DNA of 64,000 bases from Acidobacteriaceae bacterium. Its GTDB lineage: Bacteria; Acidobacteriota; Terriglobia; Terriglobales; Acidobacteriaceae. Positions within the stretch are counted from its first letter, which is position 1; each line of letters opens with the position of its first letter. Both the position numbers and the translations under genes were made by a program. This document shows positions 1-64,000 of the stretch, one piece after another. Where the stretch lies: NCBI GenBank assembly GCA_043782485.1, contig JAYWAL010000023.1:38336-102335 (forward strand), written 5' to 3'. The notes beneath the pieces are model-generated. The model ran no database searches and was not told where the DNA came from. It saw nothing but the letters and a program-made list of their open reading frames with translations.

Positions 1-836
<836 letters not shown>

Positions 837-901
837 GCCCGATTATAACGACGCGGGAACCGATTGCCGGTAACTCGGAAGTAACATGTACGCAGTCGAT
901 C

Positions 902-1648
902 CTAGTTCCCCAGCGAAAAAATCACGCTGATTTTGGTGTCCACCTCAATCGGATCGCCGTTCAGCACATACGGCCGGTAGCGCCACTGCTTCACCGCATT
1001 CAGCGCCGCTCCCACCAGCATCGGATGCCCCTTGAGAATTTGCAGATTTTCAATCGTGCCCTGCTTGCTGATGAGCGCGGCAATTTCCACCGGGCCTTGA
1101 ATGCGAGCCCGCTTCGCCAGCTCCGGGTAGTCCGGCTGCACGCGATGAACCAGATAGCCGTCCATCATCACCGAGACCCGCACCGGACGGGCTGGCTTGG
1201 GTAACGCCGGTGGAACCGCCAGTCCTAAAATCGTGACGCCACCGGGGACGCCCGTTTCCGGAACGGCCACACCCACGCACTTCGCGCACGGAGCCTCGGC
1301 TTCCGGCGGCGCGGCGGTATCGGGACCAAGCGCAATGGTCTTAGGAACTTCGCGCGGTACGGTGAAAGCGTTCGTGCGGGGCGACGCGGAAACGCTCGCG
1401 GACGATGGCGACCGCACCGCTGGGGCTTCCACATGCGGAAGAAAGATGGGCACCAGATGCGGCGTCAGGTTCAGGTTTGGCAGTAGGCTGGGCTGCAACA
1501 ACGGAATCAGCAGCACCACGGTCACAGCCGTGGCTTGCAGAGTAAAAGACGTGAGCGTAGCCCATCCTCGGCGCGGATTGGGCAGCGTAAATTCGTGGGC
1601 GATGGTCAGCATGACGGTGGCCTCCTGGCAACTCTCCAGATTGGACAC
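902..1648 (-). CDS. TonB family energy transducer (C-terminal TonB_C domain)
   Basis: 248-aa ORF with an N-terminal TM segment and a Pro-rich linker. The C-terminus YPELAKRARIQGPVEIAALISKQGTIENLQILKGHPMLVGAALNAVKQWRYRPY is typical of TonB_C. Confidence 0.8.
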   Translation of the reverse strand: MSNLESCQEATVMLTIAHEFTLPNPRRGWATLTSFTLQATAVTVVLLIPLLQPSLLPNLNLTPHLVPIFLPHVEAPAVRSPSSASVSASPRTNAFTVPREVPKTIALGPDTAAPPEAEAPCAKCVGVAVPETGVPGGVTILGLAVPPALPKPARPVRVSVMMDGYLVHRVQPDYPELAKRARIQGPVEIAALISKQGTIENLQILKGHPMLVGAALNAVKQWRYRPYVLNGDPIEVDTKISVIFSLGN

Positions 1649-1745
1649 CGCTCATCGCCCGGAAAGTTCCAGGCTTGATACAAGAAAAACGGACCGCGAG
1701 TTAAGCGGTCCGTCGGGAACTTTTCGTACTGTTCCAGTGTCTGAG

Positions 1746-2378
1746 TTAGTTAGGTTTCGGCGCGGCGGGCTTGGGCGTCGCGGCCTTAGGCGCGGCGGCA
1801 GCCGGTTTCGCCGGAGCGGGCACGTCCGATTGGGCATTGTAGGCATCGACCACGGCCTTGGTCAGGTCGGTGGTGTCATTCGCCCAAATCAATTCGCCTT
1901 CCGGCCAGGCGCGCGTCGCATCCAGAATCAAGCCCAGGCCATTGTCCTTGGCGTACTTATTCACCACGGGAATCATCTTCTGGACAATCTTTCCGGCAAT
2001 CTCGTTCTGCTGCGCTTGCAGTTCGCTCTGCGCGTCTTCGCTGGAGCGCGTCAGGGTCTTCTGCTTGGCTTCAATCTTCTTCACCAGTTCGGCGCGGGCG
2101 TCGTCGTTCAACTTCGAACCCTGCGTGTCCAGCTGCTTCTTCAAACTATCCAGTTCATCGCTCAGGTTCTTGAGTTCGGTGCGCTTGGGTTCAAACTTCT
2201 TGGCAAGACCGTCGAAATCACGCTGGCCTTCGTTGGTGGCGACAATGGCGGTTTGCATGTTGATGATGCCAACCTTGGTCCCGCCAGCCGTGGTGGCCTG
2301 GCCCAGCGCCAAGGGTGACAGCGCCAGAGATGACAGTAAGGTAGCAGCCAGAATTGCAGGTGCGAACGTTTTGCTCAT
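1746..2378 (-). CDS. skp: OmpH/Skp periplasmic chaperone
   Basis: 210 aa with a signal peptide and a long coiled-coil-like KxxELxxL region. It lies immediately downstream of bamA, which is the conserved arrangement. Confidence 0.85.
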   Translation of the reverse strand: MSKTFAPAILAATLLSSLALSPLALGQATTAGGTKVGIINMQTAIVATNEGQRDFDGLAKKFEPKRTELKNLSDELDSLKKQLDTQGSKLNDDARAELVKKIEAKQKTLTRSSEDAQSELQAQQNEIAGKIVQKMIPVVNKYAKDNGLGLILDATRAWPEGELIWANDTTDLTKAVVDAYNAQSDVPAPAKPAAAAPKAATPKPAAPKPN

Positions 2379-2652
2379 GGTATTAGCTTGAACTCCTTGG
2401 ATTTTTTCCGGAAAATTTGGAAGCCTCTCAGGCGCTTGCCGGACTGCTCGCCGCGGGCTCCCACTAGTGGAGGACGGGAACCGGCCCGCTCTGGGTCAAT
2501 AACTTGCCGCTGTCTACCTCTTTGCAACGACGCAGGCGCGTACCCCCCAAGTATAGTTGCCTCCTCGTGCCAGCGTCAAACGAATCGGAATCACCATCAC
2601 CACGCAGGGGCAGGCGCCCTCGCCTGCCCAGCAAGAAAAAATCTCACCCATC

Positions 2653-5598
2653 CTAGAACGTGGTCGCCACGGTAAACCGAAATGTCTTTCGCGGCTCGCG
2701 AATCCGGAATTGAGCGCCGTAGGCGGCAATCGCGGCCTGGGCATTGGAGTCTCCGGCACCACCCAGCGGAAACAGGCTGCGAAAGGTTTTCGTATCCAGC
2801 AACAACGGATTCTGCGCTCGATCATCCAACCGCAAGGGGTTGTAGGCGTAGTAAATACGGAACGGAGCGTTCACGACCGGCAGGAAGACCTGCAATTCCA
2901 ATCCCGTCGACATACGCGGATACCAGTTGGTTCCGGGAACCAGGGGCACGGCCTGCGAAATGTGGAGAGTGCTGCTCAGATCAATGGATTGACATTCGTT
3001 GGTCAGAGGGTCTCGTGTTGCGCACCCGTACAACGTACTTTTCAAATTCTTAAACTGTGCGTCCCCGATCCGGAGCTGCGATTTTCGTATAACTGGATTC
3101 ATGCCAACATCCAGGAACGGAGCGATGGTCACCGGGCCGGCGATGGTGATGCGATATTCAAAGTTCGCAACCAGACTGGTGTCACCGCCCGGAATGACCA
3201 GGCTTTGCACCGGCAGCGGAACGAACCAGCAATTCGAATGCGGTACATCATTCGGATCGCAGCGGCTGACAGTGTTCTTCGGATCTTTGGGAATGTACAT
3301 GCCGGACGCATCCCGCAGCGGGTATTGCACCGTGCTCGTGAAATACGCATACGGCGTAATCGTCCGCGTATCAAACCCACGCAAATCGTTCTCGCCGCCC
3401 AAATAGTAGCGGTCTTGCGGAGGCGAAACCAGCCCGGCATATCCGGTCAGGAACGAGGCTTGGAAATTCATGCCGAAGGCATTCCTGCCCTTGTTGACCG
3501 GAATGAACTGCTTGTACGCGAATACCGGCCGCACGTAGCGCACGTTGCCGCCAATGCCGGTGATTTCCGCCGCAATCGATACGCTCTTGCCATGGTGCGG
3601 CGACGTCGGACTGTCAATCGTACTGAAGCTGAAGCTGGGCGTGATTTGGCTGGTGATGATCCCGTTCAAAGCGTTCGGGCCGGAAAAATTGCGGAACGCC
3701 AGATTCTGAAACAGCGCCGTCGACTGCGTGTTGTAGGTCTGCGTCGAGGAGTTCTCCAGCAAATAACTGATGCCGATGCGCTTGAACGAATGGTGCAGCG
3801 CGTGGCTCATGCTCAACTGAATGCCCGTGCTCGACTGCGTGTAATTCAGAATATTCTGGAGTTGGTCCGAAGTCAGGTTGAGCTTTTGTCCGGTTTGCAG
3901 CTCGTAATTCTTGGCCTGATTGTAGTTGTATTTGCTGCTGAAAATGCGGATCCCAGCCTGAACCTGCCGGTCAAACAAATACGGCTCGGTAAAGCCCAGG
4001 CTGATGTTGCGCTGTTGGTTGCCGATCGAGGCTTGCAAATCCAAAGTTTCGCCCAAGCCAAACAAGTTGTTCGTGGCGTAGTTCAAGCCAATGAACGCGC
4101 CCGATAAGCCGCTGACGCCGCCGGTCAAGCCAATGCTGTTCTTGCCTTTTTCCTTCACCTTCAATGTCAAATCGACCAATCCGTTTTTCTCGTCCAGCTT
4201 GCGGTCGGTCACGTTGGGGTCGTCCGGCTTCAACTGCTCAAAGTATCCGAGCTGGTTCAACCGCAACAGGCTCAACTCCCACAAGCGCGAGTTGTAGGCT
4301 TGCCCTTCTTCGAGTACCACTTCGCGCCGGATCACCTTGTCGCGCGTGGTCGTGTTGCCTTCGAACTCAATGCGGCGCACCGAGAATTGCTTGCCTTCAT
4401 CCAGATCAATTTCCAGATTGATAATCTTCTTCTGCTCATCCACCTTGGTGTCCGGCAGGGACGTGAAATTGATGTACCCGAGTTCGCCGTAAGCCTTGCG
4501 CAAGGCTTCAATGCCTTTGCTCACCTTTTCACGATCAAAGACTGCGCCGTCCTGAATGGCAAACAATCCGCGCAGCGCCTTCATGTTGGTCACTGCCTTG
4601 CCGCCCTTGAATGTGATCACACCCAGGTGGTACAGCTCGCCCTCTTCAATGGGCATGGTGATGTCCACCGATTTGCCCGCGCCGCCGTGTACAAAAGGGA
4701 TCTTCAGCCCGGAAGCGCTGCCGGTATCGCGAATTTTGGTCTTCGGGTCCTGCACCACCGCGGTAAAGTAGCCGCGGTTCTGGAACTCCAAACGGACGCG
4801 CTCGGTGTCTTCGTCCAGCTTGCTGGCGTCGTAGGTTCGCGCAAACAGGTTTTCCAGGAAGATCGAATGCGGAATCCCCGTCGGCTTCAGGTTCTTCATG
4901 GCGCTGCGCAACACGCGCGATTTCACGTTCTTATTGCCCGTGAACACGATGCGCCCAACCTTTACTTTCGGGCCTTCCTTCACCACAAACGTAATACCCA
5001 CCGCTGCCGGAGGTATCTGCCGCACTTCCGTCCGCACGTTGGCGAACTGGCGTCCATGCTCGGACAGCAATCCCTTCAGAATCACTTCCGCATGCTTCAC
5101 TTTGGTGGGATCGTACTGGCTTTCCTTGGAGAGGCCGACCTTGGCCACCTTAAATCGTTCCAGGATGTCGCTGGTCGTCACCGAGCTAATGCCCAGGTAT
5201 TCGATGTCACGAATCACAGGCCGTTCTTTTACATACACATGCAGCACCCAGCCCTTGGGGGTCTGTTGCCGCTCAAAACGCACGTCTTCAAAATATCCCG
5301 TGTTCCACAAGGAGTTAAAGTCCCGCTCCAGGGCTGCCGCGTCGTAGCTATCGCCCGGACGGGAAAAGATCCGGGCCTTAATGGTTTCAGCGGGGATCTT
5401 GCGATTGCCGGTAACCTTAACGTCGGTCAGGATATCCTGCTGTGCCACGGCCCAGGGTGCTGCCACCAGCAAAAGGGCAGCCACCAGGCCCCATAGGCCC
5501 ACGGCGCACCGAGTCCGCCACCCAGCCTCAGAGTTTGGGGAGGAACCAATTGCGGCACAACCAGTGGGCGGCCGCCGACGGCTTCCCGTCGCGGGCAC
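2653..5598 (-). CDS. bamA: outer membrane protein assembly factor BamA
   Basis: 981-aa ORF with repeated POTRA-like modules (e.g. VTGNRKIPAETIKARIFSRPGDSYD, IVFTGNKNVKSRVLRSAM, IEFEGNTTTRDKVIRREV). It has a C-terminal beta-barrel ending in aromatic ...FRFTVATTF. The true start may be downstream of 5598. Confidence 0.95.
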   Translation of the reverse strand: MPATGSRRRPPTGCAAIGSSPNSEAGWRTRCAVGLWGLVAALLLVAAPWAVAQQDILTDVKVTGNRKIPAETIKARIFSRPGDSYDAAALERDFNSLWNTGYFEDVRFERQQTPKGWVLHVYVKERPVIRDIEYLGISSVTTSDILERFKVAKVGLSKESQYDPTKVKHAEVILKGLLSEHGRQFANVRTEVRQIPPAAVGITFVVKEGPKVKVGRIVFTGNKNVKSRVLRSAMKNLKPTGIPHSIFLENLFARTYDASKLDEDTERVRLEFQNRGYFTAVVQDPKTKIRDTGSASGLKIPFVHGGAGKSVDITMPIEEGELYHLGVITFKGGKAVTNMKALRGLFAIQDGAVFDREKVSKGIEALRKAYGELGYINFTSLPDTKVDEQKKIINLEIDLDEGKQFSVRRIEFEGNTTTRDKVIRREVVLEEGQAYNSRLWELSLLRLNQLGYFEQLKPDDPNVTDRKLDEKNGLVDLTLKVKEKGKNSIGLTGGVSGLSGAFIGLNYATNNLFGLGETLDLQASIGNQQRNISLGFTEPYLFDRQVQAGIRIFSSKYNYNQAKNYELQTGQKLNLTSDQLQNILNYTQSSTGIQLSMSHALHHSFKRIGISYLLENSSTQTYNTQSTALFQNLAFRNFSGPNALNGIITSQITPSFSFSTIDSPTSPHHGKSVSIAAEITGIGGNVRYVRPVFAYKQFIPVNKGRNAFGMNFQASFLTGYAGLVSPPQDRYYLGGENDLRGFDTRTITPYAYFTSTVQYPLRDASGMYIPKDPKNTVSRCDPNDVPHSNCWFVPLPVQSLVIPGGDTSLVANFEYRITIAGPVTIAPFLDVGMNPVIRKSQLRIGDAQFKNLKSTLYGCATRDPLTNECQSIDLSSTLHISQAVPLVPGTNWYPRMSTGLELQVFLPVVNAPFRIYYAYNPLRLDDRAQNPLLLDTKTFRSLFPLGGAGDSNAQAAIAAYGAQFRIREPRKTFRFTVATTF

Positions 5599-5743
5599 AG
5601 GCGTATCCTTATGAAAAAAGATGGCTCTACCTCAATCCGTAGGGGTTAGGCAAAACTTGAATTATACGGTAGGTTCCGGGTAACTGCGTAATCCGTACCA
5701 GGGAAAAACCGCCGCTAGCTGTCCTGTTTGCGAGTGAGCTTCG

Positions 5744-5769
5744 TATCAGGGCACCGCTTCAGCGGTGCC
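5744..5769. repeat. REP-like tetraloop hairpin GTATCAGG-GCACCGC-TTCA-GCGGTGCC
   Basis: 8-bp stem ggcaccgc/gcggtgcc with a ttca loop. A second copy in reverse orientation sits at 41428-41454 with compensatory stem changes. Confidence 0.7.
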
Positions 5770-5846
5770 GCAAGGGGTTGTTTTGAGCGCGCCTTCAGGC
5801 GCTGGGTTTTGAGATTTGCATTGAACCCGGCTCCTTACCCGGCTTC

Positions 5847-7964
5847 TTAGACGACTGACCGCACTAACTCCACCTCAACCAAGACGGAATAAAACGTTGC
5901 GGAGTTGCCTAGGTCGGTAAGTTTTTCTGAGGTTAAGGCGTTTATATTTTTTCCTCCGGCGGAAAGCTTGGCCCAGTTCAAGCGCGACGCCACCGTCCCC
6001 GGCTGCACCGAACCGTTCACATGCGCTCGCAGGATCAGGTCTCCCCGGTCGTTGAAGGTGCGCACTGAATCGCCATGCTGAATCCCACGAGCCAGAGCAT
6101 CGGCAGGCGCTATCTCTAACAAACCAGTGTCCTCCAGCTCCGCCACGGAGGGCGTATTGCAGAAAGACGAATTCAGGAAGTTGTCCGCTTTGCGCGCCAG
6201 CAGCTCCAGGGGAAACCGCTTCGCCGCCGCCGTGTGGCGGGATTCCTCCGGCGGCTCAAACGACGCCACCGGGTCCAGACCAGCGTTTTTCAGCTGTTCG
6301 CTGTAAAACTCAGCCTTGCCGCTGGGAGTGCCGAAGTTGCCTTCCGCAAATGGTTGAAAAGGCAGGGGCTCGCCGTTGTTGGCCATCCCGCTACTGAAAT
6401 TCAGCCGCGCATGCCCTTCTTTCTCGAGCCGCGCCCGGTCGATTCCCTTGAGCCTTGGCCCGCCCCCGGCAATGGCCCGGTCGATCATGCTGTCGTCCGT
6501 CTCGGTAAATTCACTCCCTGTAAAGCCCATGCGCGCCGCCAAGGCACGGAACAGGTCCACGTTCGACCTGCACTCCCCCAAGGGCTGGATGGCGGGCTGC
6601 GATACCTGCAAATAATAGTGGCCGTAAGACTGGACTAAGTCCTTGTGTTCAAAGAACGTAGTTGCCGGCAGGACAATATCAGCGTAGTCGGTGGTGTCGG
6701 TGAAAAACTGTTCGTGAACAACAGTGAATAAGTCCTTTCTTTTCAATCCGGCGATCACCAGGTTGTGGTTCGGAGTCACCGCCGCCGGGTTACAGGCATA
6801 GACGAACAAAGCCTGCACCGGAGGGTCGTTCGTCTCGGTTAGCGCGAGGCCGAGCCGATTCATGTTGATAACCCTCGCAGGACGCCCTAGCGGGCTCTCT
6901 GAGGCCATCAAGTCGGTTCGTTCGAGCGCATCCCTGTCCAGCCCAAACGACCCGCTGAGGGACATCTGGAGGCCTCCACCGACGTCTTTCCACGACCCCG
7001 TCAGGCACGGAAGCATGGCAACCGTCCGGGTGGCCATCCCGCCCCGTTCAGAGCGCTGGACACCGTAGTTGAGGCGAATTACGGCTGGCCGGGTGGTCGC
7101 GTATTCGCGAGCGAGCTTGCGAATGTCGTCGGCCGAGATTCCCGTCCATTGAGCGGCGCGTTCGGGGGGATATTCCTGGACTTTCGCCCGTAACTCATTG
7201 AAACCATGGGTGTACCGCGCTACATAGTCGGCGTCATGGAGGTTTTCGTTGATGATGACGTGCATCATGGCCAACGCCAGCGCGGCGTCGGTTCCTGGAT
7301 TGATGGGCAAATACCAATCCGCAGCGGCGGCGGTGCGGGTCTTGTAGGGGTCGATCACCACCAATTTGGCGCCCTGGCGGCGGGCCTCGGTGATAAACGG
7401 CCACAAATGCACGTTGTTGCCGTGGATGTTGCTGGCCCACGCGATGATGTAGCGCGACTCGCGGAACTGCTCCGGCTCGGTGCCCATTTTGACGCCCAGA
7501 ACGGACCTCAGGCCCGCTTCCCCGGCCGCCGAACAAATGGCACGTTCCAACTGGGATGCACCCAGGCGGTGGAAGAATCGCCGGTCCATGGAGCCGCCGT
7601 TGAGGACGCCCAGGGTCCCGCCGTAGGAATAGGGCAGGATCGACTCCGGTCCGTGCTCGGCGGCAATACTCTTCAGGCGCGAGGCAATTTCGTCGAGGGC
7701 TTCCTCCCAGGAAATGCGGACAAAATCCTGGCCGTTGCGATGGCCTTCGCCTTTGGGAGCCACGCGACGCATGGGGTAGAGCACGCGATCCGGCGAATAC
7801 ACGCGGTCCAGATATTTTGTGACCTTGGCGCAGAGAAATCCGCGCGTGACCGGGTGCTTGGGGTCGCCCTGGAGCTTAGTGGCGCGGCCGTCTTCCACTG
7901 TGATGAGGACTCCGCAGGCATCTGGGCAGTCGAGCGGGCAGGCGGCGTGGACTACGGACTTCAT
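5847..7964 (-). CDS. molybdopterin (bis-MGD) oxidoreductase family protein, cytoplasmic type
   Basis: 705 aa. N-terminal 4Fe-4S motif CPLDCPDACG...C, then AICSAAGEAG (Cys at the likely Mo-ligand position), then a C-terminal MopB barrel-like region. No twin-arginine signal. Confidence 0.85.
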   Translation of the reverse strand: MKSVVHAACPLDCPDACGVLITVEDGRATKLQGDPKHPVTRGFLCAKVTKYLDRVYSPDRVLYPMRRVAPKGEGHRNGQDFVRISWEEALDEIASRLKSIAAEHGPESILPYSYGGTLGVLNGGSMDRRFFHRLGASQLERAICSAAGEAGLRSVLGVKMGTEPEQFRESRYIIAWASNIHGNNVHLWPFITEARRQGAKLVVIDPYKTRTAAAADWYLPINPGTDAALALAMMHVIINENLHDADYVARYTHGFNELRAKVQEYPPERAAQWTGISADDIRKLAREYATTRPAVIRLNYGVQRSERGGMATRTVAMLPCLTGSWKDVGGGLQMSLSGSFGLDRDALERTDLMASESPLGRPARVINMNRLGLALTETNDPPVQALFVYACNPAAVTPNHNLVIAGLKRKDLFTVVHEQFFTDTTDYADIVLPATTFFEHKDLVQSYGHYYLQVSQPAIQPLGECRSNVDLFRALAARMGFTGSEFTETDDSMIDRAIAGGGPRLKGIDRARLEKEGHARLNFSSGMANNGEPLPFQPFAEGNFGTPSGKAEFYSEQLKNAGLDPVASFEPPEESRHTAAAKRFPLELLARKADNFLNSSFCNTPSVAELEDTGLLEIAPADALARGIQHGDSVRTFNDRGDLILRAHVNGSVQPGTVASRLNWAKLSAGGKNINALTSEKLTDLGNSATFYSVLVEVELVRSVV

Positions 7965-8178
7965 TTTTTGAATGATAAACGATTCCGGAAGTGGGAGGTC
8001 AACTGCGATTCACCACGGAGGCACGGAGAGAACCATACGAGGTCGGAGAGGAGACCACACAATCCAGCTTTGCCATGATTTGGAAACTGGAAAGCCCCGC
8101 CCTCTTTCGCAAAGAACGCGAAAGAAGGACGGGGCACCCGGTTGGGTTGTTGGCTTCAAATGGCGGTTTGTCTTTCCG

Positions 8179-11100
8179 CTACTTGATCACCTGTTTCAAA
8201 ACCAGCGATGTGCTGGTGGCGTAGTTGGCATTGCCCGAATAGACGGCTGTGATCGAATGCGTGCCTACACTCAGCGTCGATTTGGTGATCGCCGCCTTGT
8301 GCGTACTCGTGTTGATCGTAGCCGTACCCAGCGTTGCGCCGCCGTTCTTGAACGTCACCGTTCCAGTAGCTCCCGGGGTCACCGTTGCGGTGAAGGTTAC
8401 TGCTTTGCCGCTCTTGGCTGGGTTGAGCGAAGAGACGAGTGTGGTTTTGGTGGCTGCCTTCTTCACCGTTTGTGAGAGGGCTGCCGAACTGCCCGCGACC
8501 GTCGAGCTACCGCTGTAGACGGCCGTGATCGCATGCGCTCCCGTGATTAGCGAAGAAGTGGTCAGCTTCGCCTTTCCAGCGGCCACGGCCGCTGTTCCCA
8601 GCGTTGCCGCGCCGTTCTTGAACGTTACGGTTCCGGTGGCCGTCGCCGGAGATACCGACGCGGTAAACGTAACCGCTTGCCCGAACGACGAAGGATTCAG
8701 CGAAGAAACAACCGCCGTGGTGGATTTTGCGAGCACGGTGAAGGTGGCTGACTTGCTGCCTTCGACGTTACCCGCGCGATCTGTGCTATGGAACGCAATC
8801 GTGTGATGGCCCGCCGCAGTCACAGCCAAGGTGCCCGCGTAGGTTTTCACAGCTCCGCCATCGAGTTGGTAAACCGTGCTGGCCACGCCGCTCAGGCCAT
8901 CGCTCGCGCTCAAGCTGACTTGAACGGGATTCTTGCCCGTGAAGCTGGCCCCAGTTACGGGAGCGGTTTCATCAATATTGACCGCACCAGCTTGCTGGGA
9001 TTGCACGTTGCCAGCAATATCCTGGCTGAAGAACGTGAACGTATGTGCACCCTGCGCCGCTATGGCTACCGGAGCACTGTACGGCACGCAGGCACCAAGG
9101 TTGAGCGACGTACATGCCGGATTGTCCACCGCGTAGTAGCTGGCGGCGATGCCCGAACCCGTGGAACCAGCCCCGGGATCATTCGGAAGCACCGTCAGCT
9201 GCACGGAGGAATTGTTCCAGCCGGACACATTCGGACCGGGTGATTGCAGGTCCGTCGTCGCCGGGGCGATTGTGTCATAGCAAACTGGGCCGTAGGTCTG
9301 CACCCCGCCCCAGCCCGCGTTGTCCCAGGCGTGAACGAAGACAGTATGGCAGCCCTGGCTAACGCCACCGGAACAGCCACCGCCACTTACCAGTTCCAGA
9401 CAGCCGGTTGTGCTGTTGGGAAACTGAGGACCGCTATAGAAAGAATTACCGGAGCCCGGTGTGGCTTGGCTGTAGGCATCCCCCGGATCGGTATCCCAGG
9501 CCTGACTGAACCCGGCTACGCCAGTAGCGGGACGGCTGTTGCCCGTCGTATCCGCCACCGACCAACTCACGATCTGGTTGGAGTTGTACCAGGTGTTCGT
9601 GGTCGGTCCGGTGAACGTAGTGTTCGGAGCGCCGAAGTCGCCCGCGAGGTACGTATTGATGGACCAGGCGAGTTGTAGGGCGTTGAATGAGCCCCATCCG
9701 GTCGCGAGATCATAGCCACCGAAAGCGCAGTAGGAGCCCAACGCATTGGCCGCAGTGATGTCGTTGCTGTTGCATCCCGAGGTGATGTCATAGAAGGGAT
9801 AGTGCCCGGCGTACGGAGCATTCAACCCTTCGTAATACATGTACCAGTTGGGATTGCCCATGGGGGCGCAAGCACCGTTGCCGCAGGTATTGCCGACGAA
9901 AACCTGGTTCTCGTAATAGAGATAGGCGTTTTCCTGGGCGAAGAATCCGGCCAGTTCCGGGGCTACGATGCTGGTACCGCCGACGCCGCGCAGGACGCCG
10001 CCGAACATGTAGTTCTGCCCTATGGCTGCATTGAGCGAGACATCGGGGACGCTGCGGCTGCCTGTTCCGCAAGAGGGATTGCTGCCCTGATAGCCAGGCG
10101 CGGCAAACTTCTGACTGCAACCGCCACCACCGCCACCGTTGTTGCCAGCGCAACTGCCCGCTCCGGTACCGCCGGTCCAGGCGACTTCGCTGTTGTAGGT
10201 GGAATCGGAGTTCAGGAACAACGTGCTACCGCCCGCGGAGACGAGATCGGGATCGGAACCAGGATAGCTGACGCTGATGGTGGAGCAATCCGAGGTGGCA
10301 CCATGGTCGTGCGAGATGCCGACCAGCGACCAGCCCTGGCCGACCATGGCGTTGAAGATTCCGTGGTCGGTATCCATGGTGCCATTGTCGGCGCAGGAAA
10401 ATTCCGTGCAGCCCCAGCTCACGCTCATGGTGCGCGCATTACCGTCGGCCAGCATGTGGCTGTAGATATCGGTAAAGGTTGTGAGCAGGTTGTTTGCGCC
10501 CTGGTAAATGAACACAGACGATGTGTTTTGGAACGCGCCAAAACTGTTGGACATGGCAGTGGACCACTCGAAGTCGAGCGTTCCTTCGCTGTCGCAGCAG
10601 ACCGGAGTGCCATCAATGGGAATGGTGAACCAGTGATAGGCCAGGTAAGGGTACTGCGCCTGGAACAGGGCGAAGTCGTTGGTATCCTGCGCCCCCGCCG
10701 TGGCGATGGCAATGGAAGTGACCGGAGGTGTTCCGCCAGCGTTGTTAAAAGGATTGCAGCAATGCCCTTGCGCGTAAAGCGCATTGAAGTCATAGGCATT
10801 GGACCCATAGAGATCGGTCGGGTCATAGAAGCCGCTGGTGATGCCGGTTTTGATTTTGTTCTTGGACGCCTTGATCGCCGTCGCCAACTTCGCGTGGCTG
10901 CCGTTGAGGCCGCCCGAGGTCATTGCGCCCTTGGCGGGTCCAGCGGAGTAGCTCGGCATGGCTGGTTCCACCGCGTTGCGCAGGCCGGGCTTCATGGCCT
11001 GCATGTCATTCAGGCCCATGACGGAATGCACCACTCCGGCCACGCTGCCCGCGATTTGCGGCGCGCGGTCATTGGAGAAATGCACTTCCGCTCCGACCTG

Positions 11101-11529
11101 ATAATTGTTGATGGTGACGTTGAAGGCCTTTTCCATGGAAGCCACGGTACCTTCCAGATCGACGACAAGACGATGCGGAAAGCGGTTGGACACTTTGAGA
11201 CCCTGGCTCTTGGCCCAATCGACTACGGCTTGCTCGTCCTGCTGGGTGGGTCCGAAACGGGTATTCCATTCGGCTGACGTGAGGAAGTGGTGGAACTCTT
11301 TGCTGCCCTTGGTGTGCAGATCGCTGAGGAATTGCTCTTCGGCGTCCGGATGGGGGCGCTCGAGGCCAATGACCACGCGTAAGGCCTGGCTGGGACTGGT
11401 GTGTTGGATCAACTTGGCGGAACCGTTGACGACGGAAAGTGGAACACCGGCCGAAGGATCGGTAGCGGCGCTGGCGCTCAGCGGTAGAAGAGCTGAGAAC
11501 AGGGCGAGGATGACTGCTTTGAAACGCAT
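8179..11529 (-). CDS. secreted S53 (sedolisin/pro-kumamolisin) peptidase with C-terminal Ig-like repeat array
   Basis: Start re-set to ATG 11529 (MRFKAVILALFSALLPLSASA signal peptide). Pro-kumamolisin-like activation segment (RVVIGLERPHPDAEEQFLSDLHTKGSKEFHHFLT). Catalytic-Ser motif GVGGTSIVAPELAG. The tail has repeated TFKNG(A/G)ATLGTA...H(A/S)ITAVYSG Ig-like modules. Confidence 0.85.
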   Translation of the reverse strand: MRFKAVILALFSALLPLSASAATDPSAGVPLSVVNGSAKLIQHTSPSQALRVVIGLERPHPDAEEQFLSDLHTKGSKEFHHFLTSAEWNTRFGPTQQDEQAVVDWAKSQGLKVSNRFPHRLVVDLEGTVASMEKAFNVTINNYQVGAEVHFSNDRAPQIAGSVAGVVHSVMGLNDMQAMKPGLRNAVEPAMPSYSAGPAKGAMTSGGLNGSHAKLATAIKASKNKIKTGITSGFYDPTDLYGSNAYDFNALYAQGHCCNPFNNAGGTPPVTSIAIATAGAQDTNDFALFQAQYPYLAYHWFTIPIDGTPVCCDSEGTLDFEWSTAMSNSFGAFQNTSSVFIYQGANNLLTTFTDIYSHMLADGNARTMSVSWGCTEFSCADNGTMDTDHGIFNAMVGQGWSLVGISHDHGATSDCSTISVSYPGSDPDLVSAGGSTLFLNSDSTYNSEVAWTGGTGAGSCAGNNGGGGGGCSQKFAAPGYQGSNPSCGTGSRSVPDVSLNAAIGQNYMFGGVLRGVGGTSIVAPELAGFFAQENAYLYYENQVFVGNTCGNGACAPMGNPNWYMYYEGLNAPYAGHYPFYDITSGCNSNDITAANALGSYCAFGGYDLATGWGSFNALQLAWSINTYLAGDFGAPNTTFTGPTTNTWYNSNQIVSWSVADTTGNSRPATGVAGFSQAWDTDPGDAYSQATPGSGNSFYSGPQFPNSTTGCLELVSGGGCSGGVSQGCHTVFVHAWDNAGWGGVQTYGPVCYDTIAPATTDLQSPGPNVSGWNNSSVQLTVLPNDPGAGSTGSGIAASYYAVDNPACTSLNLGACVPYSAPVAIAAQGAHTFTFFSQDIAGNVQSQQAGAVNIDETAPVTGASFTGKNPVQVSLSASDGLSGVASTVYQLDGGAVKTYAGTLAVTAAGHHTIAFHSTDRAGNVEGSKSATFTVLAKSTTAVVSSLNPSSFGQAVTFTASVSPATATGTVTFKNGAATLGTAAVAAGKAKLTTSSLITGAHAITAVYSGSSTVAGSSAALSQTVKKAATKTTLVSSLNPAKSGKAVTFTATVTPGATGTVTFKNGGATLGTATINTSTHKAAITKSTLSVGTHSITAVYSGNANYATSTSLVLKQVIK

Positions 11530-11901
11530 GACTATCTCCTGAGATTGCGGGGGTGCGGAGTGGACAATGCATGCTGAAGGCCAACGCCGGTTCGGCGGAA
11601 TCCAGCGGCTCGTTGTGCCTATCGTCGTGCCATCGTCGTGCCTATCAAAGCGGCTTAAGAGCCTTTGCAGCAAGGGGTTTCCCTGAGGATGCGGAATAAC
11701 AGGCCCTGACAATGACGTGTTCTAAGAAGACGAAATTAGGGTGCTCGTTGGCAAACGAATCGTCTAGTTGCGTATCTCTTTGGATAGGAAAGTAGAGACC
11801 CGGCGGACTGCTGTGTTATCCAGCGGCGACCACCTGGCGTTCGATAGCACGAAGAGTGTTATGATTTCCGTCCCCCCTACTTATTGCTCAGGAGAATAGT
11901 C

Positions 11902-12768
11902 ATGAAAAACCTCATGCTTGGCGTAGCTATGCTTGCATTGTGCTCGTCGAGCTTCGCCAATGATTCGAAAACGACCAGCAACAACGCCTCCCGTGAAGCA
12001 GCGGCGGTGGCGGCCCAGAAGGCAGCGGCGGAATCCGCGCCGCACAGTCTGGCAGCCACCAGCACCTGCTCCTACAACTTCACTTCCGGCACCAATAAGA
12101 CGTTTCTGAGTTTTTGTGTCACCGTGAACGGCAATATCGCCCAACTCGCGACTCCGGTCGCCCGGGAACACATTGCGGTGGCAACTGCCGGCGAAGGCTA
12201 CGGCGTGTGCGACAACGCGGCAGGCGTCGCCTATTTTGACTATGCCGGCTATGGCGACAGCGGCAACTGGGGAGCGCCCACGCTGGTCAGCCAAACCGCG
12301 ACGGCGGTGAAAATTGCGCGCACGACCAGCGACGGCGTGTTTACGCTGACGCAAACCATCACAAAAGTTGCCAGCCCTCCATCCGTCAATGTGGCGATGC
12401 TGCTCAAGAACAACACGGCGGTTGCCAGAAGCATATTTCTCATACGTTATGCCGATGTGGATGTGAGCGGCACGACCAGCAACAACTTCGACGCCACCGA
12501 CAGTAGCGCGTTCGGTTGGAACTCCAGCGGCAGCAGCACGCCGCCGTTTGGTCTGGCGATCCAGAACGTCGGCAACCCGGTGGGGTTCGCCAATGTCCTT
12601 CCGCTTGCGCAAAACGTGCCTACAGGACCCAACGCATGCATCCCCGGATTAAATGAGGTTTTTGGGCAACCCGCGCTGGCGACGGATGGCTCCATAGCTA
12701 TCGTTTACGAGGGATCGGTACCGAAGAATGGAACGCGGACGGTGACAATGACCTACCGGGGACTGTAA
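11902..12768 (+). CDS. hypothetical secreted protein
   Basis: ATG 11902 preceded by GGAGA. Signal peptide MKNLMLGVAMLALCSSSFA. No family recognised. Confidence 0.5.
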   Translation: MKNLMLGVAMLALCSSSFANDSKTTSNNASREAAAVAAQKAAAESAPHSLAATSTCSYNFTSGTNKTFLSFCVTVNGNIAQLATPVAREHIAVATAGEGYGVCDNAAGVAYFDYAGYGDSGNWGAPTLVSQTATAVKIARTTSDGVFTLTQTITKVASPPSVNVAMLLKNNTAVARSIFLIRYADVDVSGTTSNNFDATDSSAFGWNSSGSSTPPFGLAIQNVGNPVGFANVLPLAQNVPTGPNACIPGLNEVFGQPALATDGSIAIVYEGSVPKNGTRTVTMTYRGL

Positions 12769-12775
12769 AGCCGGG

Positions 12776-12810
12776 AAAGCCGACTCCGGGTGGGGTCGGC
12801 TTTTCTACTT
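12776..12810 (+). terminator. putative intrinsic terminator after 11902..12768
   Basis: Stem aaagccgac/gtcggcttt with a 10-nt loop, followed by a U-rich tctactt. It begins 8 nt after the TAA stop. Confidence 0.45.
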
Positions 12811-12835
12811 GCTGGCAGTGTTGGCTCGACGCGCG

Positions 12836-12862
12836 CGGGCGGGGATGCCCGTGCCTCCATCG
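12836..12862. repeat. 27-bp dispersed motif CGGGCGGGGAYGCCCGKGCCTCCATYG (copy 1 of 3)
   Basis: Near-identical copies at 40201-40227 and 48498-48524, all in the same orientation. Contains the small hairpin cgggc/gcccg. Confidence 0.7.
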
Positions 12863-12874
12863 GTTGCAGGCGGG

Positions 12875-13465
12875 CTACTTCAGCTCCAGCACTTCTTTCT
12901 CTTTGTTCTTGCTCATCTCTTCCATCTTGCGAATTTCGTCGTCGGTGAGCTTTTGGATTTCATCGAGGGAGCGCTTTTCTTCGTCCTCGCTGATTTTCTT
13001 GTCTTTCATCGTCTTCTTAATTGCGTCGTTGCCGTCGCGGCGGATGTTGCGGACGGCGGTGCGGTGCTCTTCCAGAATTTTGTGGAGATGCTTGGCCATT
13101 TCCTTGCGACGCTCTTCGGTGAGCGCGGGGATGGGCACGCGGACGACTTTGCCATCGTTCATGGGATTGAGGCCGAGATCGCCGCCACGGATGGCTTTTT
13201 CAATCGCCGGAAGCACGCTGGGATCGAACGGCGTAACGGAGATCAGTTGCGGCTCGGGCGCATGGATGGTGGCGACCTGGTTGAGCGGCATGTTCGAGCC
13301 GTAGGCTTCGACGACGATGTTATCGAGCATGGAAACCGAGGCGCGTCCCGTGCGCGTAGCCGACATTTCCTTGCGGAAGGCTTCAACGGCCTTGTCCATG
13401 CGGGTTTTGAGCTGGCCTTGCAGCTCGCGCAGTGCGGGGATGGTGGCCATTACGGATTGCGCCAT
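12875..13465 (-). CDS. frr: ribosome recycling factor
   Basis: 196 aa. Motifs RTGRASVSMLDNIVVEAYGSNMPLNQVATI and LGLNPMNDGKVVRVPIPALTEERRKE are typical RRF sequence. It lies downstream of pyrH. Confidence 0.95.
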   Translation of the reverse strand: MAQSVMATIPALRELQGQLKTRMDKAVEAFRKEMSATRTGRASVSMLDNIVVEAYGSNMPLNQVATIHAPEPQLISVTPFDPSVLPAIEKAIRGGDLGLNPMNDGKVVRVPIPALTEERRKEMAKHLHKILEEHRTAVRNIRRDGNDAIKKTMKDKKISEDEEKRSLDEIQKLTDDEIRKMEEMSKNKEKEVLELK

Positions 13466-13540
13466 GGTGTGCTCCGGGGATCATGGGATGAAAACAGACG
13501 ATTATAAACCGGGCTGTCGGGCTGTGTACGACACCCATCT

Positions 13541-13620
13541 TGTCATTCCGACCGCAGGGAGGAATCCGCTCTTGATCGAGCAAGCGGTTGAACAGATTCC
13601 TCGCTGCGCTCGGAATGACA
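13541..13620. repeat. inverted repeat: 26-bp arms (24/26 complementary) around a 28-bp spacer
   Basis: Left arm tgtcattccgaccgcagggaggaatc (13541-13566). Right arm gattcctcgctgcgctcggaatgaca (13595-13620). Located in the pyrH-frr intergenic gap. Confidence 0.75.
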
Positions 13621-13658
13621 ATTGTGATAGCTCCCGCGGGTCGAGAGCCGAAGACGCG

Positions 13659-14466
<808 letters not shown>

Positions 14467-14471
14467 TAGTT

Positions 14472-15128
14472 CTATTCTTCTTTCGCTTCCACCGGAGTCG
14501 TGAACGCCACGGTGGCATTCGCGTCGCCTACCTTGAAGCGGGCGAAGCGGCGGACGCTGATGTTCTCGCCGAGCTTGCCGATCTTCGTCGCCACCAGCTG
14601 CGAGATGGTCGTGGTCTGGTCCTTGATGAACGGCTGTTCCAGAAGGCAAACTTCTTCGTAGAACTTCGCCATCTTGCCCGTCACCATTTTTTCGGCGATG
14701 GCTGGAGGTTTCCCAGCCGCCACGGCCTGCGCCATGGCAATGTCCTTCTCGCGCTCGAAATCGGCCGCCGTCACATCTTCGCGGCGAATGAACTTCGGGT
14801 CGCTGGCGGCGATGTGCATGGAGATGTCGTGCAGTAGTTCCTTGAAGTCTTCCGTGCGGGCGACAAAATCGCTCTCGCAGTTGACTTCCAGTAGCACGCC
14901 GATCTTACCGCCGGCGTGGATGTAGTAACCTACCGAACCTTCACTGGTGACGCGCGCGGCCTTCTTGCCGGCCAGCGAAACACCACGCTTACGCAGGTGG
15001 ATGATCGCCTGCTCCATGTCGCCCTTGGCTTCGGTGAGGGCGGCCTTGCAATCCATCATGGGCGCCCCGCTTTTTTCGCGGAGCTCTTTTACCTGTGCGG
15101 CGGAAATATTCATAGTCGTTGTGCTCAT
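14472..15128 (-). CDS. tsf: elongation factor Ts
   Basis: Start re-set to ATG 15128 (MSTTTMNISAAQVKELREKSGAPMMDCKAALTEA, the canonical EF-Ts N-terminus). It lies downstream of rpsB. Confidence 0.95.
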   Translation of the reverse strand: MSTTTMNISAAQVKELREKSGAPMMDCKAALTEAKGDMEQAIIHLRKRGVSLAGKKAARVTSEGSVGYYIHAGGKIGVLLEVNCESDFVARTEDFKELLHDISMHIAASDPKFIRREDVTAADFEREKDIAMAQAVAAGKPPAIAEKMVTGKMAKFYEEVCLLEQPFIKDQTTTISQLVATKIGKLGENISVRRFARFKVGDANATVAFTTPVEAKEE

Positions 15129-15281
15129 AAGAGATCTATTCTCTTTTCTCAGTAATACTAATTTGATGCGCTCAATCCCGAAGCGTCGCAGAACGCTTGT
15201 GGGCGACAACTTAGCGAACAAAACTTGACCCGCGGCGAGGGACGCGCGCGGGTCCAATTCGCTGCAACAAAAACGCGTTGG

Positions 15282-16229
15282 TTACACCGCCGGTGTTTCG
15301 ACTGGTGTTTCGACCGAGGCTTCCGCGGGCGTTTCGACCAGCACAGCGGCCGGAACAACAACCGGAGCCGCCACTACCGGGGCCACTCGTTTGCCGCGTC
15401 CCAGCACTTCTTCCATGCTGATGTCCTCGCCGTCATCACCCACGTAGCCTTCGACAACAGAAGCGTCGTGGGCGTGAATTTCCAGGCCTTCGGCAGGCAC
15501 TGGTTCGGCATCCGCGACACGCTGTTCGTCGGACTGCCCCGCCATGCGTAGCTGCTGTCCCTCCACAATCGACTCGGAAATCTTCGACGTGAATAGACGA
15601 ATCGCGCGCAGCGCGTCATCGTTGCCAGGAATGACGTAGTCGACTTCGCTGGGATCGCAGTTCGTGTCCACTACCGCGACGACTGGAATGCCCAACTTAC
15701 GGGCTTCGCGGACGGCAATCTGTTCCTTGTTCGAATCGACGACAAAAATCGCATCCGGCACGCGGCTCATGTTCTTGATGCCGGCCAGATTCGCCTGGAG
15801 ATGCTTGCGCGCCCGCTCCAGAACAATAACTTCCTTCTTGGGCAGCAACTCGTAGCGGCCATCGGTCGCCATTTCGTCGAGCTCCTTGAGGCGCTTCACC
15901 GACTTCTGGACCGTAACCCAGTTGGTGAGCAAACCGCCGAGCCAACGATTGTTCACATAGAACATGTTGCAGCGCGTGGCTTCTTCGGTGATCGCGTCCT
16001 GAGCTTGGCGCTTGGTTCCGACGAACATGATCGTCTTGCCCTGAGCCGCCAACTCCTGCACGAATTTCGACGCTTCCTTGAACATCTTCAGCGTCTTCTG
16101 CAGGTCAATGATGTAAATGCCGTTCCGTTCTCCGAAGATGTATTCCTTCATCTTGGGATTCCAGCGCTTGGTTTGGTGCCCGAAGTGAACACCCGCTTCG
16201 AGCAATTCCTTCATCGTGATATTCGCCAA
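15282..16229 (-). CDS. rpsB: 30S ribosomal protein S2 with a low-complexity C-terminal extension
   Basis: [43 protein letters not shown] is canonical S2. The roughly 60-aa Ala/Val/Pro/Glu-rich tail is extra. Confidence 0.95.
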
Positions 16230-16330
16230 ATCAACCTCCTATGTTGATCTGCATCCAGAAACGTAAATTTTCCGGATTGCCATTCCCGCACCCGCGCTGT
16301 GAGGCGCGAGATGAATTGAACACCTAAACC

Positions 16331-16406
16331 AGCCATCAGCAGCCAGCTATCAGTTGCCAGTCTTTCCGCTTCTAACTGGTGGCTGACAACTGAAGGCTGA
16401 CAACTG
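16331..16406. repeat. heptad-type CAGC/GCTGACA repeat array with inverted arms
   Basis: Sequence is ...atcagcagccagctatcagttgccag...ctggtggctgacaactgaaggctgacaactg. It fills the rpsI-rpsB intergenic gap. Confidence 0.7.
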
Positions 16407-16409
16407 CTC

Positions 16410-16805
16410 TTATCTCTTGCTGAACTGGAAGCGTTTACGAGCGCCCTTCTGGCCGTACTTCTTGCGCTCTTTGCCACGCGGATCGCGTGAGACCATGCCC
16501 GCAGCCTTGAGGACCTTGCGCAATTCCACATTGAAAACCATCAGCGCGCGGGCAATGCCCATCTTCACGGCATCGGCCTGACCATTCACGCCGCCGCCTT
16601 GCACCGTGGCGATCACGTTGAACGTTCCCGCCGTTTCGCTGGTCGCCAAGGGCGATTTTGCTGCACCGCGTTGCGCGTCGGTCACAAAGTATTCTTCGAA
16701 CGCTTTGCCATTAACCTTGAACTCGCCGCTGCCGGGACGTAAAAACACACGGGCAACCGCCGTCTTGCGGCGTCCCGTTCCGTAATATTGAACTAGTTCA
16801 GCCAT
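16410..16805 (-). CDS. rpsI: 30S ribosomal protein S9
   Basis: Start re-set to ATG 16805 ([20 protein letters not shown]). The C-terminus ...[18 protein letters not shown] is canonical. Confidence 0.95.
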
Positions 16806-16906
16806 GTTTCGATCTCGCCTTGACTGCAAATTTTTGGCTAGACCCGAAGGCCAGCCGCCGCACCCCGATTTATTACTGATTGGTCAATAACAAGTCGGTT
16901 AATTAA

Positions 16907-17341
16907 CTACTTAGCCAATACTTTTGCGACCGGCTTCTGCGCTTCGTGCGGATGCTTGTCGTCGCGGTACACCTTAAGCTTGTCAATCATCTGACCGCCC
17001 ATCTTGGTCTTGGGCAACATGCGGACCACGGCGTCCTTAATGATCGCTTCCGGCTTGTTTTGAATACGATCCTTGTAGGCTTCCGTTCGCAACCCACCCG
17101 GAAAGCCCGTGTAGCGGTGATAAGCCTTCTGCTCGACCTTGGCGCCGGTAACGCGGATCTTGGCGGCGTTGATGACCACAACGTGGTCGCCAACGTCAAT
17201 AAAAGGCGTGTATTGCGGGTTTTCCTTGCCCATCAAAATCAGGGCAACCTGAGAAGCCAGACGCCCGAGCGTCTGTCCTTCCGCATCCACGACAAGCCAC
17301 TTGCGTACGATTTCCCCCGCTTTGGGGAAATAGGTTGACAT
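16907..17341 (-). CDS. rplM: 50S ribosomal protein L13
   Basis: 144 aa. The sequence [25 protein letters not shown]...[10 protein letters not shown] is canonical L13. It lies upstream of rpsI. Confidence 0.95.
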
Positions 17342-17526
17342 CAGATTCTCCTGTAAAAGAAACGAAAAAAGACCGCGGAGTCAGTCCTAGGGAACCCACT
17401 GGGCGCTCAGGCGGACAATCGTTGGCTCTCAAAAGTTTAAGGATAGTGGAAAAAAGGGGCGTTTGTCAACGGGGGCATGGCCTAGCCCCGGCCCAAACTA
17501 CCTGCTCGACTTCCCTGCCCAACGAC

Positions 17527-18075
17527 TTAAAGAAGCGGCTTGACCATTGCTTGAACCGCATCGGTGTATTCAAAACCAATGATTTTTTGGCTTAAAACAC
17601 CTTGGCGGTCGTAGATCAGGGTGGTCGGCAGGCCCTCGATTCCGCCAAATTTCTGCTTCAAGTCCTCGGCGGCCACGGCTAACGGGTAGCGCACGCCGAT
17701 TTTCTTGGCGAACTGTACGGGGTCTTCGGTGTCGGGCATGACATCGAATTTGAAGCCGACGACGGCGAAGCCTCGGGCGGCGTAGAGGTCGGCCAGCTTT
17801 TGGTATCCGGGCATTTCTTTTTTGCAGGGCTGGCACCAGGTGGCCCAAAAATCGATGAGCACGACTTTACCGCGCAGGTCGGCGGAAGTGATGGTTCGGC
17901 CCTGCAAGTCCGGCAAGGTGAATTCCGGCATCTGCGAGCCAATTTCGCCCATAGCTACGGCTGCCTTTTTCGGCGATGGCGGGGAGTTCGCCGAATGCGA
18001 ATTGCATCCGGCGAGTCCCGCCACGGTCAGGCACAACAGGAAGCCGCGTGACATTAGACTTTGAAGTTTCGTCAT
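17527..18075 (-). CDS. TlpA-like periplasmic thiol:disulfide oxidoreductase (thioredoxin fold)
   Basis: Lipoprotein-like signal peptide (...LAGC). Active site WATWCQPCKKEMP. Its ATG directly abuts the TAG stop of the upstream gene. Confidence 0.85.
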   Translation of the reverse strand: MTKLQSLMSRGFLLCLTVAGLAGCNSHSANSPPSPKKAAVAMGEIGSQMPEFTLPDLQGRTITSADLRGKVVLIDFWATWCQPCKKEMPGYQKLADLYAARGFAVVGFKFDVMPDTEDPVQFAKKIGVRYPLAVAAEDLKQKFGGIEGLPTTLIYDRQGVLSQKIIGFEYTDAVQAMVKPLL

Positions 18076-18603
18076 CTATTCCTTCTTCTGAATTTCCAGA
18101 ATCAGCAGCGTCAGCGCGGCCGGGAAGTCTTTCTTTCGCTTCCCTTCCGGCTTTTTGTAAAGCTGCCCGCGAAGCGTGACCTTCGTCGGAGCGCCCGCCA
18201 GGGATTCCAACCCTTTCGAGAGCTCGGTGGGAGAGAACGTGAAAGACCGGTTCGGTTCCACCTGTAGGGCTAGGTTTCCCGATGCGTCTTTGACGATCTT
18301 GCCGCGCGCGAGGATGTCCATCTCGGCGGCGGTCACGCCACTGTCGTAGGTCGCCTTCAAAAGCGCGACGGGATCAATTTGCCCGTCTTCTTTGGGAGTG
18401 ACCTGCACTTTCCCGTCGATCAAACTGACTTCTACATTTTGAACGCCAGACTGGCGTCCTAGGTGCTGTTTCACACCGAAGGCTCAAAAGTTTCAAGTCA
18501 TGCCTTCGACGCGCATTTCAATATGCTTGACTTGCGCTTCAGCCACGGGCACAACCAGAATTGCGCCGAGCAGAAGCAGGAAAGCTGCGGATTTGCGTTG
18601 CAT
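18076..18603 (-). CDS. secreted heavy-metal-associated (HMA) domain protein with two in-frame TGA codons at the CxxC positions (candidate UxxU selenoprotein)
   Basis: ATG 18603 with AAGGAG upstream. The translation is MQRKSAAFLLLLGAILVVPVAEAQVKHIEMRVEGMT-TGA-NF-TGA-AFGVKQHLGRQSGVQNVEVSLIDGKVQV... The TGA codons are at 18493-18495 and 18484-18486. The same frame continues into track ORF 18076..18474. Confidence 0.6.
18441..18459 (-). promoter_or_regulatory. candidate SECIS-like stem-loop
   Basis: The mRNA forms GGACGCCA-GUC-UGGCGUUC (8 bp including one G.U). It starts 24 nt after the second TGA. Confidence 0.35.
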
Positions 18604-18616
18604 TATGATTCTCCTT

Positions 18617-18668
18617 GATAGCTGTCAGCTGTCAGCTATGAGCCGTCAGCTCTTGATAGCTGATAGCC
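18617..18668. repeat. direct heptad array gatagct gtcagct gtcagct atgagcc gtcagct (ctt) gatagct gatagcc
   Basis: 7-nt periodicity read directly from the sequence. It fills the gap between the OMP gene stop (18673) and the HMA gene RBS. Confidence 0.85.
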
Positions 18669-18672
18669 GTTC

Positions 18673-19608
18673 TTAAAGATGCATTCGAAACTGCTGCGTG
18701 ATTCCAAAACTGATATGACGCTTCACGGGCATGAATGTTGCTCCCGCTCCGTGCGCCACATCCCAATCCATGCCTAACCATGCGTGCACTCCCGGACGCA
18801 GGCCAACATAGCTGGTGACCCCGGCTTGCAATTGGTCTCCCCCGCTGCCGCGCTGCGTGACCCCGGCGATGCGGTCGTCTTGCGAATGCAGCCACGTCAG
18901 CACCGGGCCAATGAACCACTCCCGCGCGCCGTTCTTCGACTCATACGGACGGTAGGAGAGCCAGAAACGCGATCCAACTTCACTGCCGAGCCGAGTCGCT
19001 TGCGCTCCCTCCGTTCGCACGAGCGCGTGAAAGTCTTCATCGGCAACCAGCCGCCGAATGTTGAACAGCCCCGTATACGTGCCGTTCGCCGCCAGGAATA
19101 AATCCGTCGAGCCTGAACCCGGCTGCAAGCCGGCGGGCAGCCGGATGCCGGTATCGGCGTTCATGTTCGTGCGTCCGGTTGGCAACTTGGGGCCAAACGT
19201 GACCGATGCCTGCGTCGTACCTCGCGGCGAGTCACGCCGGAAGAAGCGGTACTTCGCCAGCAGCATCACATCCCCGAGTCCCGTTCCCCCAACCGTCGGC
19301 GCGGCTGAGGGGCGATAACGATTCGTCACGATGGGAACTACAACAGCGAAATCCCAATCCTGATGAAATCCCCAAGTGAAATTGAAGTCCCCTTCGTGTG
19401 AGAACGTGGGCCGCGCGGTTCCAGTAATTCCGCCCGGCACGCGCGCGCGGGTGGTGAAGATGGAATTGTAAGAAACGAGCGCACCCCCCGGAAACAATGG
19501 CGGTGCAGTCTCCGGAGCTGGACCCTGCCCCCAAGCGGCAGCCGCGGTCAGCAAAAACAGCGGCAGCCACTGGGCGCATTTTCTACTTTTGGTATTTCCA
19601 AATTTCAC
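18673..19608 (-). CDS. outer-membrane beta-barrel protein (MetA-pathway/transporter-like OMP, tentative)
   Basis: Start re-set to GTG 19608 (GGAGG 8 nt upstream; VKFGNTKSRKCAQWLPLFLLTAAAAWGQ signal peptide). Alternating beta-strand pattern with C-terminal ...ISFGITQQFRMHL. Confidence 0.6.
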   Translation of the reverse strand: MKFGNTKSRKCAQWLPLFLLTAAAAWGQGPAPETAPPLFPGGALVSYNSIFTTRARVPGGITGTARPTFSHEGDFNFTWGFHQDWDFAVVVPIVTNRYRPSAAPTVGGTGLGDVMLLAKYRFFRRDSPRGTTQASVTFGPKLPTGRTNMNADTGIRLPAGLQPGSGSTDLFLAANGTYTGLFNIRRLVADEDFHALVRTEGAQATRLGSEVGSRFWLSYRPYESKNGAREWFIGPVLTWLHSQDDRIAGVTQRGSGGDQLQAGVTSYVGLRPGVHAWLGMDWDVAHGAGATFMPVKRHISFGITQQFRMHL

Positions 19609-19681
19609 AGTGTTTCCTCCCCAAAAAACGACGATTCCAGGCACACGAATGCGTGCCGACGAGAAACGACGGGAGGTCTGG

Positions 19682-20047
19682 CTAGATACGAAGAGGCTGG
19701 AGCGTGGGTGGAGAAAAGACCGGCGGCGCGTGATTGCGTTCGGCAATCGTGCGTTCGGACGACGGAAAGACCGTCATATCCGAGTAGACTGGAAGCACGG
19801 CCAACACCACAACGTTGTGCGATAGCCCGTGCCCAAACGACGGCAGCATAAACGGAGCCTGCGCCGTCGGCATGGTCTGGCAACAATCCATGCCCTGCTT
19901 CGCGTCCATTTGCCCGTGGCGCGCACACTGCATCTCGGCGCAACACCGCATCGCCTGTTCAGGCGTCGTCATGGCCTCGCAGTCGAGCGCGTAGGTAGTG
20001 AGCGCGACTACCAGCAACCACTGCAGAGTGATGTGAGCGAAACGCAT
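19682..20047 (-). CDS. small secreted Cys/Met/His-rich protein
   Basis: Signal peptide, then AMTTPEQAMRCCAEMQCARHGQMDAKQGMDCCQTMP. It is the first gene of the apparent operon with the OMP, HMA and TlpA-like genes. Confidence 0.5.
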   Translation of the reverse strand: MRFAHITLQWLLVVALTTYALDCEAMTTPEQAMRCCAEMQCARHGQMDAKQGMDCCQTMPTAQAPFMLPSFGHGLSHNVVVLAVLPVYSDMTVFPSSERTIAERNHAPPVFSPPTLQPLRI

Positions 20048-20228
20048 CCAGCTAAACCGTAGACGGGGCAGACGGGCGGTGTCAAGAGCGCGGGCATGAT
20101 CCTCAGCCCAGCGGAGTTCCGGTTATTCACCTTTGACCCTATTTAGGATGAAAAATCCAGACTATCTTGAGGCGCGTCGACTCCGACAGCCGACAGCCGG
20201 AGGCGCATAACGGACAGACTGAAAGCGA

Positions 20229-20882
20229 TTAGTTGGCACTTCCCTTAGCGTGTCCGTTGTTGCCACCAGTTCCCTTTGTATTGATTGCCATACGCTGATA
20301 GCTGATGGCAATGCTCGACGCGTTACAGTGAGCGACGATTGCATTGTCGAGCGTATAACTGCCTCCGGGATTACGCCCACCTTTGACGATGACGCCCTTA
20401 ATTGGGGCACCATCCACTAAAGCGTTAATGGGGCAACCGGAGGATCCCGAGTTGGTACCGCCGGGGTTTGAGAAATACAAGGTCACTTCGCCCGCGCCGG
20501 AGGGTGCGATCGTCTGAGGAGAAGACGCTGCCAAACTCCCAGCTGTCTTCTTTGCGCTTTCAGTAATACCGCAAGAGGAACTGTTGCACATGGTAAAGAC
20601 TTCGCTCTTGGCAGACTTGAAACCGGCCGCGGTCAGTTGGTACGGACCTTGCGAAGACGTAACGGTCGACAGACCATCGGCGCTCTTCGTGATTTCTCCC
20701 CAACTGAATGACAATTTGTCATCGCAGTTTTGATTGCTGGCACAGTCCGGTACTGGGGTCGTAGAGCTTTTTGGGGCCTGCGCACGCGTCATAGTGCCAT
20801 CCGTTTGTGCAAGTGCCGTAACGTTCAGGATGCAGAAGATACCTGCCAAAACCAGCAAGGCAATCGAATCATGCTTTTTCAT
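20229..20882 (-). CDS. hypothetical secreted protein
   Basis: 217 aa with signal peptide MKKHDSIALLVLAGIFCILNVTALA. Ser/Gly/Thr-rich with scattered Cys. No family recognised. Confidence 0.5.
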   Translation of the reverse strand: MKKHDSIALLVLAGIFCILNVTALAQTDGTMTRAQAPKSSTTPVPDCASNQNCDDKLSFSWGEITKSADGLSTVTSSQGPYQLTAAGFKSAKSEVFTMCNSSSCGITESAKKTAGSLAASSPQTIAPSGAGEVTLYFSNPGGTNSGSSGCPINALVDGAPIKGVIVKGGRNPGGSYTLDNAIVAHCNASSIAISYQRMAINTKGTGGNNGHAKGSAN

Positions 20883-21133
20883 ATTCTCTCCTGGAAAATT
20901 CAGTGATTATTCAGCGCTGGACTGGGCATGACCCGAACAGGGTGGGGCGGACTACCAAGAGCTTGATAAATTCCTGCCTCCCAATTCAATGAATTCCATG
21001 GCGCGACGGAAAGCGACGTCAATGCAACTGTGCTTGTGGGTGCCCAGCAAGAGAATACTCCGCTTGCGCGCGACCGGTATAAGGCGGAGTAACTAATTCG
21101 ATACAGCAAAAACCGAAACACGAATGCCGCCCC

Positions 21134-22237
21134 CTATTCGTAAGCCAACGCGTCAATCGGGTCTTTCCGGGCGGCTTTGACTGCTGGGTAGATTGCGCCC
21201 AGTAGCGCTCCGATCAGGGCAATCACCGACGCGCGCGCGATCCAGTCCGCCGTCAGCAGCATTGGAACCAAGTGAAAACGGTGCGTTAACAGGAACTTGG
21301 CGAAGTAGCTGATGGCGATCCCGAGCGCGATCCCGGCCACGGCCAGCAACATCGTCTCGCGCAGGATCACGTTCAAAATGTAACCGCGCGAGGCACCCAT
21401 CGATTTCAGAATTCCGATTTCGCGTGTGCGCTCCATCACCGCCGCATACATGGACTGGAAGATCACCATGAAGCCGATCACCATGGCAATGCCGACGACG
21501 ATCTTGATAAACAGATTAAAGCCGGGCAGGTGTTCCGGCGTCATCAAGGCCAGGAATTCGGTCATGGAACGCACCGAATAGGTTTCCATTCCCGGAGTGC
21601 TCTTGACCGCTTTGACGACCTCATCGGCATTCCTGGGGTCGTCGAGGTGTACGTAAAACACCGAAACCTTGCCAGCCGCACCGGTTAAATCCTGCATGGT
21701 GGAGAGTTGCAGGAAACGCCGCGCGCCTTTGCCGTGCTCCACAATTCCGCAAATGCGGAATTGGTTGTTCAGTACTTCCACGGAGTCGCCGATCCTGGAA
21801 TGGTGGTCGCTGGCAAACTTATCGTCCACGATCATGTCATTGGCATTTTGAAACGGCCCCCCGGCAAGGTAGGTGAACGGGCTACCCAAACTTTCATAGC
21901 TAGCCAGGTCAATGCCGTAGATGACTTCCAGCGAGCCAGCATTAATCAGCTGCCACATGATGGGAGAGACCACCGTCACGTGCGGCAATTTGGCCACCAC
22001 CTCGCCAATCTTGACCGACATCGGCGCCGTGGTAAACCCGACCAGATTGCTGGACCCCGGCGGCTGCACCATCAGGTCCGCGCCAATGCCCGCCTGACGC
22101 GTCTTCGAGTCGTTGAGCATGCCATAGGAAAAACCCGCAATCAGCAGAATGAGCGCGACTTCCATGGCAATGGCCAGAATGCTGATGAGGGTTCGCAGCG
22201 GGCGATGAACGAAATTCGAGATGACAAGATGGTTCAT
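21134..22237 (-). CDS. ABC transporter permease, FtsX/MacB/LolC-like
   Basis: 367 aa. N-terminal TM helix (FVHRPLRTLISILAIAMEVALILL), a periplasmic domain, then a C-terminal FtsX-type 3-TM domain with REIGILKSMGASRGYI. No ATPase partner is adjacent. Confidence 0.8.
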   Translation of the reverse strand: MNHLVISNFVHRPLRTLISILAIAMEVALILLIAGFSYGMLNDSKTRQAGIGADLMVQPPGSSNLVGFTTAPMSVKIGEVVAKLPHVTVVSPIMWQLINAGSLEVIYGIDLASYESLGSPFTYLAGGPFQNANDMIVDDKFASDHHSRIGDSVEVLNNQFRICGIVEHGKGARRFLQLSTMQDLTGAAGKVSVFYVHLDDPRNADEVVKAVKSTPGMETYSVRSMTEFLALMTPEHLPGFNLFIKIVVGIAMVIGFMVIFQSMYAAVMERTREIGILKSMGASRGYILNVILRETMLLAVAGIALGIAISYFAKFLLTHRFHLVPMLLTADWIARASVIALIGALLGAIYPAVKAARKDPIDALAYE

Positions 22238-22264
22238 GAAAGTGGTGGAACGAGTGTAGCAAAG

Positions 22265-22324
22265 GTCAGCTGATAGCTATCAGCCGTCAGCTATCAGCTA
22301 AAAAGCTCTTGCTGATGGCTGACA
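22265..22324. repeat. heptad array gtcagct gatagct atcagcc gtcagct atcagct, spacer, then inverted gctgatg gctgaca
   Basis: Read directly from the sequence. It fills the gap between the lipoprotein gene stop (22328) and the permease start (22237). Confidence 0.85.
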
Positions 22325-22327
22325 ACT

Positions 22328-23248
22328 CTACTGCGATTCCGGCGTCCGCACCTTGGCTGGTGGCTCGCCGAGATGTTTTACCTCGGCTCCTGGTGGCTGT
22401 GCCAGCGCGAATTGTTCGTCGGTCAGCGCGCCGTTGAGTTGCAGCTTCACCACGCTGAGCACAATGTCGTATTCCTCGCGGGGTCGGCGAATTTCAATCT
22501 GGGAGGGAAACTGAATGCCGTCGTAGTCTTTGTAATTTTCGTAGTGGGCGTCGGTGGCCAGGTTGCCGAGGTCGTCGAAGACCAGTTGCCGGTGCGGCAA
22601 TAAATCGGTGCGGCTGAAAATGATCTTGCGCGAAAGAAACCAGCCCCGCTCGCCTTTGCGGACAATGTCCAGGTGGTAAGCGCCCTGCTCAACTTGCCGC
22701 CCATCCTTGTCGCGGACGATTTCCTCGTCGTTTTCTAAAACGGCAATTTCCTTTTCCGGGTCCACTTCGCGGAGCAGCAGGGCATCGTAAATATGCTGCG
22801 GGCGCAAGTTCTCCAGCGACTGCTTGCCATCACTGGAAGGCTGGTCGTTCTTGCCAACCAGGAAGTGATTTTTGGTGGGGATCCAGAGTTTAAAATCCTG
22901 GCCGTTGCTGACCATATCGAAGGCTGTGTTGCGCACCACCGGCATCAGGCCAATCATGCGCAGCATGGCGGGCTTGCGGGCCAGGACATAGCCGCGAATC
23001 TGCTGGTAGTCGGTGACTTTGCCTTTTTTTGCCCCGCCTACGGTGGTATCGATGTCGACCGTGGCCTGCATGGAGCGCACCTTGGCGGCCTCGCGGTTCA
23101 CGTAGTCCACCAGCTCCTGCTGCGTGGCGGTTTTCAGGGGCACGTCGGAGACTACCCGCTCAACCTTATGGGCGCGAAACAGGCAGCCCGACAGGGAAGC
23201 GGCCAGGACCGTGGCCAGAACCAGACGAATTGGCGCAGAAAACCGCAT
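22328..23248 (-). CDS. lipoprotein, possibly LolA/LolB-fold (tentative)
   Basis: Lipobox LAASLSGC. 306 aa. The function is guessed only from size, composition and its position next to the Lol/MacB-like permease. Confidence 0.4.
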   Translation of the reverse strand: MRFSAPIRLVLATVLAASLSGCLFRAHKVERVVSDVPLKTATQQELVDYVNREAAKVRSMQATVDIDTTVGGAKKGKVTDYQQIRGYVLARKPAMLRMIGLMPVVRNTAFDMVSNGQDFKLWIPTKNHFLVGKNDQPSSDGKQSLENLRPQHIYDALLLREVDPEKEIAVLENDEEIVRDKDGRQVEQGAYHLDIVRKGERGWFLSRKIIFSRTDLLPHRQLVFDDLGNLATDAHYENYKDYDGIQFPSQIEIRRPREEYDIVLSVVKLQLNGALTDEQFALAQPPGAEVKHLGEPPAKVRTPESQ

Positions 23249-23300
23249 TCAGACGAACCTCTAGTATAGCTTGCTGGAGGAAGTATTGAAAGGAAAGGAC

Positions 23301-24290
23301 TTAGCGGCGCAGGGCGACGGTCTTCCGAAATGCAACTACATTTCGATTGTGTTCACTTAGATTGTGGGCGAAGCGGTGGTGGCCGTGCCCATCGCTGACG
23401 AAGTAGTAGAAGTCGGAGGTCGCGGGGTGCATGGCGGCTTCGAGCGCCAGACGTCCTGGGTTGCCAATCGGCCCAGGCGGGAGGCCAGCATAGCGATAGG
23501 TGTTGTAAGGAGAGTTGATCCACATATCCGAGTGGTGCAGCGCGCCCGAATACGTGCCGTTGAGTAAATGTGCATAAATCACGCTGGGATCGGCGTCCAA
23601 CGCGATTTTCTTGTTCAGGCGGTTGTAGTAAACGGAGGCGACCATGCCGCGCTCTTGGGACGCGCCCGTTTCTTTCTCCACGATGGATGCCATGGTCACG
23701 ATCCGCGGGACATCCTGCGTATTGGCCAGATCCAGCGCGACGGCTTCTTTGCGGAAGCGGCGGACCATTGTTTCCACGATGTCCTTCATGCCCTGCGTTC
23801 GGGTGAACTGGTAGGTATCTGGGAAAAGGTAGCCTTCGAGGGAGCCCGCCTGCGGGGCGAAATCTTCGATCAGGTTGGTCTGCCCGCGAGCTTGTTTCAG
23901 GAATTCGTCACGGGAGCCGAGTCCGGCCTCTTCCACGGCGTCGGCGATGTCAAACATGGTGTAGCCCTCGGGCACGACCACGGTGCGGACGAGGAAATCG
24001 CCACGGACGATGCGCTCGGTGACCTCGCGGGTGTCGGCGGAAGTGGAGAAAAGATATTCGCCCGCCTTCAGTCGCTCCCGGTTGTGCAGTCGGTGCCAGA
24101 TCACGAACGCGGTAGCATTGCGGATGACGCCAGCGGATTGCAGCTCAACGGCAATGCGGTGCACGCTCCAGCCGGGGTGCAAAAATACCGTTTTTTGCCC
24201 CTCGGGCTGGAGAGGGAGATAGACCATGGCCGCAACCCAAGCGGCGACGCCGAGAATCCCGAGGAACAACAATGCGAAAAGTTTCTTCAC
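23301..24290 (-). CDS. mltG: endolytic murein transglycosylase MltG (YceG-like)
   Basis: 329 aa. N-terminal TM helix, then ...ASIVEKETGASQERGMVASVYYNRL...LDADPSVIY...YNTYRYAGLPPGPIGNPG, the typical YceG motifs. Confidence 0.9.
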   Translation of the reverse strand: MKKLFALLFLGILGVAAWVAAMVYLPLQPEGQKTVFLHPGWSVHRIAVELQSAGVIRNATAFVIWHRLHNRERLKAGEYLFSTSADTREVTERIVRGDFLVRTVVVPEGYTMFDIADAVEEAGLGSRDEFLKQARGQTNLIEDFAPQAGSLEGYLFPDTYQFTRTQGMKDIVETMVRRFRKEAVALDLANTQDVPRIVTMASIVEKETGASQERGMVASVYYNRLNKKIALDADPSVIYAHLLNGTYSGALHHSDMWINSPYNTYRYAGLPPGPIGNPGRLALEAAMHPATSDFYYFVSDGHGHHRFAHNLSEHNRNVVAFRKTVALRR

Positions 24291-24415
24291 GCTGGTTTCA
24301 AAGTCGGCATCGAATGGAAACTGGGGCTGCTAACACACTCAGTTTAGACGACTTCCGCAGGCTGGAGCACGCCCCGCCGGTCGTAGGACGAAAGTTCTAC
24401 AGCGGTGTCTAAATT

Positions 24416-24445
24416 CCTGTAGGCCTATCGCCTGTAGGCCTATCG
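24416..24445. promoter_or_regulatory. tandem 15-bp boxes, each containing the palindrome TAGGCCTA
   Basis: cctgtaggcctatcg repeated twice back to back. It lies about 50 nt upstream of ORF 24497..26242. Confidence 0.25.
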
Positions 24446-24496
24446 AGAGTTGCGCCAGGTGGGGCTTGGGCCACAGAATCGAATACGGAGCCGATT

Positions 24497-26242
24497 TTGA
24501 GAATACGCACCCAGACCGGAAGTTGGCGATTGCCCAGTGCTCATCGGGTTGCAAGACCGCGCCGAGCCGCTGCGTGGATTTTGCTGCTTGCGGGGTGGTG
24601 CGGCGGCAGGCTAGGCGTAGCGCAGGAAGCCCCGAGCGAACAGGGGGACAGTCTGCAAGGGGTAGTCCTAAATAGCGTTACCCGAGAGCCGGTGGCGCGG
24701 GCGCTGGTTTCCTCGCCGGACAGCCACTTCGCGACCATGACCGATACCCAGGGACACTTCGCCTTGAAGCTACCCAGCCTGGGCGACGCCGCGAATCGGC
24801 CTACGGCTTTGTTCCCCCGCAAACCTGGATACATCACCGATATCAGCCAAAATTCGCAGCTGGATATAGCCACCAAAGAAATGACGCTCACGCTCACTCC
24901 GGAAGCGATGATTGTCGGCCACGTCTCGCTGGGGTCGGCCGAGGCGGCCGACAAGATGGATGTCGAAATCTATCGCCGTCAGGTGCAGATGCAGGATGGG
25001 CGTGGACAGTGGATCTCAGCCGGGCAAACCACCAGCCGCTCGAATGGCGAGTTTCGCTTTGCCGACTTGCCCGCGGGAACTTACAAGCTGATGACCCATG
25101 AGCAGCTGGATCTTGACCAGCCCGTAGCGGCCCCGGATACCGCGCAACTGTTTGGCTATGCGCCGGTTTATTTTCCGGAGGCCAAGGACTTTGCCGGATC
25201 AGAAATCATCACGCTCGCGGCGGGGCAAACGTTTGAGGCGGATCTTTCCGTGACGCGTCAGCCCTATTATCCGGTGAAGGTAGCGGTGACAAATGTTTCG
25301 GCGGTCGGGGTTGCGGTCAGCGTTTCCCCGGCGGCCAGCCTGGGACCGGGCTATGCCCTGGGCTACAACCAGCAAACGCACACAATTGAAGGGCTGCTTC
25401 CCTCGGGAGTGTATTCGCTGCGGGCGTTTGGGTTCGCGGCTCCGTTAACCGCGGGGGAGCTGTCGTTCACGGTACACGATGCTCCTTATGTCACCGGCAA
25501 AATGACCCTGGTGCCGGCGCAATCCATCAGCATCAACGTTAAAAAAGAGTTCAGCACGCCAGACGAAACGGAAACCGAGGAATCAACGGGCCCGGTGGTG
25601 CAACTGCGCGGGCTGCGGCGCTACCTGAATGTGACGCTCGAACCAGCCGACGACTTTGCCCAACAAGGTGCCGTCGGCTTGCGGCCCCCTACGAACCACA
25701 ATGATGAGTCGCTGGTAGTTGATGGTGTGGCCCCAGGGCGGTACCGAGTGAGCCTCGAAACGTCGCGCGGATATGCGTCGTCGGTGATGTCCGGAGGCGT
25801 GGATTTGCTGCGGCAGCCGCTTGTGGTGGGGGACGGCTCGAGTTCTCCCATTGAAATTACGCTGCGCGATGACAGCGCGCAGATTGAAGGCAAAGTGGAA
25901 GGCGCGGACCCGGCCTTGAGCGCTGGCAACATTCTGGCTGCATCGATGCTGGGCGTGAATCCTCCGGGCGCGCGCACGATTTTTGCCTATGTCTATTTCG
26001 TTCCACTTCCGGATAGTTCGGGAAAGTTCGCGGAGGTGCCGGTGGCCCCGGATGGAACGTTTACTTCGCCGGAACTGCCGCCCGCCACCTATCGAGTGCT
26101 GGCCTTCAAACGTCCAGCTACGGATTTGGAATACAGAAATCCCGAGGCGATGCGCGCCTATGAAGCGCAAGGCCAGGTGGTGCAATTGACGGGCGGCCAA
26201 AAAGAACATGTGACGCTGCAATTGGTCACGAAAGGCGAGTGA
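24497..26242 (+). CDS. secreted carboxypeptidase-regulatory-like (CarboxypepD_reg) repeat protein
   Basis: 581 aa. LQGVVLNSVTREPVARALV...TDTQGHFAL and later GTYKLM/GVYSLRA/GRYRVS/ATYRVL strands are typical of Ig-like CarboxypepD_reg modules. The exact start is uncertain. Confidence 0.6.
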   Translation: MRIRTQTGSWRLPSAHRVARPRRAAAWILLLAGWCGGRLGVAQEAPSEQGDSLQGVVLNSVTREPVARALVSSPDSHFATMTDTQGHFALKLPSLGDAANRPTALFPRKPGYITDISQNSQLDIATKEMTLTLTPEAMIVGHVSLGSAEAADKMDVEIYRRQVQMQDGRGQWISAGQTTSRSNGEFRFADLPAGTYKLMTHEQLDLDQPVAAPDTAQLFGYAPVYFPEAKDFAGSEIITLAAGQTFEADLSVTRQPYYPVKVAVTNVSAVGVAVSVSPAASLGPGYALGYNQQTHTIEGLLPSGVYSLRAFGFAAPLTAGELSFTVHDAPYVTGKMTLVPAQSISINVKKEFSTPDETETEESTGPVVQLRGLRRYLNVTLEPADDFAQQGAVGLRPPTNHNDESLVVDGVAPGRYRVSLETSRGYASSVMSGGVDLLRQPLVVGDGSSSPIEITLRDDSAQIEGKVEGADPALSAGNILAASMLGVNPPGARTIFAYVYFVPLPDSSGKFAEVPVAPDGTFTSPELPPATYRVLAFKRPATDLEYRNPEAMRAYEAQGQVVQLTGGQKEHVTLQLVTKGE

Positions 26243-27918
26243 GGATGCTGAAATTCTCCAAATCGCTTTGTGGTTGGTTCGGCGTGGCCGACGCGTTACT
26301 GCTCGCTTCTCTGCTGGCTCCCGCGCGGCTGGTGGCTCAGGCTAAACCCACTGCGGGAACTGCAACAACGACATTCCGCGTAGCCGGAACCGTCGTCAAC
26401 TCCAACACTGCTCAGCCCCTGGCGCGGGTTCAGATTTCTCTCACCAATACGAAAGACCCCAAAGATACGAGAGACATGACCACAGCCGCTGACGGCCATT
26501 TCCAATTCCAGGTCAAGCCCGGCAAGTATTCGCTGCAAGGGTCCAAACACGGCTTCGTTACGTTTGCCTATGAGCAACACGAGAATTTTTGGACTGCCAT
26601 CGTCCCTGGCGCGGGTGTCGACACGGAAAATCTGATCTTTCGGCTCCCCCCGGCTGCGACCATCACCGGCCGAGTGGTCGACGATGTGGGCGATCCGGTT
26701 CGCGGCGCAGCCGTCACGGTGTTCCGAGAAGACCACAGCACCGGTGCCAGCCACATCCAAAGGGCGTTCAATGCCGTCACCGACGACCAAGGCACCTACG
26801 AACTCACCCCACTCGCCGCCGGAACTTACTATGTTGGCGCGCAGGCGCAGCCCTGGTATGCGGTGCATCCTTTGACGTCTCAAGCAGTTGCGGCCCAATA
26901 CCAGGTCGACCGCAATTTGGACGTGGCCTTTCCGATGAGCTTCTACAAAGAAGCCACCGAGGCCGACGACGCCACACCCATCCCGATTCGCGCCGGAGAT
27001 CGCGCTCAAGTCGACCTTCCCATGACCCCGGTTCCCGCGCTGCACTTGTTGATTCACGCGCGGCCCGACTCTCCTCGCGGGATGGTCCAGCCCAACCTGC
27101 AAAAGCCGCTCTTCGATGGCAACTCAGAACCCGTCAACGCGCTGGCGGAACTCGTTTCGCCCGGTTCCTATGAGATGACAGGCATCGCGGCGGGTAAGTA
27201 CCTGGTCCAATCTCGTAACACAGAAAATGGCATCGTCAAAGATGCGGGCGAAGTCTTCCTCAATGCGGATGGGCAGGTGCTAGACAGCTCGGGCGGAGCG
27301 GCCACAGGCTCGGTCCGGATCGCTGCGCAGGTACGCGGCCTAACGAAGTTGCCCGACCAACTTCTCCTGGCCCTGCGGAACACTCAGGGGCGAGTGCTGC
27401 CGGGAGTCGAGGTGAATGACCACGGCGAGGCTGACTTCGCAGCGATCGCACCCGGCAAGTACGATATTGTGGCGGGATCTCCGGCGAAGATTTATTCCAT
27501 TTTGAGAATCACGTCAGAAGGCAAGACCCTTTCCGGCCACACCATCACCATCACTTCGGGCGCGTCGCTGAAGGTTTCCGCGGCGCTAGTGGGTGGCGCG
27601 GTCACGGTGGAAGGCTTCGCCAAAAAACAAGGGAAGCCCGCGCCGGTCGCCATGATCGTTCTCGTCCCCAGCGACCCCGAAGTCAATCTGGACCTGTTCC
27701 GCCGCGACCAGAGCGACCTGGACGGCAGCTTCGCCCTTCAGCAGGTGATCCCGGGAACCTACACCATCCTAGCCATTGAAGATGGCTGGGATCTGGATTG
27801 GGCCAAGCCCGCCGTGATTGAAAGCTACCGCCAACATGGGCAGAAGATCGTGATCGGAGATACAGCCAAAGGCTTCGTGCGCTTGTCGTCCGCCGTGGAA
27901 GTGCAGCCGCGGCTGTAA
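26239..27918 (+). CDS. secreted carboxypeptidase-regulatory-like repeat protein
   Basis: 559 aa with a signal peptide. FRVAGTVVNSNTAQPLARVQISLTN...ADGHFQFQVKPGKYSLQGSKHGF and ITGRVVDDVGDPVRGAAVTVF...TDDQGTYELTPLAAGTYYV. The start overlaps the previous stop (ATGA-type overlap). Confidence 0.7.
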   Translation: MRMLKFSKSLCGWFGVADALLLASLLAPARLVAQAKPTAGTATTTFRVAGTVVNSNTAQPLARVQISLTNTKDPKDTRDMTTAADGHFQFQVKPGKYSLQGSKHGFVTFAYEQHENFWTAIVPGAGVDTENLIFRLPPAATITGRVVDDVGDPVRGAAVTVFREDHSTGASHIQRAFNAVTDDQGTYELTPLAAGTYYVGAQAQPWYAVHPLTSQAVAAQYQVDRNLDVAFPMSFYKEATEADDATPIPIRAGDRAQVDLPMTPVPALHLLIHARPDSPRGMVQPNLQKPLFDGNSEPVNALAELVSPGSYEMTGIAAGKYLVQSRNTENGIVKDAGEVFLNADGQVLDSSGGAATGSVRIAAQVRGLTKLPDQLLLALRNTQGRVLPGVEVNDHGEADFAAIAPGKYDIVAGSPAKIYSILRITSEGKTLSGHTITITSGASLKVSAALVGGAVTVEGFAKKQGKPAPVAMIVLVPSDPEVNLDLFRRDQSDLDGSFALQQVIPGTYTILAIEDGWDLDWAKPAVIESYRQHGQKIVIGDTAKGFVRLSSAVEVQPRL

Positions 27919-27928
27919 CGGCGGACGA

Positions 27929-28414
27929 TCACACCTGGTCTGGCGGAAACGCTTCCCTGCGGCTGCGCGTCTCCATCCAAGCCTGCAAAATCAGCACGGC
28001 CGCCAGGCGGTCCACCGCTTTGGCGCGCTTTTCGCTGCTGATTTCGGACTCGCGCAAGACTCGATTCGCTTCGGTCGAGGTCAGCCGCTCGTCGAACAAA
28101 TGCACAGGAATCTGGAAGTGTTTCTCCAGTTCGGCGGCAAACAGAGTCATCTTTTCCGCCTGGATACCGACCTCGCCGCTCAGCCGCAACGGGTAGCCGA
28201 CCACCAGTTCCACAACTTCATACCGCCGCAAGACGCTCTCCAGTTGCGCGAAATCCGTGCGCTTGTTCTTGCGCTGGATGGTGTCGAGGCCCTGCGCTGT
28301 AATGCCCAAGGGATCCGTGACAGCAACGCCGATGCGACGCGCGCCCACATCGAGCGCAAGCACACGTCCGCGAAGCGGGGGATTCTGAAAAGTTTGGGAA
28401 GATAATTCGGACAC
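27929..28414 (-). CDS. ruvX: Holliday junction resolvase-like nuclease RuvX/YqgF
   Basis: 161 aa. VLALDVGARRIGVAVTD...ELVVGYPL...VHLFDERLTS are the canonical YqgF motifs. Confidence 0.9.
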   Translation of the reverse strand: MSELSSQTFQNPPLRGRVLALDVGARRIGVAVTDPLGITAQGLDTIQRKNKRTDFAQLESVLRRYEVVELVVGYPLRLSGEVGIQAEKMTLFAAELEKHFQIPVHLFDERLTSTEANRVLRESEISSEKRAKAVDRLAAVLILQAWMETRSRREAFPPDQV

Positions 28415-28440
28415 TGCTCGTGATTATAGCCAGCGCCCAG

Positions 28441-28468
28441 GCTGATAGCCGATAGCTAACAGCCGACG
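28441..28468. repeat. heptad array gctgata gccgata gctaaca gccgacg
   Basis: Same family as 14388, 16331, 18617 and 22265. Located in the carD-ruvX intergenic gap. Confidence 0.7.
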
Positions 28469-28469
28469 G

Positions 28470-28512
28470 TTCGCTTTTACGCTTCGCTTTTACGCTTCGC
28501 TTTTACGCTTCG
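28470..28512. repeat. 13-bp tandem repeat x3.3 (ttcgcttttacgc)
   Basis: Three perfect units at 28470-28508 plus 4 bp. The last unit contains the carD stop codon (TAA at 28503-28505 on the minus strand). Confidence 0.9.
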
Positions 28513-29039
28513 AAGACTTCCGCGCTAGGGAACGGCAGCTTGGCCTTGGCCAAGGCATCCGAAAGCAGGTCTTCAATCTGCGGCTCTTCGCAGTTCTTCG
28601 ACATGGCCAGCTCGCTCACCAGCAGATAGCGCGCCCGTTCCAGCATCTTTTTCTCACGGAAAGACAGCGACTTGCCCTGGCTCAGTACGACCAAGCCCTT
28701 GAGCACCGCCGCCACATCGAGCAAGGACCCGGTGCGCATACGCTCGGAATTCTCTTTGAAGCGGTCTTTCCAGTCGGTGGAAGCGGCCACGGCGGCGGAC
28801 ATCAGGTAGTCCAGAATTTCCTTCACTTCAATGTTGCGAACTACCTTGCGCAAGCCCACATTGCCCACGTTATGGCACGGGATCATCACCTTGAGGCTGC
28901 TGGCCTTGATCTTGAGCAGATAGAACTGCTGAACACTCAGGCCGATGGTCTGGCTGCTGATTTGTTCGATAATGCCCACCCCGTGGTTCGGATAGACAAC
29001 TTTGTCACCGATGTGAAAAACGGAGTCGCTAGCGATCAT
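28503..29039 (-). CDS. carD: CarD/CdnL family RNA polymerase-binding regulator
   Basis: Start re-set to ATG 29039. MIASDSVFHIGDKVVYPNHGVGIIEQI is the canonical CarD N-terminal Tudor-like motif. Confidence 0.9.
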   Translation of the reverse strand: MIASDSVFHIGDKVVYPNHGVGIIEQISSQTIGLSVQQFYLLKIKASSLKVMIPCHNVGNVGLRKVVRNIEVKEILDYLMSAAVAASTDWKDRFKENSERMRTGSLLDVAAVLKGLVVLSQGKSLSFREKKMLERARYLLVSELAMSKNCEEPQIEDLLSDALAKAKLPFPSAEVFEA

Positions 29040-29365
29040 GCAGGACACCCAGAGAGCGCGGAAGGAGTGGAAAACGCTCTATTTCTGAGTCTAGTCCAGG
29101 AATCGGAAATGGTCAATGGGATGAGCACTTTACCCGGGAAAATGCCACCATTGGGCAGGTAAAAACTTTGCATACTTCCGCCCTAAGTCGTTGATTATCC
29201 AGTTATTAAGTACCCCAGCTTCCAGTCGCCCCCCACGCTTTCGGGGGGTGCTTTCTCGGCCACCCTTGTCGATCTACGGCTCTTTCGCGCAGGCGGTATA
29301 ATGCTCGAGATTGAGCTTAGTTCGGAGTGGCGTTCGTTCACATCCCCAGTCGTTCACGACAAATT

Positions 29366-29839
29366 ATGACGGAACACATCAAGAAAAAGCTCCAGGAAGA
29401 GATCAACCTACTGGAGCACGAGCTGACCCACGAGCTGCCGAAGGAAATCAAGACGGCTGTGGCCCTGGGCGACTTAAGCGAAAACGCCGAATACCACATG
29501 GCGAAGCAGCGCCAGGAATTCGTCCAAGCTCGGTTGAGCCAGCTGACCAAGCGCATGTCGGATCTTTCGCTCATCAACATGGCGAACATTCCGCATGACC
29601 GCGCTGGGCTGGGTTCGACGGTGGTGATTTTCGATAACAGCAAAAACGAAGAAATCGAGTATAAGCTGGTGACCTCGGAAGAATCGGACGTCAGCAAGGG
29701 ACAAATCTCGACCACTTCGCCGATTGGGCGCGCCTTAATTAACAAAAAAGTCGGCGATTCGTCGACCATCGTGACCCCGGGCGGCAATCGCGAAATCGAA
29801 ATCTTGAAGCTGACCACCATGCACGATATTGCGGAATAA
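29366..29839 (+). CDS. greA: transcription elongation factor GreA
   Basis: Start re-set to ATG 29366 (MTEHIKKKLQEEINLLEHEL). DLSENAEYHMAKQRQEFVQARLSQL and the C-terminal ...TSPIGRALINKKVGD. Confidence 0.9.
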   Translation: MTEHIKKKLQEEINLLEHELTHELPKEIKTAVALGDLSENAEYHMAKQRQEFVQARLSQLTKRMSDLSLINMANIPHDRAGLGSTVVIFDNSKNEEIEYKLVTSEESDVSKGQISTTSPIGRALINKKVGDSSTIVTPGGNREIEILKLTTMHDIAE

Positions 29840-29842
29840 GGA

Positions 29843-30487
29843 ATGAGCATGAGCTGGACCAAAGAATTCGGGAAAGCCTGCGGCGTCCTGCTCGATGCCA
29901 TCGTGAATTGGCTCGCGCTGGCTCGCATCAATCCGAACGCGCTCACGCTGATTGGACTCGGCGTGAATACCGTCGCCGCCATTCTTTTCGGCTACGCCAC
30001 GGCGGACAACCAGCGCCGGATGTTTTTTTACGCGGGCCTTGTCATCATTGGCTCGGGGTTTTTCGATTTGGTGGATGGCCGGGTCGCCCGCGCTTCGAAT
30101 CAGGTTACGCGCTTCGGCGGATTCTTTGATTCCGTGGTGGACCGCTACTCCGACGTTTCGCTCTTTTTTGGCCTGCTCGTTTTTTACGCCCGCGGCAATC
30201 GCTTTTTTTATGTGGTCCTCACGGCGCTAGTCATGACCGGCGCGGTCATGGTCAGTTACGCCCGCGCCCGCGCCGAATCGCTGATCGGCTCCTGCCGCGT
30301 CGGCTTTCTCGAACGCCCGGAGCGCCTGGTGTTGCTCATCATTGGCGCGCTGTTCAACCGTATGGCCCCCGCTTTGTGGGTCATCGCCGTGCTTTCGAAC
30401 ATTACGGTAATCCACCGCATTCTCTATACGTGGCGACAAACGCAAATTCTCGACGCCGCCCAACCTTCCGTCACTCGCGCAGCATAA
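29843..30487 (+). CDS. CDP-alcohol phosphatidyltransferase family protein
   Basis: Motif DLVDGRVARASNQVTRFGGFFDSVVDRYSD matches D-G-x2-A-R-x8-G-x3-D-x3-D. Multiple TM segments. Confidence 0.85.
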   Translation: MSMSWTKEFGKACGVLLDAIVNWLALARINPNALTLIGLGVNTVAAILFGYATADNQRRMFFYAGLVIIGSGFFDLVDGRVARASNQVTRFGGFFDSVVDRYSDVSLFFGLLVFYARGNRFFYVVLTALVMTGAVMVSYARARAESLIGSCRVGFLERPERLVLLIIGALFNRMAPALWVIAVLSNITVIHRILYTWRQTQILDAAQPSVTRAA

Positions 30488-30620
30488 TTCCGCCCAGAAT
30501 CATGGACGAATCACGCAGGGACCGGCGCCCTCGCCTGTCCAGCCGGGCCAAGCCCGGCAGCCCACCTAATTGCCGCTGGCAGACCTCCTCAACACTGCTT
30601 TACCCTGTCCCTAAGGCGTC

Positions 30621-31088
30621 ATGAATGTCCTCTCCCAAGCCGAAACTCCCGCCCAACTCGCCCAGGCCCGCGAACTCTTCCTCGAATACTCCGAATCCCT
30701 CGGCTTCAGCCTCTGCTTCCAGGGCTTCGACCAAGAACTAGCAGGACTCCCCGGCGACTACGCCCCACCCGATGGCCGTCTCTACCTTGCCGAGCACGAT
30801 GGCCAGCTTGCTGGCTGCGCCGCCCTGCACCGCCTCGACGATATCTCCGGCGAGATGAAACGCCTCTACATCCGCCCCAATTTTCGCGGTCTGGGGCTAG
30901 GCCGCATTCTCGCCGAGCGCATCCTTGCTGAAGCTGCTAGCATCGGCTTTCAACGCCTCCGCCTGGACACAATCGCGGGCAAGATGGACGACGCCATCGG
31001 GCTGTACCGGCGTCTAGGTTTTTGCGAAATCGAGCCTTACCGGCAGAATCCCATCGCCGGCGCGCTTTATATGGAGCTGAAGTTATGA
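30621..31088 (+). CDS. GNAT family N-acetyltransferase
   Basis: 155 aa. The acetyl-CoA binding segment is LYIRPNFRGLGLGRILAERILAEA. Confidence 0.85.
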   Translation: MNVLSQAETPAQLAQARELFLEYSESLGFSLCFQGFDQELAGLPGDYAPPDGRLYLAEHDGQLAGCAALHRLDDISGEMKRLYIRPNFRGLGLGRILAERILAEAASIGFQRLRLDTIAGKMDDAIGLYRRLGFCEIEPYRQNPIAGALYMELKL

Positions 31089-31849
31089 AAATCAAAGTTA
31101 TGAAAATGAAAGCCGTCCTAGTTCTAACCGCCATCCTCTTCGCCGCCGCCACCAGCGCCTTCGCCGCCACCGCCGAGCCCGTTTCCTACAAAAGCGGCGA
31201 CGAAACCGTCCAAGGCATTCTCTACACCCCCGAAGGCAAAGGCCCATTCCCGGCCATCGTCGCCATCCACGAATGGTGGGGCCTCAACGATTGGGTCAAA
31301 GAGCAGGCGTCCAAGTTAGCCGACCAGGGCTACGTCACCCTCGCCGTCGATCTCTACCGGGGCAAAGTCGCCACCACGCCGGAAATGGCGCATGAAATCA
31401 TGCGCGGGGTGCCCGAAGACCGCGCCGCCCGCGACCTCCGCTCCGCGGTCGCCTTCCTGCGCTCACAAAGCTACGTCAAGAAAGACCGCATCGCCTCCAT
31501 CGGCTGGTGCATGGGTGGAGGCTATTCCCTCCAAACCGCCCTCGAAGTCCCCGACCTGGCCGCCACCGTCATCAACTACGGCCACCTAGTGACCGAGCCC
31601 GAAAGCCTGGCCAAAATCCACGCCCCCATCCTCGGCCTATTCGGCGGCAAAGACCAGGGCATCACGCCGGAAGATGTCAGCAAATTCGAAGCGGCTATGA
31701 AAAAGCTCGGCAAGCAAGTCGATGTCAAGATCTACCCGGAGGCCGGACACGGTTTCGAAAATCCAAACAACAAAGCCTCCTATCGCCCCGACGACACCGC
31801 TGACGCGTGGAAGCGCACCGTCGAGTTCCTAGCCGCAAAATTGAAATAG
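31085..31849 (+). CDS. secreted dienelactone hydrolase family protein
   Basis: Start re-set to ATG 31085 (ATGA overlap with the GNAT stop). Signal peptide MKIKVMKMKAVLVLTAILFAAATSAFA. IHEWWGLNDW...GWCMGGGYS (nucleophile elbow)...EAGHGF. Confidence 0.85.
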   Translation: MKIKVMKMKAVLVLTAILFAAATSAFAATAEPVSYKSGDETVQGILYTPEGKGPFPAIVAIHEWWGLNDWVKEQASKLADQGYVTLAVDLYRGKVATTPEMAHEIMRGVPEDRAARDLRSAVAFLRSQSYVKKDRIASIGWCMGGGYSLQTALEVPDLAATVINYGHLVTEPESLAKIHAPILGLFGGKDQGITPEDVSKFEAAMKKLGKQVDVKIYPEAGHGFENPNNKASYRPDDTADAWKRTVEFLAAKLK

Positions 31850-31965
31850 CAAAACTCACGTAGCGGCAGGCGCCCCCGCCTGCCGAGCACGAAAGAGTAT
31901 CAATCGACCTGGGTCCTTCAGTAGCGAGGGGAACTGCGGCTCCCTAGCATGCTGAAACAGTTGCG

Positions 31966-32424
31966 ATGCAGTCATCTACACCGATACAGAAAATGAAGCA
32001 AGACGCATCATCTCGGCATGGAGTGCGGCACCGCACGAAAAGCGCGCCTACTGGAAAAGTATTGAAGGCTAAGTCCAAGGCAAGTTCCACCGCCAACTCC
32101 GACGCGGGCACCGACTGGAACAAGCTTCGCCGCCGAACTCCCGCGGCAATCCGCGCTGGCATCGACTCCGACCCTGGAATCGTCGCGACAAATGAAAGCT
32201 TCTGGAAAGACGCGACCCTCGTAATGCCAACGCGTAAAACAGTTGTGACCATGCGCCTGGACGACGACCTGCTCCAATGGTTTCGACGACAGTGCGGCTA
32301 TCAAACCAGAATCAACGCCATCCTCCACACATACATGGTGGCCAGGCATCCGACCGTCGCGGATAGTTATGCCCGCCTCTTGGGCCCATCCACCATTTCC
32401 CCTTGCCAACAGGTACCAAACTAA
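31966..32424 (+). CDS. BrnA-antitoxin-like (DUF4415-type) protein; no BrnT partner seen
   Basis: The C-terminal half TVVTMRLDDDLLQWFRRQCGYQTRINAILHTYMVA matches the BrnA/DUF4415 signature (RLD.dvl.WF...GYQtriN..Lr.y). Long basic N-terminal extension. Confidence 0.6.
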   Translation: MQSSTPIQKMKQDASSRHGVRHRTKSAPTGKVLKAKSKASSTANSDAGTDWNKLRRRTPAAIRAGIDSDPGIVATNESFWKDATLVMPTRKTVVTMRLDDDLLQWFRRQCGYQTRINAILHTYMVARHPTVADSYARLLGPSTISPCQQVPN

Positions 32425-32472
32425 TTACTATGCGAGTCTGCTTGGGTTGGACGTTTTGACCCCTCGGCTCTT

Positions 32473-32823
32473 ATGAACATTGGCATAACGATCAAAGACT
32501 ACCGTCTGCAAAAAGGCATGTCGCAAGGCGACATTGAAAAGCGCACCGGCCTGTTGCGCTGCTATCTTTCCCGTGTCGAGAACGGTCACACCGTTCCCTC
32601 GCTCGATACCCTGGCCAAAATTGCCGGTGCCATGGACATGCCTCTCTCCCAGTTCTTCATGGAAAACGGCCACGAGAACGGCGCCAAGAACCTGCCCAAG
32701 CTGAGCGAAGACGAACTCCGCTTCGTGACCCAAATGCGACGCTACACCGGACAACTCAATGACAGCGACCGCAAGCTGGTGCTGGCTATGGTGAAAAAGA
32801 TGGCTAGCGGAACGAACCGCTAG
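32473..32823 (+). CDS. XRE-family helix-turn-helix transcriptional regulator
   Basis: IKDYRLQKGMSQGDIEKRTGLLRCYLSRVENGHTVPSLDTLAKIAGAMDMPLSQFF is a typical HTH_3 domain. Confidence 0.8.
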   Translation: MNIGITIKDYRLQKGMSQGDIEKRTGLLRCYLSRVENGHTVPSLDTLAKIAGAMDMPLSQFFMENGHENGAKNLPKLSEDELRFVTQMRRYTGQLNDSDRKLVLAMVKKMASGTNR

Positions 32824-32962
32824 AGTTAGCGTGGCGCAGTCGTTCCAGAAATGCCGCAAGCCGTTGAATCCATGTGTCTTATCCCCCTTCCTGGCTCCTC
32901 GTCTTTTCTTGTTCCAGACAGCGAAATTCGTGCTAAAATCAGGCGGTCGTTCGGAGCGCGCC

Positions 32963-34528
32963 ATGCTTTTCGCTTCTTCTCGCTGCTGGTTTATGGTCAC
33001 CCTGCTGGGTCTGCTTGCTTACAGTGCGTCAGCCGCAACTCCGGCAACCTACATTTACTTGAACAGCCAGCCCGGCGACTACATCGGGCAAGGTATGACG
33101 CACACCTTCACCCCTGCCGACGGCACGTTTTCCATATTCAACACGACCAGTACCGTCAGCGTCTACTTTCACAACGCGGACTACAGCGAGTCCTGGTATC
33201 TCGTTTTTGGTTCGCCTAAGTCCCTTAAATTCGCCAAGGGAGAATACGAAGGCGCACAACGAACACCGTTTCGTTCCCCAACGCGTCCGGGGGTGGACGT
33301 CTCGGGAGACGGCCGCGGCTGCAATACGGATGCCGGCCAGTTTCTCGTCACCGACTTCGCGCTGGCGACCGATGGCACCGTATCCCGGCTGGCCATTGAC
33401 TTCGAGCAGCATTGCGAAATATTCGGGCCAGCACTCTACGGATCCATCCGTTACAACTCTGCCACCACGCAGGTCTCTCGACTGGGGATTGGCGCCGTAA
33501 GCACTTTCAAAGGCAATGAGGGAGCCAGCGATGCCTTCGCTGAAGTCGCACTCTCCATTCCCAGCACTAGCCCCGTCACGGTGCAATACGTCACCGTCGA
33601 TGGCACCGCGGTGCAAAGCTTGGACTATCAAGCAACCATCGGCACGGTCACGTTTCCGCCTGGATCCACTTCACAGACCATCGCCATTCCAATTCTCGGC
33701 GACCGGCTCGCGCGCGGCAACAAGCAATTCAAACTTTCTCTGAAAACGCCCGTGGGCGCATTGTTGGGCGCGACTTCCGCCACGGTGCTCATCCGTGATC
33801 CGAATATCACTATGAACGCGCTAGCTATGAGCAGCCAACCCGGCGACTATATTGGCCAAGGGCAGCAATATCTGATCACCCCTTCGGACGGAACCTTCTC
33901 TATCTCCAACAACGCCAATACGGTGTCCTTGAACATCAATAATGGTGACTACTGGTCGACCGGTTTCGCTGGTCCGACCACGGCGCGCCTCACCCCGGGC
34001 CAATACCTCAACGCTCAGCGTGTTCCCTTCCAACCCGCAGGTACGCCAGGACTGGACGTCTCCGGCGCAGGACGCGGCTGTAACACCCTCACCGGGAACT
34101 TTGACGTCTTGAAAGCGAACTACAATTCCGCAGGTGTAATCCAGGCTTTTGCCGCCAATTTCGAGCAGCACTGTGAGGGCGGAGTGCCCGCGCTATTTGG
34201 ATGGGTGCGCTTTCATGCGCTGCTGCAGCAGTTCTCGGTCACCAACGCGATCGTTCAAGGCTCGTCGGCCGTTTTCACAGTGACGCTCAATCCAGCGCTC
34301 GCTACTTCCACAAGCGTGACGTTTTCCACCACCGATGGCACCGCCTCGTCCCTCTCCGATTATGTGGCCACCACCACAACGGTTGCCTTCTCGCCCGGCA
34401 TGACAACGCAGACTGTCACCGTTCCGTTGCTGACGGTGGGAAATTCGCCGCTCAAAACGTTCTATGGCCAACTCTCCTCGCCTACCGGAGCGGCGGTATG
34501 GGTCAGCCAAGGGTCAGCGAGCTTCTAA
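32963..34528 (+). CDS. secreted protein with a duplicated [unknown about 190-aa module + Calx-beta domain] architecture
   Basis: Start re-set to ATG 32963 (signal peptide MLFASSRCWFMVTLLGLLAYSASA). Calx-beta-like segments are VQYVTVDGTAVQSLDYQATIGTVTFPPGSTSQTIAIPILGD and VTFSTTDGTASSLSDYVATTTTVAFSPGMTTQTVTVPLL. Confidence 0.7.
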   Translation: MLFASSRCWFMVTLLGLLAYSASAATPATYIYLNSQPGDYIGQGMTHTFTPADGTFSIFNTTSTVSVYFHNADYSESWYLVFGSPKSLKFAKGEYEGAQRTPFRSPTRPGVDVSGDGRGCNTDAGQFLVTDFALATDGTVSRLAIDFEQHCEIFGPALYGSIRYNSATTQVSRLGIGAVSTFKGNEGASDAFAEVALSIPSTSPVTVQYVTVDGTAVQSLDYQATIGTVTFPPGSTSQTIAIPILGDRLARGNKQFKLSLKTPVGALLGATSATVLIRDPNITMNALAMSSQPGDYIGQGQQYLITPSDGTFSISNNANTVSLNINNGDYWSTGFAGPTTARLTPGQYLNAQRVPFQPAGTPGLDVSGAGRGCNTLTGNFDVLKANYNSAGVIQAFAANFEQHCEGGVPALFGWVRFHALLQQFSVTNAIVQGSSAVFTVTLNPALATSTSVTFSTTDGTASSLSDYVATTTTVAFSPGMTTQTVTVPLLTVGNSPLKTFYGQLSSPTGAAVWVSQGSASF

Positions 34529-34580
34529 CGGGCATCCGGTTGATTGACGCAGCCCGGCAAATGCTGGCGCGGCATGGATC

Positions 34581-37205
34581 TTAGTGAGTTACCCTGTCCC
34601 CATCCAGCCAGAACGTCACCGCCCCATCCATGTCCGTCCGGTACGTCGAAACACCCTTTAGCCGTTCCAGCACTTCCAACTTGGGCAAACCAAACGGGTT
34701 TCGCATCCCCACGGAAATCACCGCAAACCGCGGATGGACTGCTGCCAAAAACGCTGGCGTGGCGGAGGTCTTGCTGCCATGATGGGCAACTTTCAGCAGC
34801 GTCGCCGCCGGATTTCGCTCCACCATACGCGCCTCGCTAGAGGCCTCGGCATCGCCTTCCATCAGCGCCGACGTCCCGCCATAGCTGATCTTCAACACCA
34901 TCGAATCGTTATTGCCGGGCCGGAAGCTGCGCCAATCCCGTTGCGGAGCTAGCACGCGCACCGCCGTCCCGCCAAACTCGAATTCATCGCCATCGAAATG
35001 CTGCTGTACGGAAACCCCCAGCTCCCGCGCCTCGGCCAGCAGCCGCGCCAGGTCTTCATTGGGAGAAATCACACTCAGCCAAAGTTCTTTCGGGCGAAAA
35101 TTTCTGAGAATGGAAGCCATCCCGCCCATGTGATCGGAGTGAGCGTGGGTCAGCGCCACCACATCCAGCCGCTTGAATCCGCGAGACCACAGGTAGGGCG
35201 ACACCACATTCTCGCCCACATCAAACTCGGTGAGGTGCGGCCCACCCGTCGGCCCACCGGCATCAATCAGCAGAGTCTTCCCTTCCGGCGTCACGATCAA
35301 ACTGGAATCGCCTTCACCCACATCCATCGAAGTCACCTCCAAAACGCCCGCTCGAACACGCGGATGGGTCGGACCCCAGCCGATCCACAATGAGCTGGTG
35401 ACCAGCGCGGCCATTCCGAGGGCGGTCCAGCGCCAGCGCCGCCGCGCCAGCAACATCGCCGCCGCAAGCGCCAGTCCGGTTGCGGCCACCACCCAAGGCT
35501 CAGGTGTCGGCACGCGCAGGTCCGCCAGGCTTAGCCCTCCCAACCTGCGCACCGTCCCCGTAATGGCTGCCAAGGCAACGCTCGACACCATCACCGGAAT
35601 TCGCGCCAGCCATCCGGCAAGGTAGCCCAAACCAACCGCCGCCACGGCTGCTGGCATCAGCAGCTCCGTAAGCGGCACCACCAGCAAGTTCGCGGGAATG
35701 CCAAAGCTGGTAGCCCGATGAAAGTAATAGGCCATCGGTAGCGCCAGGGACACCTGCATTAAGGCCGAAATCACCACCAAGTCGAATGCCCCAAATAGCG
35801 TACTTACTCCGAAAAGCATGGTCCACTCCACCGTTCGGGAGGCAAAGTGGTGATATCGCAATAAACGTCGCACGCGGGCGAATACCATCCGCAGGTCCAG
35901 GCGCAGCTGAACCACTTTCGGGGCCAACACAGGGTCGTATTCCAAGGAATCCAGGTGCCGCAGCCCAGCCCGATAGGGCGCGGACGTCCGCTCCAAGACC
36001 GGGACGCCAGCGGCCGCAATCGCCAGTACACACAAAAACGTCAACTGAAAGCTGGCCGCTAAGACTGCCCTCGGGTCCAGCAACATCAGTGCAAGGGCCG
36101 CCGCTCCCAGCGCGTTCAGCATGGAGCGCTCCCGGTACAGCAGCCGGGCTCCCAGATACACAGCCATCATCAAAACAGCCCGCCAAACCGGTGCGCCTAC
36201 ATTGGTCAAAATCGCGTACAAAATCGACATTGCCATGGTCAACGCGCTGGCCGCCAAATCCCCGGCACGCAGCCGACGCAGCAACCAGAAGCAAACAAAC
36301 GCCAAAATACCAACGTTCATGCCTGAAACCACCAGAATGTGAAACGTCCCCGACCGCTGAAAGTCCGCTCGCGTGTCGCGGTCGATGAATGCGTCCTCGC
36401 CGATGACCATGGCGTCAATCAGCGCCGCCTGTTCCGCTGGCCAGAGCTGGTGGATCCGGCCAATCAGGCTGCGGTGAACGCGGGTGCGTAGAAGCTCCCA
36501 GCGATTCCCCGTAAACCCTTGTAAACGCTGTACTTTGTCAGCACGAACCGAGGCGGTGGCCGAGATGCCTTGACCCGCAAGATAGCCAACGTAGTCGAAA
36601 GCCCCTGGGTTGTGGTAGTTACGAGGAAAACGAAACTTGACCGGAAAACGCAGGCGGTCGCCGTAGCGCAGGTCGGGAAATTTCGCGCTCGGTTCTTGAG
36701 AATCGACGTCAGAAACATCGTCCAACCCAACGCTGCTCTGGCTGCCCTTTGGACTGAACAAGTTGAGACGCAGTCCAGCCGTAAGTGTTTTATTTCCATC
36801 GTCGAGATTTACATCCTCGGTGACGACATCCACACGCTGCCGAAGCCCACCCTGCAACGTGGGAGTGACTTCTCCCGCTGCCATCACGTGGGCGGAAACT
36901 TCTACCTCAAAGTCTTCTGTGGGTAGGGTTGCTGTTGGTTCGGTGGGCGAGTGTAGTTGCGCCGCCACCATGGCGAGGCAGAACCACGCCAAAAGTGCAA
37001 AAATTTGCGCACATCGCGGGCGCTTCCACGTCCAGAAGGCCGCCGCAGCCAAAAAGACGGCGATGGTGGCGAACCACCCGGGTGCCGGTCGCCATAGGGA
37101 CAAGCTGCAAGCCGTTCCCGCCGCATAGGCGAGTGCTGCCCAGAGCAGGGGCGCCCGCGACGCCGACAACGCCAAAGGGCCCGCCGCATTCGAGGAAGCT
37201 GCCAA
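34581..37205 (-). CDS. comEC: DNA internalization competence protein ComEC/Rec2 (with metallo-beta-lactamase domain)
   Basis: 874 aa. Polytopic membrane core (HILVVSGMNVGIL...) and a C-terminal MBL motif LTHAHSDHMGG. Confidence 0.9.
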   Translation of the reverse strand: MAASSNAAGPLALSASRAPLLWAALAYAAGTACSLSLWRPAPGWFATIAVFLAAAAFWTWKRPRCAQIFALLAWFCLAMVAAQLHSPTEPTATLPTEDFEVEVSAHVMAAGEVTPTLQGGLRQRVDVVTEDVNLDDGNKTLTAGLRLNLFSPKGSQSSVGLDDVSDVDSQEPSAKFPDLRYGDRLRFPVKFRFPRNYHNPGAFDYVGYLAGQGISATASVRADKVQRLQGFTGNRWELLRTRVHRSLIGRIHQLWPAEQAALIDAMVIGEDAFIDRDTRADFQRSGTFHILVVSGMNVGILAFVCFWLLRRLRAGDLAASALTMAMSILYAILTNVGAPVWRAVLMMAVYLGARLLYRERSMLNALGAAALALMLLDPRAVLAASFQLTFLCVLAIAAAGVPVLERTSAPYRAGLRHLDSLEYDPVLAPKVVQLRLDLRMVFARVRRLLRYHHFASRTVEWTMLFGVSTLFGAFDLVVISALMQVSLALPMAYYFHRATSFGIPANLLVVPLTELLMPAAVAAVGLGYLAGWLARIPVMVSSVALAAITGTVRRLGGLSLADLRVPTPEPWVVAATGLALAAAMLLARRRWRWTALGMAALVTSSLWIGWGPTHPRVRAGVLEVTSMDVGEGDSSLIVTPEGKTLLIDAGGPTGGPHLTEFDVGENVVSPYLWSRGFKRLDVVALTHAHSDHMGGMASILRNFRPKELWLSVISPNEDLARLLAEARELGVSVQQHFDGDEFEFGGTAVRVLAPQRDWRSFRPGNNDSMVLKISYGGTSALMEGDAEASSEARMVERNPAATLLKVAHHGSKTSATPAFLAAVHPRFAVISVGMRNPFGLPKLEVLERLKGVSTYRTDMDGAVTFWLDGDRVTH

Positions 37206-37275
37206 GACGCGTCTGAGGACAGTCCAAGGGGCCCATCGAGCAAGTGCAACCGCCTGATTCTAAGCCGAAATCGGG

Positions 37276-38133
<858 letters not shown>

Positions 38134-38237
38134 GGTGGAAAGTGTAAATGACCCCGAGAAAAAGAGGCTCGCGAGCTTGGCTGCGCATGAGCGAGGCCTG
38201 AGCGGACTTTGCGCGGGGCAACGGCGGCCGCGACGGA

Positions 38238-38282
38238 CATGCTCACGACAGCCATGCCCACGATAGCCATGCTCACGACAAA
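38238..38282. repeat. 15-bp tandem repeat x3 (catgctcacgacagc / catgcccacgatagc / catgctcacgacaaa)
   Basis: Read directly from the sequence. It lies in the divergent lpxI / 38405 intergenic region. Confidence 0.85.
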
Positions 38283-38404
38283 CGGCTCGCAATGTGCCCA
38301 ACTACCGGCACCGGGTCATAACACTTCCGGAACTGGGTCGCACTCATTTTTGTTATCGATTTGGGCCATGTTCCGGGTTAGACTTTTGCCTGGGGGATCT
38401 ATAA

Positions 38405-39082
38405 ATGAAACTGACCAAGAAAATACTGGCGGCAATTCGACCGCTGAAACCGCGCGAGGTGGCACGACTGGGAACACTCCTGTACGAATGTACAGATGGC
38501 CAGGGCATGGAGATGGAAGAACTGGACGGCTTCCTGAGCGGGCTGGTGGCGGGGCCGGAGGTGATCCTGCCGACCGAGTTCTATCCCAGAGTCTTCGGCG
38601 GAGAAATGACAGAAGTCGTGAGCTTTGAAAACAAAGAGCAAGCCGATGAGTTACTAGGGCTGATGATGCGGCATTTCAATTCCATCACGACCGAACTGAG
38701 CCAGAATGAACTCCACATGCCGATCCTGGCGCTGGACCAGGGCGGACAGATCGGCGGCAACGAGTGGGCTCGAGGTTTTGTGAAGGCGACCCAGATGCGC
38801 TATGACAGTTGGTCGGAGTTCGTCCACAATCGGGAACACGGCCCATCCATGCATCCCATTTTCATTCTGTATTGGGAGCACGGCCCCATGCCGAACCTGC
38901 GCCCATGCGTACCGATTGGCGAGGAAGAGCGGGAGGAGTTAGTCATTGGCATGGCAACCGCGGCGCTAGTGGCTCACAAATTTTTCCGAGGGCAGAGGAC
39001 GGCGCACGCCATGATGCACAGGGCGGACTACTGCCGAAATCCGTCCCAGCGGGCCGAACGGGGGAAAACTCTTGTAAACTAG
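38405..39082 (+). CDS. UPF0149/YecA-like family protein
   Basis: N-terminal ...MEMEELDGFLSGLVAGPEVILPTEF is the typical UPF0149 signature. 225 aa. No intact SEC-C Cys motif at the C-terminus. Confidence 0.6.
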   Translation: MKLTKKILAAIRPLKPREVARLGTLLYECTDGQGMEMEELDGFLSGLVAGPEVILPTEFYPRVFGGEMTEVVSFENKEQADELLGLMMRHFNSITTELSQNELHMPILALDQGGQIGGNEWARGFVKATQMRYDSWSEFVHNREHGPSMHPIFILYWEHGPMPNLRPCVPIGEEEREELVIGMATAALVAHKFFRGQRTAHAMMHRADYCRNPSQRAERGKTLVN

Positions 39083-39124
39083 AGCGACGTTTGTAGCTAA
39101 CATTGCCGAAAGGAAGTACCTTCC

Positions 39125-39391
39125 ATGGAAGATTCAGCCGAGACTGTTTCTGTGACATTGCCGGGCACGGTAGAGAAAATTATAAAGAGCCCGATTCCCG
39201 ACGTACCCGATAAGGCGCAAATTTCTGTGGAAGGCGCGGATCATCTCTACCGGGAGATCCGCATTGACAACACTCTGCAGACCGAAAAAGGCGAACATGT
39301 GGAACTGAAACCCGGGGCGGAAGTGGACGTAACGATCGCCGCAGCCGTGGAAGCGGTGGTTCCTAAGCCGGATGTGGCGGAACAGAAGTGA
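39125..39391 (+). CDS. small hypothetical protein
   Basis: 88-aa ORF with an acidic, coding-like composition. No family recognised. Confidence 0.4.
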   Translation: MEDSAETVSVTLPGTVEKIIKSPIPDVPDKAQISVEGADHLYREIRIDNTLQTEKGEHVELKPGAEVDVTIAAAVEAVVPKPDVAEQK

Positions 39392-39447
39392 GCGTCCGTC
39401 TCCCGTGACGGGCAGTTGACCCCGATCTCTACTTTTTATCCCGAACT

Positions 39448-40122
39448 CTACTTTTTATAAAGATCGGGAAATTGCTCCCGCAGATGTTCCACTTTTGGCG
39501 CATCATTGACGGCGATGTACGGATTGTCAGGGTGCAGGGTGGCGTAGTTTTGGTGGTAGGCCTCGGCTGGATAGAAAGCCTTGAGCGGCGCGACCTGCGT
39601 GACGATGGGACGGGCAAAGGCCTTCGCCTGACCGATTTGCGCAATGTACGCCTCCGCAATGCGCTTCTGTTCGTCATTGGCGTAGAAGATGGCGGATCGG
39701 TATTGGCTGCCGGAGTCAGGACCCTGGCGGTTGAGCTGGGTGGGGTCATGGGCGACGGAAAAGAAAACCTTGAGCAGCTGGCCGAAGGTGATCAGCGCCG
39801 GGTCGTAGACGATTTGGACCGACTCGGCATGGCCGGTTTCACCGGTGCTGACTTGGGCGTAGTCGGCTTGTGCCGCAGGGCCTCCCGCATAGCCGGAGGT
39901 AGCGCTTTTGACCCCCTGCACGTGCTGGAACACCGCCTGAATTCCCCAGAAACAGCCTCCTGAGAAGACTGCCGTTTGGTCGGCGCTGGCGGCGCGCGTG
40001 GCATCTACAGACGGGTTTGGCAATGGCGTGGCGTTGGCGGCGTGGGCTTGATTCCAGGCTAGTGTGGCGGCTAACGCGAAGACGGCGACGAAGATTGCGA
40101 GTTTGCCTGTGTAGGCATTCAT
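39448..40122 (-). CDS. msrA: peptide-methionine (S)-S-oxide reductase MsrA, secreted form
   Basis: Signal peptide followed by AVFSGGCFWGIQAVFQHVQGV...GYAGG...HAESVQIVYDP, the canonical MsrA motifs. Confidence 0.9.
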   Translation of the reverse strand: MNAYTGKLAIFVAVFALAATLAWNQAHAANATPLPNPSVDATRAASADQTAVFSGGCFWGIQAVFQHVQGVKSATSGYAGGPAAQADYAQVSTGETGHAESVQIVYDPALITFGQLLKVFFSVAHDPTQLNRQGPDSGSQYRSAIFYANDEQKRIAEAYIAQIGQAKAFARPIVTQVAPLKAFYPAEAYHQNYATLHPDNPYIAVNDAPKVEHLREQFPDLYKK

Positions 40123-40200
40123 TTGGGTGCCTCTTGCTGGGATTGGATGCTTGGCGGGTTGGGAAGTTACAGGGCTGCCGGAGCGGACTGCGGACCTGCA

Positions 40201-40227
40201 CGGGCGGGGACGCCCGGGCCTCCATTG
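40201..40227. repeat. 27-bp dispersed motif (copy 2 of 3)
   Basis: cgggcggggacgcccgggcctccattg. It lies immediately 3' of the 40231..41385 stop codon. Confidence 0.7.
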
Positions 40228-40230
40228 GCG

Positions 40231-41385
40231 TTACAAGATGGCGGTTTCGTGGATGGTGCGGCCCTCGGCGAACCGGGCCAGGTCGAGCAGCTTGGCATCG
40301 ATCAGGTCCGTGCTGTGTCGCAGCATTAAATCGGCCAGGATCTTGCCCGTGGCTGGGGCGTGCATGACACCGTGGCCGCTGAAGCCGTTGGCGCAGAAGA
40401 AGCCTGGGACTTCGGGGACCTCGCCGAGAATTGGATGGTGGTCGGGCGTCATTTCATAGAGGCCGGCCCAGGCGCGCTTTGGATTGATCGCCAGATTTTC
40501 GAAGACCGGAACGCGCTCCGCCGCGCGGGTGAGAATTTTTTCTATAAACGCAGGGTCGAAATTGGTTTTATAGCCCGGAGTCTCTTCCGGATCGTTCCAG
40601 GCCAAGAGGAAGCCACGGGCTTCCGGGCGGAAATGGAACCCAGTGGACATATCGACCGTCATGGGAGCCGAGTGGGGGAACTGGTCGAAGGGTTCCGTCG
40701 GGACCAACATGCGGCGCAGCGGCACGACGGGAAGATCAACGCCTACCATTTTTGCGATGCTGGCGGCCCAGGCCCCGGCGGCGTTGACGATTTTCCCGGC
40801 TGACACAGTGCCTCGTGTTGTTTCGATTTCAAAAGACTCTCGCGCGCGCCGAATGGCGGTGACTTCGGCGTTCTTCCAGAGTTTCGCGCCTTGCTCGGTG
40901 GCGCGGGTCATGAAGCCGATCATGGCGCTGTAGGGATCGACGAAGCCATCGCTGGGGCAGAAGCTGCCGCCCAGAATGTCATCGGCCCGGAGCTGCGGAA
41001 ACTGGGCGGCGATTTCCCCAGCGCTCATCATGCGGACATTCTTCAGGCCCAGCGCGATTTGTTTTTCTTGATTGTGTCGCAGGTAGGCGAGGTGCTGATC
41101 GGTGGTGGCGCAGAAGAGATATCCCTGCGGGCGATAGTCGCAGGGGTGCGCGAGACGTTCCTCGAATTCGGCATAGAAAGGGATGGAGTACAGCGACATC
41201 TTGATGTTGACCGGGGTGGAGAATTGGGCGCGAACGCCGCCCATGCTCTTCCCGGTGGAGCCCTTGCCCTGGGCGGTTTCCCGCTCTAGAACAAGAATAC
41301 TCTTGCAGCCCGCCTCGGTAAGGTGGTAGGCGATGCTGGAGCCGACGATGCCTCCGCCGAGGATGGCGATTTCCGTGGTATGCAT
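40231..41385 (-). CDS. FAD-dependent oxidoreductase (DAO family; sarcosine/glycine oxidase-like)
   Basis: N-terminal Rossmann motif IAILGGGIVGSSIAYHL. 384 aa. C-terminal ...FFCANGFSGHGVMHAPATG. Confidence 0.85.
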   Translation of the reverse strand: MHTTEIAILGGGIVGSSIAYHLTEAGCKSILVLERETAQGKGSTGKSMGGVRAQFSTPVNIKMSLYSIPFYAEFEERLAHPCDYRPQGYLFCATTDQHLAYLRHNQEKQIALGLKNVRMMSAGEIAAQFPQLRADDILGGSFCPSDGFVDPYSAMIGFMTRATEQGAKLWKNAEVTAIRRARESFEIETTRGTVSAGKIVNAAGAWAASIAKMVGVDLPVVPLRRMLVPTEPFDQFPHSAPMTVDMSTGFHFRPEARGFLLAWNDPEETPGYKTNFDPAFIEKILTRAAERVPVFENLAINPKRAWAGLYEMTPDHHPILGEVPEVPGFFCANGFSGHGVMHAPATGKILADLMLRHSTDLIDAKLLDLARFAEGRTIHETAIL

Positions 41386-41427
41386 GTTTTTTGCAGCGGC
41401 TGAAGCCGCTTGTGTCTTGCTGGAAAC

Positions 41428-41454
41428 GGCACGACTGAAGTCGTGCCCTGATAC
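41428..41454. repeat. REP-like tetraloop hairpin GGCACGAC-TGAA-GTCGTGCC-CTGATAC
   Basis: This is the reverse-orientation copy of 5744-5769. The stem differs by the paired changes CG/CG to GA/TC, which preserve base-pairing. Confidence 0.7.
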
Positions 41455-41574
41455 AAATTTTTTACTCTGGCGGCTGAGTTGACTTTTCGTACTCCGCTGC
41501 TTTGAAGTTCATTGCTACGAGGGCTGGAACACACTCCCTATCGTTTGCTCTCTTGATCGCTGCGCGCAAGCCCG

Positions 41575-42351
41575 CTACTTAATTACGCCCCGCTCGGAGG
41601 CTTCGATGAATCGGATCAGCATAGCGACATCTTCGCCAGCTTCGGGTTCGGACTTCAATTTCTCCAACGCTTGGGTGGTATTGAGCTTGGAGGCTAGCAA
41701 TACTTTGTACGCGTGGTGAATCTTGCGAATGCGCTCGGGGGTAAAGCCACGACGCTCAAGACCCACGGAGTTGATCCCGTAAGCGTGGGTATCGCGGGCA
41801 GCGGCAGTTTTCGAAAATGGAAGCACATCGCGCGTGATCGTTGTACCGCCGCCGATGTAGGAATGGGCTCCGATACGTACGAACTGGTGCACGGGGCAGA
41901 GCGCGCCGACGACGGCCCACTCTTCCACCGTCACGTGTCCGCCCAGAGTGGCGGCGTTGGCCAGAATTACGTGATCGGCAATCTGGCAGTCGTGCGCAAT
42001 GTGCGTATACGCCATGATCAAAATATGACTGCCGACGCGGGTGACGCCACCGCCTTTGACCGTTCCGCGGTTGATGCTGACGAACTCGCGAATCTCGTTG
42101 TTATCGCCAATTTCCAGTCGCGTTGGCTCTCCGGCGTAGCCGATATCCTGCGGCGCCATGCCAAGCGACGTAAACGGAAAGACGCCAACGTTGCTGCCGA
42201 TGCGCGTGGGGCCTTCAATGTGAACATGCGAGACCAAGTGACACTTTTCGCCAAGTTCTACATTTGGGCCAATAATGCAATACGGGCCAATGTCGCACGA
42301 CTCCGGGACGCGGGCGCTAGGATCAAGAATGGCGGTGGAATGGATGGGCAT
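41575..42351 (-). CDS. lpxA: acyl-ACP--UDP-N-acetylglucosamine O-acyltransferase
   Basis: 258 aa. MPIHSTAILDPSARV..., left-handed beta-helix hexapeptide repeats, and a C-terminal helical domain. It lies downstream of fabZ. Confidence 0.95.
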   Translation of the reverse strand: MPIHSTAILDPSARVPESCDIGPYCIIGPNVELGEKCHLVSHVHIEGPTRIGSNVGVFPFTSLGMAPQDIGYAGEPTRLEIGDNNEIREFVSINRGTVKGGGVTRVGSHILIMAYTHIAHDCQIADHVILANAATLGGHVTVEEWAVVGALCPVHQFVRIGAHSYIGGGTTITRDVLPFSKTAAARDTHAYGINSVGLERRGFTPERIRKIHHAYKVLLASKLNTTQALEKLKSEPEAGEDVAMLIRFIEASERGVIK

Positions 42352-42368
42352 GTGCGTGAGGCGAGGTT

Positions 42369-42905
42369 CTAACCTTCGCTAGCGGGCTTGCGCGGAACCA
42401 CGACGCAAGAAATGGTGGCCTCCGCCACGCGCTTGCTGCCGACGAAAGCGCGGCCTTCCATGCGTCCAGCTGACATGCGCCAGGCTTTGACATCCACTTC
42501 AATCCGCAGCTGGTCGCCGGGAACCACCGGCTGGCGAAAGCGCGCCTTTTCGATTCCCGCGAAAAATAACAGCTTGGTGTCGGGGTCAGGGATGGCGGAC
42601 ATCAGCAGCACGCCTCCAGCCTGCGCCATGGCTTCCACAACCAGAACACCCGGCATGATCGGGTACCCGGGAAAATGCCCGGCGAAGAACGGCTCATTGA
42701 TGGTCACGTTCTTGATGGCAACGATGCGCTCCTTCGGCGTGTGCTCGACAATCCGGTCGATGAGGAGGAACGGATAGCGGTGCGGAAGAATCTTCATGAT
42801 GGCGTTGATGTCCATCAGAGTGACCCCGGGCAGAGCAACATCGGGCAGAGTGACCTCGGGTGCCTTGTTGGCGGCGGGTTCAGCGGTCTGGAGAGTCTCG
42901 GTCAT
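42369..42905 (-). CDS. fabZ: 3-hydroxyacyl-ACP dehydratase FabZ
   Basis: ILPHRYPFLLIDRIVE...FFAGHFPGYPIMPGVLVVEAMAQ are the canonical motifs. The real start may be ATG 42815 (MDINAIMKILPHRYPF). Confidence 0.95.
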   Translation of the reverse strand: MTETLQTAEPAANKAPEVTLPDVALPGVTLMDINAIMKILPHRYPFLLIDRIVEHTPKERIVAIKNVTINEPFFAGHFPGYPIMPGVLVVEAMAQAGGVLLMSAIPDPDTKLLFFAGIEKARFRQPVVPGDQLRIEVDVKAWRMSAGRMEGRAFVGSKRVAEATISCVVVPRKPASEG

Positions 42906-43006
42906 TTCGTCGTTTTTTCAACGCGGTTATTATACTGTACAGCCAAGGCTAGGAATTGACTGCCTGAACCACCAGAAGTCGTCACGAGAACTCGTCACCG
43001 GAAAAC

Positions 43007-44197
43007 ATGCAAAGCAAAAAAAGCAAGCTCCTCGCGGGTGCCTCCGCCGCTGGCCACGCAGGCTCGGTACGCTACCTCCGCTATCTGACGGAGCGCCGGG
43101 AAGCGCTAGTCGAAACCGTTCGCGCAATGGCGGAGATGGAGTCTCCCAGCGACAACAAAGCCGCGGTGGACCGGCTGGGATCGTGGCTGGCCCAGCGGTT
43201 TCGCAAGCTCGGCGGCAAGGTTCGCATCGACGAGCAAACGCGCTACGGCAATCATCTGCAAGTGGATTTGGCCGGGCGCGCGGGGAAGCCTGTTCTGCTA
43301 CTGGGACATTTTGATACGGTCTACGAGCTGGGTACGTTAGCGCGGATGCCTTGCAAAATCGCGAAGGGGCGGCTCTACGGGCCAGGAGTTTTTGACATGA
43401 AGTCAGGCGTGGCCCTCATGCTGCACGCGATTGAGGCCCTGCAAACAGTGCATGGCGAACTGCCTCGACCGGTACGGATCTGGCTGGTCACGGACGAGGA
43501 AGTAGGCAGCGAGAGCTCGCGCGCGATGACGGAAGCACTCGCCCGACAGAGCGCGGCTGTTTTTGTTTTGGAACCTTCCGCCGGCCTGCGCGGGGCCTTC
43601 AAAACGTCCCGCAAAGGCGTCGGCGAATATACAATTCGCGTGACCGGGCAGGCGGCGCATGCGGGCCTGGACCCCGGCAAGGGGCAAAGTGCGATTGTGG
43701 AACTGGCGCGGCAGATCGCGCGCATTGCCAGTTTTGGCGAGCCAAAGCGCGGGTTGACGGTGAACGTCGGCGTGATTCGCGGCGGCACAAGGACCAACGT
43801 GATTGCCGCCGAAGCCGTGGCAGAAGTGGATGTCCGGATCGAACGTCTGGGCGATGCGGAGCGCTTGGACCGCAAGTTCCGGGCGCTGAAGCCAGTCAAC
43901 CGAAAGTGTAAACTTGAGGTCACCGGAGGCATGAACCGCCCGCCCATGGAGCGTGGAACGGGCACCGTTGCCCTTTTTACCCAGGCGCAGAGTATCGCGC
44001 GGGACCTCGGCTGGAAACTGGAGGAGACCGCGGTCGGCGGCGGCTCCGACGGCAACTTTACCGCGGCACTGGGCGTTCCGACTTTGGATGGAATGGGTGG
44101 CGTGGGCGACGGAGCCCATGCCATCCACGAGCATGTTGTGATTGCGGAACTGCCGAAAAGGGCGGCGCTGCTGGCCGCCATGCTGGCGTCGATTTAA
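43007..44197 (+). CDS. M20 family metallopeptidase (carboxypeptidase G2-like)
   Basis: 396 aa. ...LLLGHFDTV...GPGVFDMKSG...TDEEVGS...GGSDGNF... are M20 metal-ligand motifs. Confidence 0.85.
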   Translation: MQSKKSKLLAGASAAGHAGSVRYLRYLTERREALVETVRAMAEMESPSDNKAAVDRLGSWLAQRFRKLGGKVRIDEQTRYGNHLQVDLAGRAGKPVLLLGHFDTVYELGTLARMPCKIAKGRLYGPGVFDMKSGVALMLHAIEALQTVHGELPRPVRIWLVTDEEVGSESSRAMTEALARQSAAVFVLEPSAGLRGAFKTSRKGVGEYTIRVTGQAAHAGLDPGKGQSAIVELARQIARIASFGEPKRGLTVNVGVIRGGTRTNVIAAEAVAEVDVRIERLGDAERLDRKFRALKPVNRKCKLEVTGGMNRPPMERGTGTVALFTQAQSIARDLGWKLEETAVGGGSDGNFTAALGVPTLDGMGGVGDGAHAIHEHVVIAELPKRAALLAAMLASI

Positions 44198-45126
44198 GGG
44201 CGACTGGCGATGAAGCGGAGTCCGTCCTGGACCGTGCCCGGTTCGTCGCCGAAACCGGCGAGCCAATGCACGTCCGGCTCGCGGCGAAACCAGGTCATTT
44301 GGCGCTTGGCGTAATTGCGGTGTGCTTGTTGCGCCGCCTCCACAGCTTGCGGGCGGGTTAGTTCTCCGCGAAGAAGCTGCACGGCTTGCTTGTATCCCAG
44401 CGCCGACAGGGGCCACGGAGAGTCGCCATATTTTTCCAGCAAAGACTTTGTTTCTTCGGTTAAGCCATCCTCAAACATGCGCTGGCAGCGCCGATTGATG
44501 CGGTCATACAACGCGCTGCGTTCGGGATTCAGGCCAATGCGCACGATGCGAAAGCCGGTCAGCGGCGCGCGACTCTCGCTCAGCAGTTGCGTCATGCTGG
44601 TCTTGGCGCTCAGGCAGACTTCAACGGCACGGATAACTTTTGGCGTGTCATGGGCGTGAATGCGCGCGGCGGCAGTGGGGTCGAGCCATTGCAAGAGCTT
44701 ATGTAAGTGCCCCGCTCCTCGAAGGTGGGCGCTTCCGCGTAGGCGTTCACGAAGCGCCTCCGAACGCTGCGGTCCGGCAAAAAGGCCGTCCAGTAAGGCC
44801 CGCAGGTAAAGGCCGGTTCCACCAACAATAATCGGCAACTTCCGGCGCATGCCAATTTCAGCCAGCGTCTGGCGTGCGCGCCGCGCATACCCGCCCGCCG
44901 AAACGGATTCGGTTGGTTCCGCTACGTCAATCAAATGATGCGGTGCTCGCGCTCGCTCGGAAGCTGTGGGTTTGGCCGTGCCGATATCAAATTCGCGATA
45001 CAGCGCGACGGAATCACAGCTGATAATTTCTCCGCCAAAGTGCTCAGCCAGCGCGAGGGACAACGAGGTCTTGCCGCTTCCCGTGGGCCCCAGAACGACT
45101 ACCAGCAGTGGCTCCGCACCGGACAC
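44194..45126 (-). CDS. miaA: tRNA dimethylallyltransferase
   Basis: GTG start at 45126. VVVLGPTGSGKTSLSLALAEHFGGEIISCDSVALYREFDIGTAKPT is the canonical P-loop plus MiaA motif. Confidence 0.95.
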   Translation of the reverse strand: MSGAEPLLVVVLGPTGSGKTSLSLALAEHFGGEIISCDSVALYREFDIGTAKPTASERARAPHHLIDVAEPTESVSAGGYARRARQTLAEIGMRRKLPIIVGGTGLYLRALLDGLFAGPQRSEALRERLRGSAHLRGAGHLHKLLQWLDPTAAARIHAHDTPKVIRAVEVCLSAKTSMTQLLSESRAPLTGFRIVRIGLNPERSALYDRINRRCQRMFEDGLTEETKSLLEKYGDSPWPLSALGYKQAVQLLRGELTRPQAVEAAQQAHRNYAKRQMTWFRREPDVHWLAGFGDEPGTVQDGLRFIASRP

Positions 45127-45311
45127 TACCGGGCGCTCCGGGGCAGTAAATGGGCGTAGCGAATGAGGTAGATGACGAAAATCACAAGGGCAAGCAGGAT
45201 CAGCCCGCGCGTTTCGGTTCGCAGAGCCTGGCGGGTTCGCGTTTCGCGGTCGGGAGTGTTCTTAGAAGCCACGCAGTGATTCTAAACCGCGTTCTCGCCA
45301 AGAGGGAGGCG

Positions 45312-46151
45312 ATGCTACACTGGCCGTCGATCCGCATGTCGACCACACTGCCCGCATCTGACGCCCAGATTGTTCGTTTCGGAATCTACGAGGCCAATTT
45401 TTCCTTGGGCGAGCTGCGCAAAAATGGCGCGAAAATTCGCCTACAAGAGCAGCCGTTCCAGGTGCTCGCCATGCTGCTGGAGCGCCCCGGTCAGATCGTG
45501 ACGCGAGACGACTTGCGCGCGCGGCTGTGGAAGGCCGACACCTTTGTCGACTTCGACCACAGTCTGAACACGGCCATCAACAAGCTGCGCGACGCGCTGG
45601 ACGACTCCGCTGCCAACCCTCGTTTTGTGGAGACCATGGCCAAGCGCGGATACCGGTTTATAGCACCGATCCAGCGCGGGGCTACCGAGGTTGCGGCTGC
45701 CGAGACACCTGTGCAAGTCAGCGACCTGCCTGTGGTCAACCGAACCTGGCTTCGCTGCTTATTTGGGCTAACGCAAGTCATGTACCTTGTGTTTTACGTC
45801 CTGGCGCTGGTCCGCTTCGAGGAACTCGGCAGTGCGGTTGAGCGGAATTTGGTACCGCTGCACGTGCCCACCATCACCTCGCTGGTATTACTGACAGCGG
45901 CCATGGGAATTCCGCTGCGCCTGTACCTGCTCTCCGGTGTTTCGTTCGATCATGCCAGACTCGGCGAGAAATTTCTGCGCATCTTTCCGGCGGTTTTACT
46001 CCTCGACCTGCTCTGGGCCTTGGCTCCATTTCTGGTCATTCAGGAGATTGGCATTGGCGGCGCTGTGGCGGCCACCGCAGCGCTTCTTTATGTTCCGTTC
46101 GGCGAGCGGACCCTCATTCGCATGGCATATCGGGGCCCAGCGTCCAGATAA
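45312..46151 (+). CDS. membrane-anchored winged-helix (OmpR/CadC-type) transcriptional regulator
   Basis: N-terminal VRFGIYEANFSLGELRKNGAKIRLQEQPFQVLAMLLERPGQIVTRDDLRARLW...INKLRDAL...ETMAKRGYRF (trans_reg_C), followed by about 4 TM helices. The alternative start is ATG 45336. Confidence 0.7.
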   Translation: MLHWPSIRMSTTLPASDAQIVRFGIYEANFSLGELRKNGAKIRLQEQPFQVLAMLLERPGQIVTRDDLRARLWKADTFVDFDHSLNTAINKLRDALDDSAANPRFVETMAKRGYRFIAPIQRGATEVAAAETPVQVSDLPVVNRTWLRCLFGLTQVMYLVFYVLALVRFEELGSAVERNLVPLHVPTITSLVLLTAAMGIPLRLYLLSGVSFDHARLGEKFLRIFPAVLLLDLLWALAPFLVIQEIGIGGAVAATAALLYVPFGERTLIRMAYRGPASR

Positions 46152-46282
46152 CATCAACAACGCTGGGGCGTCTTATGCATGGGATCGTTTGGCATATGTT
46201 TGCTCGCCACAGGTTCGTAGAACACAAGTTCGCGCGGCGTGAGTTTAAGATAATCAGGTTGCGAAAATTCAGGGGAGTCCAT

Positions 46283-48307
46283 ATGCGTGGTTTCGTATTC
46301 TTACTGGCAAGTTTCTTATTAACTGGTTCCATCCTCGCGCAAAATGCCGAGGCTCCTCGTAAACAGCCGGTGCTGGACACGGCGTCGATGGATACCACGG
46401 TCGATCCTTGCGCGGATTTCTACACCTATTCGTGCGGCGGATGGATGAAGAAAAACCCGATTCCTCCCGATCAGTCCAACTGGGGTGCCTACTCGAAGCT
46501 GCAGGATGACACACTGCTCCAGCTGCGTTCCCTGCTCGAAGCTGCCGCTCAAGCAGGCGAGAGCAGAAGTGCGAACGAGCAGAAAATTGGCGACTATTTC
46601 TCAGCTTGTATGGATGAGTCAGCTGTGGATGCGCTCGGTGCCAAGCCCCTGGCCCCAACGCTGGCGGAGATCGCCGCGCTAAACAACAAGCGGGATCTGG
46701 CGGCCTGGGTGGCGGGTGCGCCCAGTGCTTCCATCTATTTCTTCCGTTACAGTTCGTCGCAGGATTTCCGCGACTCAACGCGCCAAATCGCCTGGATCGA
46801 CCAGGGCGGACTGGGGCTTCCGGATCGTGACTTTTATTTCAAGGACGACGCCAAGTCGCTGGACCTTCGCAAAGCCTATGTAGCACACGTGGCAAAAACC
46901 CTGGAATTGCTCGGTGACTCCGCCGAGTTGGCCAAGAGTGAGGCCGCGAACGTAATGCGCATCGAAACCGCGCTGGCGGCTGGGTCGCAGACGCGCGTCG
47001 AGCGCCGCGATCCTCACAATCTAGATCACACCATGCCCGTTCGCGAGCTGGTAGCCTCCGTTCCTTCGTTTGACTGGTCCGCATTCCTGACCAAAACTGG
47101 AACGCCTCAAGTCCAGGCTGTTAATGTGGCCTCACCCGGATTCTTCAAAGCGCTCAATGCTGAGTTGAAAAAAGAAAGCTTGGCGGACTGGAAGGTCTAT
47201 TTGCGCTGGCATCTGGCCCGCTCGCAGGCCCAGTATCTGGCTTCGCCTTTTCTCAAAGAGAATTTCAACTTCTACGGCAAGACTCTACAAGGCTTGGAAC
47301 AGATGGAACCGCGCTGGAAGAAGTGCGTCAACGGCGTGGACGGCGATCTCGGCGAAGCGCTCGGGCAGGTTTACGTTGAAAAGTACTTCAGTGCCGACGC
47401 CAAACAACGCGCCTCAAGAATAGTCAAAGAAATCCAAGCCGCCATGGGGCGCGATCTTCAGCAGCTCCCCTGGATGAGCGACACCACCAAGAAAAAAGCC
47501 TTTGAAAAGCTGCACGGCGTGGCCAACAAGATCGGCTACCCTGACCAGTGGCGGGACTACAGCAAGCTGCGAATCATTGCTGGAGACTACGCCGGCAACG
47601 GCAACCGAGGCACGCGTTTCGAATATGACCGCCAGCTAGCCAAAATTGGCAAATCCGTCGACCGCGGCGAATGGGATATGACCCCTCCAACGGTCAATGC
47701 CTACTACGATCCGCAGATGAATAACATCAATTTCCCGGCTGGGGTTTTGCAACCGCCCTTATTCGATGCGGCGGAAGACGATGCCCCCAACTACGGGGAT
47801 ACAGGCGGAACCATTGGTCACGAGCTAACCCACGGCTTCGACGACCAAGGTCGTCAGTTCGACGCGACCGGCAACCTGAAAGATTGGTGGGCCGCGGAGG
47901 ATGGCAAGGAATTCGAAAAGCGGGCTGCTTGTATTTCTGATCAGTATTCGGGCTACACCATCGTCGACGACATCAAGATCAACGGGAAACTCACGCTAGG
48001 GGAAGATACCGCCGATCTCGGCGGATTGATCCTTGCCCATATGGCATGGCAGGAAGCGACGAAGGATCAGAAACTGGAACCGATGGAAGGTTTCACTCCC
48101 GAGCAGCGATTCTTTATCGGCTACGGGCAGAGCTGGTGTACCAATGAACGCGACGAAGCCAAGCGGCTGCGAGCCACCACGGACCCGCATTCGCCGGAAA
48201 AGTATCGGACCAACGGCGTAGTTTCCAACATGCCGGAATTCCAAGAGGCATTCCACTGCAAATCAGACGCCCCCATGGTGCGCAAGGATCGCTGCCGCGT
48301 TTGGTAG
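46283..48307 (+). CDS. M13 family zinc metallopeptidase (PepO/endothelin-converting-enzyme-like), secreted
   Basis: Start re-set to ATG 46283 (AGGGGAG upstream; signal peptide MRGFVFLLASFLLTGSILA). NAYY, HExxH (GHELTHGFDDQG), and C-terminal ...CRVW. Confidence 0.9.
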   Translation: MRGFVFLLASFLLTGSILAQNAEAPRKQPVLDTASMDTTVDPCADFYTYSCGGWMKKNPIPPDQSNWGAYSKLQDDTLLQLRSLLEAAAQAGESRSANEQKIGDYFSACMDESAVDALGAKPLAPTLAEIAALNNKRDLAAWVAGAPSASIYFFRYSSSQDFRDSTRQIAWIDQGGLGLPDRDFYFKDDAKSLDLRKAYVAHVAKTLELLGDSAELAKSEAANVMRIETALAAGSQTRVERRDPHNLDHTMPVRELVASVPSFDWSAFLTKTGTPQVQAVNVASPGFFKALNAELKKESLADWKVYLRWHLARSQAQYLASPFLKENFNFYGKTLQGLEQMEPRWKKCVNGVDGDLGEALGQVYVEKYFSADAKQRASRIVKEIQAAMGRDLQQLPWMSDTTKKKAFEKLHGVANKIGYPDQWRDYSKLRIIAGDYAGNGNRGTRFEYDRQLAKIGKSVDRGEWDMTPPTVNAYYDPQMNNINFPAGVLQPPLFDAAEDDAPNYGDTGGTIGHELTHGFDDQGRQFDATGNLKDWWAAEDGKEFEKRAACISDQYSGYTIVDDIKINGKLTLGEDTADLGGLILAHMAWQEATKDQKLEPMEGFTPEQRFFIGYGQSWCTNERDEAKRLRATTDPHSPEKYRTNGVVSNMPEFQEAFHCKSDAPMVRKDRCRVW

Positions 48308-48497
48308 CAATCCAGGTAGTGCACCGAACCCGGTTCGGTGGAGCCGCGGGCGTCCTCGCCCGTGCGGTTTACCGGCTTCTCTCCACGACCAGCGATAGGC
48401 GGCCCATTCTTTACCGACCCCGCTGCTGCGAGATTTCCGGGAGGGTTAGGGACCTTACTACGTTTTCTCAGTGAACGCGGCGTTTGAACAGTGCGCA

Positions 48498-48524
48498 CGG
48501 GCGGGGACGCCCGTGCCTCCATCG
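48498..48524. repeat. 27-bp dispersed motif (copy 3 of 3)
   Basis: cgggcggggacgcccgtgcctccatcg. It lies between the convergent M13 peptidase and Prx-like genes. Confidence 0.7.
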
Positions 48525-48539
48525 TTATGTTCAGCAGGG

Positions 48540-49073
48540 TTAAGGCAATGCCGCCAGCAGGTCAGCCATCGGAGCATTGTCCGCGAAAGTTTCGTTGGCA
48601 TGCGCGAATATGTCTACGTTACCGGGCGCAAAAATAAAGCTGCCTCCCAGCTGAAACGGGTTCTTGCCCAGCTTGTGCTGCCGGACACCAGCGGCCTTCA
48701 CCCGCGCGCGAGCTTGCCAGTTCTCAGAACGGAATATGTGCAAGACGGAGCCAACTCCAAGATCCAGAGCGTTGTAGGTAACCCGATCCAGATCCACAAG
48801 CAGCGGGAATGTGATGCCGACATCTGCGCGGAAAATGCGGGCATAGTCCATATCACCCAAGCTCACCGCGGCCAGGCGCGCGCCTTTCAGTTGGAACCCT
48901 TTTTCGCGTTCGCGCAACTGCGCGACATGCTCGCGGCAGAACACTCACCCATAGTGCCGCAAAAATGCCAGAACGCATGGCGCAGTGGCCCAAAGCGAAC
49001 CCAGACGGACCTGCTTTCCGTCGGAATCTGGCAAGACGATTTCAGAAAGCTTCGCGCTGAGGGTTGTTTCCAT
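48540..49073 (-). CDS. Prx-like (AhpC/TSA_2-type) thiol:disulfide oxidoreductase with in-frame TGA at the first redox Cys position (candidate UxxC selenoprotein)
   Basis: Track ORFs 48945..49229 and 48540..48944 are in the same frame, separated only by TGA (48945-48947). Together they read METTLSAKLSEIVLPDSDGKQVRLGSLWATAPCVLAFLRHYG-TGA-VFCREHVAQLRE... The family motif is RH(F/Y)GCxxCRE. The joined length is 177 codons counting the TGA. Confidence 0.7.
48918..48939 (-). promoter_or_regulatory. candidate SECIS-like stem-loop
   Basis: The mRNA forms CUGC(C)GCGA-GCAUG-UCGCGCAG: 8 bp with one bulged C and a 5-nt loop. It starts 6 nt after the TGA. Confidence 0.4.
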
Positions 49074-49101
49074 CGCTTCGGATAAATGTTTGCGGACCGC
49101 G

Positions 49102-50205
49102 CTACTGAATACTCGCCCCACTGGGCGGGTTGTAGAAAAAGTTAAATCGCAATGCCAGGTATTCGCCCTTGAAATCCGACGGCAAAGGCGGAAAGGGATT
49201 CGAGCCGTTGATGCCTCCCCAGGCGGCACGGTCTAGGGCAACGTCGCTGGAACTGCCGGTCAGCTGCATCGCGCTCACGCGGCCATCTTTGAGAATGGCA
49301 AACTGGATCGAAACTTTCCCCTGCTTAAACAGCGGCGAACGCGCAGATTCCGGAATCAGGTTGTACCAATTCAAACGCACATCATGCAACACCCGGGAGA
49401 GGTACGGCCCGAAGTCCACGCCCATCGTGTCACTGAGGATGTCCAGATTGCTGGCGGCACCACCCTGGCGGCCCTGTGCGAAGCCGGTATCGCTTTCACC
49501 GGCGTAACCACCACGGTTTGAGGCCGCCGCCCGCGCCGCTTGCTCCACGGCCGCACTGGCCGAGACCGTTCCCCCAAACAACACCTTGGGTCCTTCCGTC
49601 GGCGGCCGAACCTGGGCCACTTCCGGCTGCGGCGTCGGAATTCGCTCTTCATGCGGGGCGCTGGGAGCCTGCGGGCCTGGGTTATTTTGCGCCACCGGAG
49701 GCTGCGCCGGTTGTGGAGCCTGCTGCTGGGCCTGACTGCCACGGCGGCTGGCTTCGATAATGCGCTTGAGTTCGTTCGGATCGAGCGGTGAGCTATGCGT
49801 AGCCACTCGGTCTTTGTCGGAAATGACGTTGGTTTCCGGGCGTTTGGTCAACCGTTGCGCGTCCGAGGGAAGCTCGATAAACGTGGTATCCCGCTGCTTC
49901 ATCCAATCGTTGTTGGAACTTAGCGTGTGCCGATGTGGCAAAAACTGAAGGAAATACGGCGAACTCCAGAACAGCAATCCCCCCACAATATGAACAATCA
50001 CCGAAATCCAGAAGGCCTCCCGCTGACGGGAGCGGGATAGATCGTCCTGCAACTGAATCAGAAGTTTGGGAGCGTCGAAAACCTGCGAATTGCGGTAGGC
50101 GGTTTCCCAGTGATTCGGGTCGTAAAGCTCTGAGCCACCTGGCTTTGGCTGCGGCGGCGCTGGCGCGGATGAAGGGTCGGGCGGCGGAATTTGGGTCGTC
50201 GACAT
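49102..50205 (-). CDS. TonB_C domain-containing membrane protein
   Basis: 367 aa. TM helix (FWISVIVHIVGGLLFW), a Pro/Gln-rich linker, and C-terminal ...GKVSIQFAILKDGRVSAMQLTGSSSDVALDRAAWGGINGSNPFPPLP. Confidence 0.75.
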   Translation of the reverse strand: MSTTQIPPPDPSSAPAPPQPKPGGSELYDPNHWETAYRNSQVFDAPKLLIQLQDDLSRSRQREAFWISVIVHIVGGLLFWSSPYFLQFLPHRHTLSSNNDWMKQRDTTFIELPSDAQRLTKRPETNVISDKDRVATHSSPLDPNELKRIIEASRRGSQAQQQAPQPAQPPVAQNNPGPQAPSAPHEERIPTPQPEVAQVRPPTEGPKVLFGGTVSASAAVEQAARAAASNRGGYAGESDTGFAQGRQGGAASNLDILSDTMGVDFGPYLSRVLHDVRLNWYNLIPESARSPLFKQGKVSIQFAILKDGRVSAMQLTGSSSDVALDRAAWGGINGSNPFPPLPSDFKGEYLALRFNFFYNPPSGASIQ

Positions 50206-50378
50206 CAGCTAAGGAATCTTGGCCACGACAGCGCGGCGGCGAATAACCTCTGTCCGGGAGAGTTCAATCCCCCTTATTATTGTCGCATTGTTGCTGGACG
50301 AACGCGAAAGCCGGAAGGCCGAGTACCCCAGGCGGGACCGCATCAGTCACCTAGCCGGTCCACGCCAACCCTGCGGCC

Positions 50379-51404
50379 TTATCGCAGGCTTGGCAATTGG
50401 ATGCGCTGGCTATGCTTCTGGATGGCCGAAAGGATATCCAGAGCCACAGCCAGGGCGTTGCGACCGTCCTCCAACGACACGACCGGCGTAGCCCGGGTTC
50501 GTGCCGACGCCAGGAAGGCCCTCAATTCGGCCTTGAGAGGCTCCTCCGCCGGTCCAGGCGGGGCTACGGCGGGTTTGGTCACCTGAATCATGGAATCCGC
50601 CTGGCCAGGCACCGGATTGGTTCCAGAGGGGTTTACGGTGAAGACGAGCAGGTCCTGGCGGCCGTAGTCGATGGAAAGATACTGGTGAGGCTGGAAAAAC
50701 CGCACTTTACGCACGCGCTCGGTGGAAACCCGACTGGCCGTTAGGTTGGCGACACAGCCAGAAGCGAATTCCAGGCGAACATTGGCGATGTCCACCTTAT
50801 TGGTCAGCACGGGCAGGCCGACGGCCTGGATGCTGGCCACCGGGGAATTGACGAACGAGAGCACGATATCGATGTCGTGGATCATCAAGTCGAGGACAAC
50901 ATCGACATCCAGCGAGCGCGGCGTAAAGACGCTCATGCGATGGATTTCAAAGAAAAGCGGCTGATTGAGCAGTGGATAAGTGGCGCGCACGGCGGCGTTG
51001 AAGCGTTCGAGGTGGCCGACCTGGGCAATGCGCTGGTACTGCGCGGCCAGCTGGACTAGTTCGTCTGCCTCCGCCAAGGTGGCGGCGATAGGCTTTTCGA
51101 TGAGGACATCAATGCCGGCCTCCATGAGAGTACGAGCCGTCGCCAGATGGTGCTGAGTGGGCACGGCGACGGAAGCGGCGTGGATTTCATCCCAGTTGAG
51201 CAACTGCTCCAGTGAGCCGAAAGCGCGTGCGCCGAATTCCTTGGCGATGGAGTCGGCGCGAGCGACGTCGGAATCCACAATGGCAGCGAGGTGGACGGGC
51301 TCGCCCTGCTGTTCCAGTTCGTGATAGACGCGGGCATGGTTGCGGCCAAACGCGCCTGCGCCGACTACGGCCACATCTGTGCGGGGGGTTGAATTCAAGG
51401 TCAC
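50379..51404 (-). CDS. Gfo/Idh/MocA family NAD(P)-dependent oxidoreductase
   Basis: N-terminal Rossmann VAVVGAGAFGRNHARVY. The EKP motif (IDVLIEKPIA). 341 aa. Confidence 0.85.
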   Translation of the reverse strand: MTLNSTPRTDVAVVGAGAFGRNHARVYHELEQQGEPVHLAAIVDSDVARADSIAKEFGARAFGSLEQLLNWDEIHAASVAVPTQHHLATARTLMEAGIDVLIEKPIAATLAEADELVQLAAQYQRIAQVGHLERFNAAVRATYPLLNQPLFFEIHRMSVFTPRSLDVDVVLDLMIHDIDIVLSFVNSPVASIQAVGLPVLTNKVDIANVRLEFASGCVANLTASRVSTERVRKVRFFQPHQYLSIDYGRQDLLVFTVNPSGTNPVPGQADSMIQVTKPAVAPPGPAEEPLKAELRAFLASARTRATPVVSLEDGRNALAVALDILSAIQKHSQRIQLPSLR

Positions 51405-51500
51405 ACCTTTAGTTTAGACGAGGAAAACGCACGTCACGCGAAGGTCCAGTCTCTTCTTGCTAGCCGTTTGGCATTTTCAGCCTGGCTACGACCATGATAG

Positions 51501-51798
51501 AGAGAAGATAGAGCCGCGCCCGGGAAACGAGGGGGCAACTCCATCAACATAGAAATTCGCGATGCGGCCCTAGCAGCAAGAATCCAACAGCAAGTTCAAG
51601 CCACTGGCTCTGGCAGCGTTGAAGAAGTTTTAGTTCGTCTGCTGGAAACTTAGGAAGAACAGGATCACTGGTTGCTGGAGAAGCGCGATGACGTGAGCGC
51701 CAGGATTCAGCGTGGCCTAGACCAGCTAGACCGTGGCGAGGGAGTGCCAGAAGGCCAGCCTGACGGCTACCTGGCGAAACTCAAAGCTCAGCGGAATG
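51501..51798 (+). pseudogene. decayed ParD-type antitoxin remnant
   Basis: The frame reads ...NSINIEIRDAALAARIQQQVQATGSGSVEEVLVRLLET-TAG-EEQDHWLLEKRDDVSARIQRGLDQLDRGEGVPEGQPDGYLAKLKAQR. There is no start codon, an in-frame TAG at 51651-51653, and no stop at the expected end. Confidence 0.5.
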
Positions 51799-51924
51799 AA
51801 ATCGCGCTTTGTTCTTGCGCCGGAAGCGGCTCTGGGTCTGGTACAAATTTGATGCTACATCCGGAAAGTCAGCATTACGGCGACAGCGAACCAGACAGGT
51901 CTATTTGTGCCCCCACGCTACCTG
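51796..51924 (+). pseudogene. truncated ParE/RelE-type toxin remnant
   Basis: The ATG at 51796 overlaps the antitoxin end. It reads MKSRFVLAPEAALGLVQI-TGA-CYIRKVSITATANQ... The TGA at 51850-51852 sits where family members have W (..IW.YI..). The body is cut off by the 3' end of the hydrolase gene. Confidence 0.45.
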
Positions 51925-52929
51925 TCAGGGGCGTTCAAAAAAAGACAAGACCTCGTGTTGAAATCGCCGATGATCCTTCTCCAGCATCAAAGCATGTCCG
52001 CCAGCAGGAAGGAGGACGTATTCCTTGTCTCGGGTCGCCAGTTGCTCAAAAAATGGCAACAGATCCTCCTGTTTAGCCGCGTAGTCGTTCTCTCCGTGAA
52101 TGATCATGGTGGGAACGGTGATGAGAAGAGGATCCAGAATTGGTTTGGTATTGTCGACAAAAGCATTCGGAGACTGAGGATCCGTTCGTAGCGCCTCTTG
52201 AGCGTAAGCCGCGACAACATCTTCCTCATACTGCGGATGCCGCGACAACTCGCCTTCGACAAAATCACTGCGCGCGGCTGCTTCCGTGTTGGTTCGATAT
52301 TGCGTCAGAGCCTGCCCGCCATTCTCGATTCTCTTCCGCACCTTCTCGCGATACTCCTCCGTTCCCTTCCAATGCGGCGCGTAAAGAATCAGCTTCGCCA
52401 CCCTTTCCGGATGCTGCATCGCAAATAATCCGACCCGCTGAGTTCCAGCGGACCACCCAAGCGAGCCCACTTTCTCCACGCCTCTTGATTTCGTGATGTA
52501 TTCGACGGCGGCCGCAATGTCAGCCGCCGCGGACTGCACTCCCGACCAATCCTTATCGGTTTTGTCGGAATGTCCGTAGCCGTGAATATCGATCGCCCAC
52601 ACGTCATAGCCGTTCTTTGCGAGAAAATCCATCAACGAATAGTCCCGGATTTGAAGATCGAAGTCCGGGCGCCCTGACCAAGTGCCCCCGTGAACCAGCA
52701 GCACAACTCTACCCGTTGCCGCGAAAGTCATTTCCGAGCCGACCTTGCATTTTTCCCAGAGGTAGATGCGGAGCCCGTCACGTTTGGCGAAGTGTTCTCT
52801 GCCTTGAATCGAAGGCTTCGCGAGAGTCGCCTCCGGTGAGCCTTCTTCCTGCTTGCCCTTCGACTGGGCAGTTGTGTATTCCAAAAAAACAATGAGAAGC
52901 AAAATCGCCGCTTTTAGGATGCGCTGCAT
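51925..52929 (-). CDS. secreted alpha/beta hydrolase
   Basis: 334 aa with a signal peptide. VLLVHGGTWS...nucleophile elbow GWSAGT...IIHGENDY...GGHALMLE. Confidence 0.8.
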   Translation of the reverse strand: MQRILKAAILLLIVFLEYTTAQSKGKQEEGSPEATLAKPSIQGREHFAKRDGLRIYLWEKCKVGSEMTFAATGRVVLLVHGGTWSGRPDFDLQIRDYSLMDFLAKNGYDVWAIDIHGYGHSDKTDKDWSGVQSAAADIAAAVEYITKSRGVEKVGSLGWSAGTQRVGLFAMQHPERVAKLILYAPHWKGTEEYREKVRKRIENGGQALTQYRTNTEAAARSDFVEGELSRHPQYEEDVVAAYAQEALRTDPQSPNAFVDNTKPILDPLLITVPTMIIHGENDYAAKQEDLLPFFEQLATRDKEYVLLPAGGHALMLEKDHRRFQHEVLSFFERP

Positions 52930-52950
52930 GGTTTCTCTCCTTCACCGCCT

Positions 52951-52990
52951 CAGAACCAAGACCAAACACCGCCCCAGAACCAAGACCAAA
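52951..52990. repeat. two perfect 16-bp direct repeats (cagaaccaagaccaaa), 24-bp period
   Basis: Copies at 52951-52966 and 52975-52990. They lie 20-60 nt upstream of the hydrolase ATG (52929) and its AAGGAG RBS. Confidence 0.85.
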
Positions 52991-53044
52991 GTTTGCCCGC
53001 TCAATAGCTTGCTTAGCAAGGATTCCACAACTCACTGACGCACC

Positions 53045-54403
53045 CTACGCAAGCGCCAAATGCAGCACCGTTTCCAAATGGTACGTCTGCGGAAATAAAT
53101 CCACCAAGTGGGCCTGTTCCACGCTGTATCCAGCCTCACTGAGCACGACCAGATCGCGCGCCAGCGTTGCCGGGTCGCAAGAGACATAGGTGATGCGCGG
53201 AGCGTGGCACTCGGCCAGATTGTGCGCGGCCTTTGCGCCGAGGCCGGTACGCGGCGGATCGACCACGATCAGCTCCGGGCGCAGCTTTTTGCCCGCTTCC
53301 TGCAAGTACGCTTCCGCAGTGGAGCGGACAGCCTTGACGTGCGGCGGCAGATTCCGGCGCAGATCGTGAAACGAGGCGGGCGAATACTCCACGGCCACAA
53401 CTCGCTCAAATTGAGCCGCCAGTGGGACAGAAAACAAACCTCCGCCAGCATAGAGATCCAGGGCGGTGCCGCCCTTACGACCTCCCGTGACCAACGACAC
53501 CAGGGCTGGAATGAGGTGGCGGTTGCTTTGAAAAAATGCCCCGGCGCTAACTTCATAGTCCTGCCCCAGAACTGCGTACCTTATTGAACCAGACCCGGCA
53601 AGAATTCGCGGTTTTTGCTCCTGCGCATCCTGGCCCTTATGCTGCCGACGGCGCTCGCCAAATAAAGCGATGCTTTCCACTTCCGGAAGTTGGGCCTGAA
53701 GCTGCGGTACAAATGACTCCAGAGAACCCCCCGGACCCCCACTTCCCTGATGAAGGCTCACCATCAGCTTTGCATCTTCGGCGTTGGCAAACAGCTCCAC
53801 TTCTTGAAAAGACGCGGGAACTTGCCCACCCAGGCCAAGCCCCCACAACGCCGTGATTGCCTTTTGCAGCAGCGGCGAAACGATGGGGCACTCTTCGACT
53901 GCAAGAATTTCCTCCGAGGAATTCCGACGATACCCGAGGCAGAAGCCAGCCCCGTTCGTACCCTCTAACTGCCGAATCGCGAGCCGCGCGCGGTTGCGAT
54001 AGTTCCACGGCGGAGAGGAATGCACTCGGATTTCTTCCGGCAATTCCACCTTAGCCATGCGGTGCACAGTCTCCCGCAAAATTTCGGTCTTCATGCGGAG
54101 CTGTTCGGCAAAGCTCGCATGCTGATAGTGGCAGCCGCCACAAACGCCAAAGTGCGGGCACGGCGGCACCACGCGTTCAGGCGAAGGCCGGAGCACCGAA
54201 TCCAGCCGCCCGCGGGCAAAGCCCGGACGCTGTTCAGTCAGGGAGGCCTCAATCTCTTCTCCCTCCAGAACGAACGGGATGAACGCAGCCTTGCCTTTGC
54301 CGGTGGCATCCGCGGGCAGACGGGCCAGGCCGTCGCCGCCATAGACGAGCTTCTCAATCTTAAATTCCAAAGTTGGGAGGCTCCGGGTGGTGCTCTTTAG
54401 CAT
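53045..54403 (-). CDS. 23S rRNA (uracil-5)-methyltransferase RlmD/RumA family (TRAM + 4Fe-4S + SAM MTase)
   Basis: 452 aa. N-terminal TRAM-like (IEKLVYGGDGLAR), the Cys cluster CPHFGVCGGCHYQH...C, and the SAM motif ALDLYAGGGLFSVPLA...VDPPRTG...YVSCDPATLARD. Confidence 0.85.
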   Translation of the reverse strand: MLKSTTRSLPTLEFKIEKLVYGGDGLARLPADATGKGKAAFIPFVLEGEEIEASLTEQRPGFARGRLDSVLRPSPERVVPPCPHFGVCGGCHYQHASFAEQLRMKTEILRETVHRMAKVELPEEIRVHSSPPWNYRNRARLAIRQLEGTNGAGFCLGYRRNSSEEILAVEECPIVSPLLQKAITALWGLGLGGQVPASFQEVELFANAEDAKLMVSLHQGSGGPGGSLESFVPQLQAQLPEVESIALFGERRRQHKGQDAQEQKPRILAGSGSIRYAVLGQDYEVSAGAFFQSNRHLIPALVSLVTGGRKGGTALDLYAGGGLFSVPLAAQFERVVAVEYSPASFHDLRRNLPPHVKAVRSTAEAYLQEAGKKLRPELIVVDPPRTGLGAKAAHNLAECHAPRITYVSCDPATLARDLVVLSEAGYSVEQAHLVDLFPQTYHLETVLHLALA

Positions 54404-54746
54404 ACCTTGGGCGCAGCCTCCGGTTCACGAAAGCCAAGAGCGCTATCTGAGTGGATAGCAACACGCCCGACGGATAGCCCGCTTGGCACGAATCCTGCCA
54501 ACCCGCTGCGTAGTCCGCGCCGACAACTCAAACCATATCAACCACTTAAACCACGTGGAGCCTCGCTCCGCATCGACGCTCGGTTTGGTGCGCCATTTGC
54601 TTCAGGATAGGCGTACCGGACGCGATGACGCGCCGGACGAGGGCGCTGGCAGTCGAACGAAGGGGCGGCCCTCACAGTTTGTAACTTTTACAGCTTACCC
54701 AGCAGGAGCTAATTTCGGGGGGAAGAGGCTTCCAGCTAGGTAGTCC

Positions 54747-54782
54747 CCGCCAGGGATGCAACTGTTCCCTGGCGGTTTTTTT
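54747..54782 (+). terminator. strong intrinsic terminator on the plus strand with no ORF upstream
   Basis: Stem ccgccaggga/tccctggcgg (10 bp), loop tgcaactgt, followed by T7 (54776-54782). The T-run overlaps the TAA stop of minus-strand gene 54781..55482. Confidence 0.5.
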
Positions 54783-55482
54783 ACATATAGAACAGGCTAA
54801 GACGCGGCAAATGGTGCTGCTCCAACAAGCGCTTGTTCACGAACTGCTTGTGCAGTTGCGCGATCTGCGCGGCAGGCATTTTTCTACGGTAGGGGGCGAG
54901 TTCTCGATCGGCAGCGGCGCGAACCTGCACCAGCATTTCGTCAGGAGCGGCGGCGAGTAGAACCGCGAAGAACTTTTCTTCCAGCACAGTGAGGCGGCGC
55001 TCCAGGTCCTCCAGATTTGCGGTGGCAACGGTGGTGGCCAGTTCCCGCAGAGTTCGAGCCGTTCCCGCGGCAGCTGCTCGCGGAGAAACCGTCGCACTCT
55101 CCGGCAGTTGGGCCTGTTCTAGACGCTCAGCGTTCTTGAACAGGAACTGTGTGATCTCGTCGGCATCGACTCCCTTGGACGCGTTGGCGCCTTTCGAAGC
55201 CGGCTGCGCCGTTCCCACCGCCGCTTCCTGCATATCTTCGGCGGCGGCCAGTACTTCTTGAGAACAAAAAGCCAGACCATTGATTTTGCGCGAACGTGCC
55301 GGGCGCTTGGCGGAGTGCTCAAACGTGGCATCAATGCCGCGCAGCACGGCCTCCAGCGGAATGCCCGCATCCTTCCAGGTTTCAATCAGCGCCCAGTCCA
55401 GTGTGGAAAGCAACAGGGTGGAACTGCGATGCCGCTGGAAATGTTCTTCGATCTCGGTAAAGTAATTGAAGTAGTTGTCCAA
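54781..55482 (-). CDS. conserved-looking hypothetical protein
   Basis: There is no in-frame ATG near the start. The likely start is TTG 55482, 2 nt after the coaX stop (LDNYFNYFTEIEEHFQRHRSSTLLLSTLDWALIETWKDAGIPLEAVLRGID...). The track start at 55560 would overlap coaX by 75 nt. Confidence 0.5.
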   Translation of the reverse strand: MDNYFNYFTEIEEHFQRHRSSTLLLSTLDWALIETWKDAGIPLEAVLRGIDATFEHSAKRPARSRKINGLAFCSQEVLAAAEDMQEAAVGTAQPASKGANASKGVDADEITQFLFKNAERLEQAQLPESATVSPRAAAAGTARTLRELATTVATANLEDLERRLTVLEEKFFAVLLAAAPDEMLVQVRAAADRELAPYRRKMPAAQIAQLHKQFVNKRLLEQHHLPRLSLFYM

Positions 55483-55484
55483 GT

Positions 55485-56339
55485 TCAGTGAACCGGCGCG
55501 GGCTTTCGGGGTGCGGGCTTGACTGAAGCAGGGGCACGCGGCGTCACATTGCGCTCCCAAATAATCCGCAGACCTTCCAAAGTCAGTTGGTCATCCACTT
55601 TTGCAATATGCCTGGAAGCGGGACCAATCAGCGGTGCCAAGCCACCCGTGGCGATCACTTTGGTATTGGCACCCATCTCCTTCAGAAGACTTTCCAGGAT
55701 GCCATCCACCAGACCCAGATACCCGTAGTAAAGCCCGGACTGCAAGCTGGCAACGGTATTCGAGCCAATCACACGCCCGGGCTTGCGAATATCCACGCGA
55801 GGCAGACGCGCCGTGCGCTCAAACAGCGCGTCCGCGGAAATTCCAATTCCAGGACAAATCACCCCACCCATATATTGTCCTTTTGCTGAGACGCAGTCGA
55901 ACGTGGTGGCAGTGCCAAAATCGACAACAATGCAAGGTGCGCCGTATTTTTCCACGGCCGCTACGGAATTCACGATCCGGTCCGCCCCCACTTCCGCGGG
56001 ATTGTCGTATTGAATGGGCATTCCCGTCTTCACGCCCGGTTCGATAAATAGCGGCTTCAGACTGAAATAGCGCTCGCATACCGCGCGCAGAACCGTATCT
56101 AGCGGCGGAACCACTGAGGAAATTACAATACCGTTGATTTCACTCACCTCCAGATGCGCCATGGAAAACAAGTTGCGGAACAGCACGCCGTACTCATCCA
56201 CCGTTTGCGTCTTGCTGGTGGTCACGCGCCAGTTGGCCAGCAGCCGCTCGTAATACGGTCCGGATTCGCTGTGCTTGGGGGCCTTCTCAAACACTCCCAG
56301 GACCGTATTGGTATTGCCAACGTCTAGCACCAGAAGCAT
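55485..56339 (-). CDS. coaX: type III pantothenate kinase
   Basis: MLLVLDVGNTNTVLGVF...VVDFGTATTFD...GGVICPGI are the canonical CoaX motifs. Confidence 0.9.
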   Translation of the reverse strand: MLLVLDVGNTNTVLGVFEKAPKHSESGPYYERLLANWRVTTSKTQTVDEYGVLFRNLFSMAHLEVSEINGIVISSVVPPLDTVLRAVCERYFSLKPLFIEPGVKTGMPIQYDNPAEVGADRIVNSVAAVEKYGAPCIVVDFGTATTFDCVSAKGQYMGGVICPGIGISADALFERTARLPRVDIRKPGRVIGSNTVASLQSGLYYGYLGLVDGILESLLKEMGANTKVIATGGLAPLIGPASRHIAKVDDQLTLEGLRIIWERNVTPRAPASVKPAPRKPAPVH

Positions 56340-56391
56340 AAGGAATTCCTTAACTACAGAAGACGACGACGAACGACAATCCCCCGCGAAA

Positions 56392-57171
56392 CTACTGGCG
56401 GCGTACCGTTCCTGAAACCACGGTTCGCAACCCCTGCGGCGTCCAGACCAGCAAAAAGCCCTGGCTGTTCAATCCTTCGGTGATTCCGGTAAAGCTGATG
56501 CCTTCTTCAATTCGCACCGCACAGCCCTGTGTCCATGAGGAATGCTCCTGGAAACGATGCAAGATTGATTCACGCGCGCCGGGATCCGATTGAAACGCCC
56601 GATACTCCCGGTCCAGCGATTTTAGCAAAGCGGCGAGAAGCTCGACGCGAGACGACCGCACGCGTGATTCTAAATAGAGGGAGGTAGCCTCCTGGCTCAG
56701 ATCCGCGGGAAACGACGTTTGATTCACATTCAGGCCAATGCCAACCACCAGATGCCGCACCTGGGTCGCTTCCGAATGCATCTCCGTCAGAATTCCGCCC
56801 AGCTTCTTCGCACCAAGATAAACGTCATTGGGCCATTTCAGATCGGTGTCGAGGTCCGCAAACTCGAGGACCGCCGCGCGAACCGCCAGTCCTGCCGCCA
56901 AGGCCAGCAACAGCACCTGGGACGGCGGCAGTGTCGGGCGCAACAGCACGGAACAATAAATTCCATCGCCCGGAGCCGAGTGCCACGCATGACCTCCGCG
57001 GCCGCGCCCGGCGGTCTGTTCTTCGGTGAGAAACACTGAACCCTCCGGAGCACCCGCCGCGCCAGCGGCCATCGCCGAGCTATTGGTGGATTCCGTCCGG
57101 ACCGTGTGATGCAGCTTGCCGGAGAAAATCGTTTCCGCGATCATCGGCGCAAGAACGTCCATGGAGAGCAC
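56392..57171 (-). CDS. birA: biotin--[acetyl-CoA-carboxylase] ligase
   Basis: TESTNS...EEQTAGRGRGGHAWHS...KWPNDVY...GILTE are canonical BirA catalytic motifs. There is no N-terminal HTH (group I type). Confidence 0.9.
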   Translation of the reverse strand: MLSMDVLAPMIAETIFSGKLHHTVRTESTNSSAMAAGAAGAPEGSVFLTEEQTAGRGRGGHAWHSAPGDGIYCSVLLRPTLPPSQVLLLALAAGLAVRAAVLEFADLDTDLKWPNDVYLGAKKLGGILTEMHSEATQVRHLVVGIGLNVNQTSFPADLSQEATSLYLESRVRSSRVELLAALLKSLDREYRAFQSDPGARESILHRFQEHSSWTQGCAVRIEEGISFTGITEGLNSQGFLLVWTPQGLRTVVSGTVRRQ

Positions 57172-57177
57172 GCGGCT

Positions 57178-58062
57178 TTACGCCACGACCGGAACCATAC
57201 GCAGGCTCAAGTCAACCGCCGGAGCGGAATGCGTCAGCACCCCAACGGAAATGAAGTCCACTCCCGTCTCCGCATAAGCGCGCACGTTTTCCAGTTTGAT
57301 TCCGCCCGCGCATTCCAGCGGCAACGGGCGCTCCAGTTTGTGAACACGCTCGACCGCGGCCCGCACGGCATCGACGGCCATGTTGTCGAGCAAAATCGCC
57401 TCCGCGCCATGCTGCAACGCCAACTCAAGGTCTTCCAGGCTGCGAACTTCCACCTCAATCGGCTGCGTGCCCCGTCGATTGCGGTGTGTGCGCTCCAGCG
57501 CCTCGACCACCCCTCCGGCCAGCGCGATGTGGTTGTTCTTAATCATCACGCCATCGGACAGATCCAGGCGATGATTAGTTCCGCCCCCGCAACGAACAGC
57601 GTATTTATCCAGCGTCCGCCAGCCGGGTGCGGTTTTGCGCGTATCCAGAATCTTCGTGTGAGTGCCAGCGACGGCATCCACAAACTTGCGCGTCAAAGTA
57701 GCAATGCCGCTCATGCGCTGCAAAAAATTCAAAATCACGCGCTCGCAGGAAAGTAAGATGCGCGCATTGTGCTGGATCACCGCCACGGTCTCGCCCTTAT
57801 GCAGGCGCACGCCATCAAAAATCGAAGGGTGGCTGGAGATTCCATAATGTGAAACCACCGCCCCATCCAGCGCCGCATACACATCCAGAATGCGTGCGAT
57901 ACAACCCACGCCCGCCAGCACACAGTCTTGCTTTGCCAGCACCGTGCCCGTGGCTCGCTGCTGCGGATCAATGCACGAATAGCTGGTGGCGTCGCGTGTG
58001 GCGCGGTCCTCCAGCAATGCGTTCTCGATAATGGCGGTAAGTCGGCGGCTATTCCAGTCCAT
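57178..58062 (-). CDS. nadC: nicotinate-nucleotide diphosphorylase (carboxylating)
   Basis: 294 aa. ...ILDTRKTAPGWRTLDKYAVRCGGGTNHRLDLSDGVMIKNNHI...IEVEV...LLDNM...ECAGGI. Confidence 0.95.
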   Translation of the reverse strand: MDWNSRRLTAIIENALLEDRATRDATSYSCIDPQQRATGTVLAKQDCVLAGVGCIARILDVYAALDGAVVSHYGISSHPSIFDGVRLHKGETVAVIQHNARILLSCERVILNFLQRMSGIATLTRKFVDAVAGTHTKILDTRKTAPGWRTLDKYAVRCGGGTNHRLDLSDGVMIKNNHIALAGGVVEALERTHRNRRGTQPIEVEVRSLEDLELALQHGAEAILLDNMAVDAVRAAVERVHKLERPLPLECAGGIKLENVRAYAETGVDFISVGVLTHSAPAVDLSLRMVPVVA

Positions 58063-58082
58063 GACTAATTCTAAGACGAATT

Positions 58083-60821
58083 CTAATTCGCGCTATCCAG
58101 CCCACTGAGGGCGCTACGCAGCTTTTCGTTCAGCACAATCAGCTCTTGCGCGCGCTTGCGCATCTTCTCCACAATATGAGCGGGGGCCTTGGATAAAAAC
58201 TCTACATTCCCTAACTGATTGTCGAGGTTGGTCTTCTCTTTTTCGGCACCAGCCAACTCCTTGACCAGCCGCTTGCGTTCCGCCTCCACATCAATCTTTT
58301 TCTCATACACCACGCGAACTTCGAAGCGGGCCGTGCTCCGCGCCCCAGGCAACTTGGCCAGCGAAGCTTCCACAAAAGTGACCTTCTCCACGCCCGCCAT
58401 GCGCTCCACGGCGCTCCGGTTCTGCTCCACCAGCGCGCGAATCTCGGCGTTGGCATAAATTTGCACGGGAACTTTTTCCTTGGGCTCCACCTTCAAATCC
58501 GCGCGCAGGGTGCGAATGCTCACAATCAAATCCTGCAAAATGGCCATGCTGGTTTCCGCCGCGACATCCATTTGCGCCGGGTCCGCCTGTGGAAATGCCG
58601 CCAACGCAACCGACTTCAACGCTGGCTTTCCTTCATAAATCGCATGCCAAATTTCTTCCGTAATGAACGGCATGAACGGATGCAGTAGCCGCAGGGAAGC
58701 CTCAAACAGCGCCACCGCGTTTTGCGAAGCCGTGCGCACCGTGCCCGCGCTGGTATCGCCAAGGGCCACGCGCGGCTTCACCAACTCAATGTACCAATCG
58801 CAGAACTCGCCCCAGAAAAAGTCGTAGATGCAATTCGCGGCCTCATGGAAGCGGAATCCCTCTAACGCCTGATGCACTTGCGCGGCCACGGCGTTAAAAC
58901 GCGAAAAAATCCAGCGGTCTTCGAGGGTTAGGACCTGGCACCCGCTCAGCGTGGCACCAGGCTTCCCGTCCTTCAGAGTCTTCCGGAAATCATCCAGCGA
59001 CCAGATTCCAGCCTGCTGCGCCTTGTCCACATTCATGAACAAAAATCGCGCTGCGTTCCAAATCTTATTCGCAAAGGCCCGGTATCCCTGCGTGCGATCC
59101 GAATTGAAGGCAATATCCGTCCCTGGAGCAGCCATGGCGGCCAGCGTAAACCGCGTGGCATCCGTACCATACTCCGCAATCACCTCAATCGGGTCAAGGA
59201 CGTTGCCCTTGGTTTTCGACATCTTCTTGCGCTCGGCGTCGCGCACCAGCGCGTGGATATAAACCTGCCGAAACGGAACGCTGCCTTGCGGGTGGTCCGC
59301 CATGAAGTGGCAGCCCAGCATAATCATCCGCGCCACCCAGAAAAACAGAATGTCCGATCCCGTAATCAGCAACGATGCCGGATAAAACACTTCCTGGTCG
59401 CGTGATTTCTCCGGCCACCCAAACACGCTAAACGGCAGCAGTCCTGACGAAAACCACGTATCCAGCACATCCGGATCCTGTTGCAGGCTCGTGCTTTTGC
59501 AGTGCGAACACTGCTCCGGCACCTCGCGCACTACAAGAATGGTCTTGCAATCCGAGCAAGTCCACGCCGGAATCCGATGCCCCCACCACAATTGCCGCGA
59601 GATGCACCAGTCGTGGATATTCCGCATCCACTCGAAGTATGTTTTGGCGTAATTCTCCGGCGTAAACCGGATCTCGCCTTTCTCCACCGCTTCAATCGCC
59701 CGTTCCGCCAGTGGAGCAATCTTGATGAACCACTGCGTCGAAAGCCGCGGCTCCACCACCGTCTTGCAGCGGTCGCACTTACCCAGCGCAATCACGTGGT
59801 CTTTCTCGCTATCCAGCAGCCCTCGTTCCCGCAAGCCCTGCAACACCCTTTCCCGCGCCACGAAGCGGTCCAGCCCCGCATAGGGTCCGGCATTCTCATT
59901 CAGATGCGCCGTATCGTCCATGATGTCGATCTGCGGCAGCAGATGCCGCAGTCCCACCTGGTAGTCGTTGGCATCATGCGCCGGAGTAATCTTCACCGCG
60001 CCAGTTCCAAATTCTGGATTCGCAATATCATCCAGAATCAGCGGAATCTGCCGGTCCGTGAGCGGCAGTTGCAGCATCTTTTTATGCAGATGGGTATACC
60101 GCTCATCCTTGGCGTTCACCGCCACGGCCGTATCCCCCAGCATCGTCTCCGGCCGAGTCGTCGCCACCACCAAATATTCCTCTGAGCCCACTACCGGATA
60201 CCGAATGTGATAAAGCTTCCCCGGCGTATCCTCATGCACGACTTCCAAATCAGATATCGCCGTCATGCACCGCGGACACCAATTCACAATGTACTTGCCG
60301 CGGTAAATCAGCCCCTCTTCATAGAGTCGTACAAACGCCTCGCGCACCGCGCGAGAAAGGTTGTCGTCCATGGTGAAGTATTCGCGGCCCCAGTCCACCG
60401 ACGCGCCCAGCCGCTTCATCTGGTCCTGAATCGCGCCGCCGTACAGCTTCTTCCACTCCCACACGCGATGGATGAACGCCTCACGGCCAAGCTGCAATCG
60501 CGACTGACCTTCCGTCGTCAACTGCCGCTCCACCATCATCTGCGTCGCAATGCCCGCGTGGTCCGTGCCCGGCTGCCATAGCGCTAGAAAGCCCCGCATG
60601 CGATGCCAGCGCGTGATGATATCCATCTCCGTCTGGTTCAGCATGTGGCCCATGTGCAGGCGCCCCGTCACATTCGGAGGCGGCAACAACATGCTGAATA
60701 CCGGACGCGCATCGCCCTCCGCCGGAGTCGGCGTGGCAAACAGCTTTTCCTGCACCCAGTATTCCGCCCAGCGCGCTTCAATCGCGCCCGGCTCATACGC
60801 TTTGGAGAGTTCGTCAGCCAT
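58083..60821 (-). CDS. valS: valine--tRNA ligase
   Basis: 912 aa. HIGH-type PPPNVTGRLHMGHML, KMSKS (KMSKTKGN), and a C-terminal coiled coil. Confidence 0.97.
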   Translation of the reverse strand: MADELSKAYEPGAIEARWAEYWVQEKLFATPTPAEGDARPVFSMLLPPPNVTGRLHMGHMLNQTEMDIITRWHRMRGFLALWQPGTDHAGIATQMMVERQLTTEGQSRLQLGREAFIHRVWEWKKLYGGAIQDQMKRLGASVDWGREYFTMDDNLSRAVREAFVRLYEEGLIYRGKYIVNWCPRCMTAISDLEVVHEDTPGKLYHIRYPVVGSEEYLVVATTRPETMLGDTAVAVNAKDERYTHLHKKMLQLPLTDRQIPLILDDIANPEFGTGAVKITPAHDANDYQVGLRHLLPQIDIMDDTAHLNENAGPYAGLDRFVARERVLQGLRERGLLDSEKDHVIALGKCDRCKTVVEPRLSTQWFIKIAPLAERAIEAVEKGEIRFTPENYAKTYFEWMRNIHDWCISRQLWWGHRIPAWTCSDCKTILVVREVPEQCSHCKSTSLQQDPDVLDTWFSSGLLPFSVFGWPEKSRDQEVFYPASLLITGSDILFFWVARMIMLGCHFMADHPQGSVPFRQVYIHALVRDAERKKMSKTKGNVLDPIEVIAEYGTDATRFTLAAMAAPGTDIAFNSDRTQGYRAFANKIWNAARFLFMNVDKAQQAGIWSLDDFRKTLKDGKPGATLSGCQVLTLEDRWIFSRFNAVAAQVHQALEGFRFHEAANCIYDFFWGEFCDWYIELVKPRVALGDTSAGTVRTASQNAVALFEASLRLLHPFMPFITEEIWHAIYEGKPALKSVALAAFPQADPAQMDVAAETSMAILQDLIVSIRTLRADLKVEPKEKVPVQIYANAEIRALVEQNRSAVERMAGVEKVTFVEASLAKLPGARSTARFEVRVVYEKKIDVEAERKRLVKELAGAEKEKTNLDNQLGNVEFLSKAPAHIVEKMRKRAQELIVLNEKLRSALSGLDSAN

Positions 60822-60943
60822 GATTGCTCTAGTGACAGTAACGCTCGGGTGGACTTGCCGCCCACTCGAGACAGACGATTATTTGTGCGATTGGGTAACT
60901 TTTGATCTTACAGGCGCGAGGAAAACTCGGTCAAACGCTAGTC

Positions 60944-60990
60944 GGGATAGGAGGTAGAGCGATTTGAAACTGCCCTCGTTACCGAGTGGT
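60944..60990 (+). repeat. left terminal inverted repeat
   Basis: gggataggaggtagagcgatttgaaactgccctcgttaccgagtggt. Confidence 0.9.
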
Positions 60991-61107
60991 AAACAGTTGG
61001 GCAGGGCGTTCGCGAGATAGCGGGGTGGGGCCGGAGAGGCCGTCTTCTAAAATTGGCGGTGCTCCCAAGCAATCGCAGATTCGGTTTTGCGCTTAGTTGC
61101 TTCGTCC

Positions 61108-61602
61108 TCAGCGAACTGGATGCAGTTCTCCCTTCAGGGCCATCTGATAGAGCTGGTCGGCGGTTTTGTAGTTGCGATCACTCAGCACCTTCATGAGATT
61201 CACGAAAGCGATGCCTTGGTATTCAGGATGTTTTGTGTAGAACTCCGTGATCACATCTGTGTATGCGGTTACGTCGAGACCTGAAGCCTCGGTGTACTTG
61301 GCCTTCGAATATTCCTCCATGCGAGCAAGACAGCGGGCCGAGGGCATTTCGCTGGGATGGTGCTCATCACCAAGACGATACCCTTTACCGGGTTTGCCAA
61401 AGAGCTCTTGCGCTACTTCGCATGCACTGTGGGTTCCTTGTCGATACCCCGCTACGAAACCATTCACGAACGTAGCGCGTTCTCCCGGATTCCAAGACAG
61501 CCATTCTCCGCCTCTGTCAATCTGTCCTGGTTGTGGGTGAGCTGTCGCGAAGATGGCGAGAACAACAAGTGCCCCGGCTGCTGCTAAGTATTTTGCTAAC
61601 AC
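61108..61602 (-). CDS. hypothetical exported protein, immunity-like by position
   Basis: GTG 61602 with AAGGAG 9 nt upstream. It starts 33 nt after the toxin-tip stop. N-terminal hydrophobic segment MLAKYLAAAGALVVLAIFATA. No family recognised. Confidence 0.4.
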   Translation of the reverse strand: MLAKYLAAAGALVVLAIFATAHPQPGQIDRGGEWLSWNPGERATFVNGFVAGYRQGTHSACEVAQELFGKPGKGYRLGDEHHPSEMPSARCLARMEEYSKAKYTEASGLDVTAYTDVITEFYTKHPEYQGIAFVNLMKVLSDRNYKTADQLYQMALKGELHPVR

Positions 61603-61635
61603 GTGAGCTGCTCCTTCTGCTTCTCGAAACTGTAG

Positions 61636-62479
61636 CTAAGGAACCGCAGAGTACACGGGTCGTGCCCCCATCTGCTTGATCACCACGTGGACCTCCCAGG
61701 TTTTGATCAGAGTTCCCTTGTTATTTCCTACTATCAGTTGCACTCGCTTACCATCGACAAGCCAGTGCTGGTTGAAGTTCTTTGCCTCGGGTGAGATCTG
61801 TTCGTGGATCACTCCCGTACCTGGCTCCCCGGTTGGCCTAAAGGGGCCACCATTAACCGACTCAACGAGGGCAATGTTCTGCTTCACGTTGGCGGACGAC
61901 TGCGAGCATATACTTCCGGCACAGGTCCCAGCGTACCAGTCCATTGTCCAGGAAGCGAACAGCTCTCGGCCGGGCCTTGGGGTGAATTCTCGACCGTAGA
62001 GCACGACGTCGGTGCGAGAGTTAGCCGGGGCGGGGATCAGAGCTGGGTCGGTGCGGACTCCGGCGGGGTCGGGTGTCGCTGGCTGAGGCGGTGCAGTAGG
62101 GTCCTGCTGCTGTTGCGGCGAAGTCGGTGCGGGCGTTGACTTATCGCTCGCATTCGCGCTAGGCGTCGGCTTGGTTTCTGCGGAGGCAACGGGGGCATGA
62201 ACTCCAGGAAGGCCAAGCTGCTCCCGTAATCGGCCCCCACCTCTGCCGCCGATCCGTCCATCAAGCCATTTCCGCCCGCGCACCCCTTCTCAGTCGGACA
62301 GGAAAATCCGTGCCCATCCGGGTCCGTCCCGGTGATGGGGTTGTTCTCCACGTAAGCATACAAGTTGAGGGTCTGCGGATTGCCCATTACTGCTTAGGGA
62401 ATGGCCACGGGCGTGGCGCTCCAGTCCGGTGTCAGGAAGCGTCTAAACGTCGACGAGTAGTACCGCGCTCCGAAGTACC
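61636..62479 (-). pseudogene. orphan Rhs/YD-repeat core tail plus variable C-terminal (toxin-like) domain, disrupted
   Basis: The translation is WYFGARYYSSTFRRFLTPDWSATPVAIP-TAA-AVMGNPQTLNLYAYVENNPITGTDPDGH. This is the Rhs core end motif, with the TAA (62394-62396) at the usual VPYA Tyr position. A frame change is then needed inside 62037-62283, plausibly at the G5 run 62191-62195. That joins it to ...DVVLYGREFTPRPGRELFASWTMDWYAGTCAG...VIKQMGARPVYSAVP. Confidence 0.6.
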
Positions 62480-62523
62480 ACTCGGTAACGAGGGCAGTTT
62501 CAAAGTGCTCTACCTCCTATCCC
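62477..62523 (-). repeat. right terminal inverted repeat
   Basis: The plus strand reads accactcggtaacgagggcagtttcaaagtgctctacctcctatccc. This is the reverse complement of 60944-60990 apart from 2 adjacent mismatches. Confidence 0.9.
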
Positions 62524-62531
62524 GTCAAACG

Positions 62532-64000
62532 CTAGTCCTTCTTCGCCGCCAGCTTGCGCGCAATCTCTTCCACCAGCTTCGGACGCATCTCCGCCAACAC
62601 GCTATCCACAATGCTGGCAATCGATGCCGCATCATGCCCGCCGTCAAGACTCGCAGGCTGATGCGTCAACTCTTCCGTTGCCACCGTCGCCGCAACTTCC
62701 GCCAACTGCTCAGTCAAATTCGGCGTTACCAGAGTATTGCGAATTTCCCGCCAGTTGGTCCAAGCCGCATTCATCTGCGACTTGGTCCGCGAATCAATCT
62801 CATCGTCAGGAGCCGACGTATCCCGCGAAGGCGCTCCCGAACTGCCATTTGAAACATCCGGCGCGACACCCACTCCCGCGGCCGATGCCACGGGCCGCAA
62901 ATCCTGGAAGCCCGCCGACCCAAATCCTAGGCTTTCGCCTGATGCGCTTGCCGCCAACGCCGCGGGCGCTTCCGCTACCGCATGTGTCGTCGCCTGCTCC
63001 ATTGCAATCGCTTCAGCAGCCGCCACTTCGGAAACAATCGGCTCGTCATCCACCGGTTCCGGCGCGGCGCTGTCGACAAAATTCGCCAGACTATAGGTAT
63101 TAAACGTCTCTGCCGGGGCCCCCGTTCCCAGAGCCTCCTGCATTTCTCGCTCCAGGCTAGCCGACGCCTCGGACTGCGTCAGCTCCGCCCCCTCCGCTAC
63201 CCAGTGCGTAGCCGCCGCGACGGGCACAGCCTGCGGCACTACTTCTGGAACACTTGCAACCAGCTGCGGTTCCGAAATACGCTCAGCCACGCTCTCTTCC
63301 GGCGCTTCTTCCGGCGGAGCTTCTTCCGGCGACGTTTCTTCCGGTTCTGGAGCCAGTTGCCGCGGCAGCCCATCCGCCGCCACGTGCAGCATGGGCGCGC
63401 GATCTCCTTCGCCGCTCAGCACTTCCACCGCCGCCTTGATCGCGGCAATCTCTTCCGGAGAAATGTCCAAAGCCGCTTCCGCTGGAGATACCACTGCCGT
63501 TTCCGGAGCCTGAGCTGGCATCGCGTCGGCCGTAAAGGCACTCTCCCGCCGCAAGGTCGCTTCGTCCATCGCAGGCTCGGTCAGGTCGCGAAACCCGGTG
63601 CCTGTGCGGGCAGCAACGTCGTTCCCCGCCAGATTCTGCCCACCGGGATCAGCGTCCGCAGGCTCCGCCGAAGCCTTCTTCTTCCCCGGCATGCCCAAGC
63701 GGTTCTTCCAACCTTTTTCTTCAATGCCCGCTTCTTGCGCCTCTGGCGCATCCGCCGTCGAACCCGCAAACGCACGGTTCGGCGCGCTCGCTTTCGGTGC
63801 TTTGGCTGGCTTTTTTTCCGCCTTTGTATTCGCATCTTCAATCTTGCGAATGACCGCCAGCAGCTCCGTGGCCTCAAAGGGCTTCACAATGAACGCGTTC
63901 GCCCGCGCCTTCAGAGCCTCTTCAGACTTGAACGGCTCCAGCTTTCCCACCGTCAACAGAACGGGAAGATCGGCTGTCTCGCTGTTCTCTTTCAGGATCT
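62532..64000 (-). CDS. response-regulator receiver-domain protein with a long Ala/Pro/Glu-rich C-terminal extension; the N-terminus is outside the window
   Basis: The frame stays open to the window end: ...ILKENSETADLPVLLTVGKLEPFKSEEALKARANAFIVKPFEATELLAVIRKIED, the C-terminal half of a CheY-like receiver. About 400 low-complexity residues follow. The stop CTA at 62532-62534 lies inside the right 14-bp duplication. Confidence 0.75.
   Translation of the reverse strand, partial: ILKENSETADLPVLLTVGKLEPFKSEEALKARANAFIVKPFEATELLAVIRKIEDANTKAEKKPAKAPKASAPNRAFAGSTADAPEAQEAGIEEKGWKNRLGMPGKKKASAEPADADPGGQNLAGNDVAARTGTGFRDLTEPAMDEATLRRESAFTADAMPAQAPETAVVSPAEAALDISPEEIAAIKAAVEVLSGEGDRAPMLHVAADGLPRQLAPEPEETSPEEAPPEEAPEESVAERISEPQLVASVPEVVPQAVPVAAATHWVAEGAELTQSEASASLEREMQEALGTGAPAETFNTYSLANFVDSAAPEPVDDEPIVSEVAAAEAIAMEQATTHAVAEAPAALAASASGESLGFGSAGFQDLRPVASAAGVGVAPDVSNGSSGAPSRDTSAPDDEIDSRTKSQMNAAWTNWREIRNTLVTPNLTEQLAEVAATVATEELTHQPASLDGGHDAASIASIVDSVLAEMRPKLVEEIARKLAAKKD

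Follow-up and report, generated by a model that had tools for sequence, protein, structure and literature searches.

Among the closest described counterparts of parts of the locus analysed here are the copper sensors CutF and CruR. CruR of Bordetella pertussis (Bp2923, DUF2946/PF11162) carries a CXXC motif followed, after 45 amino acids, by RAPP (PMC9426467). For CutF, encoded in the cutFOG operon of Rhodobacter capsulatus, a rule set for recognizing similar proteins (PMC9973294) comprises a length below 150 amino acids, a signal peptide, a PP pair near the C-terminus, a co-directional next gene within less than 1000 nt and a stem-loop shielding the Shine–Dalgarno (SD) sequence of that gene. 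A further point of comparison is the periplasmic thioredoxin-like protein TlpA, which a review (PMC7558416) describes as reducing the Cu-binding Cys of CoxB and whose action on ScoI appears there only in the title of a cited reference.

The stretch of DNA analysed in this study (64 000 nucleotides from a soil bacterium of the Acidobacteriaceae, hereafter the window) contains four minus-strand ORFs between positions 17527 and 20047, in the order peptide, outer-membrane (OM) barrel, HMA protein and TlpA-like protein. These are the four co-directional genes of the original prediction, all found where they had been placed, and together they probably form an envelope system, so far undescribed, that handles copper or some other sulphur-loving metal. 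Our literature search found no description of the module, in agreement with the earlier view that this gene combination is not a described system. The features of the locus are as follows.

17471..21134, no strand: inserted DNA relative to the ancestral ftsX–rplM junction, from BLAST against same-genus and same-family genomes
17527..18075, minus: TlpA/ResA-like thioredoxin lipoprotein, 182 aa, with LAGC lipobox and WCQPC; its ATG abuts the HMA stop codon
18076..18603, minus: periplasmic HMA(UxxU)-OB selenoprotein, 175 aa, with signal peptide, HMA domain with GMTUNFU and C-terminal OB-fold (residues 96–175)
18441..18459, minus: SECIS-like hairpin GGACGCCAGUCUGGCGUUC, 8 bp with a GUC loop, near-invariant in 36 sequences
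18484..18495, minus: two Sec codons, TGA AAC TTT TGA, invariant in 36/36 orthologues
18604..18672, minus: barrel-to-HMA spacer, enlarged by a 7-nt repeat array particular to this genome
18673..19608, minus: outer-membrane beta-barrel, 311 aa (~284 mature), with signal peptide, a distant COG4313/PF13557 relative
19615..19622, minus: Shine–Dalgarno arm GGGGAGGA of the barrel gene, sequestered by a helix
19670..19677, minus: anti-Shine–Dalgarno arm ACCUCCCG, beginning 5 nt past the leader stop; partner of 19615–19622
19682..20047, minus: leader ORF, 121 aa, a CutF/CruR-like candidate nascent-chain metal sensor
20056..20085, minus: sigma-70-type promoter, TTGACA, 18 nt, TACGGT, ending 8 nt before the leader ATG

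A locus scan with the barrel protein as query retrieved 36 loci in other genomes, and in all 32 of those whose contig spans the module the same four genes occur in the same order and on the same strand. The set proposed as tightly coupled and exported is a conserved operon with four exported products: little or no DNA separates the barrel, HMA and TlpA genes, the tlpA start codon directly follows or overlaps the HMA stop in most loci, and the barrel-to-HMA spacer measures only 8–26 nt in orthologues. Around the 36 loci, no neighbour beyond the four genes proved to be conserved or enriched; a Cation_efflux (CDF) gene occurs in four loci, which may be syntenic, with no other metal enrichment. 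The module itself contains no inner-membrane transporter, pump or regulator, and hence no evident energy source for export. An Rfam scan of positions 16000–22000 returned nothing relevant.

Only ~0.5% of the Acidobacteriota sampled carry the module, and a search of four genomes from the same genus did not find it. Its location upstream of rplM-rpsI, which had been considered an odd place for an accessory module, is true of this genome and not of the others; in same-genus and same-family genomes ftsX directly adjoins rplM by BLAST, and the position reflects a lineage-specific insertion between these two genes that the relatives lack. The inserted segment comprises the operon and an unrelated secreted-protein gene (217 aa, 20229..20882). 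GC content was rejected as an insertion marker (58.2% versus 58.6%). On balance, and with moderate confidence, we regard the four-gene module as an envelope operon that is complete in itself, was acquired by horizontal transfer and serves a thiophilic metal; copper is the likeliest, and Hg or Ag are possible.

The HMA protein matched Pfam HMA (PF00403) with 33.3 bits against a cut-off of 24.8, and a profile of 35 orthologues matched Cu-ATPase metal-binding domains, CopZ and MerP in the PDB. Its metal loop, GMxCxxC in canonical form, reads GMTUNFU, with TGA at codons 37 and 40 (18493–18495 and 18484–18486). The TGA-x-x-TGA arrangement noted in the original prediction is kept in 36/36 orthologues (the window, the scan loci and a variant, G120), with Sec at both Cys positions, which supports a double-Sec selenoprotein; the same positions are Cys in distant relatives (CPFC). 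The genome encodes the Sec machinery (selB, 360 bits; selA, 539 bits; tRNA-Sec, 78 bits). The co-occurrence of selB was discarded as support for Sec, being uninformative where 117 of 151 sampled Acidobacteriota (77%) have selB above the cut-off. In the SECIS-like hairpin (fold z-score −2.75) even the wobble positions are conserved, whereas downstream wobble sites vary. Its changes are limited to a few single-base substitutions that keep pairing or fall in the loop, apart from two broken basal pairs in L042, and so little variation leaves no compensatory changes to score. The loop lies ~35 nt after the second UGA and ~44 nt after the first, the latter distance exceeding what published bacterial SECIS search windows are known to allow. 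The OB domain was modelled with a pLDDT of 77 and a b1-b2-b3-a-b4-b5 topology, for which Foldseek returned generic OB folds only (E-values of at least 0.035). In public gene calls the HMA gene (35 aa + 132 aa) and its fused relatives appear split or truncated, which makes the family invisible in databases.

The barrel gene starts with GTG and has GGGGAGGA upstream. The window protein had no Pfam match at E ≤ 0.1, while PF13557 matched 5 of 34 orthologues (best E 5.6e-10), is precomputed on close homologues and scored 59 bits on a distant relative in L055. Orthologues are 66–74% identical, and the AF2 model built on this shallow alignment (34 sequences, ~70% identity) was strand-rich but of low confidence (pLDDT 43.5) and was discarded as unusable; a PDB sequence search with the barrel profile found nothing. 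The fourth protein had been called a lipoprotein-type TlpA-like thioredoxin, and this holds: lipobox, WCQPC motif and start codon directly at the HMA stop are all present, the protein matches AhpC-TSA/Redoxin (AhpC-TSA E 4.4e-22) and WC[QA]PC is invariant in 34 sequences, with scores below the equivalog cut-offs of NF047696 (81 versus 230 bits) and ResA (90 versus 170). A TlpA gene accompanies this HMA in all complete family loci and in the fused sister-family loci examined. The idea that TlpA occurs only with Sec-type HMA genes was dropped, as three UxxU relatives (L069–L071) have no TlpA within 7 kb. A single DsbD_TM gene of CcdA/DsbD type is present in the genome as a candidate supply of reductant.

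Relatives of the module indicate what its parts may do. In a sister family of more than 120 protein clusters the barrel carries an HMA(CxxU)-OB region as an N-terminal fusion. This speaks for docking between HMA-OB and barrel and supports the view that they work together. A TlpA-like gene follows the fusion in 4/4 loci examined, once fused to a cupredoxin domain. Distant Cys-type relatives adjoin MerR, MerC and P1B-ATPase genes, and neighbours of the relatives include two P-type ATPases (one with YHS and HMBD domains), a Met-rich protein and a multicopper oxidase with an OEP gene. The thiophilic-metal role suggested from the window fits these contexts of MerR, MerC, P1B-ATPases, TlpA–cupredoxin fusion and multicopper oxidase. 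The G120 variant, which is 55% identical, contains a divergent LysR gene and no leader. Across the wider family transcription factors appear to swap with the leader, LysR in G120 and MerR in distant relatives.

We propose that the OB domain would hold the diselenolate HMA site at the periplasmic opening of a COG4313-like channel with 12 strands, and that the TlpA lipoprotein, fed by the CcdA/DsbD-type protein, would re-reduce the easily oxidised Sec pair. Clearance of periplasmic metal to the outside is favoured over uptake, with copper as the favoured metal. The strongest competitor, to which we give perhaps one chance in a few, is that the same module serves uptake: the barrel would admit Cu, the very high-affinity diselenolate HMA at its periplasmic mouth would act as a sink, and Cu(I) would be passed on to the factors that assemble cuproenzymes, TlpA playing the part it has in CuA biogenesis. 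For import, a passive channel combined with a tight-binding trap in the periplasm makes thermodynamic sense, the best-studied role of TlpA is cuproenzyme assembly, the operons headed by CruR are acquisition systems, and Nramp genes lie nearby in two loci. However, an uptake system sits poorly with a module that is rare, mobile and accessory at the frequency given above, whose relatives adjoin efflux ATPases and MerR-type activators responsive to metal excess, and which has no linked inner-membrane importer or Sco/PCuAC gene.

How clearance of copper would be switched on is suggested by the first ORF of the operon. The promoter ends so close to the leader ATG that the mRNA is leaderless or nearly so. 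A promoter of the form TTGACt, 17 or 18 nt, TAnnnT was found in 27/29 loci, with a weaker −10 box in one more and none in one, and the −10 box ends 6–9 nt upstream of the start codon in 25/28 loci. The leader has a signal peptide judged by inspection (AxA cleavage site, AYA|FDC, after a hydrophobic core), then a CC-x4-C-x13-CC cluster, a 49-aa spacer, HAPP (residues 106–109) and a 12-aa tail ending in PLRI. All six Cys are invariant in 34 sequences, and the spacer is 48–50 aa long in 34/34 orthologues and in 106/116 representatives of a peptide family of 338 clusters, in which the motif near the C-terminus is HAPP or HDPP and the tail measures 12 aa in 94/116 representatives. Identity is much lower in the spacer (0.48) than in the motifs (0.93). 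As regards the CutF rules, the leader has 121 aa, a signal peptide, PP at residues 108–109 of 121, a co-directional next gene after a gap of 73 nt, and a helix (19670–19677 with 19615–19622) over the SD sequence of the barrel gene. It differs from CruR, defined by CXXC and RAPP three residues from the C-terminus, in having CC...C...CC, HAPP and a 12-residue tail. Membership of DUF2946 was rejected, since PF11162 gave no match at the locus (a search of its own genome included E-values up to 10) or in any of 34 orthologues.

The SD/anti-SD helix was recognized by naming it and counting its pairs, and in single-sequence folds. Its cells are 84% paired, against 40–60% when the partner is slid; compensatory change occurs in 6/8 pairs, 0/500 shuffles attain the observed value, and the helix is present in the MFE fold of 6/6 sequences folded singly. 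RNAalifold on the automatic intergenic alignment predicted no pairs. Taken alone, such a helix might reflect no more than translational coupling. We consider the Cys-rich 'secreted peptide' to be, most likely, a regulatory leader akin to CutF and CruR. Ribosomes occupying the leader's 3′ end would open the helix and turn translation of the module on, and this occupancy may be modulated by metal on the nascent, co-translationally exported Cys cluster together with the arrest-like HAPP...PLRI tail. HAPP lies 36 nt upstream of the stop codon, so a ribosome paused at HAPP would not reach the anti-SD arm.

The Cys/Met/His-rich product had instead been seen as a ligand or cargo that works with the barrel. 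As a stable secreted metal-binding protein, metallophore- or metallothionein-like, that works with or passes through the barrel and is no regulator, it would account for six invariant Cys with His and Met beyond the need of CruR and for a conserved signal peptide, and FapF, a polypeptide secretion channel, is among the COG4313 relatives. We nevertheless think this unlikely. The peptide conforms to every CutF rule listed above, its spacer is conserved in length and not in sequence, the tail looks arrest-like, the start is leaderless, and the stop lies 5 nt before the anti-SD arm that sequesters the ribosome-binding site of the barrel gene. The peptide is also missing from G120, where a LysR regulator stands instead, and from all fused or distant forms, with a transcription factor in its stead, while CutF and CruR are themselves undetectable as mature proteins.

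Selenolates bind Hg(II) extremely tightly, and a MerP-like system in which the UxxU HMA protein scavenges periplasmic Hg(II), which the barrel passes in or out, deserves about the same low credence as a secreted cargo. The loop is of the MerP-like GMTxxxC type, the MerP model TIGR02052 gives 37 bits, one Cys-type relative lies between merC and merR, and reviews label NF041115 UxxU proteins 'putative mercuric reductase'. The protein falls far below the equivalog cut-offs for MerP (TIGR02052, 37.4 versus 92.55), NF041115 (35.1 versus 95) and CopZ_AFE_1862 (47.2 versus 85) alike. By contrast, merR, merT/merC and merA were not found among the conserved neighbours and the 120 flanking ORFs of the 36 loci, merC and merR flanking that single distant relative only. 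Furthermore, CutF/CruR-type leaders and TlpA are linked to copper in all studied cases, the neighbours of the fused family include cupredoxin and multicopper oxidase, and the loci belong, by their record titles, to metagenomes assembled from ordinary soils.

A more elaborate and improbable reading is a redox-powered OM metal gate, in which HMA-OB, docked on a passive barrel of 12 strands, would bind metal as a diselenolate, release it on Sec oxidation and be reset by TlpA, so that cytoplasmic reducing power delivered via CcdA would energise vectorial transport, and a nascent-chain sensor of periplasmic metal on a leaderless mRNA would switch the module on. The outer membrane has no energy source of its own. 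Least probable of all is a thiol/selenol relay without metal handling, from CcdA through TlpA to the UxxU protein, carrying reducing power to the outer membrane or surface, e.g. as a defence against oxidants, selenite or tellurite: redox motifs, too, take the form UxxU or CxxC, predicted bacterial selenoproteins are mostly redox proteins and TlpA is a reductase, but the fold is HMA and not thioredoxin, the motif sits in a canonical metal loop, and relatives occur in metal-gene contexts.

If the metal-handling reading is correct, the module would be a new soft-metal envelope arrangement, in which a small OM channel has a metallochaperone of its own, docked or fused, and a reductase dedicated to the system. 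It would occur in Acidobacteriota, a phylum that is dominant in soil and about whose metal biology little is known. It would offer a natural instance of two selenocysteines as putative metal ligands in an exported protein, with two UGA codons, 9 nt from each other, that a single SECIS appears to serve. Selenols are deprotonated even at low pH, which may suggest why acid-soil bacteria would use periplasmic Sec. Nascent-chain metal sensing of the CutF/CruR type would likewise reach into Acidobacteriota, and would take in a peptide family unrelated in sequence as well as a leaderless mRNA.

Compared with CutF (PMC9973294), the leader is likewise a first operon gene of < 150 aa with a Sec signal peptide, a Cys metal motif, PP in the last 15 residues and a stem-loop shielding the SD sequence of the next gene, a likeness of leader architecture and predicted stem-loop in which metal-dependent pausing is putative. 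The two have no detectable sequence similarity, the leader having CC-x4-C-x9-13-CC and CutF CxxxC, and here the mRNA is leaderless and followed by OM barrel, Sec-HMA and TlpA genes instead of the multicopper oxidase of CutF. With CruR the leader shares an export signal, a Cys motif, a strict spacer (45 aa in CruR, 49 in the leader) before xAPP near the C-terminus, and a place at the head of a metal-homeostasis-type operon. Unlike CruR, it has HAPP with a 12-residue tail (RAPP with three residues in CruR), no PF11162 match, and a ~73-nt intergenic region with an SD-sequestering helix, against 162 nt with Rho-dependent termination.

The HMA protein resembles MerP/CopZ (PF00403) and the NF041115 'UxxU_metal_bind' proteins in its HMA fold and GMTxxxx loop, with both ligands Sec as in NF041115, but is ~100 aa longer, has a signal peptide and a C-terminal OB-fold, and always occurs with barrel and TlpA. 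Like Bradyrhizobium TlpA and ResA/CcmG, the reductase is a membrane-anchored periplasmic thioredoxin fold with WCxPC, encoded beside the gene of a Cu-type metal-site protein, although its presumed client here is a diselenide or selenylsulfide site and no cytochrome oxidase genes are linked. The barrel shares with the COG4313/PF13557 channels (Pput2725, TcpY; PMC4493636) a signal peptide, a mature length (~284 aa) within their range of 270–320 and weak PF13557 matches in orthologues. Known members are tied to hydrophobic substrates, whereas this barrel, whose 12-stranded fold with the N-terminal segment in the lumen is putative, is linked, and in the sister family fused, to a metal-binding domain. 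Finally, CusF-CusCBA and Cop/Pco also pair a periplasmic soft-metal chaperone with an OM exit or entry protein, but the present module does so without RND pump, membrane-fusion protein or multicopper oxidase, with an HMA-OB selenoprotein as the chaperone and a small monomer-type barrel as the OM part.

All four genes that the original prediction had grouped into an envelope operon were found as open reading frames on the minus strand of the window, at the coordinates originally given and in the following order of transcription:
19682..20047, minus strand, peptide gene of 121 residues; hydrophobic N-terminus leading to an AxA site (AYA/FDC), a signal peptide by inspection
18673..19608, minus strand, outer-membrane barrel gene; GTG start with GGGGAGGA upstream of the GTG
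18076..18603, minus strand, HMA gene; open only with readthrough of TGA codons 37 and 40
17527..18075, minus strand, TlpA-like gene; LAGC lipobox, WCQPC and an AhpC-TSA/Redoxin match; ATG directly after the HMA stop

With the barrel protein as query and one genome per species, we detected 36 loci, most of them in Terriglobia metagenome-assembled genomes. Gene order and strand (peptide, barrel, HMA, TlpA) were identical in all 32 loci with a contig reaching across, with successive intergenic gaps of about 75, about 12, and 0 or -4 nt. Clustering of all flanking ORFs of these loci gave no further conserved neighbour, and no flanking Pfam family was present in more than four loci (120 flanking ORFs). 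The prediction was to fall if the genes failed to co-occur in relatives; they do co-occur, and this test does not refute it. The four genes are a free-standing cassette. This cassette is rare and patchy: an orthologue was found in one other genome (G120, 55% identity) of 400 evenly drawn Acidobacteriota genomes and was absent from all 33 sampled genomes of the same family, and the cassette was not found in any of four same-genus genomes. Two genomes carry the whole cassette in two copies at different places (L019 and L022 in CAWESU01; L016 and L028 in CAWEVR01). The cassette-bearing contigs of L038, L042, L049 and L051 belong to bins classified as Verrucomicrobiia, Eremiobacterota (Cybelea), Limnocylindrales and Dormibacterota, placements that represent either mis-binning or inter-phylum transfer.

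The position directly upstream of rplM-rpsI, originally considered odd for an accessory module, is an insertion site and implies no functional tie to the ribosomal genes, as ftsX and rplM are contiguous in three relatives. The order lipoprotein-ftsX-rplM-rpsI is uninterrupted in one same-genus and two same-family genomes (ftsX-rplM gaps of about 150-240 nt), and positions 17471..21134 of the window are extra DNA at this junction, containing the cassette and an unrelated gene for a 217-aa secreted protein. A further same-genus genome, G402 (L073, 8148-10000), has a ParA-like 378-aa gene between ftsX and rplM, while the junction is empty in G401 (L074), also of this genus; the ftsX-rplM intergenic region (17341-21134 in the window) is thus a repeated insertion site within the genus. 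GC content fails to set the insert apart. The gene for the 217-aa protein (20229-20882, minus strand) has a GC3 of 0.57 versus about 0.7; its product has no Pfam match and lies next to no other cassette. The barrel-HMA spacer (18604-18672) is 69 nt long in the window versus 8-26 nt in orthologous cassettes and is built of the source genome's own 7-nt repeat units (GCTATCA / GCTGACA), showing that this repeat family has invaded the acquired operon.

The predicted TGA-xx-TGA of the HMA gene was borne out, readthrough at codons 37 and 40 yielding GMT-U-NF-U, with both TGA codons present in 36 orthologues. After readthrough, Pfam recognizes the HMA domain at 33.3 bits (cut-off 24.8), and among NCBIfam families the protein falls near CopZ, MerP and the 'UxxU_metal_bind' selenoproteins, all scoring far below their cut-offs. 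The source genome encodes selB (360 bits), selA (539 bits) and, on the window's contig, a tRNA-Sec; the tRNA gene lies at G000:C23:18155-18247, about 20 kb ahead of the window start. Co-occurrence with selB is itself little informative, as 117 of 151 sampled Acidobacteriota genomes have this gene above cut-off. Downstream of the Sec codons, the hairpin GGACGCCAGUCUGGCGUUC (18441-18459) is near-invariant, including at wobble positions, unlike the freely varying wobble sites beyond it, a conservation that is the signature of a putative SECIS. Its few substitutions are single bases that preserve pairing or fall in the loop, and L042 is the one sequence in which two basal pairs are broken. The two Sec codons are 9 nt apart and have one strongly conserved hairpin for both (18441-18495, minus strand), the loop of which lies about 35 nt past the second UGA and about 44 nt past the first. 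Between the Sec codons and the SECIS-like hairpin sits a further small one (GG.GU/AC.CC, loop GAAACA). Double-Sec HMA proteins are common in the phylum, as other HMA-domain matches with two in-frame TGA codons (e.g. GMTUPLU and GMQUSLU) occur in about 18 of the 400 sampled Acidobacteriota.

The peptide, originally regarded as a Cys/Met/His-rich secreted metal ligand, belongs to a family of 338 clusters in a profile search; PF11162 (DUF2946) has no match at the locus even at an E-value of 10, nor in any of 34 orthologues. The second CC pair is separated by 48-50 residues from an H-[A/D/G/S]-P-P motif in 106 of 116 full-length representatives, and the tail past PP is 12 residues long in 94 of these 116, ending in PLRI or a close variant; column identity is 0.48 in the spacer versus 0.93 in the motifs. 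CruR, in which copper control requires a CXXC, RAPP and the 45 +/- 2 residues between them (PMC9426467), shows no sequence similarity to this leader but a close architecture. The locus also conforms to all four rules for CutF-like proteins, which call for a length below 150 aa, a signal peptide, PP among the final 15 residues and a next gene in the same direction, and has a stem-loop masking the next gene's Shine-Dalgarno sequence, as in CutF itself (PMC9973294). The anti-SD arm ACCUCCCG (CCUCCAG in most orthologues) begins 5 nt past the leader stop and is complementary to the GGGGAGGA of the barrel gene (CUGGAGG in most orthologues). Across 34 sequences, 84% of the helix cells are paired versus 40-60% with a slid partner, and compensatory changes affect six of the eight pairs; at one such position, 21 sequences have C-G and 11 have U-A. 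The observed covariation was reached by none of 500 shuffles, and the helix closes the minimum-free-energy fold in all six sequences folded separately. In 25 of 28 loci, a conserved promoter (TTGACt-17/18-TAnnnT) ends 6-9 nt ahead of the leader start codon, so that the mRNA would be leaderless or nearly so. The G120 variant retains the barrel, HMA(UxxU) and TlpA genes but has a divergent LysR gene in place of the peptide, and distant relatives have a MerR. Taken together, leader architecture, covarying helix, promoter and regulator swapping make a cis-acting regulatory role for the peptide much more likely than one as cargo or ligand. A ribosome paused at HAPP, 36 nt ahead of the leader stop, would fall short of the anti-SD arm. 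Either the pause that matters would occur at the stop, placing PLRI in the peptidyl-transferase centre and HAPP close to the tunnel constriction, or the helix would represent plain translational coupling, gated by the number of ribosomes passing HAPP.

Databases contain over 2,000 homologues of the barrel, some with PF13557, a domain also matched in 5 of 34 orthologues, and the barrel's mature length falls within the 270-320 residues of COG4313 proteins, which are 12-stranded channels (PMC4493636); the AF2 model, built on a shallow alignment, was too poor to confirm this fold. The tail of the HMA protein (residues 96-175) was modelled as an OB fold at pLDDT 77, with only generic fold matches and no conserved metal ligands. 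In Blastocatellia/Pyrinomonadaceae, a family of more than 120 clusters joins signal peptide, HMA (C-G-N-U), OB, linker and barrel in a single 500-aa frame, followed by a TlpA-like gene in all four loci examined; directly downstream of one such fused gene, the neighbour of P0302 combines a TlpA-like Redoxin domain with a Cupredoxin_1 domain. This fusion argues for docking of HMA-OB at the barrel's periplasmic face and for TlpA as a functional partner. Members of the fused family, whose HMA has one Sec, include L067 5957-7450 (minus strand), L077 7875-9371 and proteins P0283-P0402. Public annotation places their starts past the TGA, giving calls of about 450 aa and an independent ORF of 40-52 aa, so that the HMA half is missing from it.

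Copper is the favoured metal of the module, with Hg and Ag as alternatives. Cys-type HMA-OB relatives with an adjoining barrel are found between merC and merR, beside a MerR gene, beside P-type ATPases (one with YHS and HMBD domains), beside a Met-rich protein, and in the vicinity of a multicopper oxidase gene and an OEP gene. CutF and CruR leaders are linked to copper in every case studied, documented TlpA clients are copper sites (PMC7558416), and the source genome encodes a DsbD_TM protein that could supply electrons to TlpA; these features and the contexts of the relatives underlie the preference for copper. An NHL-repeat protein follows the barrel both in L055 (G131:C73, 4644-8132: merC, HMA(CPFC)-OB, PF13557 barrel, NHL-repeat protein, merR) and in L054 (G225). 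On physical grounds, uptake through the barrel, as a passive channel combined with a tight-binding trap, would fit equally well; clearance of metal from the periplasm is favoured on account of the module's accessory, mobile nature and of relatives that accompany excess-metal regulators and efflux pumps.

Literature searches returned no description of the four-gene combination, which the original prediction likewise did not recognise as a described system, nor of the peptide family. Each part taken singly belongs to a familiar class: the HMA selenoproteins, of which NF041115 already appears in reviews, the TlpA-like reductases, the COG4313-like barrels and the CutF-like leaders.

Follow-up and report, generated by a model that had tools for sequence, protein, structure and literature searches.

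A conserved exported metal-binding protein of Terriglobia in which two UGA codons occupy both ligand positions

Whether a reading frame interrupted by two TGA codons can be a functional gene, and how those codons would then be read, is the question raised by a locus on the minus strand of the window (the whole stretch of 64,000 nucleotides analysed; all the features described here lie on that strand). The ORF list holds a sole entry at this locus, a 132-aa ORF starting at GTG 18474. As the first-pass annotation had pointed out, the same frame can be followed upstream to an ATG at 18603-18601, with the Shine-Dalgarno sequence AAGGAG (18611..18616) 7 nt 5' of it. Translation from this ATG gives MQRKSAAFLLLLGAILVVPVAEAQVKHIEMRVEGMT*NF*AFGVKQHLGRQ..., with no lesion other than the two TGAs, and the full gene (18076..18603) comprises 175 codons, both UGAs included, followed by the stop TAG at 18076-18078. 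Its product begins with what reads, from the sequence, as a Sec-type signal peptide (residues 1-23; 18535..18603), made up of MQRK, a hydrophobic core and an AEA-Q cleavage site. A heavy-metal-associated (HMA) domain follows (residues 30-84; 18352..18516), which is recognised both by sequence matches in the PDB and by Pfam PF00403, with 33.3 bits against a cut-off of 24.8 when U is read as C. The first TGA, UGA1 (18493..18495), and the second, UGA2 (18484..18486), stand at the first and second ligand positions of the GMT-C-xx-C loop, and in alignments with the solved HMA domains of ATP7B, CopZ and MerP they coincide exactly with its two Cys. The start, signal peptide, first HMA strand and placement of the TGAs had thus all been read correctly. 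As argued below, the gene is real, and the exported metal-binding protein that it encodes very probably has selenocysteine (Sec) in place of both metal-holding Cys.

Orthologues with the same frame, start and both TGAs were recovered from 80 related species loci, belonging to GTDB genomes that are all Acidobacteriota/Terriglobia MAGs except three labelled otherwise. TGA stands at both positions in 80/80 of these loci, and each codon is TGA in 81/81 UxxU sequences, a pattern far beyond chance, as had been held against random decay. The start ATG is conserved in 73 of 74 orthologues, with GGAG-type sites 5' of it in orthologous loci. Furthermore, the 36 codons 5' of the TGAs are conserved as protein across the 80 species, with synonymous change left free. 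The upstream frame is thus selected at the level of the protein (P363, R375, V376 and T380 are 100% conserved with four codons each), and the signal peptide varies in its amino acids, keeping its frame and its character. The sequence 3' of the TGAs is likewise conserved as protein with synonymous change. Since the locus is conserved in 80 species, a pseudogene or a sequencing error could be ruled out.

It could be argued that the real product is the 132-residue cytoplasmic HMA fragment from GTG 18474, the upstream 129 nt being a decayed remnant or leader and the gene an N-terminally truncated pseudogene or a neo-gene. The GTG start is available, and such a product agrees with most of the pipeline calls. 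In fact, a protein search at E <= 0.001 gave 3189 matches, from soil and peat Acidobacteria, and among the 120 listed most are called as 132-aa truncations by the NCBI, ENA and JGI pipelines, while three carry W at either site, TGA having been read under another genetic code. The truncated entries bear the annotation 'heavy metal-associated domain-containing protein' or 'hypothetical protein'. Nevertheless, no Shine-Dalgarno site lies 5' of the GTG, and the fragment would be devoid of strand 1 and of the entire metal loop of the HMA fold. The upstream codons, moreover, keep their ATG, Shine-Dalgarno site and signal-peptide character throughout the 80 species, two TGAs falling exactly on the ligand codons in every lineage are not expected from random decay, and the relatives with CxxC are full-length and uninterrupted. 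We regard the 132-residue product as effectively refuted and leave it next to no probability.

The relatives with Cys codons provide a natural comparison for the 175-residue reading. The UGA1 position is TGC in both the CxxU forms (L085-L090; GMT-C-NY-U, TGC..TGA) and the CxxC forms (L082-L084 and L091-L094, GMT-C-NF-C; also P0013 and P0055), and the UGA2 position is TGA in the former and TGC in the latter. Cys and Sec alternate at each site independently, as the first-pass annotation had envisaged, and do so within one 90%-identity protein cluster, a clustering which compares the 132-aa part only. The CxxC relatives are full-length genes without interruption, and one locus was found when metagenomes were scanned for the CxxC motif in DNA. 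Two divergent representatives, P0161 and P0137, turned out to be frameshifted or chimeric fragments.

How the UGAs are decoded has to be judged from the lineage and from the RNA. TGA ends 2 of the 29 confident genes and 7 of the 51 crude ORFs in the window (GC 58.6%), so that its earlier description as an ordinary stop holds, and the long window ORFs are otherwise intact under code 11. In-frame TGA is limited to Cys-ligand or redox positions in two window genes, the one under study and a second one (48540-49073), in which a TGA on a redox Cys had already been noticed; it lies at 48947-48945, on the first Cys of a CxxC motif, in a SelL-related protein of the UxxC type, and 3' of it comes a comparable GC stem whose loop is AGUU. 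A general reassignment of UGA could be rejected, because TGA ends other ORFs and occurs in frame at Cys positions only. The use of Sec has been documented in Acidobacteria (PMC1794560) and in Occallatibacter riparius (PMC12013277). A Grx-like gene with a QPG-U-MFC motif was also observed nearby in a related genome.

A more specific objection is that the UGAs are decoded, although not as Sec, by a suppressor or reassigned tRNA inserting another residue: Cys through a selC*-like tRNA, Ser or Ala through the 'allo-tRNAs' of Acidobacteria, or, by near-cognate reading, Trp. The product would then be a CxxC-like or a non-liganding HMA protein. Acidobacteria do carry unusual 8/4 and 9/3 tRNAs proposed to be nonsense or missense suppressors, and a tRNA-Cys(UCA) that mimics tRNA-Sec is known in other phyla (PMC5389517). 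In addition, TGA is an infrequent stop among the confident genes, and the Sec machinery is not seen in the window: none of selA, selB, selD and tRNA-Sec lies in these 64 kb or in the flanks of the 60 related loci scanned, SelA, SelB and SelD were not found by Pfam scans of 20 large window ORFs, and ARAGORN detected neither a tRNA in the window nor a tRNA-Sec in those loci. Nevertheless, in neither of the two window genes does in-frame TGA fall at Trp or other positions, TGA still terminates some of the window genes, and a conserved SECIS-like hairpin lies 3' of the UGAs. The selC* tRNAs, for their part, have been reported in Firmicutes, Thermodesulfobacteria, Nitrospirae and Proteobacteria, not in Acidobacteria (PMC5389517). 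Decoding as a residue other than Sec is consequently considered very improbable.

At the RNA level, the stretch 18439..18489, which runs from the TTT between the UGAs through CGC CAG TCT GGC GTT CAA, is under synonymous constraint. Its mean normalised codon entropy is 0.22, against 0.66 elsewhere, and no other sliding window along the gene has a lower value (permutation p < 1e-5; Mann-Whitney p = 6e-8 for the 16 degenerate codons 3' of UGA1). Within it, one codon is used almost throughout for each residue: TTT for F, GTG for V, CGC for R and CAG for Q in 81/81 sequences each, CAC for H in 69/69, TCT for S in 79/79 and GGC for G in 80/81. The core of this stretch is hairpin 2 (18441..18459), a putative SECIS core with an 8-bp stem GGACGCCA/UGGCGUUC and the loop GUC (or A-GUC-U). 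It reads GGACGCCAGUCUGGCGUUC at 18459-18441, begins 24 nt 3' of UGA2, as had been described, and folds with -10.3 kcal/mol (z = -3.7).

Conservation of this downstream structure among orthologues is borne out by the pairing. In 73 sequences the six core pairs (48-53/57-62) are 100% paired and the two basal pairs are broken in 2, so that the stem as a whole is 97-100% paired. The changes are compatible with pairing (A-U to G-U, G-U to G-C or A-U, G-C to G-U) but one-sided, with no double changes among the 73; one compensatory change, G-C to C-G, was found in the divergent paralogue L098a. Pairing is kept even where the peptide differs, from RQSGV to RQAGV to RLDGV. Covariation among 28 diverse sequences amounts to 2 pairs with double changes, a figure equalled by 73 of 500 shuffles and hence not significant, and this weakness comes from the element being nearly invariant. 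Hairpin 2 is also retained in all CxxC and CxxU forms; loss of the hairpin as a test of its role fails or is uninformative, because the CxxC lineages look recent and few.

Bacterial SECIS elements follow the loop pattern N1-G-[G/U]-N-N2, with 16-37 nt between UGA and loop (PMC13188914). The hairpin 2 loop fits this pattern, and its stem length and free energy fit the published model (PMC13188914). The likeness to a SECIS put forward in the first-pass annotation therefore stands as regards UGA2, which is 32 nt from the loop, but not as regards UGA1, whose distance of 41 nt falls outside the range. Rfam gave neither a SECIS nor any other family, for the window at gathering thresholds or for 18380-18540 at E <= 10. 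Between UGA2 and hairpin 2 lies the weaker hairpin 1 (18462..18477; stem GGNGU/RCNCC, or GGGGUG/CACCUC in an alternative register), whose GTG and CAC are codon-invariant. At its middle pair most sequences have G.A, 6 have U-A and 1 has C-G; a functional role for hairpin 1 is presumed. An apparent covariation between GGG/CTC and GGT/CTA was set aside, since no single register accommodates it and phylogeny may be its cause. A three-way model, in which UUUUGA/UCAAAA forms a basal helix, is 95% paired and shows no covariation.

The explanation which we hold to be very probably right is that of a 175-residue exported HMA selenoprotein whose UGAs are decoded as Sec by means of the downstream hairpin and whose two Sec form a soft-metal site served by a TlpA-like reductant. 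The protein would have four parts, namely the signal peptide, an HMA (ferredoxin-like) domain with the loop GMT-U-NF-U, a short linker and a family-specific C-terminal domain. SelB and Sec-tRNA would decode both UGAs, directed by an mRNA element in the approximately 50 nt 3' of them whose core would be the GGACGCCA-GUC-UGGCGUUC hairpin, and this one hairpin would probably serve both codons. After export, the two selenolates would make up a high-affinity soft-metal site of the Cu(I) or Hg(II) type, like those of MerP or CopZ.

How a single hairpin could serve two UGAs 9 nt apart may be accounted for by a collapsible spacer, an idea that we advance tentatively and consider rather doubtful. With the ribosome at UGA1, the weaker hairpin 1, some 15 nt downstream, would be folded and would bring the SelB-binding hairpin 2 close to the mRNA entrance despite the sequence distance of 33 nt; with the ribosome at UGA2, hairpin 1 would be melted and hairpin 2 reached over the linear spacer of 24 nt. 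Such an arrangement would explain why constraint covers the whole 50 nt, beyond hairpin 2, how UGA1 can lie outside the canonical window of 16-37 nt, and why UGA1 was lost first (UxxU to CxxU to CxxC) in one Sec-losing lineage.

As for the protein itself, the C-terminal domain (84 residues; 18079..18330) is family-specific, with a fold that has no assignment. It matches nothing in Pfam even at E <= 10, and an exhaustive search of 1.84 billion representatives clustered at 50% identity yielded 35 clusters only, nearly all of the same family; weak matches to three large repeat proteins proved to be merely Ig-like or low-complexity hints. The AlphaFold2 model of the Cys form has a mean pLDDT of 51, with values of 75-88 for residues 100-140 only, the N-terminal half being poor because just 5 alignment rows cover it, and a Foldseek search of the PDB with this low-confidence model found no match below E = 0.3.

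The gene stands in a conserved cassette, whose order is small Cys-rich secreted protein, outer-membrane barrel, selenoprotein and TlpA-like reductase. The last of these genes (17527..18075) encodes a TlpA/ResA-like thioredoxin-fold lipoprotein with the lipobox LAGC and the active site WCQPC, matching Pfam AhpC-TSA/Redoxin and the NCBIfam ResA and TlpA models; its ATG follows the TAG of the selenoprotein gene without a gap, and it lies downstream in 80 of 82 loci. Upstream, in 81/82, is the gene for the barrel-like protein (18673..19746, probable start near 19608), which has no Pfam match itself and, as judged from its 51% identity to an L098 protein that carries PF13557, is a remote member of that 'Phenol_MetA_deg' transporter family. 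The small secreted Cys/Met/His-rich protein (19682..20047; CCAEMQCARHGQMDAKQGMDCC) has no family match in Pfam or NCBIfam, and its gene occupies the same position in 71/82. The four-gene cassette is thus conserved in 71-81 of 82 loci, the wider context, which here also includes ribosomal protein genes, being variable. No P-type ATPase, merR, merT, merA or cop gene is fixed beside it.

This organisation also admits a reading in which the protein is a true UxxU selenoprotein, with UxxU acting as a redox centre instead of a metal site. Together with the TlpA-like protein, it would then take part in the thiol-disulfide or selenium chemistry of the periplasm as a diselenide/diselenol couple of very low potential. 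Most bacterial UxxC or UxxU selenoproteins are indeed redox proteins (PMC9312934), the translational neighbour of the gene is a thioredoxin-fold reductase in nearly all loci, and the usual P-type ATPase, merT, merA and cop genes are not fixed neighbours. Nevertheless, the fold and loop are those of a metal-binding HMA domain (GMTCxxC) and not of a thioredoxin, the cassette includes an outer-membrane channel and a Cys/Met/His-rich small protein, typical of metal handling, and the catalogued relatives are classed as metal-binding. We therefore consider a redox centre unlikely, and a periplasmic MerP/CopZ-like soft-metal binder with a diselenolate site the most likely function. For such a binder, the co-transcribed TlpA-like lipoprotein most likely keeps U-xx-U reduced, preventing or reversing a diselenide in the oxidising periplasm, and the barrel and the small Cys/Met-rich protein would deal with the metal at the outer membrane or in its passage through it. 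The metal, the link to the reductase and the role of the C-terminal domain are all suggested by the context.

These results call for re-annotation, since what is now called, in most of the listed matches, as 132-residue fragments is very probably a 175-residue exported two-Sec selenoprotein, which would add a widespread family to the prokaryotic selenoproteome. They also imply that dominant soil Terriglobia would invest selenium in a periplasmic metal-handling system, the protein being a candidate very high-affinity binder of Cu(I) or Hg(II) in acidic peat and permafrost soils of relevance to mercury. If it is true, the diselenolate site may be adaptive, since selenols remain ionised at the acidic pH in which these Acidobacteria live. 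Moreover, more than 80 species, natural UxxU/CxxU/CxxC variants and an invariant hairpin make up a data set for two Sec 9 nt apart. We know of no direct test of the mechanism of tandem Sec insertion in bacteria. None is described in the reviews PMC9312934 and PMC13188914. Should the collapsible spacer prove true, an abundant soil family would offer a natural, comparatively documented model of that process, together with a case of a periplasmic diselenolate metal site.

The general kind, a double-Sec HMA protein, is not new, since bacterial UxxU families, including an HMA-like one, have already been catalogued (PMC9312934, PMC13188914), which corrects the initial view that the motif was known only from eukaryotic SelL. 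Among the NCBIfam entries are NF041115, 'metal-binding (seleno)protein' (UxxU_metal_bind), and NF045683, a MerT/CopZ fusion selenoprotein; the former, a selenoprotein of the 'putative mercuric reductase' type, was first predicted in the Olavius algarvensis symbiont (PMC9312934, PMC13188914). The protein described here is a further member of this kind, and a separate one, because it falls below the NF041115 cut-off and has a different architecture. Both are bacterial two-Sec proteins with an HMA-like domain, Sec at both ligand positions (GMT-U-NF-U here) and predicted metal binding. However, the score of the window protein is 35.1 bits where the cut-off is 95, with residues 24-69 alone aligning, and the paralogue L098a also stays below it at 38.7 bits. 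Whereas NF041115 is a single-domain model of 74 positions, the window protein adds a signal peptide and the 84-residue orphan C-terminal domain, has a TlpA-like reductase and an outer-membrane barrel as partners in a fixed cassette, and belongs to a family almost entirely confined to Terriglobia. NF045683 likewise has a Sec-containing HMA module in a metal-handling protein, but it is a membrane-protein fusion of 235 positions, and the 35.3 bits which the window protein obtains with it fall short of the cut-off of 375.

Among Cys-based systems, MerP (TIGR02052), the periplasmic Hg(II) binder of mer operons, shares the signal peptide, the single HMA domain, the GMTCxxC-type loop and the periplasmic location. 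The alignment spans signal peptide and domain (residues 7-90 against 5-86 of 92), and MerP is among the better NCBIfam matches of the window protein and the best one of L098a. The scores, however, are 37-47 bits (37.4 for the window protein) against a cut-off of 92.55, and the window protein differs in having Sec for Cys, an extra C-terminal domain and no adjacent merR, merT or merA. The CopZ/Atx1 chaperones and the metal-binding domains of ATP7A/B and CopA have the same fold and loop, the best solved-structure matches being the ATP7B domains (E = 1e-27 summed) and CopZ. In contrast to the window protein, which is exported, carries Sec and has no ATPase neighbour, they are cytoplasmic, use Cys ligands and have P-type ATPases as partners; CopZ chaperones are single-domain proteins lacking the signal peptide and second domain found here, and their models NF047957, NF033795 and NF033794 give 28-47 bits against cut-offs of 85-95. 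Eukaryotic SelL shares the UxxU motif but uses a 3'-UTR SECIS, and SelL, like the bacterial SelL-related redox proteins (NF040769), combines a redox function with a fold that is thioredoxin-like (AhpC/TSA_2) and not that of an HMA domain. Finally, in TlpA-ScoI/PcuC copper delivery a membrane-anchored reductase of the TlpA type keeps the ligand Cys pair of a periplasmic copper protein reduced. Judging from the adjacency of the genes, the partnership between the TlpA-like lipoprotein and the selenoprotein may be likened to this system. The client there, Sco1/CoxB, has Cys ligands and the fold of a thioredoxin or a cupredoxin, whereas here it would presumably be an HMA protein with Sec ligands.

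The selenoprotein gene runs on the minus strand from ATG 18603, preceded by the ribosome-binding site AAGGAG (18616-18611), to TAG 18078-18076, and its frame is broken only by TGA 18495-18493 (UGA1) and TGA 18486-18484 (UGA2). The translated product reads MQRKSAAFLLLLGAILVVPVAEA followed by QVKHIEMRVEGMT-U-NF-U-AFGVKQHLGRQSGVQNVEVSL..., with U as selenocysteine (Sec). Residue-level alignment with the ATP7B metal-binding domains, CopZ and MerP puts the stops at the two Cys positions of the GMTCxxC loop, and the Pfam HMA model is passed at 33.3 bits (cut-off 24.8) once C replaces both of them. The ORF listing gives only a 132-residue ORF from GTG 18474 at this locus; no ribosome-binding site lies ahead of that annotated start, and its product was rejected, since the HMA domain would be left without strand 1 and the metal loop. 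The coordinates of the first-pass annotation all proved right on re-reading, and its proposal of a two-Sec HMA selenoprotein is supported by TGA/TGA in 80/80 loci, by Cys/Sec alternation and by a constrained RNA hairpin. Confidence is high that the locus encodes a true two-Sec selenoprotein; the full statement, including a periplasmic metal-binding role, is considered likely.

The protein search returned 3189 relatives. Among the 120 matches listed, most were called as 132-residue proteins beginning right past the second TGA, a few were full-length calls with Cys at both sites (P0013, P0055), and three carried W at both sites, the gene caller having applied a different code to the TGA. The latter, JGI metagenome proteins P0007, P0009 and P0087, read GMTWNFWAYGVK, presumably because the caller picked a TGA=Trp code for short contigs, and carry the name 'cation transport ATPase' or 'hypothetical protein'. 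The 80 loci, obtained by scanning one genome per GTDB species, come from Acidobacteriota/Terriglobia MAGs (Sulfotelmatobacter, Acidoferrum, Acidiferrales, Angelobacter and others), except three labelled otherwise, and every one has TGA at both positions. The start ATG is kept in 73/74 orthologues, and the signal peptide keeps its character while its residues differ. Moreover, P363, R375, V376 and T380, upstream of the TGAs, are 100% invariant residues written with four codons each in the per-codon analysis, which is the signature of translation. The locus is, therefore, a conserved translated gene and not a product of decay, as had been argued from the position of the two stops. Two metagenome contigs (L102, L103) carry frameshifted or chimeric gene copies; in one, unrelated sequence apparently takes over precisely at CAGTCTGGCGTTCAA. 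Misassembly or decay is the likely origin of both.

Cys/Sec alternation, suggested beforehand as a check on the selenoprotein reading, was seen at both positions. P0013, a CxxC form, shares its 90%-identity cluster (identity taken over the 132-aa part) with 132-residue members whose DNA is GMT-TGC-AAC-TAT-TGA, that is, the CxxU form (loci L085-L090), with NY in place of NF between the ligand positions; TGC..TGC occurs in L082 and L091-L094. Since both variants fall in one such cluster, each position switches independently between Sec-UGA and Cys. The first UGA to be replaced in these loci is the one farther from the hairpin. A second CxxC lineage comprises L083 and L084; the form is rare, its DNA motif having one match in the metagenome collection.

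Synonymous variation collapses right after UGA1, as determined codon by codon in 81 UxxU sequences: TTT (81/81), TAC (77/80), GTG (81/81), CAC (69/69), CGC (81/81), CAG (81/81), TCT (79/79), GGC (80/81), GTT (73/81) and CAA (79/80), while elsewhere in the gene the same amino acids take 2-6 codons. Mean normalised codon entropy is 0.22 over the 16 codons after UGA1 and 0.66 over the other 151, this stretch being the gene's lowest sliding window (permutation p < 1e-5, Mann-Whitney p = 6e-8). RNAalifold gave an 8-bp stem, GGACGCCA-GUC-UGGCGUUC (hairpin 2, the putative SECIS core; 18459-18441, -10.3 kcal/mol, z = -3.7), which is the stem-loop noticed in the first-pass annotation 24 nt past the second TGA. 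Across 73 sequences its six core pairs always form (100%) and vary on one side only, the loop varies among GUC, GGC and GGA, and the hairpin is retained in CxxU and CxxC forms too. The divergent genome GCA_973680735.1 has two tandem UxxU paralogues (L098:2375-2896 and L098:3952-4461), and hairpin 2 departs furthest from the common form in the first of them. There the peptide GRQSGV has become QRLDGV and the RNA still pairs as CAACGCC-UGGAU-GGCGUUG (loop UGGAU), its basal pair having switched from G-C to C-G by a compensatory change. The element has no match in Rfam and is so nearly invariant that covariation lends it little support overall; the case for it is made by constraint and by substitutions that preserve pairing, rather than by compensatory-change statistics. 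The hairpin 2 loop lies 32 nt from UGA2, inside the consensus bacterial range of 16-37 nt, and 41 nt from UGA1, beyond it, and the decoding of UGA1 at this distance is the more interesting question. A weaker stem, hairpin 1 (GGNGU/RCNCC, or GGGGUG/CACCUC in the other register), occupies the interval between UGA2 and hairpin 2 within the constrained stretch; that it is a collapsible spacer explaining UGA1 decoding is speculative and rather doubtful.

No tRNA genes were found within the 64-kb window, nor SelA, SelB or SelD among the 20 large window ORFs scanned. Indirect but good support for Sec decoding comes from a second TGA gene, a related genome and the literature. The former would encode a SelL-related redox protein (minus strand, 49073-48540; NF040769, 114 bits, cut-off 120); the TGA on a redox Cys reported for it earlier was seen at 48947-48945, on the first Cys of CxxC (LRHYG-U-VFCREH), and a CGCGC-AGUU-GCGCG hairpin begins 20 nt past it. 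ORF callers report this gene as two pieces, of 94 aa and 134 aa. The related genome is from Acidiferrales and has, ~5.6 kb from the cassette, a glutaredoxin-like gene reading QPG-U-MFC (L096:16018-16254, YruB/Uxx-star-like). Use of Sec is on record for Acidobacteria (PMC1794560) and for Occallatibacter riparius (PMC12013277). Acidobacterial allo-tRNAs have also been described (PMC5389517), and a suppressor tRNA of this kind could decode the UGAs other than as Sec; in-frame TGAs were seen at Cys positions only, which argues against general reassignment, and such suppression is judged improbable. TGA does end some window ORFs, in keeping with the earlier view that a recoded code is unlikely, though rarely: 2/29 confident genes (TAA 17, TAG 10) and 7/51 crude non-overlapping ORFs (TAA 26, TAG 18), unusually few given the 58.6% GC of the window. 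The deficit could stem from selection against UGA as a stop in a Sec- or suppressor-decoding lineage, or simply from small numbers. A molybdopterin oxidoreductase in the window (5847-7964, minus; 705 residues; Fe4S4, Molybdopterin and Molydop_binding domains) has no in-frame TGA. In Candidatus Acidiferrales, a cluster of short gene calls (L096:14562-17269, L097:12360-15067) 4-6 kb downstream of the cassette, beyond transposases, contains a Pyr_redox_dim fragment, zf_CopZ, a MerB-like protein, the glutaredoxin-like gene and a MacB-type permease, and has the appearance of a further metal or organometal system that includes a selenoprotein.

The selenoprotein gene is third in a four-gene cassette present in 71-81 of 82 loci. 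The first gene encodes a 121-residue secreted Cys/Met/His-rich protein, the second a protein of ~310-357 residues with 51% identity to a carrier of PF13557 (outer-membrane 'MetA-pathway' barrel family), and the fourth a TlpA/ResA-like thioredoxin-fold lipoprotein, whose ATG adjoins the selenoprotein's TAG. The wider surroundings vary by genome, with ribosomal protein genes in the window and mobile-element genes or transposases elsewhere; the L098 paralogues, with a gene for an NHL-repeat protein between them, have the same barrel/selenoprotein/TlpA-like cassette. Tandem 7-nt AGCTGWC repeats occupy three window intergenic regions (14393-14453, 18614-18671, 22268-22299), and AGCTGACAGCT has 12 matches in the window where 0.74 would be expected (<=1 mismatch allowed). 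The array between the barrel and selenoprotein genes is missing at that position from 79/79 orthologous loci checked and so represents a genome-specific intergenic repeat. Judging from sequence and gene context, the selenoprotein would be a periplasmic MerP/CopZ-like soft-metal binder with a diselenolate site, which the adjacent TlpA-like reductase might keep reduced, the barrel and the small Cys-rich protein acting at the outer membrane. The main functional rival, a purely redox U-U pair beside the same reductase, is improbable. The C-terminal 84 residues form an orphan domain: a search of 1.84 billion representatives gave only 35 clusters, and there is no Pfam match; its AF2 model is moderate for residues 100-140 only, and no fold match was obtained.

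The nearest NCBIfam models are CopZ, MerP, NF045683 and NF041115, with scores all far under their cut-offs; the alignment to MerP takes in both signal peptide and domain. Eukaryotic SelL had been taken in the first-pass annotation as the only known UxxU protein, which is wrong: bacterial UxxU selenoproteins are known, among them the HMA-like NF041115 'metal-binding (seleno)protein', which appears as 'putative mercuric reductase/metal-binding protein, UxxU' in PMC9312934 and PMC13188914, and NF045683, a MerT/CopZ fusion selenoprotein, is already catalogued. The kind is thus not new. Nevertheless, the family is solid, abundant and mis-annotated, public pipelines recording it as a truncated protein, and offers a natural series useful for studying tandem Sec insertion. 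NF041115 shares the HMA-like UxxU, but the window family fails its cut-off (35 bits vs 95), adds a signal peptide and the orphan domain, sits in a fixed cassette and belongs to another phylum.

Follow-up and report, generated by a model that had tools for sequence, protein, structure and literature searches.

Organization of the locus

The window analyzed here, a stretch of 64,000 nucleotides from an Acidobacteriaceae bacterium, carries on its minus strand two listed open reading frames, 48945..49229 and 48540..48944, that lie in a common frame and are interrupted solely by the TGA at 48947..48945. The frame and its translation agree with the original prediction that the two are halves of one gene. 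Its joined product, put at about 177 codons from the ATG at 49073, is exactly 177 codons long and is closed by the TAA at 48542..48540, giving METTLSAKLSEIVLPDSDGKQVRLGSLWATAPCVLAFLRHYG-U-VFCREHVAQLRE...LAALP, with the redox motif in the context FLRHYG-U-VF-C-REH (Table 1). We assign the start to this ATG because the orthologues begin at the equivalent Met, and their N termini share the pattern M-x-x-(S/T)-(L/F)-S..LPD.DG with the window protein; upstream of 49073, the sequence overlaps the 3′ end of the neighboring TonB_C-domain gene (49102..50205). Elsewhere in the window, TGA serves as an ordinary stop codon and ends 6 of 33 long open reading frames. A scan of the locus for promoters and terminators returned nothing relevant. 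A GC-rich inverted repeat without a U-run, which the consensus scan missed, sits 24 nt past the stop codon, where the selenoprotein gene and the M13 peptidase gene converge, and could be a bidirectional terminator-like element. The window also holds a second selenoprotein gene, which encodes an HMA domain and contains the motif TGA-x-x-TGA (GMT-U-NF-U).

Table 1. Coordinates of the gene, its proposed RNA elements and further features in the window
Feature	Position	Strand	Description
Selenoprotein CDS	49073..48540	minus	177 codons plus TAA; ATG at 49073; predicted Sec codon 43
UGA codon 43	48947..48945	minus	Predicted to be decoded as Sec; first residue of U-V-F-C
TGC codon 46	48936..48938	minus	Putative resolving Cys of UxxC; Cys invariant, TGC in 94/95 orthologues
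Hairpin A	48939..48918	minus	CUGC(C)GCGA-GCAUG-UCGCGCAG; 8 bp, one bulged C, 5-nt loop
Hairpin B, proposed SECIS core	48925..48910	minus	UCGCGC-AGUU-GCGCGA; 6 bp
Suppressed synonymous variation	48912..48938	minus	Codons 46-54; per-codon entropy in 95 distinct Sec orthologues
GC-rich inverted repeat	48495-48516	minus	GCACGGGCG-UCCC-CGCCCGUGC
HMA-domain gene	18076-18603	minus	Two in-frame TGAs

Protein family and predicted fold

The joined product exceeds the gathering thresholds of two Pfam models, PF13911 (AhpC-TSA_2; 45.1 bits, threshold 27) and PF00578 (AhpC-TSA; 45 bits, threshold 26), both with E values of about 1e-11, and is likewise matched by PF08534 (Redoxin). Among the specific models, NCBIfam NF040769, “SelL-related redox protein”, fits best (E = 5e-33, covering 5-172 of its 173 positions). 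With 114.1 bits, the window protein falls just short of the 120-bit cut-off of this model; its orthologues reach 123, 123.9 and 134.7 bits, and more distant Sec-containing relatives reach 164-183 bits, which places the clade at the edge of the NF040769 family. An AlphaFold2 model (pLDDT 80.7, pTM 0.80) has a thioredoxin fold in which the long active-site helix begins at residue 44, so that U43 lies at the N terminus of this helix, the classical position of the nucleophile. Human prostamide/prostaglandin F synthase PRXL2B heads the Foldseek matches in the PDB (TM 0.77/0.83, E = 1e-10) and is the one PDB protein whose sequence also matches over the full length (E = 6e-7), and Cys46 aligns by fold with C47 of its C44/C47 site; the next fold matches are PrxQ/BCP, ResA and AhpE. 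A thioredoxin fold with the redox box at the N terminus of the active-site helix is what characterizes the PRXL2 (Prx-like2) fold group, and the AhpC-TSA_2/Prx-like2-type UxxC gene that had been proposed from length and sequence motif is thus borne out by the two Pfam models and the PRXL2B fold.

The PxxxT/SxxC motif of typical peroxiredoxins (Prx/BCP) is absent from the window protein, whose RHYG-U-VF-C is a redox box of the thioredoxin type and lacks a T/S-x-x-C context, and BCP/PrxQ structures appear only as secondary fold matches. Also absent from the window gene is the UxxU of SelL sensu stricto, given that it contains one TGA and has TGC at the second position. On inspection, the N terminus shows no hydrophobic stretch of the signal-peptide kind, and a cytoplasmic location is therefore probable.

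Selenocysteine machinery and conservation of the UGA

One check suggested with the original prediction was for Sec machinery in the same genome (3.86 Mb in 165 contigs, 91% complete), and tRNA-Sec, selA, selB and selD were all found there, each above its curated cut-off. The tRNA-Sec (78 bits; anticodon UCA according to ARAGORN) is located on the window's own contig, about 20 kb before the window (L001, G000:C23:18155-18247), and selA, selB and selD score 539, 360 and 363 bits, respectively. The selD gene (L016, G000:C140:6413-7372) also encodes a selenoprotein: it has one in-frame TGA, and 13 nt beyond this lies a 7-bp hairpin with a GGU loop. Among the relatives, selA was found in 8/8 genomes that carry the gene, although this co-occurrence is uninformative, since selA is present in 39 of all 41 relatives.

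Six-frame searches that read through stop codons were run on these 41 relatives and on 401 genomes of the class, and recovered the gene in 8/41 and 14/401 genomes, respectively. Every match contains exactly one TGA and spans residues 1-177, and this includes the orthologues of other species, in 7 relatives and in 13 more genomes of the class. Among GTDB species genomes, 329 loci were found, and the best 80 of the 329 all have a TGA at the same column. In the 108 related loci scanned, all from other genomes or assemblies, the TGA is kept at codon 43 without exception. A genuine stop between two separately conserved open reading frames had been named in advance as evidence against a selenoprotein; what the orthologues have instead is conserved protein sequence on both sides of the TGA.

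The GTDB loci come from metagenome-assembled genomes (MAGs) labeled Terriglobia, Acidobacteriaceae, Terriglobales, Ca. Angelobacter, Ca. Acidoferrum, Bryobacteraceae and Ca. Korobacter, so named in the collection, together with a few from bins labeled Verrucomicrobiia, Limnocylindrales, Binatus and “delta proteobacterium”. The clade comes mainly from Acidobacteriota MAGs, several of which have soil, peat or bog sample names. Five loci from the bins with other labels (L048, L069, L085, L099 and L100; Verrucomicrobiia, Limnocylindrales, Ca. Binatus and “delta proteobacterium”) encode proteins 59-63% identical to the window protein and have the same SECIS; they reflect either horizontal transfer or mis-binning. 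Clustering of 1162 neighboring ORFs from 91 loci turned up no recurring partner gene, the best candidate being an SDR protein in 18/91 loci. The TonB_C protein, a GFO/IDH/MocA oxidoreductase and the convergent M13 peptidase are kept as neighbors only within the genus, and the neighborhood analysis gave no operon-based clue to the substrate.

Cysteine forms of the protein

Cys-containing homologues that align at the TGA had also been anticipated, and they exist both close to the window gene and far from it. Seven independent close homologues carry TGC or TGT at the column of codon 43, and the wider family (1705 clusters at 50% identity) largely reads RHFG-C-xx-C-RE, as do 61 distant representatives. 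In a maximum-likelihood tree, the seven Cys forms occupy six separate, well-supported positions nested among Sec forms, and the outgroups contain Sec. On this topology, Sec is probably ancestral in the clade, with Cys having arisen repeatedly. Two full-length database homologues, P0049 and P0020, have G and R, respectively, at the Sec column (possibly GGA and CGA), and the motif of P0020 is degraded to MQHDG; these residues may be substitutions of the TGA or errors.

Alternatives to selenocysteine at codon 43

Could the TGA be a true stop, leaving a pseudogene or two genes, the second of which would start at GTG 48944 and encode a 134-aa product? In the window genome, a GTG does follow the TGA directly, and gene callers do annotate products of 134 and 125 aa: in a collection of 5.8 billion proteins, the close matches are mostly entries of these two lengths, which start at codon 44 or at the TTG of codon 53. 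In the orthologues, however, the codon after the TGA is mostly ATC or ATT, no start codon, and the 42 codons upstream are conserved in frame across about 100 species. Moreover, a split at this point would sever the thioredoxin fold ahead of its active-site helix, and the TGA falls exactly at the catalytic Cys position of the homologues. We give a true stop practically no chance, and the 134- and 125-aa entries are truncated gene calls of the selenoprotein, which is how the databases have come to carry the gene in fragments, as had been forecast. Another set of explanations would retain the full-length protein and dispense with selenium, namely readthrough by near-cognate suppression with Trp or Cys, an altered code, or a sequencing error for TGC. 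Some database entries do show W at the position of codon 43, but there a TGA=W table had been applied to a TGA. Further points against this set are that other genes in the window end in TGA and that the genome has the complete Sec machinery. A sequencing error is excluded by the identical TGA in more than 100 independent assemblies. We consider this set of explanations highly improbable. On these grounds, the pseudogene, two-gene, code-change and sequencing-error readings were rejected.

Taken together, the Sec machinery, the conservation of the UGA, the Cys/Sec pairing and the thioredoxin fold strongly support the selenoprotein reading. We are thus highly confident that 49073..48540 is one functional gene, which encodes a probably cytoplasmic 177-residue oxidoreductase of the thioredoxin-fold Prx-like2/AhpC-TSA_2/“SelL-related” type and in which the UGA at codon 43 is decoded as Sec.

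Two overlapping hairpins downstream of the UGA

We then considered the RNA downstream of the UGA. The consensus following the TGA is nearly invariant among the orthologues (TGA RTY TTY TGC CGN GAG CAY RYC GCG CAG TTG CGC GA), and synonymous variation, normal before codon 44 and again from about codon 55, is suppressed in between. Entropy vanishes at codons 51, 52 and 54 and amounts to 0.08 bit at codon 53 (GCG 95/95, CAG 95/95, TTG 93/94 and CGC 92/92 for codons 51-54), and it is reduced over codons 46-50 (CGC plus CGT 84/90, GAG 88/94, and GTC 66/76 with no GTG, in addition to the TGC of codon 46). Two hairpins, A and B, can form in this region; they are mutually exclusive because nt 48925..48918 are common to both. 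Near-invariance of the close orthologues demonstrates constraint, but by itself does not discriminate between the two overlapping structures. Codon 48 (48930-48932) shows a preference for GAG although Glu codons elsewhere in the gene are split about 50:50, and this bias is explained by neither hairpin, as the conserved G would lie in the loop of A or in the spacer before B.

We propose hairpin B, short though it is, as the SECIS. It starts 19 nt after the UGA and has its apical AGUU loop at 48919..48916, 25 nt separating the UGA from the loop, and its energy is -9.4 to -10.2 kcal/mol. It thereby satisfies every constraint of the bSECIS model, which calls for 16-37 nt between UGA and loop, a loop with G[G/U] and an energy below -7.5 kcal/mol (PMC13188914, Fig. 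2). Across 96 aligned sequences, 95% of the cells of hairpin B are paired and four of the six pairs show double changes, a level of covariation reached by 0/500 shuffles; these figures are counts rather than probabilities, the sequences being related and hence non-independent, and the covariation comes mostly from four distant sequences. In L127 and L129, C-G has become G-C, and U-A has become C-G or U-G; three pairs are compensated in L128, and the changes in L127, L128 and L129 also include C-G to U-A and G-C to C-G. L125 keeps a hairpin with an AGUUA loop in a shifted register. RNAalifold likewise recovers the helix of hairpin B. The Cys forms serve as a control: four of the seven have lost a pair of hairpin B through a change in codons 51-54 (GAG, GCT, CGG and GCA), and GTA occurs at nt 24 in a fifth, whereas any change in these codons is seen in only 5/95 Sec forms. 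The synonymous constraint is thus tied to the UGA.

The original prediction had instead pointed to hairpin A as SECIS-like. This structure is present as it was drawn, with 8 bp, one bulge and a 5-nt loop, although the spacer after the TGA is 5 nt and not 6. Folding of the region as a single sequence is no better than that of shuffles (z = -0.73), so any weight for hairpin A has to come from comparative data. It equals hairpin B in stability (-9.8, that is, about -10, vs -9.4 kcal/mol), 97% of its positions are paired across the 96 sequences, codons 46-50 are likewise reduced in synonymous variation, and two of the seven Cys forms have CGG at Arg47, a hairpin A site. One could thus imagine that the SECIS is hairpin A, or that A and B alternate as a ribosome-driven switch in which both are needed. 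Covariation, however, does not support the role first given to hairpin A, its single double change being matched by 86/500 shuffles. The hairpin A partner at the third base of Arg47 takes all four bases, the codon bias at Arg47 is matched at Arg codons without a proposed structure (e.g., codon 82, CGC 77/89), and L050 breaks two hairpin A pairs and still retains the TGA. The spacing of 16-37 nt in the model is undercut as well, the loop of hairpin A lying 14 nt from the UGA, and this loop has GC in place of G[G/U]. Were hairpin A to form in the UxxU relatives, its 5′ arm would hold the second UGA, whereas the distances of hairpin B from their first and second UGA are 25 and 16 nt. Finally, with the UGA in the A site, the footprint of the ribosome would leave the 5′ arm of hairpin A (nt 9-17) largely inside the ribosome, which also counts against it. 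We therefore regard a SECIS at hairpin A, or a switch that needs both hairpins, as quite unlikely; hairpin A is probably not the SECIS, and hairpin B remains our proposal.

Searches with Rfam over 48700..49100 at E values up to 10 gave no SECIS family and one chance snoRNA match. No SECIS sequence common to the gene, the selD of the same genome and the HMA selenoprotein gene was found, and the hairpins downstream of the HMA gene are unlike the AGUU hairpin. In L126 (G488:C24, minus strand), a UxxC relative, a candidate SECIS, GCGAGC-AGGUU-GCUCGC, starts 10 nt after the UGA and thus nearer to it; within the family, then, the hairpin has changed position.

Proposed decoding and catalysis

We infer selenium incorporation at codon 43, and SelB binding, from these sequence features. 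As the ribosome reaches the UGA, SelB-GTP-Sec-tRNA(Sec) would bind the UCGCGC-AGUU-GCGCGA hairpin within the coding sequence and would deliver Sec in place of termination. In the product, the selenolate of U43 would most likely attack an oxidized substrate, which may be a disulfide, a hydroperoxide or an endoperoxide. C46 would then resolve the intermediate as a selenenylsulfide, so that the center would cycle between the selenol/thiol and selenenylsulfide states. By analogy with the CxxC enzyme PRXL2B, a thioredoxin-type reductant would recycle U43-V-F-C46.

It is tempting to speculate further that the two hairpins act as a ribosome-actuated switch, in which A sequesters the 5′ arm of the SECIS in free mRNA and is melted by the ribosome arriving at the UGA, so that B would offer its loop to SelB just when the UGA is being decoded and not before. 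In addition, Sec would be the ancestral state of a large Acidobacteriota clade, in a family that had been regarded as aquatic, and Cys would have arisen at least six times, each time leaving a decaying relic SECIS. We consider this combined scenario rather unlikely.

Relation to known selenoproteins

Prx-like proteins whose CxxC box begins with Sec are known in bacteria, Asgard archaea and eukaryotes (PMC4989117, PMC2398784, PMC1794560), and since thioredoxin-fold UxxC selenoproteins are already established, the selenoprotein call is in itself ordinary. Among the closest known systems is SelL/NF040769, with which the window protein shares the thioredoxin-fold Prx-like2 scaffold and a redox box at the same place. 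SelL was reportedly described by Shchedrina et al. in 2007 (PNAS 104:13919; cited in PMC2397514 and PMC4989117). It is the UxxU member and has been described as restricted to aquatic organisms, including marine bacteria (PMC2397514). Bacterial SelL has its SECIS inside the coding region, as we propose for the window gene; SelL proper is UxxU and forms a diselenide, however, whereas the window protein is UxxC, and the aquatic distribution differs from that of the clade described here, with its Acidobacteriota MAGs and soil, peat or bog sample names. Distantly related genes with two in-frame TGAs, encoding FLRHLA-U-LP-U-RDH (UxxU), are present in two Acidobacteriota genomes, at about 1470-2030 of each locus on the minus strand (L127, G552:C17; L129, G751:C444). 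Their products show 30-34% identity and score 183 bits with NF040769, and both loci keep the AGUU-loop hairpin, which compensatory changes lengthen to 7 bp and which is spaced from the first and second UGA by 25 and 16 nt, respectively.

The Prx-like proteins of PF00578 (UxxC/UxxU), the Redoxin proteins of PF08534 (UxxC) and the Prx-like proteins of cd02970 (UxxS) are entries in a 2026 inventory that covers 119 selenoprotein families of prokaryotes (PMC13188914, Table 1). In these Prx-like and Redoxin selenoproteins, too, the fold is that of thioredoxin and a CxxC-type box begins with Sec, and the families were predicted, as was the window gene, by Cys/Sec pairing and bSECIS. The best specific models of the window protein, however, are PF13911 and NF040769, neither of which is among the 119 families; its motif is RHYG-U-(I/V)F-C-REH, and the cd02970 entry is UxxS rather than UxxC. 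A full-text literature search for “SelL-related” or NF040769 returned nothing relevant. PRXL2B (PDB 9us9, 9usa), whose C44-x-x-C47 corresponds to U43-x-x-C46 of the window protein, differs in being eukaryotic and all-Cys, with 21-24% identity, and its substrate, prostaglandin endoperoxide, is not expected in Acidobacteria. As regards the SECIS, hairpin B resembles the Escherichia coli fdhF-type element and the bSECIS consensus in lying within the coding sequence just after the UGA, in its 6-bp upper stem and in a small apical loop where a G precedes a U, but it has no sequence similarity to the fdhF-type SECIS, no conserved bulged U and no Rfam match; the selD SECIS of the same genome also differs from it, having a GGU loop rather than AGUU. 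The gene is thus a new and widely mis-annotated member or clade of the known Prx-like/SelL-related UxxC selenoproteins, and not a new kind of system.

Implications

Hundreds of database entries give this gene as a truncated product of 134 or 125 residues from which the active site is missing, among them GenBank records named “AhpC/TSA family protein” from Acidobacteriota MAGs, and it follows that selenoproteome counts for Acidobacteriota are too low. With its four codons invariant at synonymous sites, its compensatory changes and the decay that accompanies at least six independent Sec-to-Cys conversions, the clade offers an unusually clean natural experiment on SECIS constraint. The findings also extend the SelL-related family, its UxxU forms included, from aquatic organisms to Acidobacteriota MAGs.

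Follow-up and report, generated by a model that had tools for sequence, protein, structure and literature searches.

A probable Cas1-less casposon remnant with a decayed Rhs tip at the valS promoter of an Acidobacteriaceae bacterium

We analysed a 64,000-nucleotide stretch of an Acidobacteriaceae genome (hereafter, the window), in which a 1,580-bp (~1.58 kb) element containing ORFs lies between valS and a response-regulator gene (Table 1). The two arms of the element (60944-60990, plus strand; 62477-62523, minus strand) are complementary at 45 of 47 positions, extending to 46 of 48, and both mismatches are confined to arm positions 18-19. When up to three mismatches are allowed, the arm occurs twice in the window, versus zero occurrences expected from shuffles. 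The arms are flanked by GTCAAACGCTAGTC, a perfect 14-bp direct repeat (14/14 identical) whose two copies, at 60930 and 62524 and with the same orientation, are the only ones in the 64-kb window. The original prediction had proposed a genuine transposition-type insertion with 47-bp terminal inverted repeats (TIRs) and a 14-bp duplication of the target site. Our data support all of this; the arms and the 14-mer are unique in the window.

Table 1. Features at the valS locus, with positions counted from the first letter of the window
Feature	Position	Strand	Remarks
valS, host gene with targeted promoter	58083..60821	-	context, outside the element
valS promoter-like site, sigma-70-like	60905..60934	-	-35 TTGACC (60934-60929), 18-nt spacer, -10 TAAGAT (60910-60905)
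Left target-site duplication copy, GTCAAACGCTAGTC	60930..60943	.	fits group target GTCAA-N9
Left terminal inverted repeat (casposon terminus)	60944..60996	+	52/53 versus group consensus; 48 nt pair with right arm
Subterminal stretch, G-rich, non-coding	60997..61107	.	likewise inside most other terminus copies
Immunity-like gene, intact 164-aa ORF	61108..61602	-	N-terminal hydrophobic segment; 3' of toxin domain
C-terminal toxin-like domain (APANSRTDVVLYGRE...VYSxVP), frame -2	61639..62070	-	68-71% identity to C-termini of Rhs-associated proteins P0001, P0004, P0012
Rhs core tail (YFGARYY...NLYAYVENNPITGTDPDGH) and linker, frame -3	62175..62477	-	5'-truncated at arm; TAA at 62394-62396
Right terminal inverted repeat	62476..62523	-	ends at position 48, where rhs sequence starts
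Right 14-bp duplication copy	62524..62537	.	holds response-regulator stop codon (62532-62534, minus strand)
Response-regulator gene (554 aa), 3' part	62532..64000	-	context; continues beyond the window

Neither a transposase nor an integrase, Cas1 or PolB gene was found between the arms or within the 70.8 kb examined of the 305.8-kb contig, in agreement with the earlier description of an interior free of transposase and integrase genes. The same description had called the interior AT-rich, which does not hold for the element as a whole: the GC content is 57.4% in the element and 58.6% in the window, the immunity-like gene alone being lower (53.1%). An Rfam scan of 60700-62700 at E<=1 returned no match, and thus the arm corresponds to no known RNA.

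The valS promoter-like site is the only sigma-70-like site in 60700-62700, and its -35 box lies within the left copy of the duplication. Since the target consists of this box plus 9 bp upstream, the duplication leaves both the valS promoter and the stop codon of the regulator intact. It had been proposed that removal of the element and one 14-mer would restore a simple junction between the regulator and valS, and that related genomes might retain this empty site. Both expectations were confirmed in relatives (L124-L128), in which the spacer between the regulator and valS is uninterrupted and matches the reconstructed empty site. The promoter-like site is kept in these relatives as well as in other valS-adjacent loci, and a larger element occupies the orthologous position in L129.

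Homology to Rhs proteins begins at the F of YFGARYY (62474), directly inside the right arm, as originally noted. At the place where the arm encodes FETALVTEWY, Rhs homologues read HDTETNDDYFGARYY. The core tail and its DPDGH motif are present, followed by the C-terminal domain and the small downstream ORF that the original prediction had recognized; however, the tip is not intact. An in-frame TAA occupies the position of a Tyr in the homologues, and the reading frame changes between 62175 and 62070. The core tail is thus interrupted and out of frame with the toxin-like domain, and the Rhs tip is therefore a pseudogene. The window holds no full-length rhs gene, consistent with the earlier reading.

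A Pfam search with the three interior ORFs gave no match. The AlphaFold2 model of the toxin-like domain is all-beta (pLDDT 90.6), and a Foldseek search of this model against the PDB returned nothing below E=0.004, with TM-scores of about 0.3. The position of the 164-aa ORF is what suggests an immunity role for its product. This ORF has a weak homologue (25% identity, E=5e-8) in a Cas1-encoding locus, L115, where it likewise lies 3' of a putative Rhs ORF. No second copy of the toxin domain or the immunity-like gene was present among the fetched loci.

Rather than being unique to this locus, the GGGATAGGAGGTAGAGCGTTTTGAAAC terminus, of about 53 nt, was found by genome scan in 32 stretches from about 28 Acidobacteriota metagenome-assembled genomes. 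The window arms match it at 52 of 53 and 46 of 48 positions. Positions 18-19, at which both window arms depart, are otherwise near-invariant in the group; this deviation would be compatible with, rather than proof of, a dead relic. The arm occurs in dozens of loci that have no rhs nearby, where it continues as ...GTAAACAG and G-rich DNA.

Of 42 ends, 39 have GTCAA-N9, or its complement, as the 14-mer adjoining the terminus. In 19 of 20 host flanks, GTCAA of the duplication belongs to a host promoter, where it coincides with the -35 box and is followed 17-18 nt further on by the -10 box; from its insertion sites, this group of elements therefore appears to target promoters. Three more elements bounded by the arms (L026/L030, L006/L016 and L074) likewise lie between matching 14-bp duplications, and duplications of the identical 14-bp length were found in L074, L044, L026/L030 and L006/L016. 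Two of these elements do not contain Cas1: L026/L030, which measures 4,987 bp, and L006/L016, which measures about 2.7 kb and carries another Rhs tip. Elements with common subterminal sequences occupy different target 14-mers in different genomes. The genome scan returned no other closely spaced arm pairs, and a second copy of the 1.58-kb mini-element was found neither in the window nor in the genome scans, so nothing shows that the mini-element moves as such.

An autonomous element with the same ends had been envisaged, and we identified one in a metagenome contig, L074, although its predicted enzyme is a Cas1 casposase. In L074, two termini and a perfect 14-bp duplication (CACCCCCATTTGAC) enclose 15.3 kb; apart from the perfect 34-nt inverted repeat, the contig contains no long repeat. 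The enclosed DNA encodes a 516-aa Cas1-HTH protein (Pfam Cas_Cas1, 6e-41), whose best PDB match is 6opm (2.8e-20, compared with 1.8e-18 for the CRISPR Cas1 4n06); L074 contains no CRISPR-like repeats. It also encodes a PolB of 1009 aa, in which motifs Exo I, A, B and C can be recognized (FDTET, YTDFLSMYPT, KVLANAASYG and MEDTDSM). This PolB had no match in a phmmer search against PDB sequences, and its assignment relies mainly on the motifs, together with the Pfam match of the orthologous fragment in L011 (DNA_pol_B_2, 9.5e-6), which is marginal at 25.2 bits versus a cut-off of 25.8. No HNH gene was detected in L074. Because L074 combines a putative Cas1-HTH casposase with a family-B DNA polymerase, we consider it an autonomous casposon, with Cas1 as the enzyme predicted to act on these termini.

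Linkage of Cas1 to the terminus is not confined to L074. Cas1 lies on the inner side of the terminus in four more loci (L011/L037, L076, L088 and L118), the casposon of L011 being cut by the contig end, as seen from L037. Termini of variant sequence, again with a GTCAA-N9 duplication, bound L044 and adjoin a Cas1-containing contig in L120. The canonical arm was absent from the first three Cas1 contexts fetched (L034-L036); in L036, a terminus of diverged sequence occupies the same position at valS. PolB accompanies Cas1 in 40 of 80 Cas1 loci. An L074 protein with Sigma70_r4 and RNA_pol_A_CTD matches was considered as a promoter-targeting factor and rejected as a general one, since no other Cas1 locus contains it.

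These comparisons establish, at the level of sequence, that both arms and the 14-mer belong to a casposon group common in Acidobacteriota (Terriglobia), the arms as its terminal inverted repeats and the 14-mer as its target-site duplication. The window element encodes neither Cas1 nor PolB, both of which are present in L074 between the same termini; its assignment as a casposon thus rests on termini and a duplication identical with those of Cas1/PolB-encoding elements.

Casposons of this group also carry rhs genes. The order in L065 is Cas1, a 1539-aa Rhs protein (RHS_repeat, 1e-21), a 180-aa membrane ORF, the terminus and then GTCAAATTGCAGTG, so that a full-length rhs and an immunity-like gene adjoin the terminus. 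L115 combines Cas1 with an ORF of at least 1428 aa, matching the Rhs core-tail query in its tail, and with the homologue of the immunity-like ORF mentioned above. These loci show that casposons carry polymorphic-toxin (Rhs) cargo; our literature searches (casposon with Rhs, with miniature) returned nothing relevant, and Rhs cargo in casposons was unmentioned. Given that a casposon such as L065 exists, the most plausible reading of the window element is that it derives from an rhs-carrying casposon by internal deletion, and we consider it very probable that it is a non-autonomous remnant of this kind.

We propose the following sequence of events, which is deduced from the architecture of the element; no parent element with this toxin was recovered. 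A full-size casposon, with a full-length rhs and an immunity gene beside one terminus as in L065, would have integrated at the valS -35 box plus 9 bp, its Cas1-family casposase making staggered cuts 14 bp apart. A single internal deletion, extending from about position 48 of the terminus to a point ~100 codons before the end of the rhs core, may have removed Cas1, PolB and most of rhs. The Rhs tip would start at the arm edge because this deletion most likely joined position ~48 of the terminus to the 3' part of rhs. The remaining order would be terminus, rhs tip, toxin domain, immunity-like gene, subterminal DNA and terminus. The decay of the tip, through a nonsense codon and a frameshift, would have followed, with the immunity-like ORF remaining open.

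Where this deletion took place is a matter on which we lean only modestly to one side. Full-size casposons repeatedly land at the valS promoter (L074, L044, L088 and L036), and therefore decay in situ after integration needs no extra event; we somewhat favor it over deletion elsewhere followed by mobilization in trans. The latter could also be extended to a still-mobile miniature casposon, MITE- or MIC-like, that was deleted elsewhere, is supplied with casposase in trans and serves as a vehicle for a toxin-tip and immunity module. Such an element would be expected to retain both termini and a perfect duplication, as this one does, and the Cas1-less elements L026/L030 and L006/L016, together with the common subterminal sequences found at different target 14-mers, are in keeping with it. 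However, neither the element nor its toxin domain or immunity-like gene recurs in the fetched loci, no other closely spaced arm pair emerged from the genome scan, both arms are off consensus at positions 18-19, and the cargo is a pseudogene. We therefore regard a still-mobile miniature as unlikely. The novel MITE-like vehicle for Rhs tip cassettes that was originally envisaged is not borne out either, since the ends belong to a widespread casposon group, a 14-bp duplication is a hallmark of casposons and the tip is a pseudogene. The valS locus thus most probably represents a dead relic and not a new kind of toxin-cassette vehicle.

The model implicit in the original prediction was a classical MITE or mobile insertion cassette (MIC) derived from an insertion sequence (IS) with a DDE transposase, such as those of the IS1182, IS481 and IS1634 families, which can produce long duplications. 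Terminal inverted repeats and a direct repeat around an interior without transposase are what such a derivative would display, and IS5/IS1182-like transposase genes do lie inside two arm-bearing loci (L016 and L024). Neither qualified as the parent enzyme: the L024 transposase lies in a distinct 1.55-kb IS that has 18-bp inverted repeats of its own, and that of L016 is a truncated fragment with 31% identity to it. Moreover, an all-against-all BLAST of ORFs found no transposase common to the interiors of about 30 arm-bearing loci, and, among integrases, Cas1 alone shows a consistent linkage to the arms, which renders a DDE-type origin highly improbable. The lack of a shared transposase had also suggested a solo-repeat reading, which was dropped once Cas1 and PolB were recognized in L011. 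Least credible of all is the alternative raised in the original prediction, namely that the left arm is the relic of a second, inverted rhs fragment and that the pair serves as an inversion substrate, which we considered also as a recombination substrate for toxin switching. The right arm does adjoin rhs coding sequence, and when translated (FETALVTEW) it shows a faint resemblance to the xETGL motif located before YFGARYY. However, close Rhs homologues read HEHDTETNDDYFGARYY and their similarity ends exactly at the arm, which, together with the arm-bearing loci that lack a nearby rhs, refutes this alternative; it would also leave the 14-bp duplication and the group-wide GTCAA-N9 flanks unexplained.

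Taken as the remnant of a casposon, the element differs from the transposase-less derivatives of DDE insertion sequences. MITEs and MICs (such as MIC231 of Bacillus cereus) retain the inverted repeats of the parent and a flanking duplication, and MICs carry passenger genes. In the case of the window element, the parent enzyme would be a Cas1 casposase instead of a DDE transposase, and a single copy of the element was found across the window and the scans. MITEs are short, lack coding sequence and occur in many copies in a genome, whereas this element is 1,580 bp long, contains ORFs and has one copy in the window. Orphan Rhs tip and immunity modules, as in the rhs loci of Salmonella and Serratia, consist of a 5'-truncated core tail, a variable C-terminal domain and then a small immunity-like gene. 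The window element has the same gene arrangement, but its tip is a pseudogene and lies inside a transposon remnant, not 3' of a full-length rhs.

Casposons are regarded as the ancestors of the CRISPR adaptation module. The window points to a large acidobacterial casposon population with a sharp terminus and a defined 14-bp target, comprising full, decayed and tandem copies. A promoter-targeting group of this kind would offer a concrete bacterial system for studying how a Cas1 integrase reads a "leader-like" flank. More tentatively, we speculate that soil Acidobacteriota harbor an undescribed, abundant casposon group that encodes Cas1-HTH and a PolB of the protein-primed type, whose casposase might select sigma-70-type promoters and duplicate the -35 box plus 9 bp, and whose Cas1-less miniatures might still be mobilized in trans, shuttling Rhs toxin-immunity and defence cargo between genomes. 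This combined proposal is more doubtful than not. If true, it would mean that integration occurs naturally beside a leader (promoter), which recalls the insertion of spacers beside the CRISPR leader.

Known casposons have TIRs of 25-602 nt and target-site duplications (TSDs) with a median of 15 bp (PMC4046053). Those of Methanosarcina mazei show 14-bp TSDs with a conserved 4-nt end, tandem arrays sharing a TSD and solo-TIR remnants (PMC4779613). Accordingly, the acidobacterial relatives, with TIRs of about 50 nt, resemble casposons (Krupovic et al. 2014, PMC4046053), especially family 2 of M. mazei. Both have a 14-bp duplication of which one short end is invariant (CGCA in M. mazei, GTCAA in Acidobacteriota), sequence-specific reuse of sites, tandem arrays with one shared duplication, degraded copies, varied defence and accessory cargo and a Cas1 bearing an HTH at its C-terminus. 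The window copy departs from casposons in that it lacks Cas1 and PolB. It resembles the M. mazei solo-TIRs (PMC4779613), which are non-coding or gene-poor leftovers of degraded casposons at the original target site, but retains both termini and the duplication around 1.5 kb of leftover cargo.

Several features set the acidobacterial group apart. Its targets appear to be promoters and not the 3' ends of tRNA or aEF-2 genes, and L074, as noted, has no detected HNH gene. Families 2 and 3 have been described with an RNA-primed PolB (PMC4779613), whereas the only Pfam match of the acidobacterial PolB is to the protein-primed type DNA_pol_B_2. Soil Acidobacteriota, the hosts of this group, are unmentioned in the casposon literature searched (casposon with Acidobacteria: nothing relevant). 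Bacterial casposons are located in intergenic DNA (PMC4779613), and a bacterial host and intergenic integration are also found in family 3 (Henriciella, Hyphomonas, Streptomyces, Citromicrobium and 'Ca. Acetothermum'), which we compared by its description only. Family 3 has been described in "a handful" of genomes, whereas a single metagenome scan here recovered at least 551 Cas1 relatives.

The element in the window is very probably a casposon remnant that lacks Cas1 and PolB, and it most likely decayed in place. Its transposition footprint is real, as originally predicted. The two 47-nt arms are inverted repeats matching at 45 of 47 positions (46 of 48 with one base more), and the perfect 14-bp duplication GTCAAACGCTAGTC, which occurs just twice in the window, abuts both arms externally in direct orientation. 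With as many as three mismatches allowed, the arm was found at two sites in the window, both element ends, with none expected from shuffles. A response-regulator gene of 554 aa borders the element on the right with its 3' end, and the predicted placement of its stop codon within the duplicated 14-mer was confirmed for the right copy. The empty site looked for in relatives is present: where the regulator is 63-67% identical, the regulator-valS spacer is uninterrupted (125-134 nt) and includes ...GTTTGACCGCGTTTTCCTCGCGCCTGTAAGATCAAAAGTTACCC. Once the element and one copy of the 14-mer are taken out, the sequence has the simple junction that had been proposed, which aligns base for base with this block. 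The window belongs to a metagenome contig of 305.8 kb (ERZ27314314 k141_285167), and L001 carries identical DNA plus 6.8 kb.

Inward from the right arm, the minus strand encodes an Rhs core tail (YFGARYYSSTFRRFLTPDWSATPVAIP*AVMGNPQTLNLYAYVENNPITGTDPDGH...), a linker, a C-terminal domain common to short 'RHS repeat-associated' proteins (P0001-P0010) and the 164-aa immunity-like ORF, which has a hydrophobic N-terminus; the remaining 111 nt up to the left end are G-rich and non-coding. No transposase is present, in agreement with the original prediction, and no element ORF matched Pfam. GC content is 57.4% in the element vs 58.6% in the window, and is lower only in the immunity-like gene (53.1%). 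In tblastn, the Rhs-associated protein P0011 gave a near-identical alignment in frame -3 (62474 to 62175), in which a TAA at 62394-62396 replaces a Tyr of P0011, and the toxin domain aligned in frame -2 (62070 to 61639). Because of this nonsense codon and frameshift, the Rhs tip is a pseudogene, and the cargo is a dead Rhs tip with an open immunity-like gene. Rhs similarity ends precisely at the arm, where homologues read ...HEHDTETNDDYFGARYY and the arm would encode ...FETALVTEWYFGARYY; the arm is therefore not rhs sequence, and the view that the arms are no rhs relic held. An AlphaFold2 model of the toxin domain (61639-62070, minus strand) was confident (pLDDT 90.6) and all-beta with 12 strands, and had no significant match among PDB structures. 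The same C-terminal domain is also found as stand-alone ORFs of 161-169 aa (P0004, P0012).

A search with GGGATAGGAGGTAGAGCNNTTTGAAAC through one genome per species (GTDB) revealed 32 stretches in about 28 MAGs, almost all Acidobacteriota (Terriglobia/Terriglobales). Conservation of the terminus reaches about position 53 (...CTGCCCTCGTTACCGAGTGGTAAACAG), past the searched bases; beyond it the DNA is G-rich and variable. The 14 nt external to the arm read GTCAA-N9 or N9-TTGAC, as expected if every element is flanked by duplicates of an asymmetric 14-bp target. This pattern is fitted by 39 of 42 ends, with G36 T39 C37 A39 A38 at the first five positions (n=39) and nine variable positions thereafter. 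Two more arm pairs on single contigs have a perfect 14-mer match. One (L026/L030; GTCAAACCGGAGGG) bounds a 4,987-bp element with four cargo ORFs, in which no transposase was found; its two chunks are adjacent, since one ORF spans the junction. The other (L006/L016; GTCAAGCGTTGAGG) bounds about 2.7 kb if the chunks are contiguous. No protein common to the interiors of the arm-bearing loci was found.

In L011, the DNA inside the arm codes for family-B polymerase fragments (motif A YTDFLSMYPT; Pfam DNA_pol_B_2 9.5e-6) and also for Cas1 (Pfam 7.6e-15). JGI metagenomes scanned with a Cas1 alignment gave at least 551 stretches encoding relatives, and 80 loci were retained; PolB is found together with Cas1 in 40 of these 80 contigs, which are mostly short. 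The autonomous relative L074 (16,721 bp) has termini at 1225 (+) and 16558 (-) that form a perfect 34-nt inverted repeat, the sole long repeat of the contig, with CACCCCCATTTGAC on either outer side. The 15.3 kb between them code for a Cas1 of 516 aa that carries a C-terminal HTH (Cas_Cas1 6e-41) and has 6opm, the M. mazei casposase, as its top PDB match. They also encode an intact PolB of 1009 aa, which has Exo I and motifs A, B (KVLANAASYG) and C (MEDTDSM) and shares 93% identity with the fragment from L011; the region further contains three small conserved ORFs and AAA-TIR and HATPase-type cargo. A second complete element (L044:1366-13119) carries a perfect 14-bp duplication GTCAAACGTGAGCA at a valS promoter; its termini are imperfect variants, mutually just loosely similar (GGGATTAGGAGGTAGGAG... 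vs GGGGTGGAAGGAACGGACGGCAAAACTGCC). At three further loci (L076, L088, L118) the terminus is on the correct side of Cas1.

The acidobacterial group thus has the defining features of casposons: Cas1, PolB, TIRs and TSDs. Published casposons have TIRs of 25-602 nt, a median TSD length of 15 bp, varied cargo and IS copies nested within them (PMC4046053). Those of M. mazei have TSDs of 14 bp in which a terminal tetranucleotide is conserved, TSD-sharing tandem arrays and solo-TIR remnants, and bacterial casposons are inserted in intergenic regions (PMC4779613).

The original prediction regarded the element as a MITE-like carrier of Rhs tips. The analysis supports a remnant instead of a new carrier, and gives no sign that the 1.58-kb unit itself moves: no second copy of it was found in the one-genome-per-species GTDB scan or the fetched loci, and positions 18-19, near-invariant elsewhere in the group, are substituted in both arms. 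Casposons do carry rhs genes. In L065, Cas1 (5116-6666) precedes a full-length Rhs protein of 1539 aa (RHS_repeat 1e-21); then come a membrane ORF of 180 aa and a terminus abutting GTCAAATTGCAGTG. L115 encodes Cas1, a weak homologue of the 164-aa immunity-like ORF, and an ORF of at least 1428 aa with a match to the Rhs core-tail query in its tail. Inside the L006/L016 element, a single 521-aa ORF (L016:76-1638, plus strand) joins, in one frame, about 195 residues from the N-terminus of an IS5/IS1182-like transposase to an Rhs core tail with a toxin tip; a membrane ORF of 167 aa follows. On the basis of these three loci, rhs-immunity modules are recurrent terminus-adjacent cargo. After the window, L016 is also the second example in which an Rhs tip abruptly meets unrelated DNA within a casposon-derived element. 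For the window remnant, a single internal deletion that joined roughly position 48 of a terminus to the 3' end of the rhs core in an rhs-carrying casposon would yield exactly the observed structure and hence place the Rhs tip at the arm edge. The parent element was not recovered among the loci examined.

The target looks like a promoter, beyond the mere pentamer GTCAA. Read outward from the TTGAC of the duplication, 19 of 20 host-type flanks have a TANNNT hexamer (TAAGAT, TAATAT, TAGAAT, TAGACT, TACCAT, TAAGCT or TAAACT) behind a 17-18-nt spacer, against a background of 5.2% for every TTGAC in the same loci (binomial p ~1e-23). Orthologous valS promoters account for 9-10 of these flanks; of the roughly 10 other sites, 9 have the hexamer. 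The conserved GTCAA of the duplication forms the -35 box in sigma-70-type promoters that point away from the element. In the window, the -35 box of the valS-side promoter falls within the left duplication copy; the host promoter is left intact by the duplication. Promoters are unmentioned in the published casposon account compared. A 946-aa cargo protein of L074 (10989-13829, minus strand) has Pfam matches to RNA polymerase alpha CTD (RNA_pol_A_CTD) and Sigma70_r4; it was rejected as a general promoter selector, being absent from the other Cas1 loci.

Termini or Cas1 genes adjoin valS at 12 or more loci, which makes this a recurrent landing site. In a third relative (L129, GCA_936415365.1), the same terminus occupies the orthologous position past the regulator stop, with TSD GTTCGAAGTTTGAC; other genes then extend over at least 6 kb.

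Coordinates of the window features, scored flanks and two-terminus junctions
Feature	Position	Strand	Remark
Left arm	60944-60990	+	47 nt
Right arm	62477-62523	-	47 nt
valS	58083-60821	-	left of element
Sigma-70-like site TTGACC-18-TAAGAT	60934-60905	-	promoter scan; sole such site in region
Host flanks	L005, L006, L008-L010, L013, L015, L017, L018, L022, L023, L025, L027, L029, L031, L074, L088, L118; window 60905-60943
Two-terminus junctions	L043:1311-1390; L120:9640-9740; L037:3300-3345; flanks of L012, L020, L028, L030, L033

Some junctions read '...CCTATCCC | 14-mer | GGGGT...', with terminus types that differ on the two sides of a shared 14-mer (for example GGGGTGAGAAYA..GGAATATGCA, GGGGTGGAAGGAAG.GCGGCAAAACTGCC and GGGGTAGTACACTTCGGGAAAAATTG). 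This arrangement suggests that casposon lineages which are related yet distinct sit in tandem arrays. The interest lies less in the relic itself than in the group it revealed: these acidobacterial casposons are abundant, have a defined terminus and a defined 14-bp target that overlaps promoters, carry Rhs and defence cargo, and include tandem and decayed copies.

Among about 40 copies, the terminus has two discrete variants at arm positions 28-31, ...AAACTGCCCTCG... (25 copies) and ...AAACCGGTCTCG... (13 copies), in which three positions switch together; these are probably sub-lineages with co-evolving casposases. L022 has two termini in the same orientation, at 194 and 6402, separated by 6.2 kb; the copy at 6402 has diverged (blastn identity 88.7% across 53 nt) and the GTCAA-type 14-mer is missing before it. 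One arm-bearing contig (L004) is labelled Candidatus Micrarchaeota, and L021 (Pyrinomonadaceae) is identical to L014 (Acidobacteriota, from a different study) over the inside-arm stretches read (about 260 nt plus shared ORFs); this could reflect mis-binning or recent transfer. In L024, an insertion sequence of 1.55 kb (5215-6767) lies nested about 145 nt inward of a casposon terminus; it has 18-bp inverted repeats of its own (GTGGGTGTTGAAAAAGTC) and an IS5/IS1182-like transposase.
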